Positions 1-64,000 of a stretch of DNA of 64,000 bases are shown one piece after another. Numbering within the stretch: position 1 is the stretch's first letter; each line of letters begins with the position of its first letter. The translations under genes were made by a program, and so were the position numbers. Location of the stretch: the NCBI GenBank assembly GCA_026982895.1, contig JALWQW010000019.1, forward strand, positions 16,500 to 80,499, given 5' to 3'. Below the pieces are notes generated by a model that made no database searches, had not been told where the DNA came from, and saw only the letters and a list, made by a program, of their open reading frames with translations. This stretch comes from Candidatus Micrarchaeota archaeon (GTDB lineage Archaea > Micrarchaeota > Micrarchaeia > Anstonellales > J096).

Positions 1-451
1 CAAACATCAATAAAAGTTGAGCGGCATAGCCAGCCTCTCTCAAGGCGTTCAGCATGATTGTGGAGTGGGTAAAACACACACCTTGTTTTGCATCCAACAT
101 AGCGTCAACATCTGCTATATCTCCCTTTGCGAAAAGTTTATACTTAAAGCTCCTCACCTCTGTCATCAATGATGATATATCCTCCAATGAGCGTAAACCT
201 TTATGGGCTTCAACAAGAGCTTTCACTTTAGACGAGGCTTTAATAGGTATAATATTCGGTTGATCCTCATTATAATAGGGTATTGTGACAGTTTTTTTAA
301 CAGGATAGGGTTCTAAAGCTCTATCGACGAAAACATCTCCAGCTATTGCTAAAACTGATGTTGTGATGAGCACCTTAGCTACCTTTTTGGCGCTTTTTTT
401 AATTTTTGTTTTGGCATGCTGCCACGATTCCCTGAATCTACTTAATGCCAT
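1..451 (-). CDS. Membrane-anchored transglutaminase-like (papain-fold) protein, 3' part runs off the window edge
   Basis: Not in the ORF track. Hand translation from ATG at 451 stays open to base 1: MALSRFRESWQHAKTKIKKSAKKVAKVLITTSVLAIAG...DAMLDAKQGVCFTHSTIMLNALREAGYAAQLL. Basic N-terminus, hydrophobic anchor and a G-x-C...L-R-x-x-G transglutaminase-like core motif. TTTTAAAA at 473-480. Confidence 0.6.
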   Translation of the reverse strand, partial: MALSRFRESWQHAKTKIKKSAKKVAKVLITTSVLAIAGDVFVDRALEPYPVKKTVTIPYYNEDQPNIIPIKASSKVKALVEAHKGLRSLEDISSLMTEVRSFKYKLFAKGDIADVDAMLDAKQGVCFTHSTIMLNALREAGYAAQLLLMF

Positions 452-485
452 ATAATATTAATGTAGGGAAGGTTTTAAAAAGTGT

Positions 486-1484
486 TCAGTTATGTTTAAT
501 AGTGCTATTATTCAAATTATTTAATCTTACTGCTACACTCTCAGAGTATTTAGACGCTATCTCAATATCTTTAACCTTCTCATAACCACTTTTCTTTGCG
601 TTGTCTTTTAACTTATACAATCTTATATGCGGTATGCCTAAAGCATAAGCATATGCCAACCACTTACCCCACATAGATATGTCCTTTGGCCCATATTTCT
701 TCATTAAGCTTTCGTCTTTCAATAATTTGGCAAATCTGTTCCATTTCAATCGCTCCATATAAGCATCTTTTGATGAATATCGGCCTAATAAATGATTCCC
801 TTTAAATATATACAATCCATAAATTATTAGAGGTTCTACACCAAGTCCTACCACCCATGGAACAACCCAGTTAGCGTGGAACAGTGTAATGGTTATAGTT
901 CCTATAATTAATGTTGCAACACCGACACCAAGACATATTTTTGTGAAGATATCCTCACCATTTGTATCATATAAATAAGCGAGGCTTCTTGCATAGAATT
1001 GTAAGTGTCTCTCTAAACCCTGTGCTATAAATTCATCTATTCCATCAACTTTTCTTTTATTCAACCATTCGAAAATATGGGCTAAGTATGGATTGAATTC
1101 TTTCTTTATAGCTTTCATATTTTTCACATAAAGTATGTTATTTCTTATTTCTACAAGACCTTTTAAAAGCGCTTCCATAATTAAAGGTGGCAGATCTTTT
1201 TGTGGCGATGTTTCTAAGGGCAATTCTCTAAATGCTATACTTACCTCATAGGCAGCTCTATTTTTTGGAGGTGCGTGCATGGTTTCTGGAAGTCTATCTT
1301 CATTAACTTTCGGCTTTTGCCCGTATTTTATATACAATAGCACGATACATAGAGAAATGATAAATCCTGCAATTAACGGTGCATAATTATCTATATTCCT
1401 ACCAAACCCAAAGAAAAATTGAAATAATAAACCAATAATCACCGGCGCCGTTATAAACAATAACAATCCTCTTCCTTCGCTCAT
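486..1484 (-). CDS. DUF2207-like predicted membrane protein
   Basis: Several TM segments. C-terminal W..F...L.D...MWGKWLAYAYALG matches the DUF2207 C-terminal pattern. Confidence 0.6.
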   Translation of the reverse strand: MSEGRGLLLFITAPVIIGLLFQFFFGFGRNIDNYAPLIAGFIISLCIVLLYIKYGQKPKVNEDRLPETMHAPPKNRAAYEVSIAFRELPLETSPQKDLPPLIMEALLKGLVEIRNNILYVKNMKAIKKEFNPYLAHIFEWLNKRKVDGIDEFIAQGLERHLQFYARSLAYLYDTNGEDIFTKICLGVGVATLIIGTITITLFHANWVVPWVVGLGVEPLIIYGLYIFKGNHLLGRYSSKDAYMERLKWNRFAKLLKDESLMKKYGPKDISMWGKWLAYAYALGIPHIRLYKLKDNAKKSGYEKVKDIEIASKYSESVAVRLNNLNNSTIKHN

Positions 1485-1501
1485 ACACTAACCTCAAAAT
1501 G

Positions 1502-1644
1502 TGCCGCGGGGGGGATTTGAACCCCCGACTTCTAGATGACTCAGAGCTTTTGAGCATCACCACTTAACCATGATGGTTAAGTTCAGCACTCATAGGCATA
1601 GCCCCTATGAGTCTAGCGCTCTGGCCAAACTGAGCTACCGCGGC
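1502..1644 (-). tRNA. tRNA-Met(CAT), elongator type, with a 68-nt intron at 37/38 (intron 1538..1605)
   Basis: Cloverleaf GCCGCGG/CCGCGGC, anticodon arm CTAGA-CTCATA^A-TCTAG, T-loop TTCAAAT. Bulge-helix-bulge: GGGC/GCTC, bulge TAG, CTCA/TGAG, bulge TCA. No A1:U72 pair or GGG/CCC anticodon stem, so not the initiator. Ile2 is not fully excluded. Confidence 0.95.
1538..1605 (-). ncRNA. Candidate intron-encoded box C/D guide RNA for Cm34 of pre-tRNA-Met
   Basis: Intron reads GGG-GCTATGC-CTATGAGTG-CTGA-ACTTAACCA-TCA-TGGTTAAGT-G-GTGATGC-TCAAAAGCT-CTGA-GTC. CCTATGAGT is complementary to ACTCATAGG, and the fifth base upstream of CTGA pairs with C34. Confidence 0.65.
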
Positions 1645-1668
1645 TCTTCCCTATTTACAGAGAGAATA

Positions 1669-1681
1669 TTTTAAAAGGTTG
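1669..1681 (-). promoter_or_regulatory. BRE/TATA promoter of tRNA-Met
   Basis: AAACC-TTTTAAAA on the minus strand, 24 nt upstream of the tRNA 5' end. Similar boxes lie upstream of tRNA-Ser and tRNA-Arg. Confidence 0.7.
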
Positions 1682-1750
1682 ATGATGTCCTGGCCATTAA
1701 CGGCATGCAGAGGTTTTCAAGTTAAATTCATCATTACATATTACATGGTA

Positions 1751-2278
1751 ATGGATAAAAGCTTCATGCGAGGTCAGGGTGGTGTTGAGTATATTGTGCT
1801 TATAGGTGCTGTTTTTGTCATAACCATATTAGTGCTTTACTTGTTGGTCTATGGTTTCCGAGGGCATAGTGATACTATCTCCGTTAGAAATAGTCAGACC
1901 CATATAGGACTTCTCACACCCATAGGGATACCTATTTTTACAGTAGATCAGAGTAGAAGTTATTGTTGTTATGATAATTATAAATGGTGTCGTTGTTATA
2001 AGCTTCAAGTGATTAATAATCACCTTGATAAGCGAGTTAAACTTCTTAATATAGAATTGGATGGCTACAATATTTCTTATTCTTCTCATGGCTGGAACTT
2101 ATGGTTGGATCCTGGTGCGAGTGTTGATACATATACAAGAGCTCTCCCAAGCAGTCATTATTGTAGGTATGGCACAACCAAAACATTTGAATCAGTTCGT
2201 ATATATTATAATACATCAAGTGGTGGGCCATATATAGAAACTTCTCCTGTTTCTTTGAAGGTTATGTGCCCTCAATAG
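1751..2278 (+). CDS. Class III signal peptide (type IV pilin-like) protein, Cys-rich
   Basis: MDKSFMRG|QGGVEYIVLIGAVFVITILVLYLL: RG cleavage site, +1 Q, +5 E, then a hydrophobic helix. Start moved from 1679 to 1751. Confidence 0.75.
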   Translation: MDKSFMRGQGGVEYIVLIGAVFVITILVLYLLVYGFRGHSDTISVRNSQTHIGLLTPIGIPIFTVDQSRSYCCYDNYKWCRCYKLQVINNHLDKRVKLLNIELDGYNISYSSHGWNLWLDPGASVDTYTRALPSSHYCRYGTTKTFESVRIYYNTSSGGPYIETSPVSLKVMCPQ

Positions 2279-2295
2279 TTCTAATTATATATCTC

Positions 2296-2967
2296 TCAAT
2301 TTGTTTTTAACTTTTCTATCTCCTTTGCCAGCATTTCTTTATTTTTACTGTATTTAAGTTTACCTCCTATTTTTCCTATATAAGTAGAGGTTTCAATGGA
2401 AAGCTTCTCTTTTACGAAGGGCTCATAAATAATAGTTGTAAAGTTCGCACCAGCTTTTATGGCGGGGTGAATATCTTTCCCTCTTATATTAATACTTTTC
2501 TTTTTGCCTCCTATAAGCTTGTAAATATAGTATGCGTAGCTAAGCTCGCCCATGGACCCCAGGCTTGTACCTAAGTATAAAATAGCATCTCCAAAAAGCC
2601 CTATGAGCATGTCTTGCTCATACCATGTGCCTGTATCTATGAAATCGTCGAAGATTTTTCTTTCCTGCCCATTGACATCTAATGTTGCATTCATATAAGG
2701 TTTAAGATGTTCTATACCAAAGGTTTTGTCTTGAAAAGGCACTGTCCCTATGACACGTGTTCCGCCCATTTCCTTATAAGCTTTAGCTATCTCGAAGCTT
2801 ATACCTTTATCTGGCAACAACACGAGTTCAACATGGCTTTTTACCAATGTTTCTGCTATACCCCTTATTTCCCTTATTAGTGCTTCTCTATCCATACCGA
2901 GGAGCTCTTCATAGTAATATGCGACGTCACCAGGCCCTATAATAACGATGCGCGTATTTCCTTCCAT
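2296..2967 (-). CDS. SLOG (LOG/DprA-like) superfamily Rossmann-fold protein
   Basis: RIVIIGPG; LPDKGISFEIAKAYKEMGGTRVIGTVP; GDAILYLGTSLGSMGELSYA, which parallels the LOG pattern D.fi.lPGGxGTxxE. Confidence 0.6.
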   Translation of the reverse strand: MEGNTRIVIIGPGDVAYYYEELLGMDREALIREIRGIAETLVKSHVELVLLPDKGISFEIAKAYKEMGGTRVIGTVPFQDKTFGIEHLKPYMNATLDVNGQERKIFDDFIDTGTWYEQDMLIGLFGDAILYLGTSLGSMGELSYAYYIYKLIGGKKKSINIRGKDIHPAIKAGANFTTIIYEPFVKEKLSIETSTYIGKIGGKLKYSKNKEMLAKEIEKLKTN

Positions 2968-3009
2968 AATCCTTTTCTTGCTCTAAATGTTTAAAAATTA
3001 ATGATTAAA

Positions 3010-4041
3010 TCAGCATAGCTCCTTGAGCCCTGCTAATCCTTCTCTAACCTCATCGTTGCTCCCCGCCAAAGAAATGCGCACGAATTCGCTGTAAGGGCCG
3101 AAAGCTTCTCCAGGGACGACAGCCACTCCTTTGTTTAAGGCCTTAATGGCAAAATCAGCACCATTACCGACCTTCGGAAAGATGTAGAAGCCCGCCTGTG
3201 GTTCAATAAAAGGGCAGGACAATAACTCTTTGGCAGCCGTTAGATTCTCAATGAAGTTTTTCTTTATAGCCTCGCTTATAGAGGGCCAAAGCTCATAAGT
3301 ATCTGCAAGGGCTAATTGAAGAAAGCCAGGCACAGATGTAACTGTCAGTTTCATAAAGTTGCCTAACATTGAAATGAGGTCTTTATCTCCAATGACATAA
3401 CCTATTCTAAAACCAGCTAAGCCCAAAGATTTTGAGAATGAATAAACATGGACTGAATTCTCCAACGCCAATTTTTTCTTGGCTTTTTCTCCAATGATTA
3501 AATCTTCGTAAGCTTTATCCCATATAATGAAGCCATTCTCAGGCCCGTTTACTATTTGCCCTGTTGGATTACTTGGACTATTCACTATATAGATATCCGC
3601 ATCTCTCCATTCCTTCACTTTCCACTTGTCTTCAAAATGTGTTGGTGTAGGAATATATTCTTTCCTCACTTCTTTAGCTATCAACTCGTATGCGCTCCAA
3701 TAAGGGGCGGCAGCCCCCACACTTTTCCCTTCTAACAGCTTCAAAAGAGCGTATAAGGCGAACTTTGAGCCTGGCGTTATGAGAACATTGTCTATATCGA
3801 CATCGTGTTTTTCTGCCAATTTCTCTATAAGGGGTGCTTCTCCTTTGAAAGGGCTATAGCCTACCTTACCTTCCTTCAAGCGCTCCTTCACAGCCTCGAC
3901 TATTTCCTTCGGTGGCTTCATTTTCACTTCGCCAACATTCATCTCTATGATGTGTTCGCCCCTTGCCCTCTTTTTATAGACCTCTTCAGATATTTTATAT
4001 AATATACTACTTGACATTCTATCCCTCTTCATATGAACCAA
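3010..4041 (-). CDS. PLP-dependent aminotransferase class I/II (aspartate/aromatic)
   Basis: VGE, NSPSNPTG, DKAY, SFSKSLGLAGFRIGY (PLP lysine), PG.AFG and VRIS motifs. Overlaps the pheA stop. Confidence 0.9.
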   Translation of the reverse strand: MVHMKRDRMSSSILYKISEEVYKKRARGEHIIEMNVGEVKMKPPKEIVEAVKERLKEGKVGYSPFKGEAPLIEKLAEKHDVDIDNVLITPGSKFALYALLKLLEGKSVGAAAPYWSAYELIAKEVRKEYIPTPTHFEDKWKVKEWRDADIYIVNSPSNPTGQIVNGPENGFIIWDKAYEDLIIGEKAKKKLALENSVHVYSFSKSLGLAGFRIGYVIGDKDLISMLGNFMKLTVTSVPGFLQLALADTYELWPSISEAIKKNFIENLTAAKELLSCPFIEPQAGFYIFPKVGNGADFAIKALNKGVAVVPGEAFGPYSEFVRISLAGSNDEVREGLAGLKELC

Positions 4042-4993
4042 GCACTTTGTATTTGTTAAGTTTTCCCAGAGCTCTCTTAACGCGCTCTTCTTTTAAAGAC
4101 CCATCAAATTCCACTGCAAAGAAATACTCCCAGGGTTCATTAGGCATGGGCCTCGATTCAAGCCTTGTTAAGTTTATGTTTTCTTCGTCGAAGGCTTTTA
4201 AGGCTTTTAGAAGGGCTCCGGGCTCGTGATGGACATACAAGATAAGGGCTGTCTTGTTACCGTTTTCCCTCATTTTGGTGGAGATGAGTGCAAAGCGCGT
4301 GTAGTTTCTCGACGGGCCGATGTCTTCCTCCAATATTTTAGCATTATAAATCTCAGCAGCCCTCTTGCTAGCTATCGCGCCATTTTCTTTCTCATCTTTT
4401 TCCATTATATCCTTAACAGCCCCTGCTGTGTCATACCACTTTATTGGCTTTAATCCCTTTTTGGTTAAATACTCAGAACATTGAATCAATGCTTGAGGAT
4501 GGGAATACACTTCTTTTATGTCGTTTATCTTAGCTTTTGCTATTCCTATGAGATTATGGACAATTCTGTGCTTGTATGTTGCTAGCATATACACATTGTA
4601 ATGGTGAAATAACGACCAAACATCTCCTACGCTGCCTCCTGTTGTGTTTTCCAGAGGAACAAAGCCATATTCGGCCTTGCCTTTAACTACATCTTCGAAC
4701 ACGCTTTGAAATGTGTCTCTGTAAATGGGCTCGGCAGAGGGAATGAAGTGCTTTAATGCTTCATCTGTGAACGAGCCTTTTTCTCCCTGTATACTTATTT
4801 TTGGTTTAAGCTCTTTAAGAGCTTCTTTGATAGTAACTTCAAATATTTCCTTTAACCATTCTTTATTAGATTCTCCTTTTGGAATGAATAAGTTTCCGTT
4901 GTTGTCTTTAGCATTCATCTCTTTTATCAGTTGAACCCTTTCTTCCAACAGCTTCGCTATTTTTTCGTCTAATGATTCTATGCTTTTGTCCAT
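4019..4993 (-). CDS. pheA: Chorismate mutase-like domain fused to prephenate dehydratase with ACT domain
   Basis: QGEKGSFT, PLENTTGG, SHPQALIQC, NYTRF, NLTRLESRP. Short N-terminal AroQ-like segment LDEKIAKLLEER. Confidence 0.92.
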   Translation of the reverse strand: MDKSIESLDEKIAKLLEERVQLIKEMNAKDNNGNLFIPKGESNKEWLKEIFEVTIKEALKELKPKISIQGEKGSFTDEALKHFIPSAEPIYRDTFQSVFEDVVKGKAEYGFVPLENTTGGSVGDVWSLFHHYNVYMLATYKHRIVHNLIGIAKAKINDIKEVYSHPQALIQCSEYLTKKGLKPIKWYDTAGAVKDIMEKDEKENGAIASKRAAEIYNAKILEEDIGPSRNYTRFALISTKMRENGNKTALILYVHHEPGALLKALKAFDEENINLTRLESRPMPNEPWEYFFAVEFDGSLKEERVKRALGKLNKYKVLGSYEEG

Positions 4994-5065
4994 GCTAAAT
5001 ATGTGCAGGGAAATAAATAAAAAGTGCTTTACCTCTTTTAAATACTTCTTTCCATATAAGGTTAT

Positions 5066-5836
5066 ATGAGGCGAGTCTTTAGAGGCGTTTCACCAAAAAT
5101 TGCAGAGAGTATTGCTGAGAAGACAGGCTTATATAATGCTAAGAAATTTGAGCTTGTTTTGGTCGCTATTACTTTCATTATAGTTACAGGCATTTTTTAT
5201 TACTCAATCTATAATACTGTCAATGATGATCTAAAGGTCGCATATAATAAATGCATTGCTATAAAACACTTCGATATAAACACAACCCTGCCGAAAATCG
5301 AGGGAAGAGAGCTTTGCGGCGATGTTGAAAGGATGAGTTTTAGCACGTTCAAGGAATCTCACTTTTCTGAATTTGTTAGGAAGGAGATATTGTTTTACTC
5401 TTTGCCCTATGTTTTAGTTATCATCATAACTGCTGTAATTTTTATGTCTATATACGCACGGTTTTATGATAAAGTGGAGGTTTTTTATGACAGCACCGAA
5501 AATAAGATTCTCTCTATAAAAATAGGGCATAAGATTTACAAAGGCGAAGGCGGTTTAATAGACAGCTTTAGAGTGCAATCTCCCAAAGGACTTTTGGCCC
5601 GCTTAAAGGGTTCTTATGCTCTGATAAGTTTTTCTACAAGATATAGAATACCTGATTTTCCACTATTTGATAAAGTTTTACTCCCAAAGAAGGAACTTGA
5701 ATCTTTCTTGACATTCATGAGCAGTTTTGGAAATATAAAACGCTATGAAGAATGTTTAGATAACGATAAGAATTATGATGATTTGAAGGATTGCAATGAT
5801 ATTAAATATGGATTTAGGATTTTGAAAGAGGAATAA
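5066..5836 (+). CDS. Hypothetical membrane protein (2 TM)
   Basis: 256-aa ORF with two hydrophobic helices and no recognised motif. Confidence 0.55.
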   Translation: MRRVFRGVSPKIAESIAEKTGLYNAKKFELVLVAITFIIVTGIFYYSIYNTVNDDLKVAYNKCIAIKHFDINTTLPKIEGRELCGDVERMSFSTFKESHFSEFVRKEILFYSLPYVLVIIITAVIFMSIYARFYDKVEVFYDSTENKILSIKIGHKIYKGEGGLIDSFRVQSPKGLLARLKGSYALISFSTRYRIPDFPLFDKVLLPKKELESFLTFMSSFGNIKRYEECLDNDKNYDDLKDCNDIKYGFRILKEE

Positions 5837-5890
5837 TTAATTTTAAGTTGCTTATTGAATACTTTTAAAGATTGCTGACGAAATGCAAAC

Positions 5891-6505
5891 ATGGAGCTAA
5901 TTCAAGAAGTAAATGAATTTGTAAGGGAGTTAAGCGAAGGTGAAGGCACCGGGCATGATTATTATCATGCTTTAAGAGTGTGGAGAAACGCCAAGGAGAT
6001 TGCGAAGGATTTTGATGTAGATATGGAAGTAATTGAGATAAGTGCATTAATCCATGATTTGATAGATGAGAAAGTGGAGCTAATAAGCAAAGATGAGTTA
6101 ATAAAAAAATTAAGAGACTTTGGTGTTGAAGATAAGAAAATTCAGCAGGTTATGGATGTGGTTGAGAAGATAAGTTTTAGCAAGAACATTCCTAAAGATG
6201 AGCTTAGTTTAGAGGCAAAGATTGTCCAAGATGCCGATAGGTTAGATGCTTTAGGAGCCATTGGGATAGCAAGAGTTTTTACATACTCTGGAAAAACCGG
6301 ACGGCCTATTCATGATCCAAGGATAAAACCGATACTTGATAAGAGGATTAGGAGCAAGACAGCAATAAATCATTTTTATGAGAAGCTCTTTCGTCTAAAG
6401 GATGAAATGAATACGCAGAAAGCCAAAAGAATGGCGAAGGCAAGAGAAGAGATAATGAAGAGCTTTTTGGAACAGTTTTATGCGGAGTGGGAAGGGAGAA
6501 AGTGA
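5891..6505 (+). CDS. HD-domain phosphohydrolase (YedJ-like)
   Basis: GHDYYHALRV, ALIHD, VQDADRLDALGAIGIARVF, HFYEKL. Confidence 0.9.
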   Translation: MELIQEVNEFVRELSEGEGTGHDYYHALRVWRNAKEIAKDFDVDMEVIEISALIHDLIDEKVELISKDELIKKLRDFGVEDKKIQQVMDVVEKISFSKNIPKDELSLEAKIVQDADRLDALGAIGIARVFTYSGKTGRPIHDPRIKPILDKRIRSKTAINHFYEKLFRLKDEMNTQKAKRMAKAREEIMKSFLEQFYAEWEGRK

Positions 6506-6575
6506 TGGGGTATATAGAGCATATCTTGGAATTATTCTCTAATTGCTTTATTTAACAATTTACTGAAAGTCCAAA

Positions 6576-6648
6576 AGCCCCCGGAGGGATTCGAACCCCC
6601 GACCTGCCGCTTACAAGGCGGCCGCTCTAACCGCTGAGCTACGGAGGC
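6576..6648 (-). tRNA. tRNA-Thr(TGT)
   Basis: GCCTCCG acceptor, GCCGC-CTTGTAA-GCGGC anticodon arm, TTCGAAT T-loop. Confidence 0.97.
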
Positions 6649-6803
6649 AGCTCTTCTATAAAAAAAGAGGAAGAATTTTTAAGCTTACCGTGTAATCCTT
6701 TTGCCCATTGCTCCATCCATAAATTGTTTCTGTTCGTTGGGAATTTTTCCTCAATTCTCTCACTTCATAAGCTTTTACTTATAACCAGTCAATAACTCCT
6801 CAA

Positions 6804-9458
6804 ATGTTTTTCAGAGCTTTAGAGCTATATTGTGTTTATAACATGCAACATGTGGCTATTTTTAAACCCTATGTTTCAAAAAAATACTTTATGGACCATC
6901 GCATGAAGAAATTAGAGGATTTAACCAGACCCAAAAATCCTTCCATAAATCAAGAACCACTTTTGGATAACCCTAAGAATGTAGTCAAAAAAGCTAAGGC
7001 CCTTATTGACAAGGGAGACATAGGTGCTGCAAGGGATATATTGGAAGGTGCTTTGAAACATAATAAGAAAAATCCTTATATACTAAGCTTATTAATATTT
7101 ACATATAACAAAGGAGGGGATATTGAAGCTGCAAAAGCCATTCATTCTAAATACAAAGATGCTTTCAATGAAGTTGTGTATACAAATTTAATCTTTACAT
7201 ATTCAAAAAATAATATATTAGATTTAGCGTTGAGTGCATATCATGAGGCTAAGGAAAGAGACTTAATAAACATCAATGCTGTTAAAAATATAGTAGAAAT
7301 GCTTCTTGACAACCGCCGATTTAAGACAGCTTTAAATATAGCCAAGGATTTCAGTTTCTCTAAAAAGGATGCAAGACCTATAATCAAATATCTTTCTTAT
7401 ATCTACATCAATTCAATTAAAGATGCTGGAGAGAAGATAGGCAAGATTATAAACGAGGCTCCTAAAGAGCTGAAATTTTCTATTGTAAAAGGTCTATTTA
7501 AGAATATCCCAACAAAGACCGGCCAAAAGAAATTGATCAAGCTGTTAAAACTCTATTTGGATACTGATTTAGTGTATGCTGCATATTATATAGGGACTAA
7601 CCGTAAATCGACAATTGAAATTGAAGGTGTTTTAAGCAAAATAACTAATGCTGATGTTGCCTTATATCTTAAGAGATATCTTATAGAGTTATACTTCGAT
7701 GTGAAGGATTATGCTCGTGCTGAAGCTCTTTTTAAATCAATAGAGCCATCTGTTTCTTACTCACATATTTCCCGTCTTCTTAGCTATTACACTAACAAGA
7801 GGGACGTAAAGAAGGCGGAAGAGCTATTCGCACGCCTTAGAGATAATCACAAGGCAGATATATTTGATTATACAAATATGCTTAATTTGTATGCGGAAAT
7901 AGGCGATATCAAGGCTGCTGAAAGACTTTATGCCGAGTTACCTTTCCCACCTGACGACATCTTTTTGACGACTCTCATGAAGGTTTATTCTCGTTTTTCC
8001 ATCATTGACAAAACTGAGGAGATATTTAATAAGCTTCGTAAACCAAATATTAAAGCATATAACATACTTCTAAATACATATATCTCTGTTTTTGACCTAG
8101 ATAAAGCTACAAAAATTGCTGAAAAGATGAGACATAGGGGTTTTGTTGACGATTATACTATAACATCCTTTTTCATCTTATATGCTTTCAATGGAAATGC
8201 TGAAAGAATTGATGAGCTTGCCAAAAAACTTAAACATCGTGATGATGTAGCACTAGCATCTTTATGGAGAGCATATATTCTTTTGGGTAGATTTGATAAG
8301 GCTGATGCTGTATTAAATGAAGTTATCAATAGAAATATTTTAACAGACACCTTTAAATTTACGGTTATAAACACTCTTATAGACCTCGATCTTCGTGATA
8401 AATTGGAGGAGTTGTTACCTCTATTGGATGTTGTGTTATTAAATAAATCCCTACGCGTTAAATTATGTGCTTATCTGAATAAAGACGATGAAACAAAAAA
8501 ACTTGCTGAAGAGATCCTCAATGATTCTGAGAGCTCATATATTACTTATTTCAATCTCGTTAGAATTCTTATAAATTTTAATTATTATCCATTGGTTTAC
8601 AAAGCTATAGAACGCTTAAAGGATAATGATACTCTTTACTATAATTCATTATATAAGGTGCTGGATGATCTAGCCAATAAGGGCGACATTAGAGAAATAA
8701 AAAAGGTTGATGAACTTTACTTAACAGGATGCACACGCGGAGAAAAACAGAGATCCTTAGATTTATTCATATTAAAAGCATATTATAAAGCGCGCAAATA
8801 TGACGAGATGGAGAATTATTATAGAACTATTAAAGGTAATAGTGTCAGTTTTGAAGTACATTCTTTTATGTTCTCCTACTTTGTTAAGAGGGGTATGATA
8901 AATAATGCTGAGGAGGAATTATCATACATTAGAAATATTTCTTCAGAGAGGTATTATAAAGCATATATAAGTTATTTGTATATTACAAAAAATTACGAAA
9001 GAATATTGTCTCTAAAACCTCCAAAACATGAGACATTACTTTACACATATTATTCTATGAAAGCAGAAGCGTTTAGAAAGTTAAGACGGTACAATGAGTT
9101 AGAGGACTATTTGGAATTCTTGCGGGAAACTATTCCTAAACCTTCGAATTTATTACACATACGCCGTTTTGAAGTGTTTAGAAGTGATTTAGATTTAATA
9201 GAGGCCTACGCTACTTTGAGTAGGAATAAGGTCTTAGCTGGAAAAATGTTCCGCGATATTTATAAAAGAATGAAACCTTATGATAAAGGATATGTTAGAA
9301 CAATTGTTGGTATTGTTTTCGCACGTGCATACTCTGAAGAGGAAGCTCATTATTTCAAGGAATTTTTAGAAGGTCTTTTAGAACAACCTCTTCGTGGAAT
9401 TAATTCTAAGGCAGATATCGAGAATGCTATTAAAATATTGGAGGAGAAAGGTTATTAA
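6804..9458 (+). CDS. Pentatricopeptide-repeat (PPR)-like alpha-solenoid protein; true start may be 6891 or 6903
   Basis: About 9 motifs of 31-36 aa, e.g. FNEVVYTNLIFTYSKNNILDLALSAYHEAKERDL, ADIFDYTNMLNLYAEIGDIKAAERLYAELPF and PNIKAYNILLNTYISVFDLDKATKIAEKMRHRGF. These match the PPR consensus (Y)N.LI..Y...G....A..L...M. Confidence 0.75.
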   Translation: MFFRALELYCVYNMQHVAIFKPYVSKKYFMDHRMKKLEDLTRPKNPSINQEPLLDNPKNVVKKAKALIDKGDIGAARDILEGALKHNKKNPYILSLLIFTYNKGGDIEAAKAIHSKYKDAFNEVVYTNLIFTYSKNNILDLALSAYHEAKERDLININAVKNIVEMLLDNRRFKTALNIAKDFSFSKKDARPIIKYLSYIYINSIKDAGEKIGKIINEAPKELKFSIVKGLFKNIPTKTGQKKLIKLLKLYLDTDLVYAAYYIGTNRKSTIEIEGVLSKITNADVALYLKRYLIELYFDVKDYARAEALFKSIEPSVSYSHISRLLSYYTNKRDVKKAEELFARLRDNHKADIFDYTNMLNLYAEIGDIKAAERLYAELPFPPDDIFLTTLMKVYSRFSIIDKTEEIFNKLRKPNIKAYNILLNTYISVFDLDKATKIAEKMRHRGFVDDYTITSFFILYAFNGNAERIDELAKKLKHRDDVALASLWRAYILLGRFDKADAVLNEVINRNILTDTFKFTVINTLIDLDLRDKLEELLPLLDVVLLNKSLRVKLCAYLNKDDETKKLAEEILNDSESSYITYFNLVRILINFNYYPLVYKAIERLKDNDTLYYNSLYKVLDDLANKGDIREIKKVDELYLTGCTRGEKQRSLDLFILKAYYKARKYDEMENYYRTIKGNSVSFEVHSFMFSYFVKRGMINNAEEELSYIRNISSERYYKAYISYLYITKNYERILSLKPPKHETLLYTYYSMKAEAFRKLRRYNELEDYLEFLRETIPKPSNLLHIRRFEVFRSDLDLIEAYATLSRNKVLAGKMFRDIYKRMKPYDKGYVRTIVGIVFARAYSEEEAHYFKEFLEGLLEQPLRGINSKADIENAIKILEEKGY

Positions 9459-9511
9459 GTTGGCAACTTAATATGACCTCCCCATTAATCTTCCGATGGC
9501 AGAGAGTAAGG

Positions 9512-9594
9512 CGCCGGGGAAGGGATTTGAACCCTTGCGCCCATAAGGACACCGGATCTCGAGTCCGGCGCGTTAACCACTCCGCCACCCCGGC
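9512..9594 (-). tRNA. tRNA-Ser(CGA)
   Basis: CCGGA-CTCGAGA-TCCGG anticodon arm, long variable arm, G discriminator. Confidence 0.97.
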
Positions 9595-9763
9595 TTAGCT
9601 TTATCTTATGGCTGGGAATATTTAAAAAGGTAAGAGCGCATCTTTTCACTATATTAGGTGGTTTTATCGCTAATCCTTAAACAAATTGGGAATACTCCCA
9701 TGGTTATTGAAAAATCATAGATTCATATAACTTTTCTAACATTTCGATACTCTCTATTTTTTA

Positions 9764-11116
9764 TTAAGGTGTTAAATGTCTGCTTTTCTCCTTGAGAGCT
9801 TTTTCAATTTGCTTACATTGGCTTGCTATATCTTTTTTTCCTTTTCTTTTGGCAGACTCACCGATAATGCCAATACTAATCCTTCCTTTTATCACATCCT
9901 CCCAATTAACATCAGGATCAGCTAAGAGTTGTCGTCCAAATTTTAGACATTGAGAGCTTGCTTTCTCTATTCCCAAGAAATCTATCATTACATATGGGTT
10001 TAAATCATCGGTGATTAACTTATAATCCTTTTCTTTTAGGGCTTTTTCGAAAGCCTTCTCTACACCCTCTCCAATTTTTTCGTCAATCTCTTTTTCCCAT
10101 TCCTTTGCTTCTTCACTTCCTCTTTCGGAGATAAAGGTCATAATTGCAAGGGATTTTAATTTAGATATATCATCTGCTGTGAAGTGTTCCTCTATATATG
10201 TTGGAAAGTCATCTAATAGTCTTTCATAAAGGCCATTCATTTGAGCGGCAAAGTAATCGCTAAGATCCTCCAGCTCGCGAAATGTTGGATCCTCCTGCTC
10301 TTTATATGAATGTACTACTGTATAAAATAGCAGGTTGTGTAGAGCAGATAGGATCTTCCAATCCTTTTTATTCATATAATCGTCTATCATATCATATATG
10401 TTCATATATTCATCATTTTGATCCAAAGCATCATCTATATCTTCAATGAGGTTTAGACCTAAATAACTCATGCTATCACAGTGCGTTAGGAAATCTTCCC
10501 ACATTCCGCTATTCACCGCGTAATTTATGATGTTCTTATAATCATCTTCAGTTAGTTCTAGCTCTTTATGATATACAGAGTAATTACTTAATGAGGAGAA
10601 AATATCATTTATAGATGTCCATTTATCATAGTAACTTAAAGTTTGTATGGCAGGGAGATATATATTTGGCATTCCTCTAGCTTTTAAGACCACATTAACC
10701 ATAGTGTCCCATCGTTCTTCTTGTGCTAGTATCTGAAAGGCATAGTTTATGAGTGACTTGTCTTGGAGTGATAAAATAAAATCTCTTATATCTTCCACGT
10801 TGCCTTCCTTCATCAATTTATCTATGAATCTGTAGATGCTTTTACTGTCTTCTGATGTTTTTTCTTTCTTCTGATAGCTCTTTGGTGTATGTATTGCAAG
10901 TTTTTTGGTATTTGACTTTACTGGCTGTTCTACCCTTTTTGATATTAGGGGTTTTCCAATTAGCTCTTTACGAGAAGCTGTAACATGAAGAGAACTTTCT
11001 ATAAACAGTGTGGCTGCACCTATGGCACCTATGATTCCTAAAGTCTTCTTTATATTTCCTTTTTTCCTTTCTTTATTAGTTTGTATTTTTGTTAGCATAG
11101 TTACACTTTTTGACAC
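9764..11116 (-). CDS. Hypothetical secreted or membrane-anchored acidic helical protein; likely start 11098
   Basis: Basic N-terminus plus hydrophobic TLGIIGAIGAATLFI, then an alpha-helical D/E-rich body. Confidence 0.55.
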   Translation of the reverse strand: MSKSVTMLTKIQTNKERKKGNIKKTLGIIGAIGAATLFIESSLHVTASRKELIGKPLISKRVEQPVKSNTKKLAIHTPKSYQKKEKTSEDSKSIYRFIDKLMKEGNVEDIRDFILSLQDKSLINYAFQILAQEERWDTMVNVVLKARGMPNIYLPAIQTLSYYDKWTSINDIFSSLSNYSVYHKELELTEDDYKNIINYAVNSGMWEDFLTHCDSMSYLGLNLIEDIDDALDQNDEYMNIYDMIDDYMNKKDWKILSALHNLLFYTVVHSYKEQEDPTFRELEDLSDYFAAQMNGLYERLLDDFPTYIEEHFTADDISKLKSLAIMTFISERGSEEAKEWEKEIDEKIGEGVEKAFEKALKEKDYKLITDDLNPYVMIDFLGIEKASSQCLKFGRQLLADPDVNWEDVIKGRISIGIIGESAKRKGKKDIASQCKQIEKALKEKSRHLTP

Positions 11117-11314
11117 GAAATCTTTATAAACCTATTTTCATTTCCCTTTAACATGGCCACAATGGAAGAGGCTCTTAAGGAACTCTCCGTTAATCATGAA
11201 CTGCCATTCACACTCAACATCAAAGCATATTCAAAATTCTACAAGAAAATTGGCTTGGAGATGATCAAAATATTTTAAAAATCTGAGAGCAGCTTTTATA
11301 TTTTTTGGTTTCTA

Positions 11315-12058
11315 TTGTACCTTATGCCACCGAAAAAAAGGGCTGCTAATAAAAAATCCAATATGAATATTGAATCCTCTACCGAAGTAAAGATGAATAT
11401 CGATGGTGTCGAGAAAGTCTTCAATAGTAAGGAAGAGGCTATGGCGTATCTAAAAGAGCATCATCCTGAATTGCATGACATATATTCCAAACTTAATGAT
11501 GCTATTAGTGAAGAAATTTCCACAAAAACTTTTGCATTTGGTATAAATTTTCCAAACTCAAAGCACTCAACTCTCTTAACATCTCGCACAAATATTACGC
11601 TTGACATAAACAAAGACGGCAAAAAACAGCATCTCGTTTTCCATTCATTTGATGAATATAAGCAGTATCTTAAAGAGAATTACCCTGAATTATACAAACG
11701 CATGGAACACTTCGGTGTTTTTTCAAAGCCCCACTTCTATAATCCTCTTTTCAGTACCAAGTCTTCCCGGAAACCTTCTAAATCTCATGGGCAGAATGAT
11801 AACAACTTAACCTCCAATGATGATATTCATGAGGCTCTCCGCACTACAGACGATCCAATAAAGGATTTTGTCGAGATGGTCTCTGGTGAATTTGAATATA
11901 CAAACGAAGTCAAGGAGGATGATGTAAGGATGATTGCTCTTAGCCTTGGCTTGAATTTGGACTCAAGATTGGAGCGCGCCCTCAATAAGGCAGGCATATA
12001 TAAAAAGCGAAAAGGCTTTTTGGGTTTATTTGGAGAACCTGTTTATGTAAGAACATGA
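11315..12058 (+). CDS. Hypothetical protein with an internal duplication
   Basis: DG...VF.S.EE...YLKE..PEL occurs twice. Confidence 0.55.
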   Translation: MYLMPPKKRAANKKSNMNIESSTEVKMNIDGVEKVFNSKEEAMAYLKEHHPELHDIYSKLNDAISEEISTKTFAFGINFPNSKHSTLLTSRTNITLDINKDGKKQHLVFHSFDEYKQYLKENYPELYKRMEHFGVFSKPHFYNPLFSTKSSRKPSKSHGQNDNNLTSNDDIHEALRTTDDPIKDFVEMVSGEFEYTNEVKEDDVRMIALSLGLNLDSRLERALNKAGIYKKRKGFLGLFGEPVYVRT

Positions 12059-12095
12059 GCGAAAGCTTTATAAACCTCCAAAACAAAGATACAAT

Positions 12096-12752
12096 ATGTC
12101 AGATCTCGCCCGCCAATATAAGCCCTATTTTCAGGCAGAAGTTAAGGAGTTAATTTCTAAAGGCAAAAAATGCTTTTCTGAGAAGATAAAATATATTAAG
12201 CCGTTGAGGGGTTTTAAACTAAAATTTAAGCAAAAAGTAGAAGAGATTGAGGGCACATCAATAGCTTCTGTCCAAGAAGTAAGTGCTTTCAAGGGAAGGT
12301 TAATCTCCGTTTTTGCTATATTCAATAAAGGTGAGGGCGAATCCTTTGCGGTTACAAATTATGGCGATGACTTCAAGGGATTGGCATTGGCTTTGTCTTC
12401 CAACATATTTAACAAAGTGGAAGGTTCTGTTTATGGCGTTTTCAATTATACAGCAAAAGGTAGAGGTTCGATGTCTTCAATATATAGTAATCTTGTTGAG
12501 GATTATAACGGTGCTCTTTTCTCACTTTTCTTCAATAAGATAATGGGCACATTGAGGGGTTTATCTATCTCACCTTTTCTTCATTATAGAAATATTGATG
12601 GCACAGCTTATGCTATCGTTGCTATTCGTTGTTTAGATGTTCATAGCAAAGAAGCTCACCTACCAAGTGAAGCAAATATAAAAGCTTTGATTCATCTTAT
12701 TGTTAGAAGAGATAATCGACAAGTCTTAAAGGTCGAGACGCCAACCTTTTAA
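12096..12752 (+). CDS. Hypothetical protein (weak GNAT-like motif only)
   Basis: 218-aa ORF with TTTATAAA about 21 nt upstream. FNYTAKGRGSMSSIY only loosely resembles GNAT motif A. Confidence 0.5.
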   Translation: MSDLARQYKPYFQAEVKELISKGKKCFSEKIKYIKPLRGFKLKFKQKVEEIEGTSIASVQEVSAFKGRLISVFAIFNKGEGESFAVTNYGDDFKGLALALSSNIFNKVEGSVYGVFNYTAKGRGSMSSIYSNLVEDYNGALFSLFFNKIMGTLRGLSISPFLHYRNIDGTAYAIVAIRCLDVHSKEAHLPSEANIKALIHLIVRRDNRQVLKVETPTF

Positions 12753-12776
12753 AGCTCTATTGTATAAGGCATTCCT

Positions 12777-13049
12777 ATGGCAAGAGTATATGTTAAGAAC
12801 GATGACAAGTGGATAGATGTCCCAGATGGCAGTAAGCTTAGCGTCCTTAATGGACAGTGTTCTATTATCTTTGCCTGTGAGGAAGGTGTATGTGGAAGTT
12901 GCCTCTCGACCATTTTGGAAGGTGCTGAGAACCTTGAGCCTCCTACAGACAAGGAGAAGCAGAACCTCCAAATGTTTGGCGGTAAAGAGAATCAAAGGCT
13001 CCTCTGCCAGACGGTAATTAAAGGTGGAGAGGTTAAGATTGAACAATAA
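12777..13049 (+). CDS. 2Fe-2S ferredoxin (plant/adrenodoxin-type fold)
   Basis: C-x4-C-x2-C (ACEEGVCGSC) plus a distal RLLCQ. Confidence 0.92.
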   Translation: MARVYVKNDDKWIDVPDGSKLSVLNGQCSIIFACEEGVCGSCLSTILEGAENLEPPTDKEKQNLQMFGGKENQRLLCQTVIKGGEVKIEQ

Positions 13050-13452
13050 TCCTTTTTTTCTTTATTTAAAGGAGCGTTTTGGTCTTTCTCTACCTAATAA
13101 TTTAGAGGTCTATGAAACAGAAAACAAAGTTTTTATATACACTAAAGAGTTAAATTATGAAAATGTCGAGAGGGTCGAGAGAAGGGGTCTTTTAGCAGCT
13201 ACGAAGAGCAAGACCTATAAACCCACGACGAATTTCTTACAGGTTTTTGGTGAGTTAGCTCTTAAACATGTTGTTTTTTTGAGCAAAGAGCAAAGCTATG
13301 CTTTTGCCAAAGGAGAATCTCTTCCTATCGAGACAGAGTGGAGAGGTTATGTTGTTGTATTGAGTGAAGATAGCAGGGCCTTAGGCTGTGGTCTGGCTAA
13401 AGATGGGCAATTAATCAATCAGGTGGCAAAGAGCAGGCGTTTAAGGTATTAA
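13024..13452 (+). CDS. PUA-like RNA-binding protein (RsmF C-terminal / NIP7-like)
   Basis: GLLAA...YKPTTNFLQ...LSKEQSYAFAKGESL...GYVVV...LGCG...LIN pattern. Confidence 0.6.
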   Translation: MERLRLNNNPFFLYLKERFGLSLPNNLEVYETENKVFIYTKELNYENVERVERRGLLAATKSKTYKPTTNFLQVFGELALKHVVFLSKEQSYAFAKGESLPIETEWRGYVVVLSEDSRALGCGLAKDGQLINQVAKSRRLRY

Positions 13453-13476
13453 ATTCTTTCGGTCATTTATTTATGT

Positions 13477-14334
13477 ATGCTTAAAAATTCAATTTCCCTT
13501 TCGTTTGGCTCCAATATATATTCAGTTAGAGAGGTTAATCCAAAAGCCTCTATTTGGAAGATAGGTATTAAGTTTGGCCCTCTTCTAGATATTTTTGCTC
13601 ATTTTTCAGCACCAAGGCGCTTTTTCGAAATCTCAAAAGGATCTAAGCGATGCGTCCTACCCCTAATTTATAACATATTTCCCGACCACACACATATTTT
13701 ACTAGGGCCTCCTCTTAAAAGGAATAAAAAGACAGGACTATGTTCTTTTCCATGTAATCATTTAGGACATATTCTCAAGGATGAGATTCCAAAAAAGCAT
13801 CTAAAAAATAACTCTTTATACTGTGGTTTTTTCCTTCCCCTAATTGAAGAGTATAGCGAGCTTTTTACGAATCTCAATAAACTTGGTTTTATACATGTTG
13901 GTTTAGTGCCATTTTTATATGAAGATACGGATGAGCCTCTAATAACTGCTTTTTTGGTTAAGGGTGGAAGACCTAATTTTTCTCTTGGTCGGATTTCCTC
14001 ATCCCTTTACAATTTTATTCACTCTTTTGGTTTGGAGAGTCATTTTACTCTATCTTATCATATAAATCTGAGTGAATTTTCTCCTTTTCAGCCATCTAAT
14101 GAAACACTCTTATCAATTCCTTCGCCAGGTGAGGACCATTTTTCTTTTACTAATAGACAATTTCTTCCTGTGCTTTTCTTTCCTTTCAGTTCAGTAACGC
14201 CTATTTGGTACCTCTCTTTAACTAAAGATGATTTCAAGATAGTTAAGCAGATTCTATTCGATATTCCAAACGAAATTCTACAGTATATACCGCAGTTAGA
14301 TTATCTCATGAGAATCTTCAATGTAAAATATTAA
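13477..14334 (+). CDS. Hypothetical protein
   Basis: 285-aa ORF rich in F/L/P/S, no recognised family. Confidence 0.45.
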   Translation: MLKNSISLSFGSNIYSVREVNPKASIWKIGIKFGPLLDIFAHFSAPRRFFEISKGSKRCVLPLIYNIFPDHTHILLGPPLKRNKKTGLCSFPCNHLGHILKDEIPKKHLKNNSLYCGFFLPLIEEYSELFTNLNKLGFIHVGLVPFLYEDTDEPLITAFLVKGGRPNFSLGRISSSLYNFIHSFGLESHFTLSYHINLSEFSPFQPSNETLLSIPSPGEDHFSFTNRQFLPVLFFPFSSVTPIWYLSLTKDDFKIVKQILFDIPNEILQYIPQLDYLMRIFNVKY

Positions 14335-14337
14335 AGC

Positions 14338-15009
14338 TTAATCCTTCACAACTGTGCCGTTGTGAGATTCTCCTCTTAATGCAGCTGCCACATTTTCAAC
14401 CTGCTTGTTGACAAAATGCACTTCTATATTTGACCTTGCTGAAAGTTTAGCCGCTAAAACATCAAATACGAAATGTGTTCCAGCCTTTCTTTTATCAAAG
14501 CCTTCTGCCATCTCAACCAATCTAGCGTGACTCATGGAGGAGATTTTCTTTGCTCCTTCTTCTTTAGGGTCTCTATCATATACAGCATCTACATTGCTTA
14601 TATTTACGATGCGCTTCGCACCAACAACCTCTGCCAGCATGACTGCATCTGCATCTGTTGTTATGCCTGGAATTGTCCCACCCATTACCACTATTTTATA
14701 TGTGTTCAGAAGCGATGCTGCTTTTCTAAAATCATCAGGTGCATAAGGACAGACATCCTTCAAAGCAGAGATGACGAGTTGAGCATTTTGTCTAGTTTCC
14801 AATATGGCAACTTCATCTGCCAAAAATTCGTTGCCAGAAATCTGCCGCACGGCGTTTGCATAAGTCCTTGCATAGGTGCCGCCGCCCGTTGTTATGCCCA
14901 ATTTTCCTCCAAATTCGTTGAAAACCTTTGCTAATGCCTTTATAGTCTCTACATCTGGCTCTCCAGGGTTTATTACGCTACCTCCTAAACTTATGACAAC
15001 TTTCTCCAT
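14338..15009 (-). CDS. pyrH: Uridylate kinase (archaeal)
   Basis: VISLGGSV, TGGGTYAR, MGGTIPGITTDADA, NVDAVYDRDP. Confidence 0.95.
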   Translation of the reverse strand: MEKVVISLGGSVINPGEPDVETIKALAKVFNEFGGKLGITTGGGTYARTYANAVRQISGNEFLADEVAILETRQNAQLVISALKDVCPYAPDDFRKAASLLNTYKIVVMGGTIPGITTDADAVMLAEVVGAKRIVNISNVDAVYDRDPKEEGAKKISSMSHARLVEMAEGFDKRKAGTHFVFDVLAAKLSARSNIEVHFVNKQVENVAAALRGESHNGTVVKD

Positions 15010-15013
15010 ATAA

Positions 15014-16057
15014 TCACCCTTTGGTTATGTTATACATATTGCCGTCATACCTCAATACGAGCTGTTTTTCGTTGCCGACGCTATACCTTTTTATATCTCG
15101 TATCTTAAAGTAACGAGAGAAGAAGTCTCGTGGGTCTTCAACAACCTCTGTCCTGTCGAAATTTATGCCTCTTCCTTCGAATATGGCTGCTTCTGGACTT
15201 AAATGGTCCATTAAAACAGTCATTGGCGATGTGCCAGTGCCGCCTTGAGTAGCAGCCCTTCCATAGCTTGGGACTGTCATTACCTGCACTTTTTGATAAT
15301 CGCCTGTTGAGACAATTCTGCCAACAACACCTTCTATTATGTCGTTGGCTATGAACATTGAAAAGTTTCTATCATTTAAGTAAAAGGATAGTGCGTTGTT
15401 TCTAGCGTCTATGAATGCATCCTTATATGGTGTGGCAAACCTCAATGTTAGACCAGCACCTGTTATAATATCTCCTTTTGCGAATTTTTTCACACTTATG
15501 TTCATACCTTGGGCTTTGCTTTTCAATGAGTTTATGTCGGCGTCATTATAATCAGGAAATACTGCTGTCGCCGTTGGCACACTCTCTATTACAGCGCCGT
15601 CATCTTCACCATTTATGCTGCTTGGCACAATTAAATATTCTAAATCGTCTGCGTATTTTGTTAAGTAAAAGACGGCATCCTCTCCTTTCCCTTCAGGAAT
15701 GTTTATTACTCCAATGTCGAAATCACCTTTTGATATCAATATAATCCTGCCATCTTCGTCGTTATTGCTCATATCTATGAACATAATGCGGAGGGTGTCG
15801 TTTTCTGTGGCGGTGTAATTGGACAAATTAATGGCACTTTTGTTTATCTCTAGGCCGGGCTTTTTGTGTGTATCATTTTTCAATGTCGGTTTGTAGAGCA
15901 CCTCTGTCTCGCTGAGGATTGTAAAATTATATGTTATAGGTGTTTCACCGCCCCCGAAGAAGCCACTTTTGTTATTATTGTCGCCTCCTATGCAGCCTGC
16001 CAACAGTAGCACTATCAACACAATGCTTGTGAAAATTAGTAATTTGCCAGCCATCAC
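15014..16057 (-). CDS. Lipoprotein with a degenerate ComEC/Rec2-type metallo-beta-lactamase domain
   Basis: Lipobox LLLAGC; LRIMFID...IILIS; NNALSFYL...FSMFIAND (cf. NN.S......FS.LF.GD); VQVMTVPSYG (cf. LKV.HHGS). HxHxDH is absent. Confidence 0.55.
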   Translation of the reverse strand: MMAGKLLIFTSIVLIVLLLAGCIGGDNNNKSGFFGGGETPITYNFTILSETEVLYKPTLKNDTHKKPGLEINKSAINLSNYTATENDTLRIMFIDMSNNDEDGRIILISKGDFDIGVINIPEGKGEDAVFYLTKYADDLEYLIVPSSINGEDDGAVIESVPTATAVFPDYNDADINSLKSKAQGMNISVKKFAKGDIITGAGLTLRFATPYKDAFIDARNNALSFYLNDRNFSMFIANDIIEGVVGRIVSTGDYQKVQVMTVPSYGRAATQGGTGTSPMTVLMDHLSPEAAIFEGRGINFDRTEVVEDPRDFFSRYFKIRDIKRYSVGNEKQLVLRYDGNMYNITKG

Positions 16058-16094
16058 CCTTTTTTAGAGGCAAAGGTTTTAATTCTTCCCGCCT

Positions 16095-16853
16095 TTACAC
16101 GTCCAGCTCAGCCACAATAGGTGCGTGGTCACTTCCCATCACTTCTGTTAAGATTTCAACACTCTTTACTCTATTTATGAATTCTTTACCGACGACAATA
16201 TAATCGACACGCCAACCAATATTCCTGGCCCTTGCATTGAATCTATAACTCCACCAGCTGTAAGTTTCGCTATCGTTAGGATGGAAATGTCTCCATATAT
16301 CTACATAGCCTTTATTCAAGAGCTTATTCATCCACTCCTTTTCTTCTTTAGTGTAGCCTGCATTGCCTTCATTTTCCTTTGGCCTTGCTATATCTTTTTC
16401 AGTGTGGGCTACATTAAAGTCGCCCATCATAATTAGCGGTTTATTTTTTCTTAGTTTTTCAGCATAGTTTAAGAGGGCCTCGTCGAATGCTATTTTAAAA
16501 TCTAATCGTGTTAGGCCGTGCTGGGCGTTTGGAAAATAAATGTTTAGTAAATAGAATTCATCATATTCTGCCGTTAATATCCTGCCTTCACTGTCGAATT
16601 CTTCGATGCCCATTCCATACACTACGCTTAAGGGGGTTGGTTTTGTGAAAAGGGCTGTGCCTGCGTAGCCCTTCTTTTTAGCTGGGTTCCAAAAGAGTTT
16701 GTATTCGTTAAATTCAGGAGGTATCATAGGCTTGGTGTCTTGTTTTATCTCTTGAATTCCAAGAATATCTGGCGTGTATTCTTTTAAGAAATCATAAAAG
16801 CCATGCCTGATGGCAGCCCTAAAACCATTAACATTCCATGTCATAATTCGCAT
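16095..16853 (-). CDS. xth: Exodeoxyribonuclease III / AP endonuclease
   Basis: TWNVNG, IQEIK, GYAGTA, EGR, YFPN, GDFNVAH, GWRVDY, GSDHAP. Confidence 0.97.
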   Translation of the reverse strand: MRIMTWNVNGFRAAIRHGFYDFLKEYTPDILGIQEIKQDTKPMIPPEFNEYKLFWNPAKKKGYAGTALFTKPTPLSVVYGMGIEEFDSEGRILTAEYDEFYLLNIYFPNAQHGLTRLDFKIAFDEALLNYAEKLRKNKPLIMMGDFNVAHTEKDIARPKENEGNAGYTKEEKEWMNKLLNKGYVDIWRHFHPNDSETYSWWSYRFNARARNIGWRVDYIVVGKEFINRVKSVEILTEVMGSDHAPIVAELDV

Positions 16854-16890
16854 ATTATGGCTAGGAGTAAAAAGCTTTTAAAAGGGAAGG

Positions 16891-16955
16891 AGAGGGCGCC
16901 TCTACATAGAAACCGTCTTCAGAGGCGCCCCACTCTAACGGAGCTCGGAGGCTCC
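16891..16955. other. GC-rich double hairpin between the rpl40e 3' end and the xth promoter (possible sRNA or terminator)
   Basis: Perfect 10-bp inverted repeat GGGCGCCTCT (16894-16903) / AGAGGCGCCC (16921-16930), plus GGAGC/GCTCC (16940-16955). Confidence 0.5.
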
Positions 16956-16986
16956 AACCATTTAAAAGGGGAGAAGTTAAGGAGCG

Positions 16987-17136
16987 CTACTTCTTCTTCA
17001 TGACCTTGCGCTTTGGCCTCAAATCCGTCGAGCCGCAGCGTCTGCATCTCTTAGCCGTTGCTGGATTCCTTGCTTTGCACTTTTGGCAAATCAAAACGTT
17101 ATTGAATTCGTGATCTGCTTCTGGAAATTTACCCAT
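16987..17136 (-). CDS. rpl40e: 50S ribosomal protein L40e
   Basis: Not in the ORF track. MGKFPEADHEFNNVLICQKCKARNPATAKRCRRCGSTDLRPKRKVMKKK, 49 aa, C..C.ARN...A..CR.CG...LRPK. Confidence 0.95.
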   Translation of the reverse strand: MGKFPEADHEFNNVLICQKCKARNPATAKRCRRCGSTDLRPKRKVMKKK

Positions 17137-17357
17137 GAACATCACCTACTCTCCCTATTAGCAAGGGAAATCATTTTAAAGGTGATGGGCGGAGCCCTTT
17201 CAATATTTCTTTCTTGGGGAATGTTCAACTAAACCACTAATTAATACTTAATATTAATACATAACCTTATGAATTTCCCATTAATTTCTCTTTTGAATTC
17301 CATTTTCAGTTTTGGGCTTAGTTAAGCTTTTTAAACCTCACACCTCAAAAGCTCTCT

Positions 17358-18827
17358 ATGCTTGAAGCGATTTTCCTTATAGCATTCGTTCTTGGCCTTG
17401 GCTTCATCGCCTTGGAAATATTTAGGAAGACGAAGATAAGCCATGTCATTGTTCTGGTAATTTTTGGCATACTCATTGGTCCTCTTTTCAATTTTGTTCC
17501 ATCTGGCGAAGGTTCACTCATACGCAGTTTAGCTCCTTTTATGAGCACACTAGCATTAATATTCCTACTGTTCGACGCAGGTTTAAGCTTGAATATTCGG
17601 GAGATTTTGAAGGAAATTGGAAAGGCGACGCTCTTTACTGTTGTTGTCTTTTTTGTTTCATCCTTCATAGGTGCTGGCACAGTATCTCTTCTTCTTGGCA
17701 TGCCTTTAATGTTTTCGCTATTGGTTGGTTTCATAGTTGGAGGTGTTAGTTCAGCCATTGTTTTGGCTATGCTCGAAGGCTCTGAAATAAATGAAGAGAT
17801 AAGGACAATGCTGTCTATAGAATCTACTCTCACAGATATTCTCGTCGTTGTGTTCTCTTTGGTTACTCTCAATATGATGCTCATCCCCTCGAATAATCCA
17901 GCTCTAGCCTCTGCTAGCGACCCACTCATTTTACTTATAACTTCATTATCCGTTTCATTTGTTATGGCCATCATTGCTTTGGCATTGTGGATTTATGTGT
18001 TTAGCAGAATGGAGACGCACTCATTCTCCTACATGCTTACATTGGCCATAATGCTTTTCTTATATGTTGTGGCTGAAAGAACTGGTGGTAATGGTGGTTT
18101 TGCCATTTTCCTCTTTGGCATAATGCTTGGCAATTTTGGCTATTTTGAGAAATACTTTTCTTATCTTGGCGGGCTTAGAGGTGAGCTCTATAAGCTGCTC
18201 ATAAGCGAAATAGAAAACTTTGACCTTCAAATAACCTTCTTTATACGCACATTTTTGTTTGTTTTAACAGGCCTACTCCTAACCTTCTCAAATGTAACTC
18301 TGCCGATTTTTGGCGTTGCTCTAATAGTCAGCCTTCTTTTCATAGGTATTCGTTATGTTGTATTCAAGCTATTTTATCCACATGTGGATGAATGGACATC
18401 TAAATTTGTGTCTGTTATGCTGCCAAGGGGTTTAGCAGCTATTGTTGTTGTGAATATTCTTCCAGAAATAGTCAATAGCTTTGGCCCATCGGCTATGAAG
18501 GTTTTTACACCTTATATTGGTGAGATGGAGGCTTTAACAGTTTTAGTCATCCTATTCTCAAATATATTTGCCTCTGCAGGTGTTTATCTTCTACATAGGG
18601 ATGGAGAACATGAGTCCAGTTCTTCTTCCAAAGGCAATGGTGTTGTAGACAAAGAGATTGAAGAGCTCTTATCTGAAACGGTTAAGGAGGAAAATCAAGA
18701 TGCTCCTAAAGAGGATATGGTGAAAGGGGACAATGATGACATAGTAAAAGAGAATAATAAAAAGGTTAAGAAAAAAGGTAGCAAAAAGAGTTCTTCAAAG
18801 AAGTATTCAAAGCGCAGAAGGAGGTAA
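17358..18827 (+). CDS. Cation:proton antiporter (CPA1, NhaP-like) with a charged C-terminal tail
   Basis: About 12 TM helices; LFDAGL, IESTLTD, MLPRGLAAIVV. Confidence 0.88.
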   Translation: MLEAIFLIAFVLGLGFIALEIFRKTKISHVIVLVIFGILIGPLFNFVPSGEGSLIRSLAPFMSTLALIFLLFDAGLSLNIREILKEIGKATLFTVVVFFVSSFIGAGTVSLLLGMPLMFSLLVGFIVGGVSSAIVLAMLEGSEINEEIRTMLSIESTLTDILVVVFSLVTLNMMLIPSNNPALASASDPLILLITSLSVSFVMAIIALALWIYVFSRMETHSFSYMLTLAIMLFLYVVAERTGGNGGFAIFLFGIMLGNFGYFEKYFSYLGGLRGELYKLLISEIENFDLQITFFIRTFLFVLTGLLLTFSNVTLPIFGVALIVSLLFIGIRYVVFKLFYPHVDEWTSKFVSVMLPRGLAAIVVVNILPEIVNSFGPSAMKVFTPYIGEMEALTVLVILFSNIFASAGVYLLHRDGEHESSSSSKGNGVVDKEIEELLSETVKEENQDAPKEDMVKGDNDDIVKENNKKVKKKGSKKSSSKKYSKRRRR

Positions 18828-18996
18828 CTGCTTCCCATATATCCACCTTATTTTTTACCTGCCAAGGGATTCATTTATAAATATTTCTAAACACTCATAT
18901 ATATAAAGTACAACATAAGCTCTCGTAGTGTGTCATTGGATGGCGAACTACGGAAGCTTTTTAAATGTTCATGTTCATAATCACAAAGGTGGGAAA

Positions 18997-19719
18997 ATGG
19001 GTAGGAAACGCATAATTGCTATCGATAAGGAGTTAGAGGATCCTGTTGTCGAGGATTACTTAAAATTCGATTGGTCTAAGTTAGCTAAAAAGATACCTAA
19101 GTCTCGTGTGGGCAATGTATCTAAAATAGCTAAGATGGCTGAACAGATTTATCGTGAGAGTGGTGATGAAGAAGCATTGCTGGATTCAGGTCTTTTTGAT
19201 TTGCAATCTGCTTATGATTATTTGAGAGAAAATGGCGTCCGCGTCTCTTTCAGAGCTTTAGGCGGTAGGATTGAGCGTGGCAAAATACCTTCTGTTAAAA
19301 TAGGCAGGAAGCGTTATATATTGAAAGATGTTTTGGACAATCTCATAGCTGTCAAGAATAATTTTTACACGGTCCGTGAGGCATATAATGTTTATAAAAA
19401 ACACGATTCGAAGACGAATTATAGGGCTTTCGTTGGGAGGATAGAAAAAGGCAGCATCCCATCTGTTAAAATAGATGGCCGTCGTTTTATACCTAAGAAG
19501 GCCGTTGAAACTTATACTCATCTGAAGCAAACATATTATACAATTAGCGAGGCTATGGATGAATTCCGTAAACATGGCATTCATATAAATAGGAATGCCT
19601 TCGAGCGCCGTCTTGATAGGGGTAGAATTCCTCATTATAAAGTAAAGGGCAGGCGCTATATACCTAAGGATGTTTTTGAGCAGGTTCTTAATATTGAGCT
19701 CAGAAGAAGAAAACACTAA
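18997..19719 (+). CDS. Protein with three tandem excisionase/MerR-like (HTH_17-type) DNA-binding domains
   Basis: Three ~50-aa repeats of Y(T/D)..(E/S)A..........R...GRIERG.IPS.K...RR.I.K. SD AGGTGGG precedes the ATG at 18997. Confidence 0.75.
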   Translation: MGRKRIIAIDKELEDPVVEDYLKFDWSKLAKKIPKSRVGNVSKIAKMAEQIYRESGDEEALLDSGLFDLQSAYDYLRENGVRVSFRALGGRIERGKIPSVKIGRKRYILKDVLDNLIAVKNNFYTVREAYNVYKKHDSKTNYRAFVGRIEKGSIPSVKIDGRRFIPKKAVETYTHLKQTYYTISEAMDEFRKHGIHINRNAFERRLDRGRIPHYKVKGRRYIPKDVFEQVLNIELRRRKH

Positions 19720-19820
19720 CCCATTTCCCACCTTCTTTCTTTATTTTATTATTTTTTCGTTAGATATATTGTTAAATATGTTTCCGAGTATATCTCTACA
19801 TGGCAATCTAGTATCTCTAA

Positions 19821-19893
19821 GGGGCCGTGGTGTAACCTGGAAGCATGTCACCTTCGGGCGGTGGTGATCCCGGTTCAAATCCGGGCGGCCCCA
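19821..19893 (+). tRNA. tRNA-Pro(CGG)
   Basis: GGGGCCG/CGGCCCC acceptor, TCACC-TTCGGGC-GGTGG anticodon arm, TTCAAAT. Confidence 0.9.
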
Positions 19894-19895
19894 TT

Positions 19896-20017
19896 AAACT
19901 TCTTTTAGAAAAAGAAGTTTAACCAAAAGAAACCTCTTTAAAAAAGAGGTTTCATCGAGAAAACAAACCTTTTAGGAAAAGGTTTGATCGAAAAAACTTT
20001 CTTATGAAGAAAGTTTT
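19896..20017. repeat. Array of four related palindromes with a ~33-bp period
   Basis: AAACTTCTTTT-aga-AAAAGAAGTTT; GAAACCTCTTT-aaa-AAAGAGGTTTC; AAACCTTTT-agg-AAAAGGTTT; AAAACTTTCTT-atg-AAGAAAGTTTT. Linkers resemble (g)atc(g)aaaa. Confidence 0.85.
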
Positions 20018-20125
20018 ATCAAAAAACAAGTGCTGGCTAACCGTTGGGTGGGCTTATAGGTAAGGTTTAATAATCCTTTCTTTGTATATATTTGGGAATA
20101 GGAAATAGGAGTAATTGGTGTAATT

Positions 20126-20818
20126 ATGGTAGATTTGGATAAGGCTATTTTGGGTAGAATAGAAAAAGGAGGTCATAAGTTTGAGGTTTTCCTTGACCCT
20201 GAGAAAGCTTATGCTTATTTAGAGGGCACTAAAAAAGATTTGAACAACATACTGGTTGTTGAGGAGGTCTTTAAGGATGCTCGTAAAGGTGATAGAGCAA
20301 GTCCGCAGGCTTTGAAGGAGGCCTTTGGCACAGAGGATATTATTGAGATTTTGAAGATTATCCTAGAAAAAGGTGAGGTTCAATTAACCACTGAACAGAG
20401 AAAAAAGATGCTGGAAAAGAGGACAAAACAAGTGCTAGCACTCATTGCCAAAGAAGCCATAGATGTAAGGACAAACGCACCTGTGCCCCTTCAAAGGCTT
20501 GAATTGGCTTTGGAAAAGTCGAAGGTTCATATAGACCCCTTCAAGCCAGCAGAGTCTCAAGTGGAGGATGTGCTAAAAGCTCTGAAGAGAGAACTGCCCA
20601 TAAAAATGGAACATGTGAAGATTGCTGTCAAGGTTCCTGCCGAATATGCTATGAAAGCATATCCTACTCTCAAAGGATACCATATGCTAAAAGAGGAATG
20701 GAGCTCCAATGGCGATTTGCTCGCAATGGTCGAAATTCCCGCTGGACTTCAAGGGGAACTATTCGATAAATTGGGAAAGGTCACCCATGGTGAGCTCCAA
20801 ACGAAAATTTTGAGGTGA
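20126..20818 (+). CDS. sdo1: Ribosome maturation factor SBDS/Sdo1
   Basis: GGHKFEV, VFKDARKGDRAS, GEVQLTTEQR; first gene of the exosome superoperon. Confidence 0.95.
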   Translation: MVDLDKAILGRIEKGGHKFEVFLDPEKAYAYLEGTKKDLNNILVVEEVFKDARKGDRASPQALKEAFGTEDIIEILKIILEKGEVQLTTEQRKKMLEKRTKQVLALIAKEAIDVRTNAPVPLQRLELALEKSKVHIDPFKPAESQVEDVLKALKRELPIKMEHVKIAVKVPAEYAMKAYPTLKGYHMLKEEWSSNGDLLAMVEIPAGLQGELFDKLGKVTHGELQTKILR

Positions 20819-20822
20819 TATT

Positions 20823-21485
20823 GTGGAAAAGATTGTTTTGCCTGGCGATGAATTGCCAGAAGGTGTTAGATACAACCCCGCTTCTGTAAGGAAGGAAAAT
20901 GGAAAAGCATACGCAACTGTCGTTGGCGCTGTGGAAAACAACTATTTTGTCGCCTATGAGTTGGCATATGTGCCCCATGTTGGCATGCCAATCGTTGGTT
21001 TGGTCTACGACAAGAAGCCATCGGCTTATTTTGTAGACACGACAACAGCATATACAGGCCTCGTTTTGACGAGGGAAGTCAGAGGCTCGTTGGATGTTGG
21101 CGACATCGTGAGTGCCAAAGTGCAGAGAATAGAGGGTACTGATTTGATTTTAGGCTATCCTCGTATATTGAGGGGTGGAAAACTCTTAAAAGTACCGAGT
21201 TCAAAAGTGCCGAGAATCATAGGTAAAGACGCCAGCATGGTTAACATGATAAAGGAGATGACTGGCACGAGCATATTCGTAGGCGCTAATGGTTATGTCT
21301 GGATAGGTGGGGATAATGTGGATATTGCAATTAAAGCTATTCACCACATAATTAAGAGAGCGCATCTCCATGGATTAACTGATGAGATAAAGGCTCTCTT
21401 GATAGAAGAGAATGGCAAGAATCCTGCAACCCAACAGACGCCGACGCCAGAAGAGACTGAAAGTCTTGAAAATGAGGTGGAATAA
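20823..21485 (+). CDS. rrp4: Exosome cap subunit Rrp4 (S1 + KH)
   Basis: IVLPGD; S1 domain; KH KVPRIIGKDASMV, VGANGYVWI; synteny. Confidence 0.92.
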   Translation: MEKIVLPGDELPEGVRYNPASVRKENGKAYATVVGAVENNYFVAYELAYVPHVGMPIVGLVYDKKPSAYFVDTTTAYTGLVLTREVRGSLDVGDIVSAKVQRIEGTDLILGYPRILRGGKLLKVPSSKVPRIIGKDASMVNMIKEMTGTSIFVGANGYVWIGGDNVDIAIKAIHHIIKRAHLHGLTDEIKALLIEENGKNPATQQTPTPEETESLENEVE

Positions 21486-22264
21486 TGGGAGGAGATTCCA
21501 ATATAGAACTTATAAAAGACGGAAAGCGTTTGGACGGTAGAGGCTTTGATGATTTTAGGAAGCCACTCACTCTTGAAGTTGGTGTTTTGCAAGAGGCTGA
21601 CGGCTCAGCTTATATTGAATGGGGTATGAACAAAATCCTTGTGGGTGTATTCGGTCCAAAGGAAGCTATACCCAAGCATTTGGCCGACCCAGACAAAGCG
21701 ACAATACGCTGCATCTATACTATGAGCACCTTTGCCAGTTTAGAAGAGCATGGGAGAATGGGGCCCAATAGAAGAGCCAATGAAATTGGTAAGGTCGTTA
21801 GAGAGGCGTTGGAGAATGTTGTGATGGTTGAGAAATTCCCCTCTACAATCATAGATGTTTATATGATGGTCCTACAGGCAGAGGGTGGCACGCGGGTTGC
21901 TTCTCTTACAGGAGCCGCCGCAGCTCTAATCAATGCAGGTATTCCCATGCGCGAGCCCATTGCAGGGGTTGCTGTCGGTAAAGCTGGCGGGCATGTCTTG
22001 CTTGACATAGGCAAAGAAGAGGATAATTATGGGCAGGCGGATGTGCCTATGGCATTTACGCCCAGCGGCGACATCGTGCTTTTGCAGATGGATGGTATGA
22101 TGACGAGGGAAGAGATAGCAAAAGCTCTTGATATGGCGCAAGAGGGCAGCAAAAAACTCTTCGATTTGCAGAGGAAAGCTTTTGAGAAGGAGTATGCAGA
22201 GCCTCTCGGAAAGAAATTGAGCCTCAAAGAAGAGGAGAGCAAAGTTGATATACATAAATTATGA
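21485..22264 (+). CDS. rrp41: Exosome core subunit Rrp41
   Basis: RLDGR, ADGSAYIEWG, EGGTR, EEDNYGQADVPMA. Confidence 0.96.
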   Translation: MGGDSNIELIKDGKRLDGRGFDDFRKPLTLEVGVLQEADGSAYIEWGMNKILVGVFGPKEAIPKHLADPDKATIRCIYTMSTFASLEEHGRMGPNRRANEIGKVVREALENVVMVEKFPSTIIDVYMMVLQAEGGTRVASLTGAAAALINAGIPMREPIAGVAVGKAGGHVLLDIGKEEDNYGQADVPMAFTPSGDIVLLQMDGMMTREEIAKALDMAQEGSKKLFDLQRKAFEKEYAEPLGKKLSLKEEESKVDIHKL

Positions 22265-22273
22265 GGTGGAAGA

Positions 22274-23062
22274 ATGAGTAAATTTAGCGTATTATCTAAG
22301 GTTAGGAAAGAATTCATAACCTCCTTTTTAGATAAGGGCAAGCGCGTTGACGGTAGGGATTTCATGGAATACCGCCACATCGAAGCTGAAACAAATGTTG
22401 TTGAAAATGCTGAGGGTTCTGCTCTCGTAAGATTAGGTACAACCCAGATTATAGCAGGCCTAAAGGTTGAGATTGTTGAGCCCTTCCCACAGGAACCTGA
22501 TAGAGGTATAATGATAACGAATGCAGAGCTTTTGCCTCTTGCCTCTGAAAATTTCGAGCCCGGCCCTCCAGATGAGAGAACAATTGAATTTGCCAGGGTC
22601 GTCGATAGGGGCATAAGAAGTGCAGAAGTTGTTGATTTAAGCAAATATTATATAGATGAAGGGAAGGTCTTGGGTTTCTTTGTTGATTTGTATGTGCTTG
22701 ATTATGGTGGAAACCTCTTCGACGCTGGCACACTGGCAGCAGCTCTAGCCCTGAAAACAGCTAGGCTGCCAAAGATTGAGAACGGCGAACTCATTCGCGG
22801 AGAGTACAGCGGTGGCTTGGATTTGGATATAAACAAGCTGCCGACCTCAACTACATTTACAAAAATAGGCGACAACATCATTTTAGACCCTAATGTGGAT
22901 GAAGAGATGGCCTATGATTCACAGCTTGTCGTAACTGTAAATGACGATTATGTCGTTGCCATGCAGAAGAGGGGAACAGGCAGCTTTAAAAAGAGTGAGG
23001 TGCTAAACTTGGTGGATAAGTCCTTTGAGAAAAGGAAGGACTTGAAAAAGTTGTATGGGTGA
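22274..23062 (+). CDS. rrp42: Exosome core subunit Rrp42
   Basis: RVDGR, AEGSALVRLG, FEPGPPDE, DYGGNLFD, DPNVDEE. Confidence 0.96.
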   Translation: MSKFSVLSKVRKEFITSFLDKGKRVDGRDFMEYRHIEAETNVVENAEGSALVRLGTTQIIAGLKVEIVEPFPQEPDRGIMITNAELLPLASENFEPGPPDERTIEFARVVDRGIRSAEVVDLSKYYIDEGKVLGFFVDLYVLDYGGNLFDAGTLAAALALKTARLPKIENGELIRGEYSGGLDLDINKLPTSTTFTKIGDNIILDPNVDEEMAYDSQLVVTVNDDYVVAMQKRGTGSFKKSEVLNLVDKSFEKRKDLKKLYG

Positions 23063-23310
23063 TATATATGCTTAAAACATCGAGATATGGTAGGAAGCAG
23101 AGGAAGAAAATCAATAATGTGCTTAAGAATACGAGGGGCAAGCATGTCTGCCCTAAGTGCGGTAAGAAATCCTTGAAGCGCGTCAGCTTCGCCGTGTTCA
23201 TATGCAAGAGCTGTGGGGCTGTTGTAGCAGGCGGTGCTTATGAGCCCACCACTGATGTAGGAAGAGCTGCTGCTAGGATGATATCTGCTTTAAAGGAGCG
23301 TGAGGAGTAA
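23059..23310 (+). CDS. rpl37ae: 50S ribosomal protein L37Ae
   Basis: RYGRKQR, CPKC...CKSCG, AGGAY. Confidence 0.95.
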   Translation: MIYMLKTSRYGRKQRKKINNVLKNTRGKHVCPKCGKKSLKRVSFAVFICKSCGAVVAGGAYEPTTDVGRAAARMISALKEREE

Positions 23311-23447
23311 TGCCTTTTTACAGGATATGGCCCACAGGAGAGCGCATAGAAATCGAGAAGTTAAAGGATTATAACTTGCCATTCTCAGGAGCCAAAGTAA
23401 TTTTGAAGGAGAAGCCCTCTATAGCTAGAGAGGTAAGCACAGACTGA
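23310..23447 (+). CDS. rpo12: RNA polymerase subunit Rpo12 (RpoP), cysteine-free variant
   Basis: Not in the ORF track. 45 aa MPFYRIWPTGERIEIEKLKDYNLPFSGAKVILKEKPSIAREVSTD. TAATG overlap with rpl37ae, the syntenic rpoP slot, and a matching Y.....G..ie......P..G.Kvl.K..P...r.V pattern. Confidence 0.72.
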   Translation: MPFYRIWPTGERIEIEKLKDYNLPFSGAKVILKEKPSIAREVSTD

Positions 23448-23474
23448 TGAAGGCAGTGAAGTGATGGCGAGGGA

Positions 23475-23693
23475 ATGCGTGTTAAAGGTGAAATAACTGT
23501 TGAGGGTGATGATGAGCTTGTGCATGCTCTCAACAAATCTCTACCTATTCAAGAACAGGACAGGTTTAAAGCTTCCCTTGTAGCTGAGGATGGTAGAATT
23601 CATATAATTGTTGAAGCTGAAGATAGCACTGCTTTAAGGGCAGCTTTAAATTCTTATCTTCGTATATTACAAGCAATAGAAAAGGTGGTATGA
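23475..23693 (+). CDS. pcc1: KEOPS complex subunit Pcc1
   Basis: AEDSTALRAALNSYLR; synteny. Confidence 0.9.
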   Translation: MRVKGEITVEGDDELVHALNKSLPIQEQDRFKASLVAEDGRIHIIVEAEDSTALRAALNSYLRILQAIEKVV

Positions 23694-24049
23694 TGGCTGG
23701 AATCGATATGGAAAAAGAAATTGTTGAGTATCATAAGATGGAGAAGCTCTTAGAGAGCGTTATGGTACAGCTTAGTCAAGCCAAAGCTCAAAAATCTGAG
23801 TTGGAGAGAGCTTTAGAGGCTGTTGAAAAGAGCGAAGATGCTGTTTATAAAGCTGTTGGCGGCCTCTTCATAAAGGTTAAAAAGGACGAGGCTGTTGATG
23901 ACTTAAAACACACCCTAGAGCTTTTGGATGTTCGAATAAAGAGTTTGGAGAACCAAAGGGATTCTCTAACCAATAAATTTGAGCGCATAAGGAAGGACCT
24001 CGAGGAAAAGCTGGGGGCTGGCCGCAGTGGACCGGGCGGAGTTGCTTAA
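23690..24049 (+). CDS. pfdB: Prefoldin beta subunit
   Basis: Coiled coils flanking VYKAVGGLFIK; synteny. Confidence 0.92.
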   Translation: MMAGIDMEKEIVEYHKMEKLLESVMVQLSQAKAQKSELERALEAVEKSEDAVYKAVGGLFIKVKKDEAVDDLKHTLELLDVRIKSLENQRDSLTNKFERIRKDLEEKLGAGRSGPGGVA

Positions 24050-24992
24050 AACCTTCTCCGCTTTTTATGAAGCTTACAAAGATAAAGAAATTGTCTTTTG
24101 TGGCCACAGGCATGCAGATATAGATGCATTAGTCTCTGCCTATGTTTTAGCTAGCTTCTTTCCTAAGGGTAAGGTGGCTGTAAGCGATGATATGAATATA
24201 TCAGCCACGCTTTTAGCAGAGCTTTTTTCAATAGATGTTTATCGGGCGGATGACATTTCGAAGGGTGTGCCGTTTGTAGCTGTAGATACTAGCCATGTGG
24301 TTTTGCTTCCGCAGGCAAAGGAAAGGAACATCGTTGCTGTTTTTGATCATCACCAACAAACGAAGGACAATTTTAGAGGGCAATTTAATTTTATAGACAG
24401 CAATGCCAAGGCTACTGCTGAGCTTGTAGGGATAATAGCTGAGGAGAAAGGCGTAGATGAAAAAAGAGCTGCTCTTTTGGCTGTTGCTATAATATCGGAT
24501 ACAATGCGTTTCATAGATGCTAACGAACGCACACTCGATGTTTTTAACTCAATGTACAAGAAGAGCGGTTATTCTTATAGGAAACTCGTTGCTCTCGCCT
24601 TTCCGCCTAAACCTCTCAGCGATAAAGTCGGTACATTGGAAGGCTTGGCCACTACTAAATATGAAGTTTATGGTGATACAACAATAGCCTATGCAAAGGC
24701 ATCTATGCATGAGGGTGAAATCGCCACATATCTAGCTCAAGCAGGCGACATTGGTTTTGTTGCTGTCGAAGACAAAAAACTCAAAGCGACTCGTGTATCT
24801 GCGCGGGCTAATATGCATGCAGATGTTCCACTCAATAAGATTATGAAAGAGGTCGGCAAGCATTTCGGCGGAGATGGTGGCGGACACATAAAGGCATCTG
24901 GCTGCGTAGCTTATGCTGACCGTGATGAAGTTTTAGCTTATACTCTTGAAGTGACAAAGCGTTATCTCAGTGGAGTAGAGGGGGATATGTGA
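24027..24992 (+). CDS. DHH/DHHA1 phosphoesterase (NrnA-like)
   Basis: [27 protein letters not shown]. Confidence 0.9.
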
Positions 24993-25252
24993 GAGTTTGG
25001 CATGCCTTTTTTGAAGGTCGGGTCCAAGGCGTAGGCTTTCGTTTTACGGCGGAGCAGCTTGCTTTCATGCTCTCTGCCCATGGATGGGTTAAAAATTTGT
25101 CTGATGGCAGAGTTGAGCTCGTTACAGATAAGAAGGAGCTTATAGATGCCTTGGCTAAAATGAAAAAACCTTATGGTATATTCGTTAAGGCTGTCGATGT
25201 CCGCGAAGAGGAAAACGACGAGCCTCTTGAGGGATTTGAGATAAGATTCTAG
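24989..25252 (+). CDS. acyP: Acylphosphatase
   Basis: [21 protein letters not shown]. Confidence 0.93.
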
Positions 25253-25384
25253 CTAACGCCATTCAACAGTACAATGAGGAAAATGGAACGAACATTAGTT
25301 TTAAAACACATTTTAAAACCTCTTTACTGGCGCTGAAAAGCCCAATGGTATTGAGATAAATCTATCTGAGTGATTAAAGGAGTA

Positions 25385-27982
25385 TCATCCACCTCTTATT
25401 TTTTCCATGAGTTGTTTGTGCAATCGCCTTATGAAGGCTCTTCTATCTTCTAACATAACAACATCTCTAGCGCCGCTTGCTAAAAGGTTGAAGGCAAAGG
25501 GTGACGGCACGTCTAAATTGCGTTTAACTTCTAAAATTCTTGTATTGAGCCTTTTCATGTAATCGAGCGCTTCGTCTATGTGCATGGCCTCATATAGCAC
25601 TTCATTGTATGTCTCCTTTATAAGCGGAAAGTCGCGTTGGTACATTAAGAGGAATTTAAGGAGCGAATCTGCTGAAATCTGTTGTCTGTTGGCGCTCATT
25701 CTTTTATCCTTGTATTGGCGGAGGATGAGGAAGCCTCTTGCAGCTACATGCCTAAATCTTCGCCTTAATATTTCTGAGCCTTCTATGCTTGCTTTTAGGC
25801 CTTCTACTAGTTCATCATCACTTGTTTCAAAGACTTTTGATATGACCTCATCGGGTATTCGCCGCCATCTCGGCACGCTCAAGACAAAGCCGTAATCACT
25901 TATCGTTACTTGCAGATTCATGCCTTTCTCTCTTCCTATGAAGTAGGCGAAAACTCTGCCAAGAACTTCATTTGCTTTCCTTCCTATTAGGGTGTGGAAA
26001 ATGTAATGTTTCAATCCTTCATCCACATCAAGATACTCTTCGACTACTAACTTATCCTTATTCGGGACGGTTGAGTAGCTGAGCTGTTCCTCTATATAAT
26101 TTAAGACAGCTCTCGCACCTTTTTCATCTAGATGATATGAATTCATCAACTCTTCGAGTATCTCGCTTTTTTCCTTTCTGCCTAGTTTAACTTCTGTTAA
26201 ATCAGCAGCTATTTTGGCTTTAAATTCTTCCATGTCCAGGGCTAGATTATAGCTTAAAGGAAGCATCTCTGAATACCATGAAGGTATTGTTGGTCGTTTG
26301 TCCATAGCAGGCTCCACGACAACCCTGTTTCCTCTTGAATAGAGATAAACATAGGTTTTTCCACCCAGTGCGAAGATGTCGCCCTTCATTAACCTCTCTG
26401 CAAAACCCTCTTCAATCTCTCCTATAAATTCATTGCCGCGTGTAAATACTTTTATGTAGGCTTCTTCGGGTATAGTTCCTATATTCGTGTAGTATATCAT
26501 ACGAATGAGCTTTCCCTTCTTGCCGAATTTTCCGTCTTCATACCATATTTTACCATATACATTCCTTACTTCCAATTCTTCATAGCCTCCGCTCAAATAC
26601 TTCAACACATTCAGATAATCTGTGTATGTAAGGTCTTTGTAAGGATAAGCCTGTCTTATTAGCTTGTAAGCTTCCTTTTCATCCCACACCTGCTCTAATG
26701 ACATGCCTATTATGTGTTGGCTCAGTACATCCAAAGGGGCTTTTGGTATTCTTACTTCTTCAAATTTTCTCTCTAATGAATTTCGGGCTATAACGCTACA
26801 CTCTACTAAATCGTCTCTGTCGAGGGCTATCATATTGCCGACGCTTGTTTCATGTAATCTATGCCCACTCCTACCTATTCTCTGCACGGCTCTCGTTGCG
26901 CTCTTAGGCGAACCTAAGAGAACTACGAGGTCTATGCTTCCTATATCTATACCTAATTCAAGACTTGTCGATGAAACGACTGCTTTAAAATTGCCGAGTT
27001 TTAGATTCTCCTCTGTTTCCAATCTTACTCTTCTGCTCAAGCTTGAATGGTGTGCTGCTAAATTTTCAACATACTTATCGCCGAACATCGCCTTCAAGTT
27101 TGCAACCACTCTTTCTGTTCCGCTTCGCGTGTTTGTGAATATAAGCGTCGTGGAATGCTCTTCTATAAGCTCATCTAACATCCTGTAAAGCCTGCCTTCT
27201 AAAACCTCACTTGGAGTGTATATCAAGTCATCTACAGGTGTTAAGACCTCTATCTCAGTCTCTTTTGCGTAGCTCACATCAACTATGTTGCAGGACCGCT
27301 TTGTCCCGACGAGAAATTTAGCCACTTCCTCCAATGGCGAGACTGTCGCTGATAGGCCTATCCTTACGAACTCCTTATTTCTATTGGCCAAACGTTCTAG
27401 ACTTAAGCTTAAATGGCTCCCCCTTTTGTTCTCAACCAAACTATGTATCTCATCGACTATAAGCCACTTCACCTCTGAAAAGTTTTGCGAGAATCTTGGG
27501 CTGTTTAGCAGAATTGCTAGGCTTTCTGGTGTTGTTATAAGTATGTGCGGCGGCTTTCTTAACATCTCTGCTTTCTCTTTTTGCGTTGTGTCGCTAGTCC
27601 TAACAGCCACACGGATAGGCAACTTCTCCTTCATCGTCTTCCCAATGCCTTTGATGGGGTCGAGGAGGTTTCTCTTTATATCGTTATTGAGGGCTCTAAG
27701 TGGTGATATGTATATAGCATATATTTTATCATCCAATTCATTGAGCTTGTGCTTTTTAACGAGCTCATTTATGACTGCCAAAAATGCAGAGAGTGTTTTA
27801 CCACTGCCCGTCGGCGAGCTTATAAGGACATTGCGCTTTTCATGTATCTCCTTTACCGCATATTTCTGCGGCGGCGTAAATGTCTTGTACTTTCGCTTGA
27901 ACCATAAAGCCACATGCTCGTCCAGAAGCTCGAATATTTTGTCGTCTGAATACGCCCTTTTAAGGTATTTTATTGAAGCCAC
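25385..27982 (-). CDS. lhr: Lhr-core SF2 helicase
   Basis: SPTGSGKT, ISPLRALNND, TTPES, DEIH, SAT, HHSSL, LELGID, QRIGRSGH, DVLSQHI. Confidence 0.95.
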   Translation of the reverse strand: MASIKYLKRAYSDDKIFELLDEHVALWFKRKYKTFTPPQKYAVKEIHEKRNVLISSPTGSGKTLSAFLAVINELVKKHKLNELDDKIYAIYISPLRALNNDIKRNLLDPIKGIGKTMKEKLPIRVAVRTSDTTQKEKAEMLRKPPHILITTPESLAILLNSPRFSQNFSEVKWLIVDEIHSLVENKRGSHLSLSLERLANRNKEFVRIGLSATVSPLEEVAKFLVGTKRSCNIVDVSYAKETEIEVLTPVDDLIYTPSEVLEGRLYRMLDELIEEHSTTLIFTNTRSGTERVVANLKAMFGDKYVENLAAHHSSLSRRVRLETEENLKLGNFKAVVSSTSLELGIDIGSIDLVVLLGSPKSATRAVQRIGRSGHRLHETSVGNMIALDRDDLVECSVIARNSLERKFEEVRIPKAPLDVLSQHIIGMSLEQVWDEKEAYKLIRQAYPYKDLTYTDYLNVLKYLSGGYEELEVRNVYGKIWYEDGKFGKKGKLIRMIYYTNIGTIPEEAYIKVFTRGNEFIGEIEEGFAERLMKGDIFALGGKTYVYLYSRGNRVVVEPAMDKRPTIPSWYSEMLPLSYNLALDMEEFKAKIAADLTEVKLGRKEKSEILEELMNSYHLDEKGARAVLNYIEEQLSYSTVPNKDKLVVEEYLDVDEGLKHYIFHTLIGRKANEVLGRVFAYFIGREKGMNLQVTISDYGFVLSVPRWRRIPDEVISKVFETSDDELVEGLKASIEGSEILRRRFRHVAARGFLILRQYKDKRMSANRQQISADSLLKFLLMYQRDFPLIKETYNEVLYEAMHIDEALDYMKRLNTRILEVKRNLDVPSPFAFNLLASGARDVVMLEDRRAFIRRLHKQLMEKIRGG

Positions 27983-28035
27983 CCTTACCTATTGTTGGCA
28001 AAGGATTAAAGGGTTTGTGGGTTACATTATAATAA

Positions 28036-29100
28036 ATGGTTGGCCACTCTCTAAAACAGCCTCAAAGGAATCAACATCTTCTTCATTTACGCCATCATGA
28101 TTCCACTTCAAATTATATCGACACTTTAATGAGAGCATCCAGAAAACGCTTATTTAAAGACCCTCTCCTTGCCCGTAGGCTCTTTGGAAACTTTTCTCCA
28201 ACGCTTCTTAAAATGGCAATTAACATTTCTCGTCAATACGCTCGCAGCCCAATTATGGAAAGGAAAGATGCTGGAGAGTTCATGAGGCTCCTTTACAATG
28301 ATGATTGGAGTAGGAGCGATATTAAACTGTTCGTCGATACTATTCATAAATACTCTTATTACTTTGCCCTTTACCCCCTCTTGAATAGACTTGTTACTAT
28401 CAAGCTCACCCACTTGGATATGCAAGAGGATATAATTAATGCCTTCCAAGAGCTCAATACATTTTTTGAGAAGTACCTGCACTTTTATTATAAATTTCTT
28501 CCTGATGATATGAGGGGGTGGTTTCACAGGCATCTTTACCAAGCTCTTCTTCAACCTCCTTATTGTATAGTCTATACGCCTGAGATTGGCTGCTACGGTG
28601 AGACCTATCTAAGCCGGAACAGGCGAGCAGATGAGCCCCTCATCCATATTGCAAATTTCCATGGAATAGTCTTGCTTCCTCGTGTTCTTGAGGTTCTTGA
28701 ATACCTGGGCTTCGACGATGGCTCTAAGGGATATTTAACGACCCTTCAACAGCTCAAGCCTTTTTTGTACGAGTTTCTCACAGGTTCTTCCTCTAACATT
28801 GAGGCCTTCTTCCCTGTCTTTAAGGCCTACCACTCTGATGCTGTTTACCCTTTCCTTTATCACCTTACATATCATCCTGACGAAGGGTTAAAGGAGAAGG
28901 TAAGGGCCTTATGGGATGAGCTTGTTGGCATGGAGCCCAGCTATTGGCTCTCATCTACTTCTGATGAGCTTGTCTCTTATGTTCGCGTACTCTCCACTTT
29001 CTTGCCCTTCAAATGGAGGATTCAAAGAAATCCTATTTTTCACCATGTTTCTTATTTCTTCTCACGCTTAACTAATGGCTCTAAGAGAAACGCCAAATAG
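28036..29100 (+). CDS. Hypothetical alpha-helical protein (paralog of the next ORF)
   Basis: Shares a 41-aa C-terminal motif with 29139..30062. Confidence 0.55.
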   Translation: MVGHSLKQPQRNQHLLHLRHHDSTSNYIDTLMRASRKRLFKDPLLARRLFGNFSPTLLKMAINISRQYARSPIMERKDAGEFMRLLYNDDWSRSDIKLFVDTIHKYSYYFALYPLLNRLVTIKLTHLDMQEDIINAFQELNTFFEKYLHFYYKFLPDDMRGWFHRHLYQALLQPPYCIVYTPEIGCYGETYLSRNRRADEPLIHIANFHGIVLLPRVLEVLEYLGFDDGSKGYLTTLQQLKPFLYEFLTGSSSNIEAFFPVFKAYHSDAVYPFLYHLTYHPDEGLKEKVRALWDELVGMEPSYWLSSTSDELVSYVRVLSTFLPFKWRIQRNPIFHHVSYFFSRLTNGSKRNAK

Positions 29101-29138
29101 CTGCTACATTTTTAAACACTTTCTACCCTAATTTAAAG

Positions 29139-30062
29139 ATGGTTTCCAAATCACTGGAGAGATTAAAGGCTATCAAGCCCAGCTCTACAAAAGAAAATAT
29201 GTCATCCAAACATGCTCTTCATATCTACATCGAAAAGGGTCCTTTGGAACCGTTGATAGCTGATAAGGTTTTTTCTTCCATTAAGCCCAGAAGAAGAAAA
29301 GTTCTTTTGGCTAAAATGAGGAAAAGAGAACTCCCAAAAGATTATGCTGAAAAATTTATTGATTATACGCTTTCTACTGTGGATCAGCTCATCAATGGCC
29401 TCCCAATGGAGCGCATATTCGCTATGGGAGAGATTAAGAAAATTGAAATGGAAGTTGAATTGACTGCTTTATACGAGGTTATGCCTTTTCTCTTGGCGGG
29501 CAGCGCTTCTTATATGTCTCCTAATAACACAGCAGCACGATTAACATTGGATTTTCTTGAATGGTACTCTCTTGTGAACAGCGATGAAAGTCGTCTTTTT
29601 AACGATTCTCTTATTTTCACATTAACATCCAACGATTTTTTCAAAGGTGGTGTTAAAACATTGTCCCTTTTAGATAAGGAGAAACCAGAAGAACCTCTTC
29701 TTCAAGCGGCATTGGAAATCTCTCGTCCTTCTCTTGAGGTTTATAGCAAGCTTCTAACAGAATTCCCATCTGATTTAGCTCTTCCTCAATTAGCTTTGCT
29801 ATATTATTATCCTATTGAGGATATTCGTAAGATGTTTAGGAAAACCTGGCGTTCTCTTGTTAAACACAGGCCTGTTATGTGGTATAAGATGAGCAACACA
29901 TTCCAGAGATATTCTGTGGCGAGAGATATTCTAACTATTTTATTTCAAGAGCACTATCGTTGGATTACATCTCTCTTTCCATTCTTATTCGACACTTCTC
30001 TTATCGAGGAACCTTCTATAAAGGACACTCTTAATGAAATAATATCACGAAAACATTCTTAA
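29139..30062 (+). CDS. Hypothetical alpha-helical protein
   Basis: SD..LP.L..L.Y.P.E..R...R..W..LV...P..W motif shared with the previous ORF. Confidence 0.55.
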   Translation: MVSKSLERLKAIKPSSTKENMSSKHALHIYIEKGPLEPLIADKVFSSIKPRRRKVLLAKMRKRELPKDYAEKFIDYTLSTVDQLINGLPMERIFAMGEIKKIEMEVELTALYEVMPFLLAGSASYMSPNNTAARLTLDFLEWYSLVNSDESRLFNDSLIFTLTSNDFFKGGVKTLSLLDKEKPEEPLLQAALEISRPSLEVYSKLLTEFPSDLALPQLALLYYYPIEDIRKMFRKTWRSLVKHRPVMWYKMSNTFQRYSVARDILTILFQEHYRWITSLFPFLFDTSLIEEPSIKDTLNEIISRKHS

Positions 30063-30085
30063 ACTTTCTCCAACATAACTGAAGC

Positions 30086-30760
30086 ATGGCACAGAAAATT
30101 GGTAGAGCAACATTTCCACATATGGGCAAACACCAGCTAGTGGCTAAAAAATTGCAGAAGCTAAAATTACCCTCTGATGACTATGATCTTGATCTTACAT
30201 ACAAAGATCCACGTCTTTTGCTCTTTAAGGATGGCAAGATGCACCTCCTTAGAAAATACCTGACTACGGTTCCTCTAGAAGAGATGGCTGTAGGCGAGAT
30301 TTATTTCCTTTACAGCGTATTCAAAAATCAAACGATTCGGGAGGCGTTGGCATCGAAATTTGGGAAAAGGCATATCGGCGCTATATATTCTGCTTTAGAG
30401 AGCATTGCTACATTGAGAGATCCTTATGGCACACATATTCACAATGTGAGTGAAAAAGAGCTGGTCTCCCTATCATATAATTATTTGATAAATGGTGACG
30501 ACGGAGCTAAATATACTGCCATGACATTCATAGATATATTCCATATAGTAGCACCATCTGTTGCTGAAGCTCTTATGGATACATTCTTCATCAATGCAGA
30601 CTTGTCTGTTGGTAAGAGGGCTAGGTCTCTTCTTAGAAAAATGTATAACATAACCTTCAGATGGGATAAGGTGAGGAGTAGGCCTATATTGCACCGCGCG
30701 CCTGACGAATACAAATCTCTTTGCGAGAAGCTCATAAGGAGATACTTTTTAAATCCTTAG
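30086..30760 (+). CDS. Hypothetical alpha-helical protein
   Basis: 224-aa ORF with a HEAT-like FFINADLSVGKRARSLL segment. Confidence 0.5.
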   Translation: MAQKIGRATFPHMGKHQLVAKKLQKLKLPSDDYDLDLTYKDPRLLLFKDGKMHLLRKYLTTVPLEEMAVGEIYFLYSVFKNQTIREALASKFGKRHIGAIYSALESIATLRDPYGTHIHNVSEKELVSLSYNYLINGDDGAKYTAMTFIDIFHIVAPSVAEALMDTFFINADLSVGKRARSLLRKMYNITFRWDKVRSRPILHRAPDEYKSLCEKLIRRYFLNP

Positions 30761-30780
30761 GCCACTAACAGAGAAGCCAA

Positions 30781-30855
<75 letters not shown>

Positions 30856-30932
30856 TTCTTAAGATAACGACAAATGCCTTGAAGGAGTGGGCTTTATATA
30901 TGTTTTTGTCTAATTGATAAACGGTGTTTATT

Positions 30933-32282
30933 ATGGCAGATGAGGAGAAGGAAAGAGCAAATGTTAACGAACCTGCTACACAATCTGAGCAGCCACCAAA
31001 ATCAGAGGAGCAACCCTCAGGTTCAAATAATCCTTCACAGCAGTCTGAGCCTCAAAGCTCGGATACGCAACCAACAGCCCAGCAAACACAATCTATACAG
31101 CCAACAGCGCAATCAGCTCCACCTGCGCAACAGGTGCAACACCCCTCTCTACCAGCTCAAACGACGACTTCTACACCACAACCCTCTTCATCCCAACCTA
31201 AACAAGAATCCCAACCATCTCAGGATGAGACAGACATTATAAGCGACGATGAAGAGCTTATGAAATTCATAGAAGAGAGCGAGCCAAAAATATTCGTCGT
31301 AGGAGCTGGCGGTAGCGGCTGCAACACCTTAAACAGGTTATTCGAACTTAAAGTTGAGGGTGTAACGACAGTTGCTGCTAATACAGATGCTCGACATTTG
31401 CTTCACATAAAGGCCAATAGAAAGTTATTGCTTGGCAGGAAACTTACTCATGGAAGAGGTTGCGGTTCTAATCCCTCTTGTGGTGAGAAAGCAGCTGAGG
31501 AAGCTCTCGAAGATATAAAGAAAGTTCTAGAGCCTTCCAATTTAACATTTGTAACATGCGGTTTAGGTGGAGGCACTGGAACAGGTTCAGCGCCTGTGAT
31601 AGCAAAAATATCTAAAAGAGATTTGGGTGCACTGACCGTTGCCGTCGTTACATTGCCGTTCACATCAGAAGGCAGGGTAAGGTATGAGAATGCTATGGAA
31701 GGCTTGGATAAGCTAAGGAGGAATGTTGATACATTAATTGTCATAAAGAATGATAAACTCCTGTCTATAGCGCCTGATTTACCCCTTAATACGGCCTTCA
31801 AGATAAGTGATGAGGTTTTGGCTGGAAGTGTTAAGAGTATAACGGAGCTTGCTACAAAGAGCGGCCTCGTTAATGTGGATTTCGCTGATTTGACGACTGT
31901 GCTTAAAGATGCTGGCTATGCTGTTATTGGTATAGGCGAAGCGACAGTTGATGTGCCCAGGGAAGATAGGGCTAGAATAGCTATAGAAACTGCCTTGCAG
32001 AGCCCTCTCTTGAATGCCAACATATCGAATGCCAAGAGGGCTTTGATTAATATCGTCGGCGGAGAAGATTTATCTATAAAAGAGGTGGAATACATCGTTG
32101 CAGAGACTGCTAAAAAGATTTCTCCCGATGCACACATCATATTTGGCGCTCGCATCGAACCCTCTTTAAAGAAGAGTGCTATAAAGGTTCTCGTCGTGCT
32201 CGCTGGCGTTAAGTTTGAAGACTTCGAGGAGGATGGCGGCGAAGTTGATCTTTCCGATTTGGAAATCGATGTTGTAGGATAA
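30933..32282 (+). CDS. ftsZ: Cell division protein FtsZ (FtsZ1-type context) with a long Q/P/S/T-rich N-terminal extension
   Basis: GAGGSGCN, ANTDA, GLGGGTGTG, NVDFAD; followed by secE-spt5. Confidence 0.97.
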   Translation: MADEEKERANVNEPATQSEQPPKSEEQPSGSNNPSQQSEPQSSDTQPTAQQTQSIQPTAQSAPPAQQVQHPSLPAQTTTSTPQPSSSQPKQESQPSQDETDIISDDEELMKFIEESEPKIFVVGAGGSGCNTLNRLFELKVEGVTTVAANTDARHLLHIKANRKLLLGRKLTHGRGCGSNPSCGEKAAEEALEDIKKVLEPSNLTFVTCGLGGGTGTGSAPVIAKISKRDLGALTVAVVTLPFTSEGRVRYENAMEGLDKLRRNVDTLIVIKNDKLLSIAPDLPLNTAFKISDEVLAGSVKSITELATKSGLVNVDFADLTTVLKDAGYAVIGIGEATVDVPREDRARIAIETALQSPLLNANISNAKRALINIVGGEDLSIKEVEYIVAETAKKISPDAHIIFGARIEPSLKKSAIKVLVVLAGVKFEDFEEDGGEVDLSDLEIDVVG

Positions 32283-32296
32283 TTTGTGGTGAGAAT

Positions 32297-32488
32297 ATGT
32301 TGAAGAAGCTAAATAATTTAAACATTGAGAAGTATATCCCATTCTATAAAGATGTGAAATTTACGCTGGGCCGTTTGAAATGGCCTACACAGGAAGAGGC
32401 TAGTAGGAAGGCTTGGATAGTAGCTGTTATTATGATTGCTGTAGGGCTTACAGGATTTTTTACACATATTATTATGAATCTTCTATGA
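32297..32488 (+). CDS. secE: Protein translocase subunit SecE/Sec61-gamma
   Basis: RLKWPTQEE plus a single TM ending VGLTGF; synteny. Confidence 0.9.
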   Translation: MLKKLNNLNIEKYIPFYKDVKFTLGRLKWPTQEEASRKAWIVAVIMIAVGLTGFFTHIIMNLL

Positions 32489-32497
32489 GGTGGAAAA

Positions 32498-32950
32498 ATG
32501 TTTTACATAGTTCGCGTGGCTGCTAAGCAGGAGAAGGTTGTTGGTTTAATGTTAGAGGAGAAGGCTAAGGTGAAGAGCATACCTGTTTATTCAATTCTCT
32601 TCAATGACAGGGTTAAAGGGTATATATTTGTAGAAGCAGACGATGATAATGCTGTCGCTATGCTTATAAATGGCGTCAAGCATGTAAAGGGTCTTCTGAA
32701 GAAGCCGATAAGCTTTGAGGAAATTCAAAAGATGGTTGTGATTGAGAAACCCAAGAAGGTTGAGATTAATATAGGGGATATAGTTGAAATAGTATCAGGG
32801 CCGTTCAAAAATGAGGAGGCAAAGGTTATTGCCGTCGATGCTGCTAAAGATGAATACACAGTTGTTCCCATGGAAGCAGTCATAGCTATCCCTGTAAAGC
32901 TCTCTGGCAAAAATATACGATTCAAAAAATCTGGCGACGAAAGCCAGTAA
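32498..32950 (+). CDS. spt5: Transcription elongation factor Spt5/NusG
   Basis: KGYIFVEA; KOW GDIVEIVSGPFKNEEAKV. Confidence 0.95.
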   Translation: MFYIVRVAAKQEKVVGLMLEEKAKVKSIPVYSILFNDRVKGYIFVEADDDNAVAMLINGVKHVKGLLKKPISFEEIQKMVVIEKPKKVEINIGDIVEIVSGPFKNEEAKVIAVDAAKDEYTVVPMEAVIAIPVKLSGKNIRFKKSGDESQ

Positions 32951-32971
32951 TTTTTTTATTTATGTGATAAT

Positions 32972-33622
32972 GTGTCGTCGGCTAAAGCTGTTAAATACTT
33001 TCGCCGTGTTGTAAACGAAGGCAGGGAACTTTTAAGGGGCACATCTCTGTATTCTCTCTCCGACAATGTACTTGTCGAAGAGCGGCTTAAACCTCTCGCT
33101 TCTAAGCTGACAGCTTTTGACAGGCTTCTGACTCCTTTATCCTTACAACCCTTTCTTGCTTCCATAAGCCAGGATTATAAATTGCTCTATTTGGAAACGC
33201 GTTTGAAGGAGATATTCACGAGGTTTCTTTCAAAAAGCGCTGTGCTATTCGCTGCTAATTTCCTAGATATGAAATTCAATGGTTTTTTGTCCCAGAATGG
33301 CATGAATTTACTCAATAACGCGTCGTTGTTTATCCCCCAATATGCTGCGTTGTCTATATTTACAACTACTTATAATTATGCTCTTTCGACATTTGTCCCA
33401 TGGGAGGTTGCTTCATCTGATGATCCTCTTCATAAGCTTTATCATAATCATCTGCTTCCGAAAGCTCGGCATCCTTTATCTGATGCTATCTATGAAGAAA
33501 CTGCTCTATTACTCCTTCCCTTCTTTCATGAAGAGGTTAAACAAGGCCCTGCTCCCAAGTCCTCTCGTTTTCTCGTAGCCATCTATTTATTACAGCTCTT
33601 TCCTGATGCTTTGAAGAGATAA
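32972..33622 (+). CDS. Hypothetical protein
   Basis: 216-aa ORF rich in L/F/S, no recognised motif. Confidence 0.45.
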   Translation: MSSAKAVKYFRRVVNEGRELLRGTSLYSLSDNVLVEERLKPLASKLTAFDRLLTPLSLQPFLASISQDYKLLYLETRLKEIFTRFLSKSAVLFAANFLDMKFNGFLSQNGMNLLNNASLFIPQYAALSIFTTTYNYALSTFVPWEVASSDDPLHKLYHNHLLPKARHPLSDAIYEETALLLLPFFHEEVKQGPAPKSSRFLVAIYLLQLFPDALKR

Positions 33623-33719
33623 TTTATCCCTAGTGTAGGTACTATGATACTCTGGAATTTTTTCTTTCTACGAATTCTTTATAGGAAGGGCTTTAAGTAT
33701 TTCTCTGTAAAGAGAGCCT

Positions 33720-34922
33720 ATGAATCCCTTGGAAGAGCACATAAAATATGGTGGCAAAATAGAACTTCGTTCAAAGGTTAGTTTGACGAGCAAGGAGACA
33801 CTAAGCTGGGCTTATACGCCGGGCGTTGCAGATGTTAGCAAAGCCGTAGAGAAAGATCCCAATCTCTCCTTTAAGGCTACATGGCGTGGCAATACTATTG
33901 CAATAGTCAGCGACGGAAGCAGGGTTTTAGGCCTTGGTGATATAGGGCCTGTAGCTGCTATGCCTGTAATGGAGGGGAAGGCGGCACTATTCAAGGCTTT
34001 CGGGGGTGTAGATGCAGTTCCTCTTTGTGTTGATATACACGATGTTGATGGCTTAGAGGCGTTTGTTAAATCCATTCAGCCGTCTTTTGGCGGCATTAAT
34101 TTAGAAGATATAAATACTGCCAGAGTTGTAGAGCTCTTTGAAAGACTTGAGGGGAAGTTGGACATACCCATTTTTCATGATGATAGGCAAGGAACTGGGG
34201 TTGTAACCCTCGCAGGACTAATAAATGCTTTAAAGGTCGTTGGCAAAGACAAGAGTGTTAAAATTGTCCTAGTCGGCGCAGGGGCAGCGATGTTTGGTAT
34301 AGTCGAGCTTTTGTCAGCATATGGTTTTGCTAATATGTATATGTTAGACTCCAAGGGTGTCATATATGAAGGCAGGGAAGGTGTGGATGGCACATATAAA
34401 GAGAAACTTCTTCCTTTTATCAAAAATGAATCTATTTCCAGGGAAGATGCTTTCAAAGGTGCTGATGTTCTCATAGCTGCGAGCGCTCCTGGCAGCGTGA
34501 AAGAAGATGAGCTTAAATTAATGGCCGACGATGCCATTGTATTTACATTGGCTAATCCTATTCAGGAGGTGCCTGTTGAGATAAGCAAGCGCTATGCCAA
34601 GGTCGTCGCTACAGGGAGAAGCGATTTACCCAATCAAGTAAATAATGTTCTTGCTTTCCCTGGTATATTTAGAGGCGTTCTTGATGTCCGTGCTAAGCGT
34701 ATAACACCGGCGATGCTTATAGCGGCTGCTGAAGCGCTGGCAAATACAGAAAGTAATCCTGAACCGAATCATATACTACCAACACCTTTCAGCAGGGATG
34801 CTGCTAGAAGGGTTGCATTGGCTGTCGCTAAGAAGGCAATAGAAGAGGGCTTGGCTAGGGAGCGCTTAAACGATGATGAGGTTAAGGGATTGGTTTGTGA
34901 GCACATCGATTGCTCTTCATAA
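33720..34922 (+). CDS. NAD(P)-dependent malic enzyme
   Basis: AYTPGVA, SDGSRVLGLGDIG, MEGK, INLEDI, FHDD, GAGAA, LANP, ATGRSD.PNQVNN. Confidence 0.95.
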   Translation: MNPLEEHIKYGGKIELRSKVSLTSKETLSWAYTPGVADVSKAVEKDPNLSFKATWRGNTIAIVSDGSRVLGLGDIGPVAAMPVMEGKAALFKAFGGVDAVPLCVDIHDVDGLEAFVKSIQPSFGGINLEDINTARVVELFERLEGKLDIPIFHDDRQGTGVVTLAGLINALKVVGKDKSVKIVLVGAGAAMFGIVELLSAYGFANMYMLDSKGVIYEGREGVDGTYKEKLLPFIKNESISREDAFKGADVLIAASAPGSVKEDELKLMADDAIVFTLANPIQEVPVEISKRYAKVVATGRSDLPNQVNNVLAFPGIFRGVLDVRAKRITPAMLIAAAEALANTESNPEPNHILPTPFSRDAARRVALAVAKKAIEEGLARERLNDDEVKGLVCEHIDCSS

Positions 34923-35006
34923 TTCTCTTTAGCTCAAATATTTTTTGTGTGTTAAAGTCTATATTTAAGAGAATGTTTAAAAATACTTTCATACACATAG
35001 ATAACC

Positions 35007-38000
35007 ATGCCAAAAAACCTTTTAAGAGCCTTTAAACAAGGCTCGCAGAATACAGAGAGCAAGACTATAATCCAAACCCAGCCCAAAGTCGATGCTAATC
35101 TTAAAGACAATAATAAGAAACGCAGAAATAATTTCTTCAAGAAGCTCTTACTCATTCCAGTAATTCCAGCACTCTTAAATTTTATGGTGCCTTCGTATAC
35201 TCTAGCGAAGACGAACGATATCGATAACCAGTATGTCGCTGCTAGAGACGAAGCCAAAAAGACGGTTGGAAATGTTGAAAGATTTTTAGACGATGCTTAT
35301 ACATATATACACGACGCTAAACGAAATAGCAGGGATTATGTCCTTTCTGCCGCGCGCTTGAAGGCAATACTGTCTAGAATTAGGCGCATCGTTGATAAAT
35401 TAAATCCACGAGATGGCTTGCGCAATAAATACAATAAAGTTAGGGATGAGTACGAAGAGCTCTATGAGCGTGCAGCAGCCATAGATGAGGCTTTTCGTCA
35501 CTATGAGGAAGCTTTAAAGGGAAAACCACCTACGAAGGCTAGCCTATTGGAAATGGATAAAGCCTTGAAGGATTTGGAGCGTCTTTTATCTGTGAAGGGA
35601 GGAAAGAAGCGTGTCATAACTAAGAAGGTTCTCGTCGGCAAAAAGAGAGTTTATAAGAACGTCCATTCGCAAAAGATAAATCTTAAAGAGGAGCTGAATA
35701 AAATAAACATCCCTTTCTTCTACAAAACATATATTCCCTCTGTTATTAAAGCTATAAAATCGAGGAAACCCCTCTCCGCTATAAAAGGAACATATGGCAT
35801 GATTTTCGGCAACGCCAACCTCGAAAGGATATACACTGCTTATTGGTCAAGTGGAAGGAAAGAAGTGATTGAAGTTCCCATCTATAAGGAAGTGAAGGAA
35901 GTTGTTTATGAGGGTGGAAATAGAGAGATTATTGCGAGAATGCTCTACCCTTACTTGCCTGCTTATTATGTCGATAAGTGGAAATCTGCCAGCATGTCGA
36001 CCAGTGATTTAATGAACTTCTTAAGGGGTTTTGATTCAAGGGCCTCTACCCTTCTAGATACTCTAACTGTCGATGATGATGGCATCTTTGATTTATACAA
36101 TGTGAAACACACGACGATGCCTCAATTGGGCACAGCTGAAAAAGTTTTCTTGCTTAAATCTATCGACCCAGAGCTTCTCAATAATTTAGAAAAAGCCAAG
36201 CTCATAGCATTTTCAACTGCTTTAAGAGGGCCTTTGGCTATTCGTTTAGCCGCTATTGAATATCTTTGGCCTGCTTTGGATAAACAGTATAATGACCCGT
36301 ATCTCGTAAATAGGGCTGCTGAGATTGTTATTGGTTATGCTAATTCTATAGCTTCTCAAAATGCCCCTCATCTAGCCACGCTTTACATAGAGGATGTATC
36401 TAAAAAAATAGGTGCTATGCGCCCGAACATAAGGGATGTGCGCGCTTCTGTAATAGATGAAGATATGCATGTCTATACTCCAGCTCCATGGGAAAAGCCT
36501 TTTGAGCGTTTTATGTATGGTTACAATCCTTCTATATATGCTAATGCTCAATTTAGAAAGTCCATATTGGCTAATAATATTGCATTGGCACCCTCTGCTC
36601 TATTGGGCGCGTCGGCTGAAAATCCTTTACAGCCCATATTCAAAAGCGATGCGCAGATAAGGCAAGAAATAGGAAGGCCTCTTTTAAGAGCAGGTGCTTC
36701 ACCTTCTTCGCCTACGACATACCTTCCGCGCACATATCTCAACGAGAGCGCCTTAAAGCCAGCAAGGGCTTATTATCCTAGAGGAGGGCTTGTGTTGTTT
36801 TCGAATGTAGATGGCGCGTTTTACGGTGAATGGAAGGGTCATGAAGGTTCTGACGGAAAGCGTTATTCGAGGACGGTCAGCGGCAACTTCCACTATGAAG
36901 AGGACCAAAAGAGAGGAATAAATATCTCTGCCGATAGTTCTGTTTCAGATGGCTACAATGCTACGCGATTATCTGAAGATTTCTACAACCGCGGCGATAC
37001 TTGGCAGATTGGCGGAGCAGGCAATACGGAGAGGACTTCTCAGAGAGATATTGATGAGTATGGTCTTTATTATGAGAGTCCCTTTGTGGATACAAGCGCT
37101 TCATATAATAAATACAAGATGCGCTCCGCTTTTTCTAATCCACAACCTCCTCAATTGAGGGAGGGTGTCCATTTCAATGCCAATTCAGAACATTTCGGGC
37201 TTGATGCTGATAAGTATAGGAGCACATTCTCCGATGATAAAAGTAAATATGGCAGCGGCGATAATTTAGCAGCTATTAAAACGGGTAAAGTTGGAGGTTC
37301 TGCCGACATAGTCGTTTTAGGTGAAGCTGGTGCTTCTAAGGTAGAAAGTATAGAGGAAAATTATCCTTCATCCCAAACAACCTCTAATGAAGGTATGGGT
37401 TTTGCTGATGCTCAATACAAAGTTGGAGGCGGGCTTTATTATAAGGGATACAATCAGCAAGGTGGTGGAGCTGATTATTCTGGAAGATATTATGCTGATA
37501 TCGTCGCTAGAAAAAGCTCAAACGCTAGTAGGGTGGATGCCACATTCTCCGATAGACAGAGCTTTGGAGCCAAGGCTTATCTTGAAGGGAAGGATGGTGG
37601 TATTTCAGCAGTTGGCAAGAGAAGTGATTGGAAAGCAGGCATTAATTATGAACACAAAGGCTCTGAAAATAATGGAGAGTTTCATGTAGCTCATAAGCCA
37701 TGGTTTGGTGGTGTGAGCAGTGATTTTAAGAAGGGCTTTGATGCTTATTTAGGCGGCGAAGGAAAGATAAACGGTGTGGCGGCATATGGGCAAGATGCTG
37801 ATAGTAAGGGAGCATATCTCTATCTCGGCGAACCTGCTTTGAAATATACAGGAGCTTATGAGCAGGCAGGAGGCTGGGCAACCTTCAACGGTTTAGCCGC
37901 TGATAGAGGAGAGCTTTTAACTCTCTATGGATGGGATGAAGGGCATAGTATGGATGTTTCTGGCAGAGTTGTTTTAGGCAAAGACATTAACCTAGAAGTG

Positions 38001-38684
38001 GGCGGCAATTACTTTTTACCTCTTCATAAGAGGCCCAATCAAGCTCTTTGGCTTATATTGTATCCAAGCGAGATGGACTGGTATGTATTTGCATCGTACA
38101 ATAGAGCCTATACTAACATACAACCTTTCCTTTACATAAACGGTTCCAAGCCATCATCCATGGATTTCTTTGGCATTTTAGCAGGCATAGATGCTAATGC
38201 AGTTCTTGTTCAGAATGTTGAGCTGGCAGCAGGCCTTAATTACAATAAATACTCGCGCAGAGATTACGGTAAAGATGCTATTTTAAATACAGGAAACAAT
38301 TTCATAAGCGGTCAGGCTCTATTAACAGCAGATTATAATGGGCAAAGAGGCGCTGCTTTGAGATTTGAATGGGGTAAGGAAAGTAGAAACTATTCAAGAA
38401 TAACCCTTCCAAAGGCAGATGTTCTAATAATGAGCGGTTCAAGGCTAAGCCTTTTAGTTCAAGGCGCTTATACCTATAATCCAAATGGCAGGGCTTATGG
38501 AGGAGCTATTGGCTTTAATTGGGCTGGCTACAAGGAAAAAGCTGATTTCAATGGGTATTGGAGCTTAGAAAGTACAGCAGGAATCATTGTGCCTATGCCC
38601 AGGACTTATGATTACATTGTTAGTATTAGAGCCACTGTAAGCATAGACGCTCTTGGGAGCTTGGTGGATAGAATAATAAAATAA
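35007..38684 (+). CDS. Large secreted protein, 1225 aa: helical N-half and G/Y/aromatic-rich beta-strand C-half
   Basis: Signal-like KKLLLIPVIPALLNFMVPSYTLA|K. From about 36780 many short amphipathic strands (AGINYEHK, GFDAYLGG, VELAAGLNYN, GAALRFEWG, LLVQGAYTYN, GGAIGFNW). Confidence 0.7.
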   Translation: MPKNLLRAFKQGSQNTESKTIIQTQPKVDANLKDNNKKRRNNFFKKLLLIPVIPALLNFMVPSYTLAKTNDIDNQYVAARDEAKKTVGNVERFLDDAYTYIHDAKRNSRDYVLSAARLKAILSRIRRIVDKLNPRDGLRNKYNKVRDEYEELYERAAAIDEAFRHYEEALKGKPPTKASLLEMDKALKDLERLLSVKGGKKRVITKKVLVGKKRVYKNVHSQKINLKEELNKINIPFFYKTYIPSVIKAIKSRKPLSAIKGTYGMIFGNANLERIYTAYWSSGRKEVIEVPIYKEVKEVVYEGGNREIIARMLYPYLPAYYVDKWKSASMSTSDLMNFLRGFDSRASTLLDTLTVDDDGIFDLYNVKHTTMPQLGTAEKVFLLKSIDPELLNNLEKAKLIAFSTALRGPLAIRLAAIEYLWPALDKQYNDPYLVNRAAEIVIGYANSIASQNAPHLATLYIEDVSKKIGAMRPNIRDVRASVIDEDMHVYTPAPWEKPFERFMYGYNPSIYANAQFRKSILANNIALAPSALLGASAENPLQPIFKSDAQIRQEIGRPLLRAGASPSSPTTYLPRTYLNESALKPARAYYPRGGLVLFSNVDGAFYGEWKGHEGSDGKRYSRTVSGNFHYEEDQKRGINISADSSVSDGYNATRLSEDFYNRGDTWQIGGAGNTERTSQRDIDEYGLYYESPFVDTSASYNKYKMRSAFSNPQPPQLREGVHFNANSEHFGLDADKYRSTFSDDKSKYGSGDNLAAIKTGKVGGSADIVVLGEAGASKVESIEENYPSSQTTSNEGMGFADAQYKVGGGLYYKGYNQQGGGADYSGRYYADIVARKSSNASRVDATFSDRQSFGAKAYLEGKDGGISAVGKRSDWKAGINYEHKGSENNGEFHVAHKPWFGGVSSDFKKGFDAYLGGEGKINGVAAYGQDADSKGAYLYLGEPALKYTGAYEQAGGWATFNGLAADRGELLTLYGWDEGHSMDVSGRVVLGKDINLEVGGNYFLPLHKRPNQALWLILYPSEMDWYVFASYNRAYTNIQPFLYINGSKPSSMDFFGILAGIDANAVLVQNVELAAGLNYNKYSRRDYGKDAILNTGNNFISGQALLTADYNGQRGAALRFEWGKESRNYSRITLPKADVLIMSGSRLSLLVQGAYTYNPNGRAYGGAIGFNWAGYKEKADFNGYWSLESTAGIIVPMPRTYDYIVSIRATVSIDALGSLVDRIIK

Positions 38685-38701
38685 ATTTGTTTTTTACTCC
38701 G

Positions 38702-40675
38702 TCATTTTCTAGGAGCTAGGATTATTTGTCCTGGATAGATTGTCCTACCACCTGATAAAACAACGCTGCGATTCCCATATAGTCTTTTGATTCTTGAGAT
38801 AGTATAGCCCCTCCTTACTATACCAACCTTTTTGTAGTGCTCTGGCAGAGGTATGATTATTTTCTCTCTGACGTATATTCTTCTGCTGTTGTAGTTAGGA
38901 TTATAGGCTTTGATGAGTTCCCTTGCTTCTCTTCTACTTATCTTGTGAAGCTTTGCTACAAGCATTTCTAATCCATACGGTGTGTCGCCTCTTCTCACGC
39001 GGTAGATAATAGCTTTTTTGCTCTCCTTTATTGCCTTTACCAATTTCTTCTCCTCTTTTTTGATTTTTCTCTCTACTCTTCTTTCCTTTTTTTCTGTCTT
39101 TTCCCTCGTTTTTTCACTGGTTGCTTCTACGATTCCTATGCTTGTTAACACCGCCTTCCCACCCTCAGTTATAGCATCCATGAAGCTCTTAGCCATGTTT
39201 AAGAAGTTGCTCTTTATGTTTGCCTCCATTCGAGCAATGATTTTCTCCTTACTTTCTTTGTCTATGCTTATTATCTCGCCGTTTAAAGCTTCTAGAAGCG
39301 CATCCATTTTTTCGTCGAAAACTTTTGGGTCTTTGGTTGTTATCAATGTGTAGTAATCTTTTAATTTGTCCATAGCTTCTTTTGTCTTTGGTAGAAGGAG
39401 CACTGTTTTGCCTTTTGGAGTGTAGTATCTCTGCTTATTCTCGATACTGTCGTCGAAGTTGTTCATTAGATTGTAGAGTATATCTACATCTTCCTTTTCA
39501 TAATCGTCACCGAGAGCTTTCCTAAGATGTTCCTCTAAGACAGCCTTTAGATTTCTCTCGCTGCGAATGTACTCAATCTTCACTTCGTCTGGGTTTAGCA
39601 GATTGCTGGCTAAGAAATGAACATCTGATACATTGATGGGTATCCCTCCCCTTGTTTTTACTTTTAAATTAGGATCGTTTAGTACAGCGAGTATGGCAAC
39701 AAATCTACCAGGATATGAACCTGCTTCTTTAAGAGTCCTCTTAGTTATATGGTATTTTCTTCTGAAGACTCTACTTCTTATTCCCTTGTACCATTCTCTC
39801 CAGTCTTTTACCCTCCTTATTCTCCCCTCACCAGCGTTGTAGGCTACTGTAGCTAGGAGAATGTCTTTGTTTTTTCTCTGTCCCTTTAAGATTCTCCCAA
39901 AGTGTCTTCCAGAGATGTAAGCGGAGTTGAAGGGTATGTACATAGAGCTGATGTCATAAAAATATTTGATGTTATCTCTTTTTACTTTGCTTAGCACATT
40001 TTTGTAGGTACCATGTAAAAACTGGTAGAGCCCCTTTGCATTTGCATTAGATCCTGCTAGAACTTCAACAGCACCGTTGGCAGAGGGTATGCTCTCTGGA
40101 AAAAAGATATAAGCCAAATCGTCGGAGGATATAGTAACTATTCTTCCCCCTGGCATTTTTACTGATGTGTTTATAGATAAATAGGACTCGCCTAGTACTT
40201 CTTTGAGCCCCTTTTCAAAAGCCGCGTGGTAGAGAGGCAGTGCACCCATTACCCTTTCTATGGATCTGATGTAGGCTTTCTTCATTCCTACGCCATGTAC
40301 TACATAGAGGTCTCTTTTTGCTAAATGGATAAGCTCCTTATCGGGTTCCATGTTTGTAGTTTTTAGGAATTTTACTAGCCACCTTTTCTCCTTTTCTGAT
40401 AAGTCCTCATTTTCAATTGCTGGGCTTAGGGCGTGCTGATTTTTCTCACCGGGCTTTTTTACTATTTTCACTTTCTTTTCAGATTCCCTTACCTTCGTTG
40501 CAGAATGAATACCTGTGCCTATGATACTTATTGTAGCGAGGCCAATACCCATATCCTTCATATAATTTAGCATTTCTCTGCGTGTGAGTTTCCTTTCAAG
40601 GAGAGGCGTTTCATCTATTCGCTTATTTTCCTTTCTTTGAGTTGTGCTGCTATCTTGTTGGTATCTTTCCTCCAT
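38702..40675 (-). CDS. Twin-arginine-signal lytic transglycosylase (SLT/GH23-like) with C-terminal LysM domains
   Basis: TRREML plus hydrophobic helix; SLT motifs PES (catalytic Glu at 40094-40096), AKGLYQF and AYNAGEG; LysM YRVRRGDT...YNPN...IYVREKIIIP and VRRGYTIS...IYPGQIILAP. Confidence 0.85.
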   Translation of the reverse strand: MEERYQQDSSTTQRKENKRIDETPLLERKLTRREMLNYMKDMGIGLATISIIGTGIHSATKVRESEKKVKIVKKPGEKNQHALSPAIENEDLSEKEKRWLVKFLKTTNMEPDKELIHLAKRDLYVVHGVGMKKAYIRSIERVMGALPLYHAAFEKGLKEVLGESYLSINTSVKMPGGRIVTISSDDLAYIFFPESIPSANGAVEVLAGSNANAKGLYQFLHGTYKNVLSKVKRDNIKYFYDISSMYIPFNSAYISGRHFGRILKGQRKNKDILLATVAYNAGEGRIRRVKDWREWYKGIRSRVFRRKYHITKRTLKEAGSYPGRFVAILAVLNDPNLKVKTRGGIPINVSDVHFLASNLLNPDEVKIEYIRSERNLKAVLEEHLRKALGDDYEKEDVDILYNLMNNFDDSIENKQRYYTPKGKTVLLLPKTKEAMDKLKDYYTLITTKDPKVFDEKMDALLEALNGEIISIDKESKEKIIARMEANIKSNFLNMAKSFMDAITEGGKAVLTSIGIVEATSEKTREKTEKKERRVERKIKKEEKKLVKAIKESKKAIIYRVRRGDTPYGLEMLVAKLHKISRREARELIKAYNPNYNSRRIYVREKIIIPLPEHYKKVGIVRRGYTISRIKRLYGNRSVVLSGGRTIYPGQIILAPRK

Positions 40676-40684
40676 AGTATCGCC

Positions 40685-41194
40685 TCATAGTAAAAGAAGG
40701 AGGGGTGGTATCAGCTTTATGCTGCCGTAGACGATGGCTCCGGTTGTCATAAGGTATCTTCCCACACGTGTGCCTGCTAGCAGTTTATAACTAGTCTCTA
40801 AGAGAGTGCCGCTGAATTGAAGGGTGTGGCTCGCTAACTGCCTTAGTGTTTGCTCTTCGTTATTCTCCATGCGTTTGCCTATGAAACGAAGGGTCTTTCC
40901 ACCTCCTGAGAGGGGTGAGAGAAGTAAGGGGGTGCTGGATGAGGTTGCATAAAAAAGGGCTCCAACTTCCCCTAATCCTGAGAGTGTAATGAGGAGAACT
41001 CCTTTTAGTGAGCGGAGACCTCTTTTAATCCCTTTTTCTGACGGTATGCTTGTGAGATTATTTACACCTTTTTTAAATAAAAGATACTCTCTTTTTGCAC
41101 TGCTCTTGGCTTCTATGAAAGCAGCTCTCGTATATTTTTTTATCTCCTCTATTGAAGGTTTTATTACCGTTTTTTTATATTGGCCACCTTCCAT
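40685..41194 (-). CDS. Hypothetical membrane protein, 10 bp upstream of the SLT-LysM gene
   Basis: Two hydrophobic segments; spacing suggests co-transcription. Confidence 0.5.
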   Translation of the reverse strand: MEGGQYKKTVIKPSIEEIKKYTRAAFIEAKSSAKREYLLFKKGVNNLTSIPSEKGIKRGLRSLKGVLLITLSGLGEVGALFYATSSSTPLLLSPLSGGGKTLRFIGKRMENNEEQTLRQLASHTLQFSGTLLETSYKLLAGTRVGRYLMTTGAIVYGSIKLIPPLLLLL

Positions 41195-41271
41195 GTTTTA
41201 TTATTTATGGGTAGAAGGGTTTATAAAGTTATAAGTTGTGGCTTTATGTAAAAATAAAGGAAAGGTAGGGT

Positions 41272-44097
41272 TTACAGCTTAATCAACAACGGCTTTCCAT
41301 CGACCATAAAGCTCTTAGCGCCCTGTTCTTCTTCGGGGCTTATGCCGAAGGTTAGCTCAGAGGCATGGGTTCTTCTCTTTATGTAGTCGGCGAATTTCTT
41401 GGCTATCTCCACTAGCTCGGCATCTCCACCAAGGGTTATGGGCACGATGTTGCTCTCCACTAAGCTTTTCTCCTTCCTCACCATCTGCACCCTCCTTATG
41501 ATCTCGTTGGCCATGCCCTCTTCGTAAAGCTCTTCTGTAACTTTCCCATCTAAACATATCTTACCTTCGTCGTCACACACCAACTCCTCTTTGTCCTTCT
41601 CCGTCTTTATCGTCTTAACGTTCACGAGCTTCATTATCATGCTGTTGAACTTCTTTGTCGCTTCTTTAACATCCGCTGTATCGTCGAGCACGTACAGCGC
41701 CGCTAATGGCCATCTCAGCTTCACCTTAGCCACATTTCTAAGCATTAGGCCTTTACTTATAATATCGAAGGCAATCGTCCCCAAAGTTTCCAAGCGCGTA
41801 TCTATTAACTCTGCTTTTTCATCAGGGATGTTGTATAAGTGTATGCTCTCCTCTTTGCCTTCAAATGCCTTGAAGAAGTTTTGATACACATGTTCTGTTG
41901 CTAAGGGGGTTATAGGAGACAACATCAAGGCTATATTCCAGACAGCAGTGTATATTGTATAGAGTGCCGCCCTCTTATTCTCGTCGTTGGCTATGCGTTG
42001 TTTGGCCACTTTCATGTAGCCCTTGCTTAAATCGTCTATAAGGAGGGAGCGCACCATTCTAACAGCTTTGGCTATCTCCTTTTGGCTGAGGGCCTTGTGG
42101 TACTCTTTTAGCGTCGTATAAACTCTGCTGAGCATCCACCTATCTTCCACGCTTAATTCTTCTGATGGCACATCCTCTATTTTTTCCTTATAATGTCTCT
42201 CTAAAAAGGAGATAAGGTTTAGGAAAACGCCAATATCTGCCTTTGCCTCCTTTATGGCATCCCAACTGAAGCGTGGGTCTTCCCATACATTTGTCGAGAG
42301 GCTGAAGAGCCTAAAACTGTCTACACCCCCTCTTGTTACTATCTCATCGAGGGGCACATAATTCCCCACGCTTTTGCTCATCTTTTCTCCTTTCTCGTCG
42401 ACGAAGAAGCCGTGCATGACGACTGTCTTATAGGGGACTTTGCCATTGTAAATGACACCGCTGCCGAGAATGGAGTAGAACCAACCTCTTATTTGGTCGT
42501 GTCCTTCGAGGATATAATCTGCTGTTTCGCCCCATTCGCCTCCTTGAGATGACCACACTGCATTCCCAGAGTCGAACCACACATCTAAAACATCTGGCAC
42601 GCGCTCCATCTCACCGCCACATTTTTCACATTTAAGCTTTACTTTGTCTATGTATGGCCTGTGCAGGTCTTCGAGTTTTTCAGGCAGCTCTTCTCTACTT
42701 CCAATAACATGAATGTGGCCGCAATCCTTGCACACCCATATAGGCAGGGGGATGCCCCAATACCTCTGCCTGCTTATACACCAATCAGGCGCAGATTTAA
42801 GCAGATTTTCAAAGCGGTCCTTTGCTATGTTTGGCACCCACCTAACTTTCTCAGCTTCTTTAATCATGAGGTCCTTCAATGCTGTGATTTTGAAGAACCA
42901 TTGCTTTGTCTTTATGTATATGAGCGGCGTTTTACAGCGCCAGCAGTGTGGATATCTATGAACTATACGCTCCTCAGCCACTAAAAAGCCCGTATCTTTC
43001 AGCAGCGCTATAATCTCGACATTTGCAGCTCTAACCTCTTTACCTGCGAATTCACCCGCCTCTTGTGTGTATTTACCTGATTCATCTACTGGCGAGAATG
43101 CTTCTATGCCTTTTTCTTGGCCGAGGGCGAAATCCTCAGGGCCATGACCAGGGGCTATATGGACTAAGCCCGTTCCTTCCTCTGCTGAAACGAGCGCCTC
43201 GGACAGATGAACCTGCCTCTCCACCTTTTTACCGATTTTGTCCTCGAAGGGGTGGTCATAAGCTATGCCTTCTAATTCTTTTCCTTCCATCTCTCTTAGG
43301 ACGGTGCCGGATTTCTCTGCCTTGTCAAGCACTTCCTCAGCTTTTTCTTTGAGCAAAATCCATTTTTCACTGTCTTCTGTTTCTAACTCAACATATGTCA
43401 GCGTTGGGTTGGCTGCGACAGCCATGTTAGCGACGAGCGTCCACGGCGTTGTTGTCCATATGATAAGGTATGTCTTTTCTTTGCCCTTTATAGGGAATTT
43501 AACATAGATGCTTGGGTCTGTTTCATCCCAGTATTCGAGCTCGTAGTTAGCTAGTGTCGTTTGACAGCGGGGGCAGTAAGGAACAACATATTCTCCTTTG
43601 TAGAGAAGGTCTTTCTCGTGGGCTCTCTTTATGGTTACCCATGTCTTCTCGATGTAATCATTTTTGTATGTAACATAGGGCTTTTCCCAATCCATCCAGA
43701 CAGCTAAGCTTTGGAATTGTTTGGTCATGATGCCAATGAATGTGTCGGCGAAGGCTTTACATTCCTGTATGAATTTTTCCATACCTATCTTCTCTATGTC
43801 CTGCTTGTTCTTGAAGCCAAGCTTCTGTTCGACTTTAACCTCTATGGGCAAACCATGGGTGTCGAAACCCGGCGTATCCCTTATGTTGTAGCCTCTCATC
43901 CTATGGTAGCGAATGAGCATGTCCTTCATGACTTTATTCCAGCCAGTTCCAGAGTGAATTTCGCCGGTAACATAAGGAGGACCGTCGAGGAAGTAAACGC
44001 GGTCGCCGCTCTCAACTTTTTTCTTCTGTTTGGCATAAATGCCGTTCTTCTCCCAAAAAGCAAATACCTCTTTTTCCAATTCTTCATGTTTGTACAT
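41272..44097 (-). CDS. ileS: Isoleucyl-tRNA synthetase (archaeal/eukaryote type)
   Basis: DGPPY...HSG, GFDTHGLPIE, WTTTPWT, GTGLVH.APGHG, WCISRQRYWG, KMSKS. Confidence 0.95.
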   Translation of the reverse strand: MYKHEELEKEVFAFWEKNGIYAKQKKKVESGDRVYFLDGPPYVTGEIHSGTGWNKVMKDMLIRYHRMRGYNIRDTPGFDTHGLPIEVKVEQKLGFKNKQDIEKIGMEKFIQECKAFADTFIGIMTKQFQSLAVWMDWEKPYVTYKNDYIEKTWVTIKRAHEKDLLYKGEYVVPYCPRCQTTLANYELEYWDETDPSIYVKFPIKGKEKTYLIIWTTTPWTLVANMAVAANPTLTYVELETEDSEKWILLKEKAEEVLDKAEKSGTVLREMEGKELEGIAYDHPFEDKIGKKVERQVHLSEALVSAEEGTGLVHIAPGHGPEDFALGQEKGIEAFSPVDESGKYTQEAGEFAGKEVRAANVEIIALLKDTGFLVAEERIVHRYPHCWRCKTPLIYIKTKQWFFKITALKDLMIKEAEKVRWVPNIAKDRFENLLKSAPDWCISRQRYWGIPLPIWVCKDCGHIHVIGSREELPEKLEDLHRPYIDKVKLKCEKCGGEMERVPDVLDVWFDSGNAVWSSQGGEWGETADYILEGHDQIRGWFYSILGSGVIYNGKVPYKTVVMHGFFVDEKGEKMSKSVGNYVPLDEIVTRGGVDSFRLFSLSTNVWEDPRFSWDAIKEAKADIGVFLNLISFLERHYKEKIEDVPSEELSVEDRWMLSRVYTTLKEYHKALSQKEIAKAVRMVRSLLIDDLSKGYMKVAKQRIANDENKRAALYTIYTAVWNIALMLSPITPLATEHVYQNFFKAFEGKEESIHLYNIPDEKAELIDTRLETLGTIAFDIISKGLMLRNVAKVKLRWPLAALYVLDDTADVKEATKKFNSMIMKLVNVKTIKTEKDKEELVCDDEGKICLDGKVTEELYEEGMANEIIRRVQMVRKEKSLVESNIVPITLGGDAELVEIAKKFADYIKRRTHASELTFGISPEEEQGAKSFMVDGKPLLIKL

Positions 44098-44302
44098 AGC
44101 GCCACCTCAATAAGGGCAAAGATGCTCCTTCTTTGAGGCGAGAACTTTAAAAAGTTAGGGGTAAGTGTGGTTAAGAAGCTCTTGGCATAACCACACTAAA
44201 CATTATGAACATTGATGCTGCTATGTGCAGTAGGTTTATTATTTGCTCCTATAAGTTGCCCCTTGCCATAATTAAACCTTAGATAAATTTTTGCTTTTGT
44301 TC

Positions 44303-47068
44303 TTATTGTCCTTTAAACTTCTCACGGATATAATCAACTATTTTTAAGGTGTTCTCTCTAAGAGCGTCGTCTTTTTCTATTCTTGGGATGAGCTTTTCCA
44401 TTACATAGCCTACTTCTCCATTCTCCTTTCTAGGGGCTATAGCCTCTTGAAAATCCTCCTTCCATCCTGTTTTTAGACTGTAGTCTATAACAGCATCTAT
44501 GAAGGCTTTTACTTCCCTCGCCAGGTTATTTTTCTTAACAGCTTCTGCTAATGCATGAGTGTATATGCCTACTGCTAATATATTTACTACTTGCTCATAT
44601 TCCAAATAACCTGCTTTGGAGTGGCTCTCCTTTATCATATTTGTACTTTTTTCAATGAGGTGTGTTAAGAGCTTCCACATCTTTGCGTGATTTTTGTATT
44701 CTTCTGTTATCTCTACGAGGTCTTGTTTAGCCTTTTCATAATAAAGAATGCCCTTATCTGCGTTTCCTAGAAGGATATTCTTTATGATTTTTATAGGTCT
44801 TTGGAGTTGCACAATATCCTCAAGGATTCCCTTTTTACATTTAAAGTTGTTTTTGCTTCTTTGCCCCTTGTGGGTAGTTATTCCTATCATATTTATAAGA
44901 CCTGCCACGTAATTAGCTGCTTTACCCTCATATTTTATGAGCTCGTCTCTACTCTCTGCTACATACATGCCCACAACATTCCTAAAAAATTCTCTTAAAA
45001 CATCTCTTTTAGTTTTATTTACTAAAACCCCGCTCATAATCTCTGTGATAGGCACAATATATCTTCTACCATCAGATACTATTGTTATAGATGTTTTTTT
45101 CTTTCTCGGAACTAACACTTTCTTTTCCGTTAACACCGCCTTAAATAGCAAATCTTCTTCGATGCTTTTCTCTCCTGTCAATGCTAGACTTGGTGGGTAA
45201 AAACTTTTAATTTCCTCTAGGAATTTTTTCTTCTCATTATCTGTTAAGTCATTTATTATCGATGCTAAGATATACCTAGCTCCCACTAACTTCGTCGTGC
45301 TTTTACTCTCCCAAGGCAAGGATGTTTTTCCAACATGCCTCTTCCTTTGTGCAGCTATTTTTATTATTTTCTCAATAGCTTTTCTTCTGAGTGATGGGTT
45401 AGCATTTTCAGTTTTCAGTATATCTATACAGCCTTTAACGATGTGTGGTATACTTATTTCTTCCTCACTATTTACTTTGAAGCGCTTCCCAATCTTTTCG
45501 AAGTCTAAACTTACACCATGCTCTTTAAATACATCCTCAAATTCTTTATCTTCATAGACAATTAAAAGATGTGGGTAGTTTATGAAAAAGCGATTTATTT
45601 CATCCTCAAATTCTGTATTATTCAGCTTTGAGCTTACTTCTATAGTTGCTAGAATTCTATCCAGTGCTCCTTCTAAACTAGAGAAATCGCTGTCGAGAGG
45701 CACAGATTCGGCAGCCGTTGATAACATGCTTTCTCTACCCTCTGGTGTTTCATGGAGCGCTTTACCTACCTTATAGACAATTTTCATGAGCTCTTGTTTT
45801 TCTTTCCCAGAAAGCCTCTTATATTTATTTCCCATTACCGACTTCATAAACTTCATTGTATCCTTAATCATTTCATCTACTTCTTCTATCAAAGGTCCTG
45901 CACTTTCTTCAATTTTTTCATCTTTGCTTTCTTTGGCTATTCTTTCTTCTTCGACACTTTTATCTTTTTTGAGACTAAGAGTCCCCTCTTTAACCTCTTT
46001 ACTTTCACTGATGCCTTCCTTTTCTTCTCTAACCTCTTTGCGCTCAACAGTGTCTTTTTCTTCTTTAACTTCTTCCTTCTCAACAATCTCTTTTTTCTCT
46101 AAACTTTCTTTCTCCTCTTCTATTTTTTCTTTCTTAATAACTTTTTCCTTTGCCACTTTCTCTCTTTTAGGAGGGCGTCCTCGCTTTCTTGGCGTTTTTT
46201 TCTCTTCTGCATGCACGCCAATAATCTTCCCTATGTTAATAAGCACTTTATCGTCGCTGTGAGAAAGCACTTCTTTAAGTTCCTCTTTGAATATGGCATT
46301 CTTTTTAAACTCGGATAAGCTGCTCACAACCCTAAAGCTGAGCTGGGCTTTTTCCTCTTCATCTAGATTGCGGAGGTAAAGATTCCAATAAAGGTCTTCA
46401 ACCCCCCCTTTTTCCAAGGCTGCAATATATTCTCCTATATTGTCTTTGCCTTCAACAACAGCAATAAACCTCTCTTTATCTAACTCTCCGTCTTTAAATG
46501 CGTCTACAAGCTCCTCTGGCTCCATCTCATCAAAACGCTCTCCACTTATCTCATTAACGATGGCTGATAAGATACTGCTCTTTTCAATGGCTTTGCTTTC
46601 AGAATATTTCTCGATTTTTGATTTAAGCTCATCTAAAAACTCAGGATTATCTTCGATCTCTTTTTTAGCGATACTTACTGCTAACTCATAGGCTTTTTCG
46701 TCTTTGGTGGCGTTGGCCACAAGGTTGTAAAAATAAGCCCTGCCCTTATCGCTCTTCTCAATAAGCTTATAGCCTCTTTCCCTGACATTTGCATCGCTGT
46801 ATATTAAACTAGCCGCTATTAACCTTCGAAGAAATGCCTTATCTGTTTTTTCTAATGCCTCCAAATCCTCTTTGCTCAATTCGTCCAACGCCTTTAATAC
46901 CTTGCTTCTTTTAATAGGATTAATCGAGAAAGACCATTCCAATATAATTTTTACTTTCTCGGCATGTCCTAGGTTTTTGTCTTCTAGGGGGTCATACGCC
47001 ATTAGACCCCTTTTTCCTTTAGTCTCCTGCCTGACTTTCTTTGTCTTGATTTTTTTGTGCCTTACCAT
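44303..47068 (-). CDS. Hypothetical 921-aa helical protein with an AT-hook-like motif and an E/K-rich linker
   Basis: HEAT-like segments, KKTPRKRGRPPKREK, then a low-complexity E/K stretch. Confidence 0.6.
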   Translation of the reverse strand: MVRHKKIKTKKVRQETKGKRGLMAYDPLEDKNLGHAEKVKIILEWSFSINPIKRSKVLKALDELSKEDLEALEKTDKAFLRRLIAASLIYSDANVRERGYKLIEKSDKGRAYFYNLVANATKDEKAYELAVSIAKKEIEDNPEFLDELKSKIEKYSESKAIEKSSILSAIVNEISGERFDEMEPEELVDAFKDGELDKERFIAVVEGKDNIGEYIAALEKGGVEDLYWNLYLRNLDEEEKAQLSFRVVSSLSEFKKNAIFKEELKEVLSHSDDKVLINIGKIIGVHAEEKKTPRKRGRPPKREKVAKEKVIKKEKIEEEKESLEKKEIVEKEEVKEEKDTVERKEVREEKEGISESKEVKEGTLSLKKDKSVEEERIAKESKDEKIEESAGPLIEEVDEMIKDTMKFMKSVMGNKYKRLSGKEKQELMKIVYKVGKALHETPEGRESMLSTAAESVPLDSDFSSLEGALDRILATIEVSSKLNNTEFEDEINRFFINYPHLLIVYEDKEFEDVFKEHGVSLDFEKIGKRFKVNSEEEISIPHIVKGCIDILKTENANPSLRRKAIEKIIKIAAQRKRHVGKTSLPWESKSTTKLVGARYILASIINDLTDNEKKKFLEEIKSFYPPSLALTGEKSIEEDLLFKAVLTEKKVLVPRKKKTSITIVSDGRRYIVPITEIMSGVLVNKTKRDVLREFFRNVVGMYVAESRDELIKYEGKAANYVAGLINMIGITTHKGQRSKNNFKCKKGILEDIVQLQRPIKIIKNILLGNADKGILYYEKAKQDLVEITEEYKNHAKMWKLLTHLIEKSTNMIKESHSKAGYLEYEQVVNILAVGIYTHALAEAVKKNNLAREVKAFIDAVIDYSLKTGWKEDFQEAIAPRKENGEVGYVMEKLIPRIEKDDALRENTLKIVDYIREKFKGQ

Positions 47069-47197
47069 GCCTTAATTGTTTTACAAAATGTTTTTAAATG
47101 AATACTTTTATCATAAATATATCATACAATCTGCTTATTGATTTGTTATACTAAATATGTGATAAAAATAGACCTAAAAAGCAGAAGAAATAAAAAA

Positions 47198-47902
47198 TTA
47201 AAGAACCTTCTCCGTTGGATAAACTTTTACACCGTCAGCAGTTATTTTCATAGGAACGAGGTTTTGGCTATGAGATGTCCCACGCATCTTGTAGATTTCC
47301 AAAGCCCTCACCCTGCTGCTTCCTCTCTCGAGATTGTAGAGGTTTATAATACCATCCATAATGTAATGCTCTAATTTATACTTTAAGTCCATCTCAGCAT
47401 TCGCCGCCTCGACGAGGAAATAGACGGTCGTATCAAAGGTCTTTAATAAATTTAAAAATTCCACCATGCTCTTCCTGTAGTCATAGTCATTAGTGAACAT
47501 GGATTCAACAACCGTTGAAGAATCTATGACGAGACGGGTGGCGTTGTCATTAACTACTGTGCTCTCCACCATTTCTATAATAGCATCTAGATTATAAGCT
47601 TCAGGCTTCTTAACCAATATTTGCTTATCAAACATATCTGATAAGTCAGTCAAGCTGGAGAACACGGCTGTTGCGTTTTCTTTAATCTGCTCAGGCGGTT
47701 CTTCAAGGGATAAATAGAGGCCTGTTTCGCCAGCTTTAGCTCCTGCATAGAGATATTGAATAGAGAATGTTGTCTTACCAGTACCAGGACCACCGAATAC
47801 TGCTACATGTCTATTTTTTGGCAATCCACCATTTAACATCTCATCCAAACCCTCTATGCCTGAAGATATCCTTTCCAATGCCATACTCTCACCCTTTGCC
47901 AT
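47198..47902 (-). CDS. KaiC/RAD55-family single-domain RecA-fold ATPase
   Basis: RISSGIEGLDEML.GG, GGPGTGKT, SLEE, LVIDS, RALEIYKMRG. Confidence 0.9.
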   Translation of the reverse strand: MAKGESMALERISSGIEGLDEMLNGGLPKNRHVAVFGGPGTGKTTFSIQYLYAGAKAGETGLYLSLEEPPEQIKENATAVFSSLTDLSDMFDKQILVKKPEAYNLDAIIEMVESTVVNDNATRLVIDSSTVVESMFTNDYDYRKSMVEFLNLLKTFDTTVYFLVEAANAEMDLKYKLEHYIMDGIINLYNLERGSSRVRALEIYKMRGTSHSQNLVPMKITADGVKVYPTEKVL

Positions 47903-47923
47903 TGAATAGAAGGGCTTTAAAAA

Positions 47924-49264
47924 TCAATCCCTCCTCTCTCTGTAGTAAATGTAGCTTATGCTCTTCGTAGAGTGTCCTTTCAGTGTGTATGTTTTTGAAA
48001 ACTCCCTGTACTTATTTCCATTAACTTCAATGTACGATAAATCTTCCCATGAAGGCACCCTCAAATTTACCTCCACATCTTCTTTATTATCACCGGCGTT
48101 TCTAAGCGTAATCTCGCCTTTATAGACATAAAACTTATTCCCATTAATCAACTTACTCTCTGCTTTTCCAACAGTTCTCCTTGCTAGAACTTTCATATTT
48201 TGTCCTATGCTTAATTCTTGGCTTTGCTTTGCAGCTGTATCCGATAAATAAGTTATGCCTTGTATAGCCCCATTCTCTAGAACATATAATTTTCCTCTTG
48301 GCAAAGCAGCTGATGGTGTTATATTTGCGTATAAAGGCAATTCCCTCTCATCCTGACTATAATCCAATCTGTAGGGTGTGTATTTGCTGTATATGTGCAG
48401 AGTTGTGCTGCCTACATTTATTGGTAAAGTTGTATCCTCTTCTCCTATACTGACATTGCCCAAATCGAACACATAATGCAGAGAACTTTCTTCAATGCTT
48501 GGCGCTGGAGAAACGCTTGCCATGCCCAATCCCTCTGTTTTGGCAAATATTGGATATATTTCTCTACCTGAATTGATATCCACCCCAACTTCTAATCTGG
48601 CGTTTCCTTCGAAGGGAAGAAGGCTCTTTGGCACATGAATATTTGCCAACGCTGAGAGCTTTTCATTGCTTAAATCCAATGTATAAGTAACATCCCAGCC
48701 TCCATTGAATATGGAATATCTATACCCTTCACCTTCATCGACTTTTGTAAATGATAATAATCTGCTTTTGTTTATTGGGGAGAGACTCTCGATTTTGAAG
48801 ACATCATCTTTATTGATGTAGAGCTCTTTGCCATCCTTCAATTTCAATCTTACGAATGGGTTTGTGCTTTCCAATTCACCCTCGTAAGTTGACCCGCTCC
48901 TCAATGTTACCCTATATCTGATGGCGCTGCTCCTCTCTTCTACATACCTCAGCTTAACATTGCCTGTATAAAACACATTTATCATATCATCATAATTGGC
49001 GAGCTCGTCGCCTGATTTAATTGGCTCCACTAATAGGACGCCGCTCGGATAAAAGGTTAATGTATTGCTCGTTATAAGAGGAGCCCCTATTTTTTCCACT
49101 CCCTCTGCTTGAATGCTAGAAGGTGCTGGTGCCATTGGAACATTTAATGGGTTGCCACCAGCCACGCTACTTGAATTTCCATTTAAAGCAGTCTGTTGGA
49201 CACATCCTGCCAAGAAGAGCGTTAAAATAAGGGGCAACAAAAGGATTGTTATACTGAATTTCAT
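47924..49264 (-). CDS. Lipoprotein with a DUF4139-like C-terminal domain
   Basis: Lipobox LFLAGC; YVFDLG.VSI, LPRGKLYV, L.IG...V.A.R, ITLRN pattern. Confidence 0.6.
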   Translation of the reverse strand: MKFSITILLLPLILTLFLAGCVQQTALNGNSSSVAGGNPLNVPMAPAPSSIQAEGVEKIGAPLITSNTLTFYPSGVLLVEPIKSGDELANYDDMINVFYTGNVKLRYVEERSSAIRYRVTLRSGSTYEGELESTNPFVRLKLKDGKELYINKDDVFKIESLSPINKSRLLSFTKVDEGEGYRYSIFNGGWDVTYTLDLSNEKLSALANIHVPKSLLPFEGNARLEVGVDINSGREIYPIFAKTEGLGMASVSPAPSIEESSLHYVFDLGNVSIGEEDTTLPINVGSTTLHIYSKYTPYRLDYSQDERELPLYANITPSAALPRGKLYVLENGAIQGITYLSDTAAKQSQELSIGQNMKVLARRTVGKAESKLINGNKFYVYKGEITLRNAGDNKEDVEVNLRVPSWEDLSYIEVNGNKYREFSKTYTLKGHSTKSISYIYYRERRD

Positions 49265-50166
49265 TCATTCACCTCTGTTATCCAATGTTTGTATTTTTCA
49301 ACCTTTCCTCTGACGACATCTTTGTATAAAGAGCGAAGCTTACTCGTTACCTCGCCAGCATCCCCATTTCCAATACTTACTCCATTCACTTCTTTTATGG
49401 GAACAACTTCAGCAGCAGTGCCTGTGAAGAAGGCTTCGTCTGCAAAAAAGACTTCTGCTAAGCTTATGGGCCTCTCCAAAACCTCATAACCCAAATCTCT
49501 TGCTAATTCCATAACAGTGTTTCTCGTTATTCCCTCTAATATGTCTTCGCTTGGTGGTGGCGTTATGACGCGCTTGCCTTTGACTATGAAAAAGTTTTCA
49601 CCAGGACCCTCAGCCACTCTCCCATGTATGTTCAAGAATAGGGATTCATCGTATCCTGCTTTTTGTGCTTCTCTTGTTGCCAATATGCTATTCACATAAT
49701 TTGTAGATAGCTTAGCCATTACCGGCACTGATTGGGAGGGCATTTTCCGCCAATCACTGACATGGATGCGGATAGGTTTATCGCCGAGGAGTGGTGGGAA
49801 AGGAATCGTCGCTACTGCAAAGTGTGGCTTGCATTTTCCTATGTTGCTTAGCCCGAGAGTGCCTTCTGCGAGGTAGTAAATAGGCCTTATATACATGTCG
49901 CCAAGGTCTTTATTGGCTCTCACCGTCTTTACTGACGCGTCTGCTATCTCCTCTGCAGAAAGCTTCTTCTCACCCATGAGAATTTTTATGCTTATTTCCA
50001 TCCTTTTGCTGTGCTCAGGAAGGCGGAAGATGCCTATATTGCCGTTTTCCAATTTGTAGCCACGAATACCTTCAAAAGCAGCGTCGCCGTAGTGAAGGCT
50101 ATGAGCCAAGAGTGGGACACTAACCTCGTCGTATTCTTTCAACTCACCATCATACCAAACTAACAT
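49261..50166 (-). CDS. ilvE: Branched-chain amino acid aminotransferase (PLP class IV)
   Basis: LHYGDAAFEGIRGY, IFRLPEHSKRM, AKLSTNY, EGPGENFF, ILEGITR, EAFFTGTAAE. Confidence 0.95.
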   Translation of the reverse strand: MLVWYDGELKEYDEVSVPLLAHSLHYGDAAFEGIRGYKLENGNIGIFRLPEHSKRMEISIKILMGEKKLSAEEIADASVKTVRANKDLGDMYIRPIYYLAEGTLGLSNIGKCKPHFAVATIPFPPLLGDKPIRIHVSDWRKMPSQSVPVMAKLSTNYVNSILATREAQKAGYDESLFLNIHGRVAEGPGENFFIVKGKRVITPPPSEDILEGITRNTVMELARDLGYEVLERPISLAEVFFADEAFFTGTAAEVVPIKEVNGVSIGNGDAGEVTSKLRSLYKDVVRGKVEKYKHWITEVNE

Positions 50167-50244
50167 GCCACCTTTTGATAAGAAGTTTTTTAATGGTTGG
50201 CGTTTTTCGGCAACGCTATTAAACCCTTCTCTCCTTTTAATGGC

Positions 50245-50895
50245 ATGGATGAAATATTCAATGGTGTGTGGCGAAGAGGAAATGAAATATATACTCTCAA
50301 CGCCGTACCTGGGAAGCGCGTTTATGGTGAGAAACTTATAAGGGACAATGGCAAAGAATACCGTCGCTGGGACCCTTATAGAAGTAAGCTGGCGGCGGCT
50401 ATATTGAAAGGCCTAAAAGCTTTCCCATTCAAAGATGACAGCACAGTCCTTTACCTTGGAGCTAGCACGGGCACAACCGTTAGCCACCTTTCAGACATAT
50501 GTTTAAATGGTGTCATATTCGCCGTTGAAGTAGCCCCTCAAATGATGGAGAAGCTCATGGTTGTTGCAGAAGATAGGGAGAACATTGTCCCAATTTTAGC
50601 TGACGCTAGGAAACCAGAAACCTATGAAGATGTTGGCAAAGTTGATATTCTCTATCAGGATGTTGCCCAACCAGATCAAGTGAGAATCTTCGTTTTAAAT
50701 GCCGAGAAATTTTTGAAGAATGGCGGCGATGCGTTCATCGCCCTTAAAACCCACAGCATAGATGTAACTAAGAGCAAGGAGGAAACTCTTGAAGCTGCTA
50801 AGGCTGAAATAGAGAAGTCCTTAACTATAAGGCAAGTGGTTGACATAGCTCCTTATGACGCTGAGCATTACTTCATTCACGCGGTGAAGGAATGA
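50245..50895 (+). CDS. flpA: Fibrillarin (box C/D RNP 2'-O-methyltransferase)
   Basis: VYGE, WDPYRSKLAAAI, LYLGASTGTTVSH, DVAQPDQ. Confidence 0.96.
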   Translation: MDEIFNGVWRRGNEIYTLNAVPGKRVYGEKLIRDNGKEYRRWDPYRSKLAAAILKGLKAFPFKDDSTVLYLGASTGTTVSHLSDICLNGVIFAVEVAPQMMEKLMVVAEDRENIVPILADARKPETYEDVGKVDILYQDVAQPDQVRIFVLNAEKFLKNGGDAFIALKTHSIDVTKSKEETLEAAKAEIEKSLTIRQVVDIAPYDAEHYFIHAVKE

Positions 50896-51362
50896 ATTGG
50901 AGGGGCCATGTTCTCTTTGCTTTGCTTTTAACCTTTGTTTCAGCTTTAGCATGTCAAACCCTTCATTTATCTACATTATGGGAATACCTTTGGGCAATAC
51001 CTATAATTGTATTCGGTGCTCTTTTCCCAGATATAGATATTGAGACAAGTAAAGCCCAGCGCATCGTTAATTTTCTTGTCATAGTTGTGGCATTGGCATA
51101 TTCATTTACAACGCCGGCAGCCTTTTTGAATGGGGGTTGGAGATTTGCGCTGGAAATCCTTGGAGCTTATTTTATTGTTGTTTATATTTTCAAGCCGTCT
51201 CATAGAGGCATAACTCATACGCTTTTTTCAGCATTTGTATTCAGCGCTTTCGTATATCTTGTGTTTAATCTTTCCTATGCATGCTATGGCTTGATAGCAT
51301 ATATTAGCCATTTAATAGCCGATAGCCATCTTCGTTTTTTACCGAAAATAAGAAGGAAATAA
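50892..51362 (+). CDS. YdjM-like membrane metal-dependent hydrolase
   Basis: H...GALFPDID, HRGITHT, SHLIAD. Confidence 0.85.
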   Translation: MNWRGHVLFALLLTFVSALACQTLHLSTLWEYLWAIPIIVFGALFPDIDIETSKAQRIVNFLVIVVALAYSFTTPAAFLNGGWRFALEILGAYFIVVYIFKPSHRGITHTLFSAFVFSAFVYLVFNLSYACYGLIAYISHLIADSHLRFLPKIRRK

Positions 51363-51374
51363 AAAAAGCAAAAT

Positions 51375-51614
51375 TTACTCGCTCTGTTGAGTTACGATGA
51401 TTACATCTTCAACAGATTTTACATTCTCATATTTTACGCTTTTATCCTTAAGCATGCGCTTTAAGTGTTCTTCACTCTTTGGCACCTCATCTAAGAAGAT
51501 GCGAGATACTTCTCTTTTTTCTACATCCACCAAGAACTCTTGGGCAGTGCCCAAAAACTTACCAGCATCTGTGAATACATCCATGCCATACATATCTGAG
51601 AGCCTCTTTGTCAT
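51375..51614 (-). CDS. PRC-barrel protein (CdpB-like cell-division family)
   Basis: LSDMYGMDVFTDAGKFLG...VD...V...VKSVEDVIIV. Confidence 0.8.
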   Translation of the reverse strand: MTKRLSDMYGMDVFTDAGKFLGTAQEFLVDVEKREVSRIFLDEVPKSEEHLKRMLKDKSVKYENVKSVEDVIIVTQQSE

Positions 51615-51648
51615 TGCTTACACCCAATAGCTTATTATATGCCAATAT

Positions 51649-52419
51649 TTATAAAGCTTTCTTCATCGCTTTCGTTTTTTCTCGCCAGAAAGCTGTTGCT
51701 TCTTCTTCGAAGCCCCTTATCTCAGCAGGTATTATGAAGGAGTAAGGATGCTTTATTTTGCTTTTAAAAGCTTCTAATTCGTCGATAGTGCCGAATAAAA
51801 GAAGCTCATCACTCCTACCGGCTCTGCTTATAATAAACAACTCCTTTTCATTGATAACCTTCTTCTCTGCATCGATTTTTCTCATAGTTTCAAAAGCCTC
51901 ATTAATGTCCATAGGCTTCCCATCGCTTATATCCACGAGCATGAGTGTGTGAAAGCCGCAGGTGATGTTTTTTGCTATTCTATCGAAAGCTGATGTGGGT
52001 TTGTAATTTGGCAGCCATTTTGGCAGCGTAACTGTTCCGCCGAATCGATAAGGGCTTAAGCCCGTTTTCCCGACGACATTGAATATGGACGAGGCATGCT
52101 CAACCCTCACTTCAAAACCCCGCTTTATCGCTTCTATGTAAAGCGTCGTATGCGTTGTAGCAAAGAATGGCTCTCCTACAACCAGAAGGGTTAATGAGCC
52201 AAGCTCTTCAGCTCTATTTAACAGAGCGTTGCCCTCCAACTCTTTTCTTTCAGCTATTTTTATTTCTTTGCCCACCGCATTGCTGATTCTTTCTTTTATA
52301 TCGTCGACTATAACAGTATAGTTATCAAGCCATACCTCCTCACTACTCTCTATAAGCGCCTTACCTCTCTCTGTTAAAGACAAGCTTAGGCCCAGACCGA
52401 CTATATTGAGAGTTGCCAT
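51649..52419 (-). CDS. dph5: Diphthine synthase
   Basis: IVGLGL, LLVVGEPFFATTH, HASSI, GLSPYRFG.TVTLP, HTLMLVDI. Confidence 0.93.
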   Translation of the reverse strand: MATLNIVGLGLSLSLTERGKALIESSEEVWLDNYTVIVDDIKERISNAVGKEIKIAERKELEGNALLNRAEELGSLTLLVVGEPFFATTHTTLYIEAIKRGFEVRVEHASSIFNVVGKTGLSPYRFGGTVTLPKWLPNYKPTSAFDRIAKNITCGFHTLMLVDISDGKPMDINEAFETMRKIDAEKKVINEKELFIISRAGRSDELLLFGTIDELEAFKSKIKHPYSFIIPAEIRGFEEEATAFWREKTKAMKKAL

Positions 52420-53229
52420 TTAAACACCTGCCATCATTCGGAGTATATCTCTAAATCCTGGTGCTAAACCGATAGTGAGAACTGCTAATAGAATAAGATT
52501 GCCTTCATCTTCCTTTGCTTCCTTTCTCACTAAATATGCGACTAAGAATGCCAGGACAACTTTTAGTAAGAAAAATATGTGGTAGCCGAAAGCTTCCCCT
52601 ATGAATGATGAGACAACATGCTGCTCACCATATCCATAGAATGTTGTGGCTGTAAATGTCGCTGCACCGTCTAATGCCTGAGCTAATACTGCCCACAAAG
52701 CTAATTTATCTTCGCCAAAGAATTTGTAGGTTAAAGCATACACTAGGCCTACCAAAATGGCTGGAAGAACCAGGCGAGACCAAAACCTTATCGCTGGGAA
52801 TAATAGGAGAATGTGCAATGCGAAGAGGCCTATGCCAATTTTATATGTTAAATCCTCCTTTTCATACTTCTTTTCAGCCCAATATGTGAGGAAGAACAGC
52901 ACTGCCACGAATACATATATGGCTGGGCTGACATTAAACCAATTCCATTGGTAGAGGTTGTAGAGACCTCCTTTAAGAGCTTCACCATATACCGCATCTG
53001 TGATAACTCGTTTTGTGCTGCCGAATAGAAGCCATGGAATAAGGGCTTTGGCAAACCCCTTATCGAATTTCCACCCCTCTTTTTCGAACCATTTATACAC
53101 AAAAAAGAGGCTGATTAAAGCCAATACTGCATAGGTTATTGTATTAACTGGATTGTAGCCTGCATGTTGATTTATAGGTTGAATATAATATGTGAAAAAA
53201 AAGTCGCCTAAATTCATGCTCAGCCTCAT
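52420..53229 (-). CDS. DUF63 family membrane protein
   Basis: GYNPVNTITYA, QALDGAATF, YGEQHVV, GLAPGFRD. Confidence 0.85.
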   Translation of the reverse strand: MRLSMNLGDFFFTYYIQPINQHAGYNPVNTITYAVLALISLFFVYKWFEKEGWKFDKGFAKALIPWLLFGSTKRVITDAVYGEALKGGLYNLYQWNWFNVSPAIYVFVAVLFFLTYWAEKKYEKEDLTYKIGIGLFALHILLLFPAIRFWSRLVLPAILVGLVYALTYKFFGEDKLALWAVLAQALDGAATFTATTFYGYGEQHVVSSFIGEAFGYHIFFLLKVVLAFLVAYLVRKEAKEDEGNLILLAVLTIGLAPGFRDILRMMAGV

Positions 53230-53723
53230 AAGTTTTGGTATTTATATGAACCTTCATATTCTTCCATATCTTTTTCTGTGCGGAGGAAAAAGATTTGTCC
53301 GATTCTGGCATTCTTTTTAAGTACGAGGCCATGAGGATTATGCACCGCCAACGCCACTTCACCCCTTCCAACATAGCCAGGGTCCCAGAGGGCTGTGTAA
53401 ATGGTTGCGCCTGCCCTCGTCAGTGTGCTTCTAGGTAAGCAGAGAGCTATGGCGTTTTTTGGTATTCTGACAATCTCGTTTATAACTACTTTGTATATAC
53501 CTGGCTTCAACTCAAGCCTGTCGTTTTCCCAAGCTAGGGGTTCATATTCAGGGAGTTTTCTTTCTTTATTGTCAAAATCAACCAATGCAGGACCTTTCGC
53601 CACATAAACCTCTCTCGCTGTAACATCCACGCCTGCCTGCTGTTTTTGCACATTCTCGTCTAGTACTTCAACAATCTTTTTGGCTAAAAGCTCATCTGGA
53701 GAAATAACTGCCATGCTTGGCAA
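53226..53723 (-). CDS. Trimeric dUTPase / dCTP deaminase family protein
   Basis: QQAGVD, PRSTLTR, WDPGYVG, RIGQ, YEGSY. Confidence 0.88.
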   Translation of the reverse strand: MPSMAVISPDELLAKKIVEVLDENVQKQQAGVDVTAREVYVAKGPALVDFDNKERKLPEYEPLAWENDRLELKPGIYKVVINEIVRIPKNAIALCLPRSTLTRAGATIYTALWDPGYVGRGEVALAVHNPHGLVLKKNARIGQIFFLRTEKDMEEYEGSYKYQNL

Positions 53724-53737
53724 TGGTAAGAAAGGTT

Positions 53738-54292
53738 TTAATATAATAACTTCGCCAACGCTTCCTCCAATGCGCCATCTTCTTTTATGAGTTGTGCTTC
53801 GAAGCCAGCCTTCTTAGCGGATTGAATATTTTCCTCTTTATCATCGAAGTATATGAGCTTTTCTTCGCCTTCTTGTGTTAGCGCCATTTTTACATTGGCA
53901 AAAAACATTTCTTCAGGTTTTTTCATCGTGCAGCAGCCAGATATATAGACGCCCATAACATTCTTCTCAAAAAATCGTTTGTAAATGTGGATGCCCCAAT
54001 CACAAGGCATGTTCGTCAGCAGATAAAGATTATATTTTCCGACGAGCTTTTCAAAGGCTGAAAAGTCCTTCCTCCTCTTAACATATCTATCTAGGAATGC
54101 TCGCTGCTCATCAATGCTTAACAATTCGTTGAGTGCTTTGGCATCTCCCCTGCTTGCTAGTTTATATCGTCTTTTTATCTCTCCATAGGGTAAATTTAAT
54201 CCTTTATCTTCATTTATATAGGGTGTCATAGCGTGCTTTATTAGATGTGCAGGATCTAGAAGCACGCCCATAACATCGAATATTAATTTCAT
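53738..54292 (-). CDS. HAD-superfamily hydrolase
   Basis: IFDVMGVL, LLTN, KKPEE.FF, YFDDKEENI.SA...G. Confidence 0.88.
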   Translation of the reverse strand: MKLIFDVMGVLLDPAHLIKHAMTPYINEDKGLNLPYGEIKRRYKLASRGDAKALNELLSIDEQRAFLDRYVKRRKDFSAFEKLVGKYNLYLLTNMPCDWGIHIYKRFFEKNVMGVYISGCCTMKKPEEMFFANVKMALTQEGEEKLIYFDDKEENIQSAKKAGFEAQLIKEDGALEEALAKLLY

Positions 54293-54335
54293 GCTTTCAT
54301 TTGAAGCATATTCTTTTAATCTTTTATCACTTTTG

Positions 54336-54360
54336 ACTTTACAACCTAACTTTACAACCT
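54336..54360. repeat. Tandem 12-bp direct repeat in the divergent HAD/DRG promoter region
   Basis: ACTTTACAACCT at 54336-54347 and 54349-54360. Confidence 0.6.
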
Positions 54361-54398
54361 CGCCACAGCTTTAAACTTTTCTATGGAATAAGCCTCTG

Positions 54399-55493
54399 AT
54401 GAGCATTTTAGAGAGAATAAAGGCGATAGAGGATGAAATCGCTAAAACGCAGTACAACAAAGCAACAGAGCATCATATTGGTATTCTAAAGGCTAAGCTG
54501 GCCAAACTAAAAGCCCAACTGGAAGGCCATGCTAAGAGAGGCGGCGGAAAAGGATTCGCTGTCAGAAAAGAGGGGGATGCCACAGTTCTTTTACTGGGGT
54601 TGCCTTCTGTAGGAAAGAGCACTCTGTTAACTCGTCTTACAGGTAGGGAGAGTAAAGCTGCTAATTATGCCTTCACTACCTTAGACCTCATACCTGCTAT
54701 GCTCCATATTGATGGACTGAATATACAGCTTCTTGACGCTCCGGGTATTATAAAAGGGGCTAGCAGCGGAAAAGGTAGGGGCAGGGAGGTTTTGACCATT
54801 GTTCGCTCAGCAGATTTGCTTTTGGTAATTTTGGATGCCAAAAAAGCAGAGGAGGAATGGAATATTATAAAGGAAGAGCTTTATCACTCCGCCGTTAGAA
54901 TCAACGAGGAGCCTCCGAAGGTTTATATAGAGAAGAAGCACCAAGGTGGTATAGAGATAATGGGCAGAGCCAAGAGGTTTGGCGTCAATAAGAAGACAAT
55001 TGTGAGCGTACTCAACGAGTTTGGAATACATAATGCCAATATCATAATCAACGAGCGCATAGATGTTAATAAGCTCATAGACGCTCTTGCAGGCAATAGA
55101 TACTACACAAGCGCCCTAATAGTGATAAACAAAATAGATAGTGTGGGTGAAGAGCGTCTTGAAGAGCTCAAGAAAAAATTCCCTAATAACATATTTATCT
55201 CCGCTCAGAAGGGGATTGGCATGGACGACTTAAAAAGGGCTATAACTGAAAATCTTCGCTTAATAAGGGTCTATACAAGGGATGAATATGGCGAGGTTGA
55301 TAAGGACGAGCCTCTAATACTGAAAAAGGGCTCGACGGTGAGGGATTTTTGCAGGGCCATCCATAAGGATTTGCTCCGCAATTTTCGTTGGGCGCAGGTT
55401 TGGGGTCCATCGGCGAAGTTTCCTGGACAGAGGGTTGGCCTTGAACATAAATTGGAGGATGGTGATGTTATTTTTGTTAAGGCCTATAAATAA
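54399..55493 (+). CDS. DRG-family (OBG-like) GTPase with TGS domain
   Basis: TQYNKATEHH, GLPSVGKST, YAFTT, DAPG, NKID, TGS with GPSAKFPGQRVG. Confidence 0.95.
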   Translation: MSILERIKAIEDEIAKTQYNKATEHHIGILKAKLAKLKAQLEGHAKRGGGKGFAVRKEGDATVLLLGLPSVGKSTLLTRLTGRESKAANYAFTTLDLIPAMLHIDGLNIQLLDAPGIIKGASSGKGRGREVLTIVRSADLLLVILDAKKAEEEWNIIKEELYHSAVRINEEPPKVYIEKKHQGGIEIMGRAKRFGVNKKTIVSVLNEFGIHNANIIINERIDVNKLIDALAGNRYYTSALIVINKIDSVGEERLEELKKKFPNNIFISAQKGIGMDDLKRAITENLRLIRVYTRDEYGEVDKDEPLILKKGSTVRDFCRAIHKDLLRNFRWAQVWGPSAKFPGQRVGLEHKLEDGDVIFVKAYK

Positions 55494-55550
55494 TGGCAAA
55501 TTTTTCAACATTTAAAGAGCATTTAAAAGCTTTTTCCTTCATTTTTTGCC

Positions 55551-55772
55551 ATGGCATTCAAAGGGCAATTATCTGCGGAGATGGTTATTCTCCTAATAGT
55601 CGTTATAGCAGTTATAGCAATCGTTGCCAGCAATCTTTTACAGGGAGCTAAGAGTGCTAGCGGCACATTTGTTAATAAGACAAATCAAATCGTTGGCAAT
55701 GTGAATAAAACATGCATCCTCGATACTGATTGTCCTAGCGGACAGCATTGTGTGAGTGGTGTATGTAGCTGA
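55551..55772 (+). CDS. Class III signal peptide pilin-like protein with a C-terminal 4-Cys motif
   Basis: MAFKG|QLSAEMVILLIVVIAVIAIV; C-terminus CILDTDCPSGQHCVSGVCS. Confidence 0.8.
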   Translation: MAFKGQLSAEMVILLIVVIAVIAIVASNLLQGAKSASGTFVNKTNQIVGNVNKTCILDTDCPSGQHCVSGVCS

Positions 55773-55776
55773 TAAA

Positions 55777-56112
55777 ATGAAAGCTCAAGTTTCTGTAGAG
55801 TTTTCTCTTCTTTTTTTAGTCTCTCTTGTTTTAGTCGCTATGACAGTGGCGGCGGTGCAGTATATGTCTTCAAATTATGGCAAGCTTTTAGAAGACAAAA
55901 AACATCGCTATGATGTAGATAGGTTACAGGTCCGAGCTGAAGAGGTATGTTTAAGCGGAGTTGGAAGTAAAAGAGAAATCATTCTCCTCACAAATGTTTC
56001 ACAGAGCGAGATTAAAGTTGATAACTGCAATGTCCAAATAACCGATGGCTATGGCAAAGTTCTTCTTGAAAGGAAAGATGGCAATGTTGTAGCTATAACA
56101 CATATAGGTTAA
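55777..56112 (+). CDS. Class III signal peptide pilin-like protein
   Basis: MKA|QVSVEFSLLFLVSLVLVAM; start moved to ATG 55777. Confidence 0.78.
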   Translation: MKAQVSVEFSLLFLVSLVLVAMTVAAVQYMSSNYGKLLEDKKHRYDVDRLQVRAEEVCLSGVGSKREIILLTNVSQSEIKVDNCNVQITDGYGKVLLERKDGNVVAITHIG

Positions 56113-56121
56113 TTATATCTG

Positions 56122-56886
56122 TTATCGTATATAGCTTAAGTCTTTATCATGGCCGCCCTGTGTTTTTTCAAGCTCTTCTTTGAGCTTCTTCATGAAATCT
56201 TCACTCGCCTTAACGGATTTGTCAAGATCGCTGTAATCAAGTTCTAATCCCAGATATTTTGCAAGTATTTCTAGGACTCTTTTAGCAGAAGTGGCATCTG
56301 CAAATGCTCCGTGGGTCTCGCCCATAAGGCAGATGGCCGGTGTGCCCTTGTATTTTGCTAATGACGGCAATAAACCTGCCATTCCGACTATAGAACCCTT
56401 GGCTTTGCCGAATATGACTCCTCTCTTAGAGAGCTCTGCAATGTGAGCTGTATTGTTAGCGACGCCGAATACAGAACGATTCTCTTCCAAATTTCCTGTG
56501 GCATAACCACCCATCGTTATAATCTCATCCACATTGAACTTCTTGGCAAAATTAAGTATTTCTAAAGCAACTTCGAATTGTCCTTCTGGCGTTGGCGGTT
56601 GTATGTCTCCTACGACGACTATAATGTCTTTTAGCCCCTTTGTAGGCACATGATAAAAGTTTATTCTTAGGGGCTTCAAGAGACCTTTTTTTGTCATGAG
56701 TGCTTGAGCTGGAAAGTGGCTGCTTAAAAGGGTGGCGAATAATTTGCCCTTGCCTTTTTTTATTATATATCTAGCAGCAATCCTTCCTATGAATCCTATC
56801 CCCGGCAAGCCCAACAGCAGCACCGATGGCTTATCCTTTGGAAAATTAATCTTTCGCGTCTTTATTATTGTTGTCATTACAACCAC
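56122..56886 (-). CDS. PAC2-family proteasome assembly chaperone
   Basis: GLPGIGFIGRIA, GDIQP, ITMGGY, IVGMAGLL, CLMGET; synteny after nop10. Confidence 0.9.
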   Translation of the reverse strand: MVVMTTIIKTRKINFPKDKPSVLLLGLPGIGFIGRIAARYIIKKGKGKLFATLLSSHFPAQALMTKKGLLKPLRINFYHVPTKGLKDIIVVVGDIQPPTPEGQFEVALEILNFAKKFNVDEIITMGGYATGNLEENRSVFGVANNTAHIAELSKRGVIFGKAKGSIVGMAGLLPSLAKYKGTPAICLMGETHGAFADATSAKRVLEILAKYLGLELDYSDLDKSVKASEDFMKKLKEELEKTQGGHDKDLSYIR

Positions 56887-57031
56887 CTATGCGATAAGTA
56901 GAAAGGAGGAGACTCCTTTTAAAACGGGGTGGGTGAGCAACAACCGTTGGCTTTGAACAGTGCTCAAATTTAAGGGTATATGCTCCGCAGATGACGCACC
57001 GTCTTATACGCATCTCCTCATCAGTCCTCAT
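56846..57031 (-). CDS. nop10: H/ACA RNP protein Nop10
   Basis: IRRC..CG.YTLK..HC...T..AHPPRF. Confidence 0.88.
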   Translation of the reverse strand: MRTDEEMRIRRCVICGAYTLKFEHCSKPTVVAHPPRFKRSLLLSTYRIGGCNDNNNKDAKD

Positions 57032-57797
57032 GCTCTACAAACTCTAGTCTCGCAGCGACCTTCGAGAGTGTATTTACAGCTGCCTTGGCGGAGTTTATGC
57101 GCTTCTTCATACTCTTATAATCATCGCCGTCCCATTCGAGAAGAAAATGTCCTGCTCCTACATACATTAAACCGTCAACATATTTCTCGGCTTTTTTAAG
57201 CGCTTCTTTAATGAGCTCAATTCCCTTCTCACCAGGCACTTCTATGAATAAGTCTTCCTTTATTATTATGCGCTTTGGTTTATAGCTCCTTTTAACTAGA
57301 GCTTCTAGAGCAGCGCTTAGCTTCGGAGATAAGCCCATCTCTTCAGCCGCCGCTTTACCCTCATCGAAAACATCTAACATAAAGTCATAAATGTTATCAT
57401 AATCGGAGAGTATCTTTGCTTCGATATCCTCCACTTTTTGCCTGCTCTTGGCATGTTTTAATGCCATTTCAAGAATTTTTCTGCTTTTCTTTAAGTTGGC
57501 GTGCAATTCTAATATCTTTCTCCTTTCCTCTTCTGTTACTTTCCTTAGTGATATATTGGCTACGCCCTTATTCCTATCATATTCCATGACTTTAGCGACT
57601 GTTTTTTGCCCTACTCTAACATAATCCTTTATGTTTTTTATCCACTTGCTGCTTACTTCCCTTATAGGCAGAAATCCTTCTACGCCAGGGTATTCATCAA
57701 GTTGAGCTACAGCGCCGTATTTCATAACGCGCGTTATGGTTATGATGACAAGCTCTCCTTTGTGAGGCTCTCTCTGTGGCGTTTTTTTCTTAGTCAT
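57021..57797 (-). CDS. eif2a: Translation initiation factor 2 alpha subunit
   Basis: P..GELV, YGAVAQLDEY, EVSSKWIKNI.DYVR.GQ..V.KV, ISLRKV. Confidence 0.95.
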   Translation of the reverse strand: MTKKKTPQREPHKGELVIITITRVMKYGAVAQLDEYPGVEGFLPIREVSSKWIKNIKDYVRVGQKTVAKVMEYDRNKGVANISLRKVTEEERRKILELHANLKKSRKILEMALKHAKSRQKVEDIEAKILSDYDNIYDFMLDVFDEGKAAAEEMGLSPKLSAALEALVKRSYKPKRIIIKEDLFIEVPGEKGIELIKEALKKAEKYVDGLMYVGAGHFLLEWDGDDYKSMKKRINSAKAAVNTLSKVAARLEFVEHED

Positions 57798-57960
57798 ACT
57801 CTTCAACAATTTCGCCTTCCACTAGGTGGGCCTTTCCGCCTGTGGGCTCAACGAGTACTGCGCCGCAGCCCGTGCAGACAACTTCCCTAGTGGCGTGAGA
57901 GAAGATTACCTGAACATTCCCGCATTTTTTACATTTTACTTTCCAAAATTTGCTCGCCAT
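57790..57960 (-). CDS. rps27e: 30S ribosomal protein S27e
   Basis: Not in the ORF track. MASKFWKVKCKKCGNVQVIFSHATREVVCTGCGAVLVEPTGGKAHLVEGEIVEEYD. Confidence 0.95.
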   Translation of the reverse strand: MASKFWKVKCKKCGNVQVIFSHATREVVCTGCGAVLVEPTGGKAHLVEGEIVEEYD

Positions 57961-57971
57961 AGTTCAGCACC

Positions 57972-58253
57972 TCATTTCTTTATCTCGACCTTCTTTCTGG
58001 TCCTAGCGCCCATAACCATTGGGTGCTTTTTCTTACAGACGGTGCATGTAAGCATGAGCACCTGCCTCTTAGCCTGCTTATCCACATCCTTTTTACCGGC
58101 CCTTTTACCGCCGTGTCCTGTAAGCTTTCTTGCGTGTCTTAATTCACCCTTGGCCAGCGTCCTGCGTTTGCCCTTCGAAGCTGCCTTCACTGTATGTACA
58201 GTGTGAGCATTGCAGTGTGGACAATAGGTTCTAATTTCTTTTGGCACCTTCAT
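57972..58253 (-). CDS. rpl44e: 50S ribosomal protein L44e
   Basis: MKVPKEIRTYCPHC..HT.H.V, CTVCKK; synteny. Confidence 0.95.
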   Translation of the reverse strand: MKVPKEIRTYCPHCNAHTVHTVKAASKGKRRTLAKGELRHARKLTGHGGKRAGKKDVDKQAKRQVLMLTCTVCKKKHPMVMGARTRKKVEIKK

Positions 58254-58410
58254 AGTATCACCATAATGTTGCTCTATTTACAAGCATAGGTTTTAAATAG
58301 CTTTGCGGTGTGACTCAAATCTTATTTTAAGGAGAATACCTTTTCGTCTCCATTGGGGGATTTTACCTCTACTGAATCGTATATATTAGCAACTGCATTT
58401 TGTATTATCC

Positions 58411-59466
58411 TCACCATCTTCTCAACCTATCGAGTTCTATTTGCGCTGCAAGAGGGGAAAAATCAAAATAACTGAATGTGTCATGGAGGTCTTTGATGAG
58501 GTCCCATCTCCATTCTCCTATGTGCCTAAGGAAGGCCGGCACGCTCATTTTGTTATACACTAATTCGAAGGGTTGGTCTTTGCCATCTTTCTTTAGGTTT
58601 TTGATTGGCGTGTTTCTATATGTGTATGGTATCTGAGAGTGTCTATGGGTTGATATTGTGTAGATGGCATCTTTTGGGCTTAATATGATAACTTGTCTAT
58701 CCTTCATTGTGAGCTTGATTTTGTTTTTTGAGGGTGATATGTCCTCTATATCCTTTATTCTGTATCTCTTTATTCTTCCGACCAATAATCTGCTCGTCTT
58801 ATTTGTGGGAGCGTAATAAAAGTAATCTGAGAGCTCAATGAGAAAGATTCGCCCGTCTTTTACATAGTTTGGCGCATCTTTGATGAAATCCTCTGTGATT
58901 TTGACATTATCTCCTTCACTAATCTTGTATTCGAGAAGCTCTGCAACAGGCTCCTCTAAAAGGTATATTATCAGAAGAGCCCCCACTACTTTTAAGATGT
59001 CCTCGATGGCGCTTGCCATGGTTTTTGGATGAAAGACAATGTTAATAACAATAAAAATAGCAACTACTGTTACACTAATTTTGAATAGATACCATAATGA
59101 GATGATTAGCCACCTGAAGAGGAGATATAATAAAAATATAACAATATCCCAAAGAGAAGACCTTCTCGAACGATGCCTTTCTTTTTTAATTGGCGTTATC
59201 AATACATCTTCTACTATTTTTCCCAGAGCCGGCGAATAGAAGCTTAAGCGGATTGTCCCATTTGGCCGCTTATAGAAACGCATGCTCTCCATTGCTTCAT
59301 CGTCTAGCCCATAATCCTCCACAAATTTGTTAAGTTGGTATTTAGAGATTTTGCCGTCGCTGAAATTTATATCCATCTTGAATAAGCTTTTAATTCCGCT
59401 CTTTAATTGTTCTATGAGCTTAGCCCTTTCTTCCCCCAATATCTCCTTTTCGCCTCTTTTTCGCAT
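58411..59466 (-). CDS. Hypothetical membrane protein
   Basis: Central hydrophobic helices, no recognised family. Confidence 0.5.
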   Translation of the reverse strand: MRKRGEKEILGEERAKLIEQLKSGIKSLFKMDINFSDGKISKYQLNKFVEDYGLDDEAMESMRFYKRPNGTIRLSFYSPALGKIVEDVLITPIKKERHRSRRSSLWDIVIFLLYLLFRWLIISLWYLFKISVTVVAIFIVINIVFHPKTMASAIEDILKVVGALLIIYLLEEPVAELLEYKISEGDNVKITEDFIKDAPNYVKDGRIFLIELSDYFYYAPTNKTSRLLVGRIKRYRIKDIEDISPSKNKIKLTMKDRQVIILSPKDAIYTISTHRHSQIPYTYRNTPIKNLKKDGKDQPFELVYNKMSVPAFLRHIGEWRWDLIKDLHDTFSYFDFSPLAAQIELDRLRRW

Positions 59467-59612
59467 TGTTTAACTCTTGTGAAGAAATGTTAAAAAGCGT
59501 GGTTGCTATGTCTTTACAGAAAGATTTATCTAACAATAGACTATATTTATAAAGGTTTCCCTACACCTATACAGCAACCCGTTTCACCACTAGGGAGTGG
59601 GAGGGATGTATT

Positions 59613-60248
59613 ATGGAATTGGATAAGAGTAAGATAAAAGGCGCTATTGAGAAAGCCCTTGAAGATAAAGGTAAGAGGAAGTTCAAGCAGAGCTTAGAGC
59701 TAATCTTGAATTTTAGGTCTATAGACTTCAATAAGCCTGAGAACCGTATAAACGCCCAGGTTAAACTGCCTAAAGGCAAGGGGAAGCCGAATAAGCTTGT
59801 AATCGTTGCGACAGATGCAGTAGCATATGAGCTTAAGAAAAAATTCGGCGATGAAGGCAAGTTTTTAACCCTTGCAGAGGCTGAAAGCATGTCTCCCAAG
59901 GAGGTTAAAGCTCTTGCTAAGGATTATTACTTCTTCGTTGAACCAAAACTTATAGGTCAGGTGGCTAAGGCTTGGGGTCGCATTCTTGGGCCTAGAGGTA
60001 AAGCGCCAAGGCCATTGATTGGAAAGCCGGAGGATGCTGTCAAGAGTGCTAGGGATACTATTCGCATACAAAATAGGGGCAAATATCTACCTACTCTCCA
60101 AGCACCTATTGGCTCTGAAGATATGAGTGTAGAGGATTTAACTGAAAATGCAATGACAGTATTCGAGGCAATTACTAAAAAAATTCCGTCGGGTAACATA
60201 AAAAATGCCTATGTGAAGCTTACAATGGGTAAGCCCGTTAAAATATGA
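59613..60248 (+). CDS. rpl1: 50S ribosomal protein L1
   Basis: KRKFKQSLEL, GRILGPRGK.P, KLTMGKP. Confidence 0.96.
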   Translation: MELDKSKIKGAIEKALEDKGKRKFKQSLELILNFRSIDFNKPENRINAQVKLPKGKGKPNKLVIVATDAVAYELKKKFGDEGKFLTLAEAESMSPKEVKALAKDYYFFVEPKLIGQVAKAWGRILGPRGKAPRPLIGKPEDAVKSARDTIRIQNRGKYLPTLQAPIGSEDMSVEDLTENAMTVFEAITKKIPSGNIKNAYVKLTMGKPVKI

Positions 60249-60257
60249 GGTGATTGA

Positions 60258-61109
60258 ATGACTGAGAGAAAAGCAATATCTGAGAAGAAAAAGGCTGCCA
60301 AGGAATTGGCGGAGAAAATAAAGAAATATCCAAACATCATTCTCGTTAATCTTAAACATACACCGACAAAGCTCGTTCAAAAGTTGAGGAAGAAACTCAA
60401 AGACGACAAAAATGCTTATGTTTCTGCCCATAGAAAGGCAGTCCTTCAACACAGCTTTGAGGAGGCTGGCCTTCCGAAGGAGATGGTCAATGCTGTGGAT
60501 TTCCCTGCAATGGTTATTCTTGTGGATGAAAATCCATACAGAGTTAATCTCCTCTTTATGGGCAATAAGCTTGATGTGGCTGCCAAAGCAGGCGATGTTG
60601 CTCCTTTTGACATCGTTGTTCCTGCAGGAGAAACTGACTTAACACCGGGTCCAACGCTTAGCCAGTTAAAGATGGCGGGCATTCATGTCAAAATTGACAA
60701 GGGCAAGATTGTCGTCGATAAGGATTCCGTTGTTGCCAAAGCAGGCGATGTTATAACGCCTGAAAAGGCGCAGGCCCTTCAGGTTTTAGGCATAAAGCCC
60801 TTCAAGGTTGGCATGACTGTAAGCTATGCCTACGATGGGAAGACGCTCTTTACACAGGATGTTCTCAATTTATCCTTAGAGGATCTCAAAGCAGGTTTAG
60901 AAGAAGCTTTACAACAGTCACTCAACGCGAGCATAAATGTGAATTATCCAACATCGCAGAATGTGAAGGTCCTCCTAACCCAGGCCATACGCCAGGGTTT
61001 AAACGCTGGTCTAAACGCCTCTTATTACTCGGAGGCTACTATAGACCAATTATTAACATCTGCCATAAGGCAGGCTAATGCTCTTCCCAAAGGAGAGGAG
61101 GGTGGCTGA
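60258..61109 (+). CDS. rplP0: 50S ribosomal protein L10/P0
   Basis: AKAGDVAP.DIVVPAG.T...PGP, L..LGIKP; synteny. Confidence 0.95.
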   Translation: MTERKAISEKKKAAKELAEKIKKYPNIILVNLKHTPTKLVQKLRKKLKDDKNAYVSAHRKAVLQHSFEEAGLPKEMVNAVDFPAMVILVDENPYRVNLLFMGNKLDVAAKAGDVAPFDIVVPAGETDLTPGPTLSQLKMAGIHVKIDKGKIVVDKDSVVAKAGDVITPEKAQALQVLGIKPFKVGMTVSYAYDGKTLFTQDVLNLSLEDLKAGLEEALQQSLNASINVNYPTSQNVKVLLTQAIRQGLNAGLNASYYSEATIDQLLTSAIRQANALPKGEEGG

Positions 61110-61124
61110 AGTTAAAGAGGTGAA

Positions 61125-61445
61125 ATGATGACGAAGGTAGATCCATATTTGCATGCCGTTCTTGTATTGTTCGGCGCAGGCAAAGAGGTTAGTGCTGATG
61201 CTATTTTGGCAGTTGTAAAGGCAGCTGGAGCTGAGGCTGACGAGGCTAAGGCGAAGGTGTTGGCTGAAGCTGTTAAAGATGTAAGCATAGAAGAGCTTGT
61301 GAAGGAGGCTGCTGTTGCTCCTGTTGCCGCTGCTCCTGCCGCTGCACCCGCCGCTGGCGCTGCAGAGGAAAAGAAAGAGGAGAAGAAAGACGAGGGCAAG
61401 AGTGAAGCTGACGCAGCTGCCGGTTTAGCCAATCTCTTTGGCTAA
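61125..61445 (+). CDS. rpl12: 50S ribosomal protein L12/P1
   Basis: Ala-rich hinge and C-terminal AAAGLANLFG. Confidence 0.95.
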   Translation: MMTKVDPYLHAVLVLFGAGKEVSADAILAVVKAAGAEADEAKAKVLAEAVKDVSIEELVKEAAVAPVAAAPAAAPAAGAAEEKKEEKKDEGKSEADAAAGLANLFG

Positions 61446-61529
61446 TCTTTTCCCTTTTTTATTTTATGTATCGAATTATATTTTTTTACATTTTTTTGAG
61501 CTCTTTCAGCTTCCTTTTAAAATATTTTT

Positions 61530-61913
61530 ATGTACACCTTGAGTATGCCTATTTTTATGAGTGATATAGAGAAGGAGAGCAATCCAGATATTAGGCGACT
61601 AAAAGCCCTTATCATGGATGCTCTTTCAGCTGTCAAAGACCCTGAAATAGGTGTGGATATTGTCAATCTAGGCCTAATATATGGTATTGAAATTGATGAG
61701 AAAAAATCCTCCGCCAGGGTTAAAATGACCCTCACGACGCCAACCTGCCCTTATGCCGGCGTGCTTTTGGCGGAGATAGAGCAAACGCTCTCTGCTATAG
61801 AAGAATTGGAAGAGATACATGTGGACCTTGTTTGGGATCCGCCTTGGACTGCAGAGATGATGAGCGAAAAAGCAAAGCTTTTGTTGGGATACCATGGCGA
61901 CAATAACCTTTGA
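61530..61913 (+). CDS. DUF59 (MIP18/SufT-like) Fe-S assembly protein
   Basis: VKDPEIG.DIVNLGLIY, MTLTTPTCP, VWDPPWT..MMS. Confidence 0.9.
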   Translation: MYTLSMPIFMSDIEKESNPDIRRLKALIMDALSAVKDPEIGVDIVNLGLIYGIEIDEKKSSARVKMTLTTPTCPYAGVLLAEIEQTLSAIEELEEIHVDLVWDPPWTAEMMSEKAKLLLGYHGDNNL

Positions 61914-62640
61914 CCTGCCTAAAAAAGCAAAGGACAAGCCATCCTTGTTTTTAGGTGTTTGGGGGGCGAAAGGAGGTGTCGGCAAGACGACACTCGCCAT
62001 AAATTTAGCGTATTCATTGGCCGAGAAGCTTAAAGTTGGCCTTCTTGATGCAGATATAGATTGCCCCAATGTAGCAGAGTATCTTAGCATAAAGGAGCCT
62101 CTTGTGGGGAGCAGCGAAGAGAATATTATATATCCCCTCATACACAATGGCGTCCAAGTCGTTAGTTTAGGTATGATAACGAGCGACACTCTTTTGTGGA
62201 GGGGCGCTCTCTTAACTCAAGCGATTGAACAGCTTATATATAAGGTTAAGTGGAAGGCTGATATTGTCATTGTAGATTTGCCGCCAGGCACTTCGGACAT
62301 CCCCTTAACATTATTGAGCGATATTGGCTTGGATGGCCTTATTTTGGTTACAACACCCTCTAAATTGAGCATATCCGATGTCGAGAAAAGCTTAAAGGCT
62401 GCCAATCGTCTAGGCATCGATGTTCTAGGCGTTGTTGAAAATATGGTTGGGGATATCTTTCCTTCAAAGAGAGATGAATTAGAAGAGAAACTTCCTTATT
62501 TAGGCTCCTTGCCATTGTCGCGAGATGTTGCTGAAAGCACCGAACATTCAGCCCTTATTTATAGGGACTATGATGTTTTTAAAGACCTCAATCAAAGGAT
62601 TTTAGAGTGGTACCATGCGCATAACGACAAAAAAAGGTGA
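61894..62640 (+). CDS. Mrp/ApbC/Nbp35-family P-loop ATPase lacking the CxxC motif
   Basis: KGGVGKTT, LLDAD, WRG..L, VDLPPGTSD, VTTP, GVVENM followed directly by VGDIFP. Confidence 0.85.
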   Translation: MATITFDLPKKAKDKPSLFLGVWGAKGGVGKTTLAINLAYSLAEKLKVGLLDADIDCPNVAEYLSIKEPLVGSSEENIIYPLIHNGVQVVSLGMITSDTLLWRGALLTQAIEQLIYKVKWKADIVIVDLPPGTSDIPLTLLSDIGLDGLILVTTPSKLSISDVEKSLKAANRLGIDVLGVVENMVGDIFPSKRDELEEKLPYLGSLPLSRDVAESTEHSALIYRDYDVFKDLNQRILEWYHAHNDKKR

Positions 62641-63091
62641 TAGCGGCGAAACATCTCTTTTAGGAGAGCGCGTCTCTAAAGCAGACCCTCGTTTGGAGGT
62701 TATAGGAAAGCTCGACGAAGCCATAGTTTTTTTGGGCATGGCGATATCTAATACAGATAACTCGTCGTTGGAGATAAAGCTAGAAAAGTTGGAAACTTTT
62801 TTGCATAAATTTATGGGTGAATTGGCAGGAGCTCCCGAAGTATCTGAAAGTTTCATGTCTTATCTTGAAAAGGTTGTCGATAATGATATTGAGCTTAAAG
62901 GGTTCCTCCGCATTCGAGGCAACTCAACCTACTTGCATCTAGCCCGTACAAGCGTTCGCGAAGCTGAGAGGATTGCTGTAAAACACAACTTCCCTAAAAA
63001 ATATGTAAAACTCCTAAACCGCCTTTCGGATGCTCTCTTTCTATACGCTTACGAATTGCAGAAAGACGAGGGTTTATTGGAATATTTCTAA
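62615..63091 (+). CDS. pduO: PduO-type cob(I)alamin adenosyltransferase
   Basis: TKKGDSGETSL, G.LDE, LARTSVREAER, LNRLSDALF. Confidence 0.9.
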   Translation: MRITTKKGDSGETSLLGERVSKADPRLEVIGKLDEAIVFLGMAISNTDNSSLEIKLEKLETFLHKFMGELAGAPEVSESFMSYLEKVVDNDIELKGFLRIRGNSTYLHLARTSVREAERIAVKHNFPKKYVKLLNRLSDALFLYAYELQKDEGLLEYF

Positions 63092-64000
63092 GTGCGCAGC
63101 ACCTCTACTTTTGTAGAGTCTGTTTTCATTTCTCCTCTTTTGAAGAGATATATCCTTCCTAATTCTCCTCTCTTTAGCCTTTCGTCATGGGTTATTATGA
63201 AAAATTGATTGACGACCTTTGGCAGCTCTTTTCTAACGAGCTCCGCGAATTGGTCTATTGCTCTCTCGTCTAAATTATGTGTTGGTTCGTCTAGTATGAG
63301 CCAGCTTAGCCTCTCTGTTAGTATAAAGCTCATGGCTACTCTTAGGGCAATAGCAAAGGTTGTTAATTCACCACCACTGGCTACCTTCTCTATAGCAATC
63401 CAATCCACTCCATTATAGACAAAGAAATTGTAGCCTTTACTGTCAGCCTCTATTTTAACAGTTGTGTAATCGTTGTAGGGATAGAGTATCTGCCAAAAAT
63501 CATTTATGGCCTTATTCAATGCTTCTACAACTATATCTCTCTTGAATTTTTGGAATAGGAGAAGTGTGTCTTTTATTTTTTCTAGCTCTATCGAAGCTAT
63601 CTCTATCTTTTCTAACTCCTTTTTTGTTTTTTCTATTTTGTTTAAATGCTCTTGCAGCGTTTTGCTGTGGGCGAAGAGTTCTTTCAAGCGTTGTTCAATT
63701 CCATTATACTCATTTTCCAATACCCTTATCTCCGCGTGTTTCTTGCCCTCTTCCTCTCGTAATTTATTCAATTCATCTTTATTGTATTGAACTTTGCCGA
63801 TTGCTTCATTTACATCCTTGAGCCTTTTTTCGCTCTCCTCTAATCGTTTTTTCTTTTTAATCCACTCATCAATATTCGCTATTTTAGCTCTTAATTCGCT
63901 TCTCCTATCCATTAATTCTCGCTCTTCGCTTTGCATTTCTTCCTTTTTCTTTCTCATCTTGTCTAGGGCTTTTTTCAATTCTTCCTCGTCAATATCCTTC
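63088..64000 (-). CDS. rad50: Rad50/SMC-family ATPase, C-terminal part (5' end beyond the window)
   Basis: Coiled coil, signature ASGGE, Walker B LILDEPT..LD, ITHD. Frame stays open to the window edge. Confidence 0.88.
   Translation of the reverse strand, partial: KDIDEEELKKALDKMRKKKEEMQSEERELMDRRSELRAKIANIDEWIKKKKRLEESEKRLKDVNEAIGKVQYNKDELNKLREEEGKKHAEIRVLENEYNGIEQRLKELFAHSKTLQEHLNKIEKTKKELEKIEIASIELEKIKDTLLLFQKFKRDIVVEALNKAINDFWQILYPYNDYTTVKIEADSKGYNFFVYNGVDWIAIEKVASGGELTTFAIALRVAMSFILTERLSWLILDEPTHNLDERAIDQFAELVRKELPKVVNQFFIITHDERLKRGELGRIYLFKRGEMKTDSTKVEVLRT

What the first reader, a model, noticed from the sequence alone, without database searches (positions are those of the whole stretch)
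1538..1605. tRNA-Met intron appears to encode a box C/D guide for its own wobble C34
Seen: the intron has CTGA (1583-1586) directly preceded by CCTATGAGT-G, a 9-nt complement of A31-C32-U33-C34-A35-U36-A37 plus the first two intron bases. The fifth base upstream of CTGA pairs with C34, as the D+5 rule predicts. After CTGA come a perfect 9-bp stem and GTGATGC (box C/C'), giving K-turn geometry. The layout is symmetric: degenerate GCTATGC, 9 nt, CTGA, stem, GTGATGC, 9 nt, CTGA. The guide duplex excludes the BHB helix (CTCA/TGAG), suggesting a methylate-then-splice switch. Known: euryarchaeal tRNA-Trp introns carry C/D guides for Cm34/Um39, while elongator tRNA-Met Cm34 is guided by separate sRNAs in Pyrococcus and Haloferax; fibrillarin is encoded at 50245. 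Inference: an intron-embedded Met guide, which I do not know to have been described.
Basis: partly seen in the sequence, partly recalled or inferred. Interest (0 to 1): 0.8.

Follow-up and report, generated by a model that had tools for sequence, protein, structure and literature searches.

The report
Self-targeting methylation guide in tRNA-Met intron
The intron of this tiny archaeon's methionine tRNA gene carries one protein-binding kink-turn next to a short stretch that pairs with the tRNA's own anticodon, a design conserved across many DPANN archaea and some Hadarchaeota that most likely directs 2'-O-methylation of wobble base C34 before the intron is spliced out.

Summary
An elongator tRNA-Met gene lies on the minus strand (window 1644..1502), with a 68-nt intron at 1605..1538.

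The intron contains CCUAUGAGU, a perfect complement of A31-A37 plus intron nt 1-2. One unpaired G follows, then CUGA, a 9-bp hairpin, a 3-nt bulge (GGU) and GAUGC. This is a textbook K-turn, and C34 sits opposite the 5th nt upstream of CUGA.

Comparison supports function:
- The same layout occurs in 21 of 23 relatives found by BLAST.
- It occurs in 192 of 401 Micrarchaeota genomes, against about 44 for a control pattern.
- It also occurs in Nanoarchaeota (including N. equitans), Aenigmatarchaeota, Nanohaloarchaea and Hadarchaeota.
- The guide-to-box register is fixed; patterns shifted by ±1 nt match only at control level.
- Position 31 covaries with the guide (103 A-U, 19 G-C).
- The hairpin covaries, and the 3-nt bulge is strongly preferred.

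The second, "symmetric" C/D motif and second guide are not conserved; the terminal CUGA is the BHB splice helix. The idea is also not wholly undescribed. [quoted passage not shown]

Methylation itself is untested. Two caveats apply: single-K-turn RNPs lacked site specificity in vitro, and this lineage's Nop5 lacks the fibrillarin-binding N-terminal domain.

The parts
1502..1644 (-). Elongator tRNA-Met(CAU) gene with intron: 143 nt, G1 = 1644, discriminator A73 = 1502, no encoded CCA
   Evidence: Rfam RF00005 58.5 bits. ARAGORN -i gives tRNA-Met(cat) with a 68-nt intron.
1606..1644 (-). 5' exon, G1..A37. Anticodon C34 = 1609, A35 = 1608, U36 = 1607.
1538..1605 (-). 68-nt intron at the canonical 37/38 position
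1502..1537 (-). 3' exon, A38..A73
1604..1612 (-). Target strand of the guide duplex: A31-A37 plus intron nt 1-2 (ACUCAUAGG)
   Evidence: Exact complement of 1588-1596. Position 31 and intron nt 1 covary with the guide.
1588..1596 (-). Antisense (guide) element CCUAUGAGU. G1591 pairs with C34. G1587 is the unpaired nt next to the box.
   Evidence: UAUGAGY plus one nt before the box is conserved in 21 of 23 relatives and 192 of 401 Micrarchaeota genomes. Register-shifted patterns match only at control level.
1583..1586 (-). Box D' (CUGA), non-bulged strand of the K-turn
   Evidence: In relatives it is NNGA: AUGA 60, CUGA 32, UUGA 13 and others.
1562..1582 (-). K-turn canonical stem: 9-bp hairpin ACUUAACCA-UCA-UGGUUAAGU, directly abutting box D'
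   Evidence: In 121 introns the first four stem pairs are 91, 94, 88 and 79 % canonical only when a 3-nt bulge is assumed, with 4-6 pair types each. RNAalifold recovers the stem base with compensatory changes.
1554..1561 (-). 3-nt bulge GGU (1561..1559) and box C' GUGAUGC (1560..1554). G1558-A1557 would form the tandem sheared pairs with A1583-G1584.
   Evidence: GA follows the stem after exactly 3 nt in 81 of 109 introns (about 6 % expected). The third bulge nt is U in 78 of 81.
1545..1553 (-). Its 3' half AGCUC (1548..1544) forms the inner BHB helix with GGGCU (1604..1600).
   Evidence: Not conserved in relatives. No 9-nt complement in the rRNA operon region.
1538..1544 (-). Intron 3' end CUGAGUC. 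UGAG (1543..1540) is the central BHB helix with C32-A35. UC plus A38 is the 3' splice-site bulge. The 'terminal box D' CUGA (1544..1541) overlaps this helix.
   Evidence: The BHB helix has 3-4 pairs in 114 of 123 introns, with sequences UGAG, UGGG, CGAG or UAAG.
1669..1676 (-). TATA-like TTTTAAAA, 25-32 nt upstream of G1 (probable archaeal promoter)
   Evidence: Read from the sequence. Inference only.
1496..1499 (-). Oligo-T (UUUU) two nt after the discriminator, a probable terminator
   Evidence: Read from the sequence. Inference only.
50197..50895 (+). Fibrillarin gene, the presumed catalytic subunit
   Evidence: Pfam PF01269 260.9 bits.

Best explanation
The 37/38 intron of this elongator pre-tRNA-Met carries a minimal, single-K-turn box C'/D'-type methylation guide aimed at its own host.

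Proposed steps:
1. In the unspliced transcript, the 9-nt antisense element pairs with A31-A37 plus the first two intron bases. This happens most simply in cis, as a hairpin.
2. Directly 3' of this duplex, CUGA and GUGAUGC form a K-turn, clamped by a 9-bp hairpin and separated from it by a 3-nt bulge. L7Ae binds the K-turn.
3. Nop5 and fibrillarin assemble on it.
4. Fibrillarin 2'-O-methylates the nucleotide paired with the 5th guide position upstream of box D', which is wobble C34 (Cm34).
5. The guide duplex uses C32-A35, the same bases that form the central helix of the bulge-helix-bulge splice motif. The RNA must therefore refold, or the RNP must leave, before the splicing endonuclease can cut. 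Methylation would then precede splicing.

What is shown: the anatomy, its conservation, the covariation, the fixed register, the mutual exclusivity of the two folds, and the presence of L7Ae, Nop5 and fibrillarin genes and of canonical C/D sRNAs in the genome.

What is inferred: protein binding, methylation of C34, cis action, and the order of events.
For: - Anatomy read directly from the sequence.
- Identity as elongator Met: a separate initiator (A1:U72, GGG/CCC) and a tRNA-Ile(UAU) exist. TiaS is absent while the control rings in 4 archaea.
- Unbiased BLAST sample: 21 of 23 intron-containing tRNA-Met genes of relatives have UAUGAGU-N-NNGA-hairpin/K-loop-NNU-GA in the same register.
- Pattern counts: normal register 192 of 401 genomes against about 44 for the reversed-pattern control. 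One nt shorter gives 35 of 201 against about 31 control. One nt longer gives 15 of 201 against about 25 control.
- Named distribution: Micrarchaeota, Woesearchaeota/Nanoarchaeota including N. equitans, Aenigmatarchaeota, Nanohaloarchaea and Hadarchaeota.
- Covariation in 123 unique introns: position 31 with guide nt 2 is 103 A-U, 19 G-C, 1 mismatch. Intron nt 1 with the guide is paired in 73 of 117 against a shuffle mean of 56.6, and 0 of 2000 shuffles reach that value.
- K-turn geometry: the stem abuts D' in 109 of 123 introns. GA follows after a 3-nt bulge in 81 of 109. An anchor-only test gives 79-94 % pairing for a 3-nt bulge, against 16-53 % for other bulge lengths except one composition artefact (bulge length 0, first pair, 84 %).
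- RNAalifold on an unfitted alignment picks the guide:target helix and the K-turn stem base, with 7 of 14 pairs compensatory.
- The unconstrained MFE (-63.4 kcal/mol) is the guide:target fold. The best cloverleaf+BHB fold is -55.6.
- Machinery: fibrillarin, L7Ae, Nop5 and four canonical 12-nt double-guide C/D sRNAs.
- Literature: the homologous N. equitans intron accumulates as a stable RNA, with coverage 31,500, in the range of its C/D sRNAs (PMC3491384). Cm34 of elongator tRNA-Met is box C/D-guided in Pyrococcus and Haloferax (PMC7994747; PMC2584109).
Against: - No experimental or RNA-seq evidence for this organism.
- Only one K-turn is conserved. Hardin & Batey 2006 (PMC1635284) found that a single-site box C/D RNP is active but not site-specific in vitro, and that both motifs are needed for specificity.
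- The duplex is short: 9 bp here, and 6-10 bp in relatives.
- Nop5 of this genome and of its whole order starts at the coiled-coil. It lacks the N-terminal domain that tethers fibrillarin in solved structures. No separate copy was detectable, so fibrillarin recruitment in this lineage is unexplained.
- Genus g5 of the same family has a 31-32-nt intron without the element and no evident stand-alone substitute, so the element is dispensable in some lineages.
- The wide samples were drawn with a pattern that fixes the core. Only flanking positions, the hairpin and the register tests are informative there.
Confidence: 0.66

Rival explanations
1. The element is an L7Ae-binding K-turn plus an anticodon-sequestering helix that acts structurally. 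It would serve as a folding chaperone, a gate on BHB formation and splicing, or a stabiliser of the excised intron. No methylation would be involved.
For: - The K-turn and the helix are what the comparative data actually show.
- The guide fold outcompetes the BHB fold by about 8 kcal/mol, so it would gate splicing whatever else it does.
- A single K-turn is atypical for archaeal guides and non-specific in vitro.
- Nop5 lacks the fibrillarin-binding domain here.
Against: - The spacing between antisense element and box is fixed to the nucleotide, so that C34 falls on the +5 position. C34 is a site known to be C/D-guided in other archaea. A purely structural role does not predict this register.
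- Fibrillarin and canonical C/D sRNAs are retained.
Confidence: 0.2
2. This is the reader's full model: a complete two-motif, two-guide box C/D sRNA. It would comprise a degenerate C, 9 nt, D', stem, C', 9 nt and D, and its second guide would target another RNA after excision.
For: - This intron does have a second CUGA (1544..1541), 9 nt after box C'.
- A same-genus relative (L003) has GAUGC-11 nt-CUGAGUC.
Against: - GCUAUGC lacks the G-A needed for a K-turn and is absent in relatives.
- The terminal CUGA becomes CUGG, UUGA or UUGG in relatives and is the BHB helix partner of C32-A35.
- Spacer length and sequence are not conserved.
- No 9-nt complement exists in the rRNA operon region, and AGCUC of the spacer is the inner BHB helix.
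- The genome's real C/D sRNAs have 12-nt guides and perfect boxes.
Confidence: 0.05
3. The tRNA is tRNA-Ile2(CAU). C34 would then be converted to agmatidine rather than methylated, and the antisense element would serve that pathway or be fortuitous.
For: The CAU anticodon alone cannot distinguish Met from Ile2. The assembly is 88 % complete, so a third CAU tRNA could be missing.
Against: - TiaS is absent.
- A tRNA-Ile(UAU) with acceptor stem GGGCCUG is present, so AUA needs no Ile2(CAU).
- This tRNA has the GCCGCGG acceptor stem, and its N. equitans homologue is the annotated elongator Met.
Confidence: 0.03

Closest known systems
Stable C/D-like RNA in the 66-nt intron of Nanoarchaeum equitans elongator tRNA-Met (Randau 2012, Genome Biol 13:R63; PMC3491384)
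   Same: - Same tRNA and same 37/38 intron.
- Same order of parts: CUAUGAGC-U-CUGA-CCC GAAA GGG-GAU-GAUC, with C34 opposite the 5th nt upstream of CUGA.
- Position 31 is G there and the guide has C, a compensatory change relative to A31/U here.
   Different: - The paper gave no target ('no prediction') and did not note the antisense to the anticodon.
- It read the box C slightly differently and stressed a second GC hairpin.
- Here the K-turn stem is 9 bp and A/U-rich, the intron is 68 nt, and the organism is a Micrarchaeota member.
- The wide distribution and the covariation were not described in that paper.
Euryarchaeal pre-tRNA-Trp intron box C/D guide for Cm34 and Um39 (Clouet d'Orval 2001; Bortolin 2003; Singh 2004; cited in PMC7994747)
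   Same: - Both are guides embedded in the 37/38 intron of their own target.
- Both target wobble C34 through the D' guide.
- In both, the guide pairing competes with the BHB fold.
   Different: - The host tRNA is different.
- The Trp intron is a complete sRNA with C/D and C'/D' motifs and two guides. Here only one K-turn and one guide are conserved.
- This genome's own tRNA-Trp intron is only 16 nt and has no guide.
Trans-acting guides for Cm34 of elongator tRNA-Met: Pyrococcus sRNA (PMC7994747) and Haloferax volcanii sRNA (PMC2584109 Additional file 5; sR-tMet, Joardar 2011, from my own knowledge)
   Same: - Same target nucleotide.
- In Haloferax the guide pairs with exon plus intron of the precursor (my own knowledge), as here.
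   Different: Those guides are separate genes with two motifs that act in trans. Here the guide is inside the substrate.
Half-mer / hemi box C/D RNPs made in vitro (Hardin & Batey 2006, PMC1635284; half-mer crystal structure of Xue 2010, cited in PMC6239191)
   Same: One K-turn plus one guide.
   Different: - Those are engineered constructs.
- The hemi-complex lost site specificity.
- Here the design is natural, and the far end of the duplex is closed by a loop or held by the tRNA body.

Membership tests
Canonical archaeal box C/D sRNA (two motifs, two guides) | Terminal box C (RUGAUGA) and box D (CUGA) forming a K-turn closed by the RNA's ends | tested here: not met
   The 5' candidate GCUAUGC lacks G-A and is not conserved. 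The terminal CUGA is not conserved and is the BHB helix.
Canonical archaeal box C/D sRNA (two motifs, two guides) | Internal D'/C' motif forming a K-turn or K-loop | tested here: met
   CUGA / 9-bp stem / GGU / GAUGC. The 3-nt bulge and G-A are conserved and the stem covaries.
Canonical archaeal box C/D sRNA (two motifs, two guides) | Antisense element ending one nt before box D/D', with the target nucleotide opposite position +5 | tested here: met
   G1591 pairs with C34. The register is fixed across genomes.
Canonical archaeal box C/D sRNA (two motifs, two guides) | Guides of about 12 nt bracketed by two motifs | tested here: not met
   The duplex is 9 bp and has no upstream box. This genome's canonical sRNAs have exactly 12-nt guides.
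Canonical archaeal box C/D sRNA (two motifs, two guides) | Assembly with L7Ae, Nop5 and fibrillarin, and 2'-O-methylation of the target | not testable with these tools
   The genes are present. Nop5 lacks the N-terminal domain. No biochemical data exist.
N. equitans-type tRNA-Met intron RNA (Randau 2012) | Located in the 37/38 intron of elongator tRNA-Met | tested here: met
N. equitans-type tRNA-Met intron RNA (Randau 2012) | Box D, a hairpin and box C in that order, preceded by an anticodon-loop antisense | tested here: met
   Direct comparison with the published sequence and with locus L117.
N. equitans-type tRNA-Met intron RNA (Randau 2012) | Accumulates as a stable RNA | not testable with these tools
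Self-targeting intron guide of pre-tRNA-Trp type | Guide in the intron of its own target tRNA, aimed at C34 | tested here: met
Self-targeting intron guide of pre-tRNA-Trp type | Second guide aimed at U39, and a complete C/D plus C'/D' architecture | tested here: not met
   No complement around U39. Only one conserved K-turn.
K-turn (kink-turn) RNA motif | Canonical stem, 3-nt bulge, and tandem G-A / A-G on the non-canonical side | tested here: met
   Shown by sequence and covariation only. No structure or L7Ae binding data exist.
Archaeal BHB (hBHBh') tRNA intron | Two 3-nt bulges separated by a 4-bp helix, with splice sites after the 2nd bulge nt | tested here: met
   CUCA/UGAG, bulges UA|G and UC|A, inner helix GGGCU/AGCUC. 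The central helix has 3-4 pairs in 114 of 123 homologues.

The most novel reading that the evidence does not exclude
Across DPANN archaea and Hadarchaeota, the elongator tRNA-Met intron is a natural 'half-mer' box C/D guide. It has one K-turn and one antisense arm, and it acts in cis on its own precursor to make Cm34 and to gate splicing. This would be a minimal, possibly ancestral form of RNA-guided methylation that gets by without the second motif thought necessary for site specificity. In Micrarchaeota it would moreover work with a Nop5 that lacks the fibrillarin-tethering N-terminal domain, which implies a differently assembled RNP.
Probability: 0.4. Interest if true: 0.8.

Novelty: new variant of a known kind. 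Interest (0 to 1): 0.6.

Why it matters
If true, three things follow.

1. It assigns a function and a target to an intron RNA that has been known since 2012 only as a stable 'C/D-like' species in N. equitans. It also shows the element is widespread in DPANN lineages and Hadarchaeota rather than a curiosity.

2. It explains how genome-reduced archaea secure Cm34 on elongator tRNA-Met without a separate guide gene. Cm34 is thought to keep C34 from misreading AUA (PMC7668247).

3. It offers a natural test of whether a single K-turn RNP can methylate site-specifically. The natural design differs from the engineered hemi-complexes in that the substrate is tethered in cis.

It also matters for annotation. 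Default tRNA finders miss this gene, and no Rfam family covers the intron element.

Tried and rejected
- Default ARAGORN found no tRNA in 1..6000. Introns had to be allowed.
- An Rfam E-value search of 1400..1750 gave no C/D family on the intron. It gave only insignificant SNORD-like hits (E about 5) at 1685..1740.
- Second guide: UCAAAAGCU has no 9-nt complement in the rRNA operon region, only 8-mers outside or at the edge. It was rejected as a conserved guide.
- The 13-nt copy CUAUGAGUGCUGA at G000:C27:9889 sits in apparent coding sequence, with no box C and no tRNA. I treat it as chance.
- A stand-alone guide in genus g5, whose intron lacks the element: matches to TTATGAGTNNNGA equal the control, and none has box C or K-turn context. 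Inconclusive.
- PF08156 (NOP5NT) rings in no control archaeon, so it is uninformative.
- The AlphaFold single-sequence model of the 217-aa ORF upstream of nop5 has pLDDT 44 and is unusable.
- The Ile2 reading was rejected.
- The key older papers are not in the held library: Clouet d'Orval 2001 was looked up by id and is not held, and a full-text search for 'sR-tMet' (Joardar 2011) returned only a review. What I say of them rests on reviews and my own knowledge.
Full report
**What is there**

The feature lies on the minus strand. Rfam finds a tRNA at 1644..1502 (58.5 bits). ARAGORN misses it by default. With introns allowed it calls tRNA-Met(CAU) with a 68-nt intron after A37. The intron is window 1605..1538, exactly the finding's span.

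In RNA sense the anticodon arm and intron read:

CUAGA-CUCAUA | GGGGCUAUG-CCUAUGAGU-G-CUGA-ACUUAACCA-UCA-UGGUUAAGU-GGU-GAUGC-UCAAAAGCU-CUGA-GUC | A-UCUAG

- CCUAUGAGU (1596..1588) is the exact complement of A31..A37 plus intron nt 1-2.
- One G is left unpaired next to the box.
- The 5th nt upstream of CUGA (G1591) pairs with C34 (1609).
- CUGA is followed directly by a 9-bp hairpin, then a 3-nt bulge (GGU), then GAUGC. This is a canonical stem, a 3-nt bulge and tandem G-A/A-G followed by U-U and G-C, which is the geometry of a box C/D K-turn.

**Which tRNA**

The genome is 1.01 Mb in 30 contigs and 88 % complete. It has two CAU tRNAs:
- One has A1:U72 and a GGG/CCC anticodon stem, which marks the initiator.
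- The other is this gene, with G1:C72 and acceptor stem GCCGCGG.

A tRNA-Ile(UAU) with a 29-nt intron is also present. TiaS (PF08489) is absent, while the same search rings in all four control archaea. The gene is therefore elongator tRNA-Met, not Ile2.

**Who it is**

Contig-length identities link unnamed relatives to named records:
- A same-family genome is labelled 'Ca. Micrarchaeota archaeon'.
- A same-order genome is labelled 'Ca. Anstonellaceae archaeon', class Micrarchaeia.

The window therefore comes from a Micrarchaeota (DPANN) genome, probably in the order Anstonellales.

**Is it more than chance**

A BLAST search with the whole precursor in 60 relatives did not presuppose the motif. 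It recovered 23 intron-containing tRNA-Met genes.
- 21 of them have (N)UAUGAGU-N-NNGA, then a hairpin or 4-nt K-loop, then NNU-GA, in the same register. Intron lengths range from 40 to 109 nt and the rest of the sequence is unrelated.
- The two exceptions, from one genus, have a 31-32-nt intron without the element.

Pattern searches gave these counts:

| Pattern | Genomes matched | Reversed-pattern control |
|---|---|---|
| CTCATA-N(1-31)-TRTGAGY-NNN-GA | 192 of 401 Micrarchaeota | about 44 |
| GA one nt closer | 35 of 201 | about 31 |
| GA one nt farther | 15 of 201 | about 25 |

The distance between antisense element and box is therefore constrained to the nucleotide.

All but about three were tRNA-Met genes with this layout. 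Their records are named Micrarchaeota, Woesearchaeota/Nanoarchaeota, Nanoarchaeum equitans, Aenigmatarchaeota, Nanohaloarchaea and Hadesarchaea/Hadarchaeota.

**Covariation**

I analysed 123 distinct introns.
- Position 31 and the guide nt that faces it are A-U in 103, G-C in 19 and mismatched in 1. There is no A-C and no G-U. None of 2000 shuffles reaches this.
- Intron nt 1 pairs with the guide in 73 of 117, against a shuffle mean of 56.6. The switches include GG/CC, AG/CU, AA/UU and UA/UA. The substrate is therefore the unspliced precursor.
- In Micrarchaeales the target, a 3-bp extension, a triloop and the guide form one continuous hairpin, which argues for pairing in cis.

For the K-turn:
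- A stem of at least 3 bp abuts the D' box in 109 of 123 introns.
- G-A follows its 3' strand after exactly three nt in 81 of 109, where about 6 % is expected. The third bulge nt is U in 78 of 81.
- I then anchored only on sequence, taking the first UGA at least 6 nt after D'. The first four stem pairs are 91, 94, 88 and 79 % canonical with a 3-nt bulge. With other bulge lengths they are 16-53 %, apart from one composition artefact (bulge length 0, first pair, 84 %). Each pair shows 4-6 pair types.

RNAalifold was run on a plain MAFFT alignment of 30 arms from five phyla. It independently chose the anticodon stem 27-30/40-43, the guide:target helix and the base of the K-turn stem. Seven of 14 pairs show compensatory changes.

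**The splice motif and the switch**

A canonical hBHBh' is present:
- C32-A35 pairs with UGAG (1543..1540).
- The bulges are U36-A37|G and U-C|A38.
- The inner helix is GGGCU/AGCUC.

Its central helix has 3-4 pairs in 114 of 123 homologues. Because C32-A35 are shared, the guide duplex and the BHB exclude each other. For the naked RNA at 37 °C, the unconstrained optimum (-63.4 kcal/mol) is the guide fold. The best cloverleaf+BHB fold is -55.6 kcal/mol. 'Methylate, then refold and splice' is a reasonable inference. It is not shown.

**What does not hold**

- GCUAUGC has no G-A and no counterpart in relatives.
- The terminal CUGA is CUGG, UUGA or UUGG elsewhere, and it is simply the BHB partner of the anticodon loop.
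- The 9-nt spacer is not conserved. Half of it is the inner BHB helix, and it has no 9-nt complement in the rRNA operon region.

The genome's genuine C/D sRNAs look quite different. Four were found against one in the control, and they have perfect boxes and two 12-nt guides. None of their guides contains the UAUGAG core needed to pair with the tRNA-Met anticodon loop.

**Machinery**

- Fibrillarin is at window 50197..50895, 260.9 bits.
- An L7Ae homologue scores 90.8 bits.
- A Nop5 homologue scores 179.8 bits.

There is an unexpected caveat. This Nop5 (304 aa) aligns to S. solfataricus Nop5 from residue 117 onward. It therefore lacks the N-terminal domain that holds fibrillarin in solved RNPs.
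- All Nop5 genes looked at in the order start at the same point.
- Database homologues split into about 260-320-aa proteins with PF01798 only, whose named members are mostly Micrarchaeota or Anstonellales, and about 405-436-aa proteins with PF01798+PF21572.
- PF21572 is absent from this genome and 12 relatives.
- An HMM I built from 46 N-terminal domains finds nothing in 5,971 six-frame ORFs of this genome.

How fibrillarin is recruited in this lineage is unexplained.

**What is known**

- The euryarchaeal tRNA-Trp intron is the classical self-targeting C/D guide (PMC7994747).
- Cm34 of elongator tRNA-Met is guided by separate sRNAs in Pyrococcus and Haloferax.
- Randau 2012 (PMC3491384) reported that the 66-nt intron of N. 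equitans elongator tRNA-Met is a stable, abundant RNA with a box D, a degenerate box C and a hairpin. The supplementary table gives its sequence and 'no prediction' for a target.
- That sequence, GCAUGGG-CUAUGAGC-U-CUGA-CCCGAAAGGG-GAU-GAUC..., has exactly the layout found here. C34 is at +5, and G31 is matched by C.
- Full-text searches found no paper that assigns C34 as the target or describes the element outside N. equitans. The library lacks many subscription papers.
- Engineered single-site C/D RNPs are active but not site-specific (PMC1635284). A half-mer RNP has been crystallised with substrate (PMC6239191).

**Earlier notes of this scan**

After I had formed this reading, I consulted the scan's notes. 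Several agents had reached the same reading for other genomes, and one note describes a stand-alone guide for pre-tRNA-Met C34. These notes are not independent evidence. I re-derived the claims here.

**Verdict**

The conserved unit is a single-K-turn guide aimed at C34 of its own precursor. It is not a symmetric two-guide sRNA, and it has a published but functionally unassigned precedent.
- I rate it a new variant of a known kind, with interest 0.6 and confidence in the mechanism 0.66.
- The main open points are the lack of any methylation or binding data, the single K-turn, and the NTD-less Nop5.

Noticed in passing
G000:C14:1634-2548 (locus L182:1393-2307), outside the window: The Nop5 of this genome (304 aa) and of every relative checked in the order starts at the coiled-coil. 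It lacks the N-terminal fibrillarin-binding domain (about 115 aa). No separate N-terminal domain was detectable with PF21572, or with an HMM I built from 46 domains run over all six-frame ORFs. Database homologues split into NTD-less proteins of 260-320 aa (Micrarchaeota names) and full-length proteins of 405-436 aa.
   Followed up: partly
G000:C14:971-1624 (locus L182:730-1383): A 217-aa ORF with no Pfam or PDB sequence match lies directly upstream of nop5, in the same frame, separated by one stop and three codons. It is adjacent to nop5 only within the genus. The single-sequence AlphaFold model was useless (pLDDT 44).
   Followed up: partly
G000:C26:33004-33107, outside the window: A tRNA-Ile(UAU) with a 29-nt intron lies about 2 kb upstream of the rRNA operon, and TiaS is absent. 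AUA seems to be read by a UAU anticodon, as in N. equitans, rather than by agmatidine-modified CAU.
   Followed up: partly
G000:C1:35433(-), C14:2558(+), C21:7385(+), C24:31426(+): Four canonical box C/D sRNA candidates have perfect boxes and two 12-nt guides each, against one hit in the reversed-genome control. One lies just downstream of nop5. Their targets were not determined.
   Followed up: no
G000:C14:8109-8198: tRNA-Trp has only a 16-nt intron with no room for a guide. The classical Trp-intron guide for Cm34/Um39 is absent in this genome.
   Followed up: no
L020 and L021 (G018:C63, G011:C31), genus g5 of the same family: tRNA-Met has a 31-32-nt intron without the antisense/K-turn element. 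No stand-alone substitute guide was found in six genomes of the genus. This looks like a lineage-specific loss.
   Followed up: partly
G023:C4:38375-38404 and G059:C15:9469-9498 (same order, genus g12): A second conserved locus reads CTCATAATATCTACTAAYTTRTGAGTRAGA. It has an anticodon-like CTCATA and an antisense with the G-A one nt closer than in the tRNA-Met intron. Both genomes also have the normal element elsewhere. Its nature was not examined.
   Followed up: no
window 1685-1740 (-): Weak SNORD-like Rfam matches (E about 5) just upstream of the tRNA promoter include a perfect AAUGAUGA, but no box D. The stretch overlaps the start of ORF 1679-2278 (+, 199 aa, no Pfam). Probably not an sRNA.
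   Followed up: partly
G000:C27:9889: An exact 13-nt copy of guide plus box (CTATGAGTGCTGA) sits inside apparently coding sequence, with no box C, hairpin or tRNA nearby. Probably chance, though only about 0.03 is expected per genome.
   Followed up: partly
L068, L106, L135, L137, L159, L171 (Hadesarchaea/Hadarchaeota MAGs): Hadarchaeota tRNA-Met introns carry the most compact version: guide, CUGA, a 6-8-nt K-loop, then GAUGAUG running straight into the BHB helix UGGG. The element is therefore not confined to DPANN.
   Followed up: partly
window 6576-6648(-), 9512-9594(-), 19821-19893(+), 30781-30855(+): Four further tRNA genes in the window pass the Rfam gathering score (ARAGORN: Thr-UGU, Ser-CGA, Pro-CGG, Arg-CCU). 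None has an intron.
   Followed up: no

What the first reader, a model, noticed from the sequence alone, without database searches (positions are those of the whole stretch)
35007..38684. 1225-aa secreted protein with an outer-membrane-beta-barrel-like C-terminal half
Seen: a signal-peptide-like segment, a ~500-aa helical region and a Pro-rich linker. These are followed by ~630 aa (36780-38684) of short Gly/Tyr/Phe/Trp-rich strands with alternating polarity and tight D/N/G turns. Known: this pattern typifies transmembrane beta-barrels of diderm bacteria, which archaea are not known to assemble via BamA; ARMAN (Micrarchaeota) cells were imaged with two membrane-like layers. Inference: an archaeal outer-layer pore, or a pore or adhesin inserted into a host envelope. 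The C-terminus lacks the aromatic beta-signal, so a soluble beta-solenoid or sheet remains possible.
Basis: partly seen in the sequence, partly recalled or inferred. Interest (0 to 1): 0.7.

Follow-up and report, generated by a model that had tools for sequence, protein, structure and literature searches.

The report
Orphan secreted helix-plus-beta surface protein
A tiny hydrothermal-vent archaeon (Micrarchaeota) has a real gene for a large exported protein with a helical front half and a beta-strand-rich back half. Only one other genome is known to carry a relative, and nothing I could compute shows that the back half is a membrane pore rather than an ordinary surface domain.

Summary
The ORF at 35007-38684 is real and intact, and an independent assembly of the source run reproduces it with no differences. 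The described layout is present: a basic 42-residue N-tail, a 21-residue hydrophobic segment with a conserved A-x-A|KT site, about 490 helical residues, a Pro/Tyr hinge and about 630 Gly/Tyr/Ser/Asp-rich beta-type residues.

It is an orphan. Among 1.84 billion representative proteins, 5.8 billion clusters, 400 genomes of the phylum and JGI metagenomes, the only relative is a collinear protein of 27-29% local identity. That relative lies in one congeneric MAG, at a different locus.

The transmembrane-barrel reading could not be supported:
- There is no match to any Pfam, NCBIfam, PDB or E. coli barrel profile.
- There is no C-terminal beta-signal and no Omp85/BamA in the genome.
- The genome has its own canonical S-layer protein, and the two-membrane picture of Micrarchaeota has been challenged in print.
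- AlphaFold failed (pLDDT 25 for the C-half, 43 for the N-half).

In controlled tests, the porin-like composition and alternating strands were equally typical of this genome's soluble lectin and beta-helix surface giants. The sequence pattern is therefore real but not diagnostic. The best reading is a fast-evolving stalk-plus-head surface or host-contact protein. A barrel remains possible but untested.

The parts
34961..34986 (+). A/T-rich TATA-like boxes (tatattta, tttaaaaata) 21-46 nt upstream of the ATG; candidate archaeal promoter for a short-leader or leaderless mRNA
   Evidence: Read directly from the sequence. This is inference and was not tested.
35007..35132 (+). Residues 1-42: polar, basic N-terminal tail ending KKRRNNFFKK. 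It is probably cytoplasmic (positive-inside rule).
   Evidence: no alternative in-frame start. The homolog has a longer tail of the same kind.
35133..35207 (+). Residues 43-67: the only hydrophobic segment (LLLIPVIPALLNFMV), followed by PSYTLA|KT. It is either a Sec signal peptide with an unusually long n-region or an uncleaved N-in signal-anchor.
   Evidence: Kyte-Doolittle 1.79. A-x-A followed by KT is conserved in P0003.
35208..36686 (+). Residues 68-560: basic (pI 9.5) alpha-helical half. Long helices at about 69-170 look like a stalk. A Lys-rich insertion of about 105 aa (about 197-305) is absent from the homolog. The best-conserved core is residues 306-560, with motifs IARML and QNAPHLA.
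   Evidence: The only family match is a sub-threshold coiled-coil-type hit (Crescentin rod, E 0.023). Foldseek gave nothing.
36687..36806 (+). Residues 561-600: Pro/Tyr/Ser-rich hinge with the conserved motif AL.P...YYP.GG(L/I)V
36807..38681 (+). Residues 601-1225: acidic (pI 5.7) Gly/Tyr/Ser/Asp/Asn-rich, Cys-free beta-type half. Residues 601-800 are very polar. Residues 800-1225 carry most of the long amphipathic strand-like segments.
   Evidence: No internal repeats. No family match.
38154..38228 (+). Residues 1050-1074: conserved segment that looks like an amphipathic alpha-helix inside the beta-rich half (P0003: ALDELFKPLASLDTQRELIRNLE)
   Evidence: The secondary structure comes from a low-confidence model, so this is inference.
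38634..38684 (+). Residues 1210-1225 plus the stop codon: conserved SID.LG.L tail, helix-like, ending in Lys. There is no aromatic beta-signal.

Best explanation
This is a native gene for a lineage-specific, fast-evolving envelope protein of about 137 kDa. It occurs in two hydrothermal-vent species of one Micrarchaeota genus.

Proposed mechanism. The protein goes through the Sec system via its single N-terminal hydrophobic segment. It either stays tethered by that segment (N-tail in the cytoplasm) or is released at the conserved A-x-A|KT site. The basic helical half, which starts with long stalk-like helices, acts as a spacer or scaffold at or through the S-layer. A Pro/Tyr hinge connects it to an acidic, Gly/Tyr-rich beta domain that is the exposed 'head'. 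I propose the head is a soluble extracellular beta structure that contacts a partner cell or surface (an adhesin or host-contact role), not a barrel embedded in a lipid layer.

Shown: the gene is real, the segment layout is present, the family is restricted to two genomes, divergence is rapid, and there are no detectable relatives.

Inferred: export, topology, the stalk-plus-head arrangement and the contact function.
For: - Intact ORF, identical in an independent assembly.
- Archaeal neighbours: FtsZ, Spt5, malic enzyme, IleRS. GC content matches the flanks.
- One collinear homolog at 27-29% local identity (26% over the whole alignment), covering both halves.
- The homolog's neighbouring genes have orthologs in this genome at 37-85% identity, so this protein evolves unusually fast.
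- The locus is not syntenic. The slot after the malic enzyme gene differs in congeners.
- Single hydrophobic segment with a conserved A-x-A|KT site.
- The N-half is helical, the C-half is beta-type, and the two have opposite charge.
- The same genome makes several giant secreted proteins with ConA-like lectin, beta-helix and CarboxypepD_reg domains. Their composition and alternating-strand statistics equal or exceed those of this C-half.
- Neither an outer-membrane insertase nor a beta-signal is present.
- The main S-layer protein is a different gene.
Against: - No fold was obtained, so 'soluble head' is no better demonstrated than 'barrel'.
- The last ~330 residues reach the top of the genome's distribution for long amphipathic strands: 3.3 per 100 aa, against an E. 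coli barrel median of 2.2.
- No repeats were found, whereas beta-solenoids and propellers often show some.
- Earlier unchecked scan notes report other Micrarchaeota orphans with a helical rod plus a tail that was predicted to be porin-like.
- No adhesin or lectin domain is recognisable, and no partner is known.
Confidence: 0.5

Rival explanations
1. The C-terminal ~400-630 residues fold into a large porin-like beta-barrel that sits in a lipid layer. That layer could be an unrecognised outer layer of the archaeon, or the membrane of a host or prey cell into which the protein is delivered. The helical half would act as a periplasm-like tether or rod, as in SlpA/OmpM-type tether porins or TPR-barrel exporters.
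For: - Composition log-odds of 0.088 lies inside the E. coli barrel range of 0.024-0.154.
- Density of long alternating strands is 2.7 per 100 aa overall and 3.3 in the last 330 aa, against 1.4-4.1 for barrels.
- Hydrophobic-face conservation between the two homologs equals that of TonB-dependent-transporter barrel pairs.
- The C-half is Cys-free, Gly-rich and repeat-free.
- The helix-then-beta order mirrors NfrA/PgaA/BcsC and SlpA.
- Earlier scan notes (unchecked leads) describe similar helical-rod-plus-porin-like-tail orphans in Micrarchaeota.
- The same genome holds another orphan (P0004) with a barrel-like tail ending in Phe.
Against: - Every one of these measures scores soluble lectin and beta-helix giants of the same genome equally high. 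AUC is 0.48-0.64, and conservation statistics are identical.
- There is no profile similarity to any barrel family (hhalign probabilities below 1%).
- The C-terminus is a helix-like tail ending in Lys.
- Residues 610-760 are too polar for membrane strands.
- There is no Omp85.
- An S-layer protein is present, and an S-layer rather than a second membrane was demonstrated in a cultivated Micrarchaeon.
- AlphaFold gave no barrel.
Confidence: 0.15
2. It is a structural accessory of the cell envelope. It would be a membrane-anchored stalk protein that positions or anchors the S-layer (functionally like SlaB of Sulfolobales, but anchored at the N-terminus), rather than a host-contact protein.
For: - N-terminal hydrophobic anchor with a long cytoplasmic-type tail.
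- Stalk-like long helices.
- It is Cys-free and has about 137 kDa, which fits part of the generic S-layer-protein criteria quoted; its acidic pI holds only for the C-half, since the whole protein is basic (pI 9.2).
- The published Micrarchaeum S-layer protein lacks an obvious anchor, and a second stalk protein was proposed.
Against: - It is absent from two of four congeneric genomes and from 400 genomes of the phylum, while the S-layer protein itself is conserved.
- A core envelope part would be expected to be conserved and syntenic.
- It has no S_layer_N or S_layer_C domain.
Confidence: 0.2
3. It is a secreted effector or toxin-like protein that acts together with the neighbouring MltD-like SLT-LysM wall hydrolase as an 'envelope-breaching module' against bacterial cells.
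For: The SLT domain protein lies immediately downstream on the opposite strand (38702-40675). Both proteins appear to be exported.
Against: - The two genes are convergent, so they are not one transcript.
- The SLT-LysM protein has no homolog in any of the three congeneric genomes, including the one that carries the P0001 homolog.
- The homolog sits in an unrelated neighbourhood.
- No toxin or effector domain was detected.
Confidence: 0.07

Closest known systems
Large lineage-specific secreted surface proteins of DPANN archaea (the giant lectin, beta-helix and Ig-like proteins in this same genome; the cell-surface and host-contact proteins discussed for cultivated DPANN)
   Same: Exported, large, Gly/Tyr/Ser/Asn/Asp-rich beta regions, Cys-poor, very fast-evolving, patchy distribution.
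   Different: No recognisable lectin, beta-helix or Ig domain. It has a 490-aa helical half and a long basic N-tail before the hydrophobic segment. Only two members are known.
SlpA (Deinococcus/Thermus) and OmpM-type tether porins; TPR-plus-barrel exporters (NfrA, PgaA, BcsC)
   Same: The order of parts is helical or coiled-coil N-half, then a large beta-rich C-half. The total size is similar at about 1000-1200 aa. The resemblance to SlpA/OmpM is from general knowledge. NfrA was used here as a control.
   Different: No SLH or TPR domain. hhalign to NfrA gives 0.1% probability. There is no terminal aromatic residue and no Omp85 in the genome. The organism has an S-layer gene, and no outer membrane is known.
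Classical bacterial outer-membrane beta-barrels (porins, TonB-dependent transporters, LptD, ushers, autotransporter beta-domains)
   Same: Composition and density of long alternating strands fall within their range.
   Different: No sequence or profile similarity. No beta-signal. Helix-like segments occur inside and at the end. The shared statistics are also shared by soluble beta proteins.
Micrarchaeota S-layer protein SLP_Mh (S_layer_N/S_layer_C; Gfrerer et al. 2021, bioRxiv 10.1101/2021.04.28.441871)
   Same: A surface protein of roughly 100 kDa or more with an N-terminal signal peptide or TM ambiguity and almost no sulfur amino acids.
   Different: It is a different gene. This genome's ortholog is on contig C16 (974-aa open frame, 48% identical to a congener's S_layer_N protein, with a Pfam S_layer_C hit). 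P0001 has neither domain.

Membership tests
Bacterial-type transmembrane outer-membrane beta-barrel (OMBB) | Significant match to a known OMBB sequence family or solved barrel | tested here: not met
   Pfam, NCBIfam and PDB gave no hit even at E<=10. hhalign against E. coli porin, TBDT, LptD, BamA, usher, FadL, OmpT, OmpA, Ag43-beta and NfrA profiles all gave below 1% probability.
Bacterial-type transmembrane outer-membrane beta-barrel (OMBB) | Closed barrel with a lipid-facing hydrophobic belt and aromatic girdles | tested here: inconclusive
   The AlphaFold2 model of the C-half has mean pLDDT 25.1 and pTM 0.18, which is unusable. Sequence proxies do not separate barrels from soluble beta proteins (AUC 0.48-0.64).
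Bacterial-type transmembrane outer-membrane beta-barrel (OMBB) | C-terminal beta-signal ending in an aromatic residue | tested here: not met
   P0001 ends ...ALGSLVDRIIK. The homolog ends ...ILFGRW, but its extra six residues are not aligned or conserved, and the tail looks helical.
Bacterial-type transmembrane outer-membrane beta-barrel (OMBB) | Omp85/BamA-type insertase in the same genome | tested here: not met
   PF01103 is absent from the genome at E<=0.1, while 7 diderm control genomes gave a match. The genome is 88% complete.
Bacterial-type transmembrane outer-membrane beta-barrel (OMBB) | N-terminal export signal | tested here: met
   Hydrophobic segment 43-61 with a conserved A-x-A|KT site. 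Cleavage itself was not tested, and the 42-aa n-region is atypical.
Bacterial-type transmembrane outer-membrane beta-barrel (OMBB) | An outer lipid membrane in the producing cell (or a demonstrated target membrane) | not testable with these tools
   The literature shows an S-layer over a single membrane in cultivated Ca. Micrarchaeum harzensis. This genome has an S-layer protein ortholog. The host is unknown.
SlpA/OmpM-type tether porins | N-terminal SLH domain plus coiled coil plus C-terminal barrel | tested here: not met
   No SLH domain. Long helices are present at low confidence. The barrel is not demonstrable.
TPR-plus-barrel polysaccharide exporters (NfrA/PgaA/BcsC) | TPR repeats in the N-half and a 16-18-strand barrel in the C-half | tested here: not met
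   No TPR hit in Pfam. hhalign to NfrA gives 0.1%. Foldseek of the N-half model lists TPR-type proteins only at E>1 and TM<0.2, which is meaningless.
Archaeal S-layer proteins (S_layer_N / S_layer_C) | S_layer_N or S_layer_C domain | tested here: not met
   No hit in P0001. The genome's true ortholog is elsewhere, on C16.

The most novel reading that the evidence does not exclude
P0001 and its single homolog are extremely diverged members of a Micrarchaeota-wide class of proteins with a helical rod plus a porin-like barrel. Their C-terminal domain inserts, without BamA, into a lipid bilayer, most plausibly that of the host or partner cell. That would make a channel or anchor at the symbiont-host contact site, and it would be a genuine transmembrane beta-barrel native to Archaea.
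Probability: 0.1. Interest if true: 0.85.

Novelty: new member of a known kind. Interest (0 to 1): 0.3.

Why it matters
A real membrane beta-barrel in an archaeon would overturn the textbook restriction of such proteins to diderm bacteria and organelles. It would also give a handle on how DPANN cells connect to their hosts.

This locus does not deliver that evidence. What it does show is useful for the whole scan. 'Porin-like' composition, tight Gly/Asp/Asn turns and alternating strands, judged from sequence alone, do not distinguish membrane barrels from the soluble beta-rich surface proteins that DPANN genomes carry in abundance. Such calls therefore need a confident fold or an experiment.

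The protein itself is one more very fast-evolving, genus-restricted surface protein, and a candidate host-interaction factor.

Tried and rejected
1. Homolog hunting. I ran the word-indexed search of 5.8 G clusters with P0001 and with P0003, and exhaustive phmmer against 1.84 G representatives. I also ran profile searches of 41, 61 and 401 Micrarchaeota genomes and scans of GTDB genome contigs, JGI metagenome contigs and IMG/VR. Only one relative turned up, and there is no paralog in the genome itself.

2. Family and structure libraries. Pfam, NCBIfam, PHROGs and PDB sequences, also at E<=10 and on sub-domains, gave nothing.

3. AlphaFold2 on both halves with the two-sequence alignments gave pLDDT 25.1 and 42.8. 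Foldseek of the N-half had a best E of 1.4 and TM below 0.2. The C-half model was too poor to search.

4. 'It replaces the S-layer protein'. A congener with an S_layer_N gene lacks P0001, and the two genomes with P0001 gave no S_layer_N Pfam hit. I rejected the idea because this genome has a 48%-identical ortholog of that S-layer protein, which carries an S_layer_C hit.

5. My own barrel discriminators, calibrated on 13 E. coli K-12 barrel domains against 115 other E. coli ORFs, the Ag43 passenger and this genome's surface giants. They covered composition log-odds, density of 7- to 13-residue alternating strands, and conservation of the hydrophobic face between homologs. None separated barrels from soluble beta-rich proteins, so none can decide the case. 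My first visual impression that the hydrophobic faces are not conserved in P0003 did not survive the control comparison.

6. Internal repeats: none by self-BLAST.

7. The link to the SLT-LysM neighbour was rejected. The genes are convergent and do not co-occur.

8. A link to another barrel-like orphan of the same genome (P0004) was not found. hhalign gave 0.09%, and P0004 itself has no relatives.
Full report
**What is there.** The window carries an uninterrupted ATG-initiated ORF at 35007-38684 (+) encoding 1225 residues. It is not an assembly artefact. Logan's independent contigs of the only public run that holds the sequence (a hydrothermal-vent metagenome) include a 12.2-kb contig. That contig covers the whole gene with zero differences at about 19x depth.

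The neighbours are ordinary archaeal genes: FtsZ, Spt5/NusG, malic enzyme and IleRS. GC content (0.41-0.43) matches the flanks. Earlier notes on this genome, and the title of the record holding the only homolog, place it in Micrarchaeota (DPANN).

**Anatomy.**
- Residues 1-42 are polar and basic, ending in KKRRNNFFKK.
- Residues 43-61 are the only strongly hydrophobic stretch in the protein (Kyte-Doolittle 1.79). They are followed by PSYTLA|KT, which aligns with TTAMA|KT in the homolog.
- No in-frame ATG, GTG or TTG lies between M1 and the hydrophobic segment, and TATA-like boxes lie 21-46 nt upstream of M1. The long N-tail therefore seems genuine. This gives either a Sec signal peptide with an unusually long n-region or an N-in signal-anchor.
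- Residues 68-560 are basic (pI 9.5). Their alpha-type amphipathicity exceeds the beta-type. They are modelled as 26 helices, the first three very long, at low confidence (mean pLDDT 42.8).
- Residues 561-600 are a Pro/Tyr/Ser-rich hinge with a conserved YYPxGG(L/I)V motif.
- Residues 601-1225 are acidic (pI 5.7), Cys-free, and rich in Gly (13%), Tyr (7.5%), Ser, Asp and Asn. Beta-type amphipathicity dominates.

Two refinements apply. Residues 610-760 are very polar, with a single strand-like amphipathic segment. A conserved helix-like segment (about 1050-1074) and a helix-like C-terminal tail (SID.LG.L...) interrupt and end the beta region.

**Distribution.** The family is essentially an orphan.
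- The word-indexed search of 5.8 billion clusters found only the query.
- An exhaustive phmmer pass over 1.84 billion representatives found one other protein, P0003 (1260 aa, E 1e-31, 29% identity). It is encoded in a Micrarchaeota MAG of the same genus (WAMF01000018.1).
- P0003 itself has no further relatives.
- Profile searches of 401 genomes of the phylum and 61 closer relatives found nothing else, and neither did scans of GTDB genomes, JGI metagenomes and IMG/VR.
- There is no paralog in the genome.

The two proteins are collinear over the N-terminal helices, the helical core and the C-terminal beta region. They are only 27-29% identical in those local alignments (26% over the whole alignment). 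The homolog's neighbouring genes, by contrast, have orthologs in this genome at 37-85% identity. The two copies lie in unrelated neighbourhoods, and the slot downstream of the malic enzyme gene holds other genes in two congeners. This is the signature of a rapidly evolving, dispensable surface or interaction protein.

**Testing the barrel reading.**

(a) *Recognition.* There was no hit to any Pfam, NCBIfam, PHROG or PDB sequence, even at E<=10 and with sub-domains or the two-sequence profile. hhalign of the C-half profile was run against profiles of E. coli porins, TonB-dependent transporters, LamB, LptD, BamA, an usher, FadL, OmpT, OmpA, the Ag43 beta-domain, CusC and NfrA. Probabilities were all below 1%.

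(b) *Fold.* AlphaFold2 with the only possible alignment (two sequences) gave mean pLDDT 25.1 and pTM 0.18 for the C-half, and 42.8 and 0.28 for the N-half. Foldseek of the N-half gave nothing (best E 1.4, TM below 0.2).

(c) *Cellular context.* The genome lacks Omp85/BamA, while seven diderm control genomes gave a match. The protein ends in Lys, not an aromatic beta-signal.

The premise of 'two membrane-like layers' has been revisited. Gfrerer et al. (bioRxiv 10.1101/2021.04.28.441871) showed a proteinaceous S-layer on cultivated Ca. Micrarchaeum harzensis, and found homologs of its S-layer protein in 38 of 49 Micrarchaeota genomes. This genome encodes such a protein on contig C16. It has a 974-aa open frame, is 48% identical to a congener's S_layer_N protein, and has a Pfam S_layer_C hit. 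P0001 is therefore not the main wall protein either.

(d) *Is the sequence pattern diagnostic?* I fetched 13 barrel domains of E. coli K-12: OmpF, OmpC, LamB, OmpA, OmpT, FadL, FhuA, FepA, BtuB, LptD, BamA, ElfC and Ag43-beta. I also fetched 115 other ORFs from the same regions.

- *Composition.* The log-odds score puts the P0001 C-half at 0.088 nats per residue, within the barrel range of 0.024-0.154. The soluble Ag43 passenger scores 0.07. Four giant secreted proteins of this very genome score 0.066-0.097 overall, and their best windows reach 0.147-0.161. The three I scanned contain ConA-like lectin, right-handed beta-helix and CarboxypepD_reg domains, so they are soluble folds.
- *Long alternating strands.* The density is 2.7 per 100 aa for the P0001 C-half and 2.05 for P0003. 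Barrels score 1.4-4.1, and the archaeon's soluble giants score 1.8-2.3. Across six parameter settings, the AUC for separating barrels from those giants was only 0.48-0.64.
- *Conservation of the hydrophobic face between homologs.* For P0001/P0003 the partner residue is polar at 15% of positions and strongly hydrophobic at 46%. This matches TonB-dependent-transporter barrel pairs at similar identity (12-15% and 39-62%). It also matches pairs of the soluble giants (12-13% and 42-54%).

The pattern is therefore real but does not discriminate. The one observation leaning towards a barrel is that the last ~330 residues reach the top of the genome's distribution (3.3 per 100 aa). There is also no internal repeat.

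**The neighbour.** The MltD-like SLT-LysM gene (38702-40675, - strand) is convergent with P0001. It has no homolog in any of the three congeneric genomes, including the one that has the P0001 homolog. The idea of an 'envelope-breaching module' is therefore not supported by co-occurrence.

**Leads from earlier scan notes.** These are unchecked AI notes. Several describe Micrarchaeota-only orphans of 1100-1450 aa with a helical rod and a tail that was predicted, in those cases, to be porin-like (e1-1108308, e1-2792209, e1-4580988). Others describe confidently predicted porin-like families in other DPANN, with a later check pricing the 'sits in a lipid layer' claim at 22/100 (e1-1100118).

The architecture of P0001 resembles these, which raised my odds for a barrel-type fold somewhat. 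I could not establish any sequence link, however. The same genome also holds another orphan (P0004, contig C25) with a barrel-like tail ending in Phe. It is unrelated to P0001 by hhalign and has no relatives of its own.

In print, archaeal porin-like proteins are so far little more than a passing remark. An example is a possible distant PopA relative in Altiarchaeales (PMC12228718).

**Verdict.** The interpretation can neither be supported nor excluded with the tools at hand, and its sequence-based argument is shown to be non-specific.

My best reading (about 0.5) is a fast-evolving, Sec-exported or N-terminally tethered stalk-plus-head surface protein involved in contact with a partner cell or surface. 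The rivals are:
- an S-layer-associated stalk or anchor (about 0.2);
- a lipid-embedded porin-like barrel (about 0.15 for the fold sitting in a membrane, and 0.1 for the full novel scenario);
- a partner of the SLT-LysM enzyme (about 0.07).

I rate it as a new member of a known kind, the lineage-specific DPANN surface proteins, and of modest interest unless a fold or an experiment shows a barrel.

Noticed in passing
outside the window: own genome contig C25:32326-34185 (-), locus L031:4327-6186 (-), protein P0004: A 620-aa orphan without a signal peptide. Its last ~290 residues look like amphipathic beta-hairpins and end ...NVGFTLHFTSNVF, with a C-terminal Phe. It has no Pfam hit and no relatives in 5.8 G clusters or 60 related genomes. 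It lies next to giant lectin and beta-helix secreted proteins.
   Followed up: partly
outside the window: own genome contig C28:29830-31809 (+), locus L032:3831-5810: A 660-aa protein with a textbook signal peptide (MKKFATVLLFLLLATTVLA), a Cys-rich N-part, a long Gly/Gln/Ser-rich linker and a helical C-part. It has no Pfam family.
   Followed up: partly
window 38702-40675 (-): The MltD-like SLT-LysM gene next door has no homolog in the three other genomes of the genus at E<=1e-5. It therefore looks like a recent, species-specific acquisition rather than a genus trait.
   Followed up: partly
window 35595-35921 (residues ~197-305 of P0001): A Lys-rich insertion of about 105 residues (VKGGKKRVITKKVLVGKKRVYKN...) in the helical half has no counterpart in the homolog. 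Conversely, the homolog has insertions of 57 and 27 residues in the beta half.
   Followed up: no
outside the window: own genome contig C16:45781-48702 (+), locus L025: This is the genome's canonical S-layer protein (974-aa open frame, Pfam S_layer_C). The Pfam S_layer_N model missed it in the six-frame search. It is 48% identical to the congener's S_layer_N protein. Family searches under-detect S-layer genes across this order (4 of 41 genomes).
   Followed up: yes
window 30924-32282 (+): The FtsZ ORF as listed (GTG start, 452 aa) has about 120 residues before the tubulin/FtsZ GTPase domain (domain at residues 122-283). This is either an over-long ORF call or an N-terminal extension.
   Followed up: no
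outside the window: own genome contigs C24 and C25 (loci L022-L024): A cluster of giant secreted proteins (2579, 1938, 1784 and 3891 aa). The three I scanned combine ConA-like lectin, right-handed beta-helix, CarboxypepD_reg and DUF4198 domains. They are probably the cell's main adhesin repertoire.
   Followed up: partly
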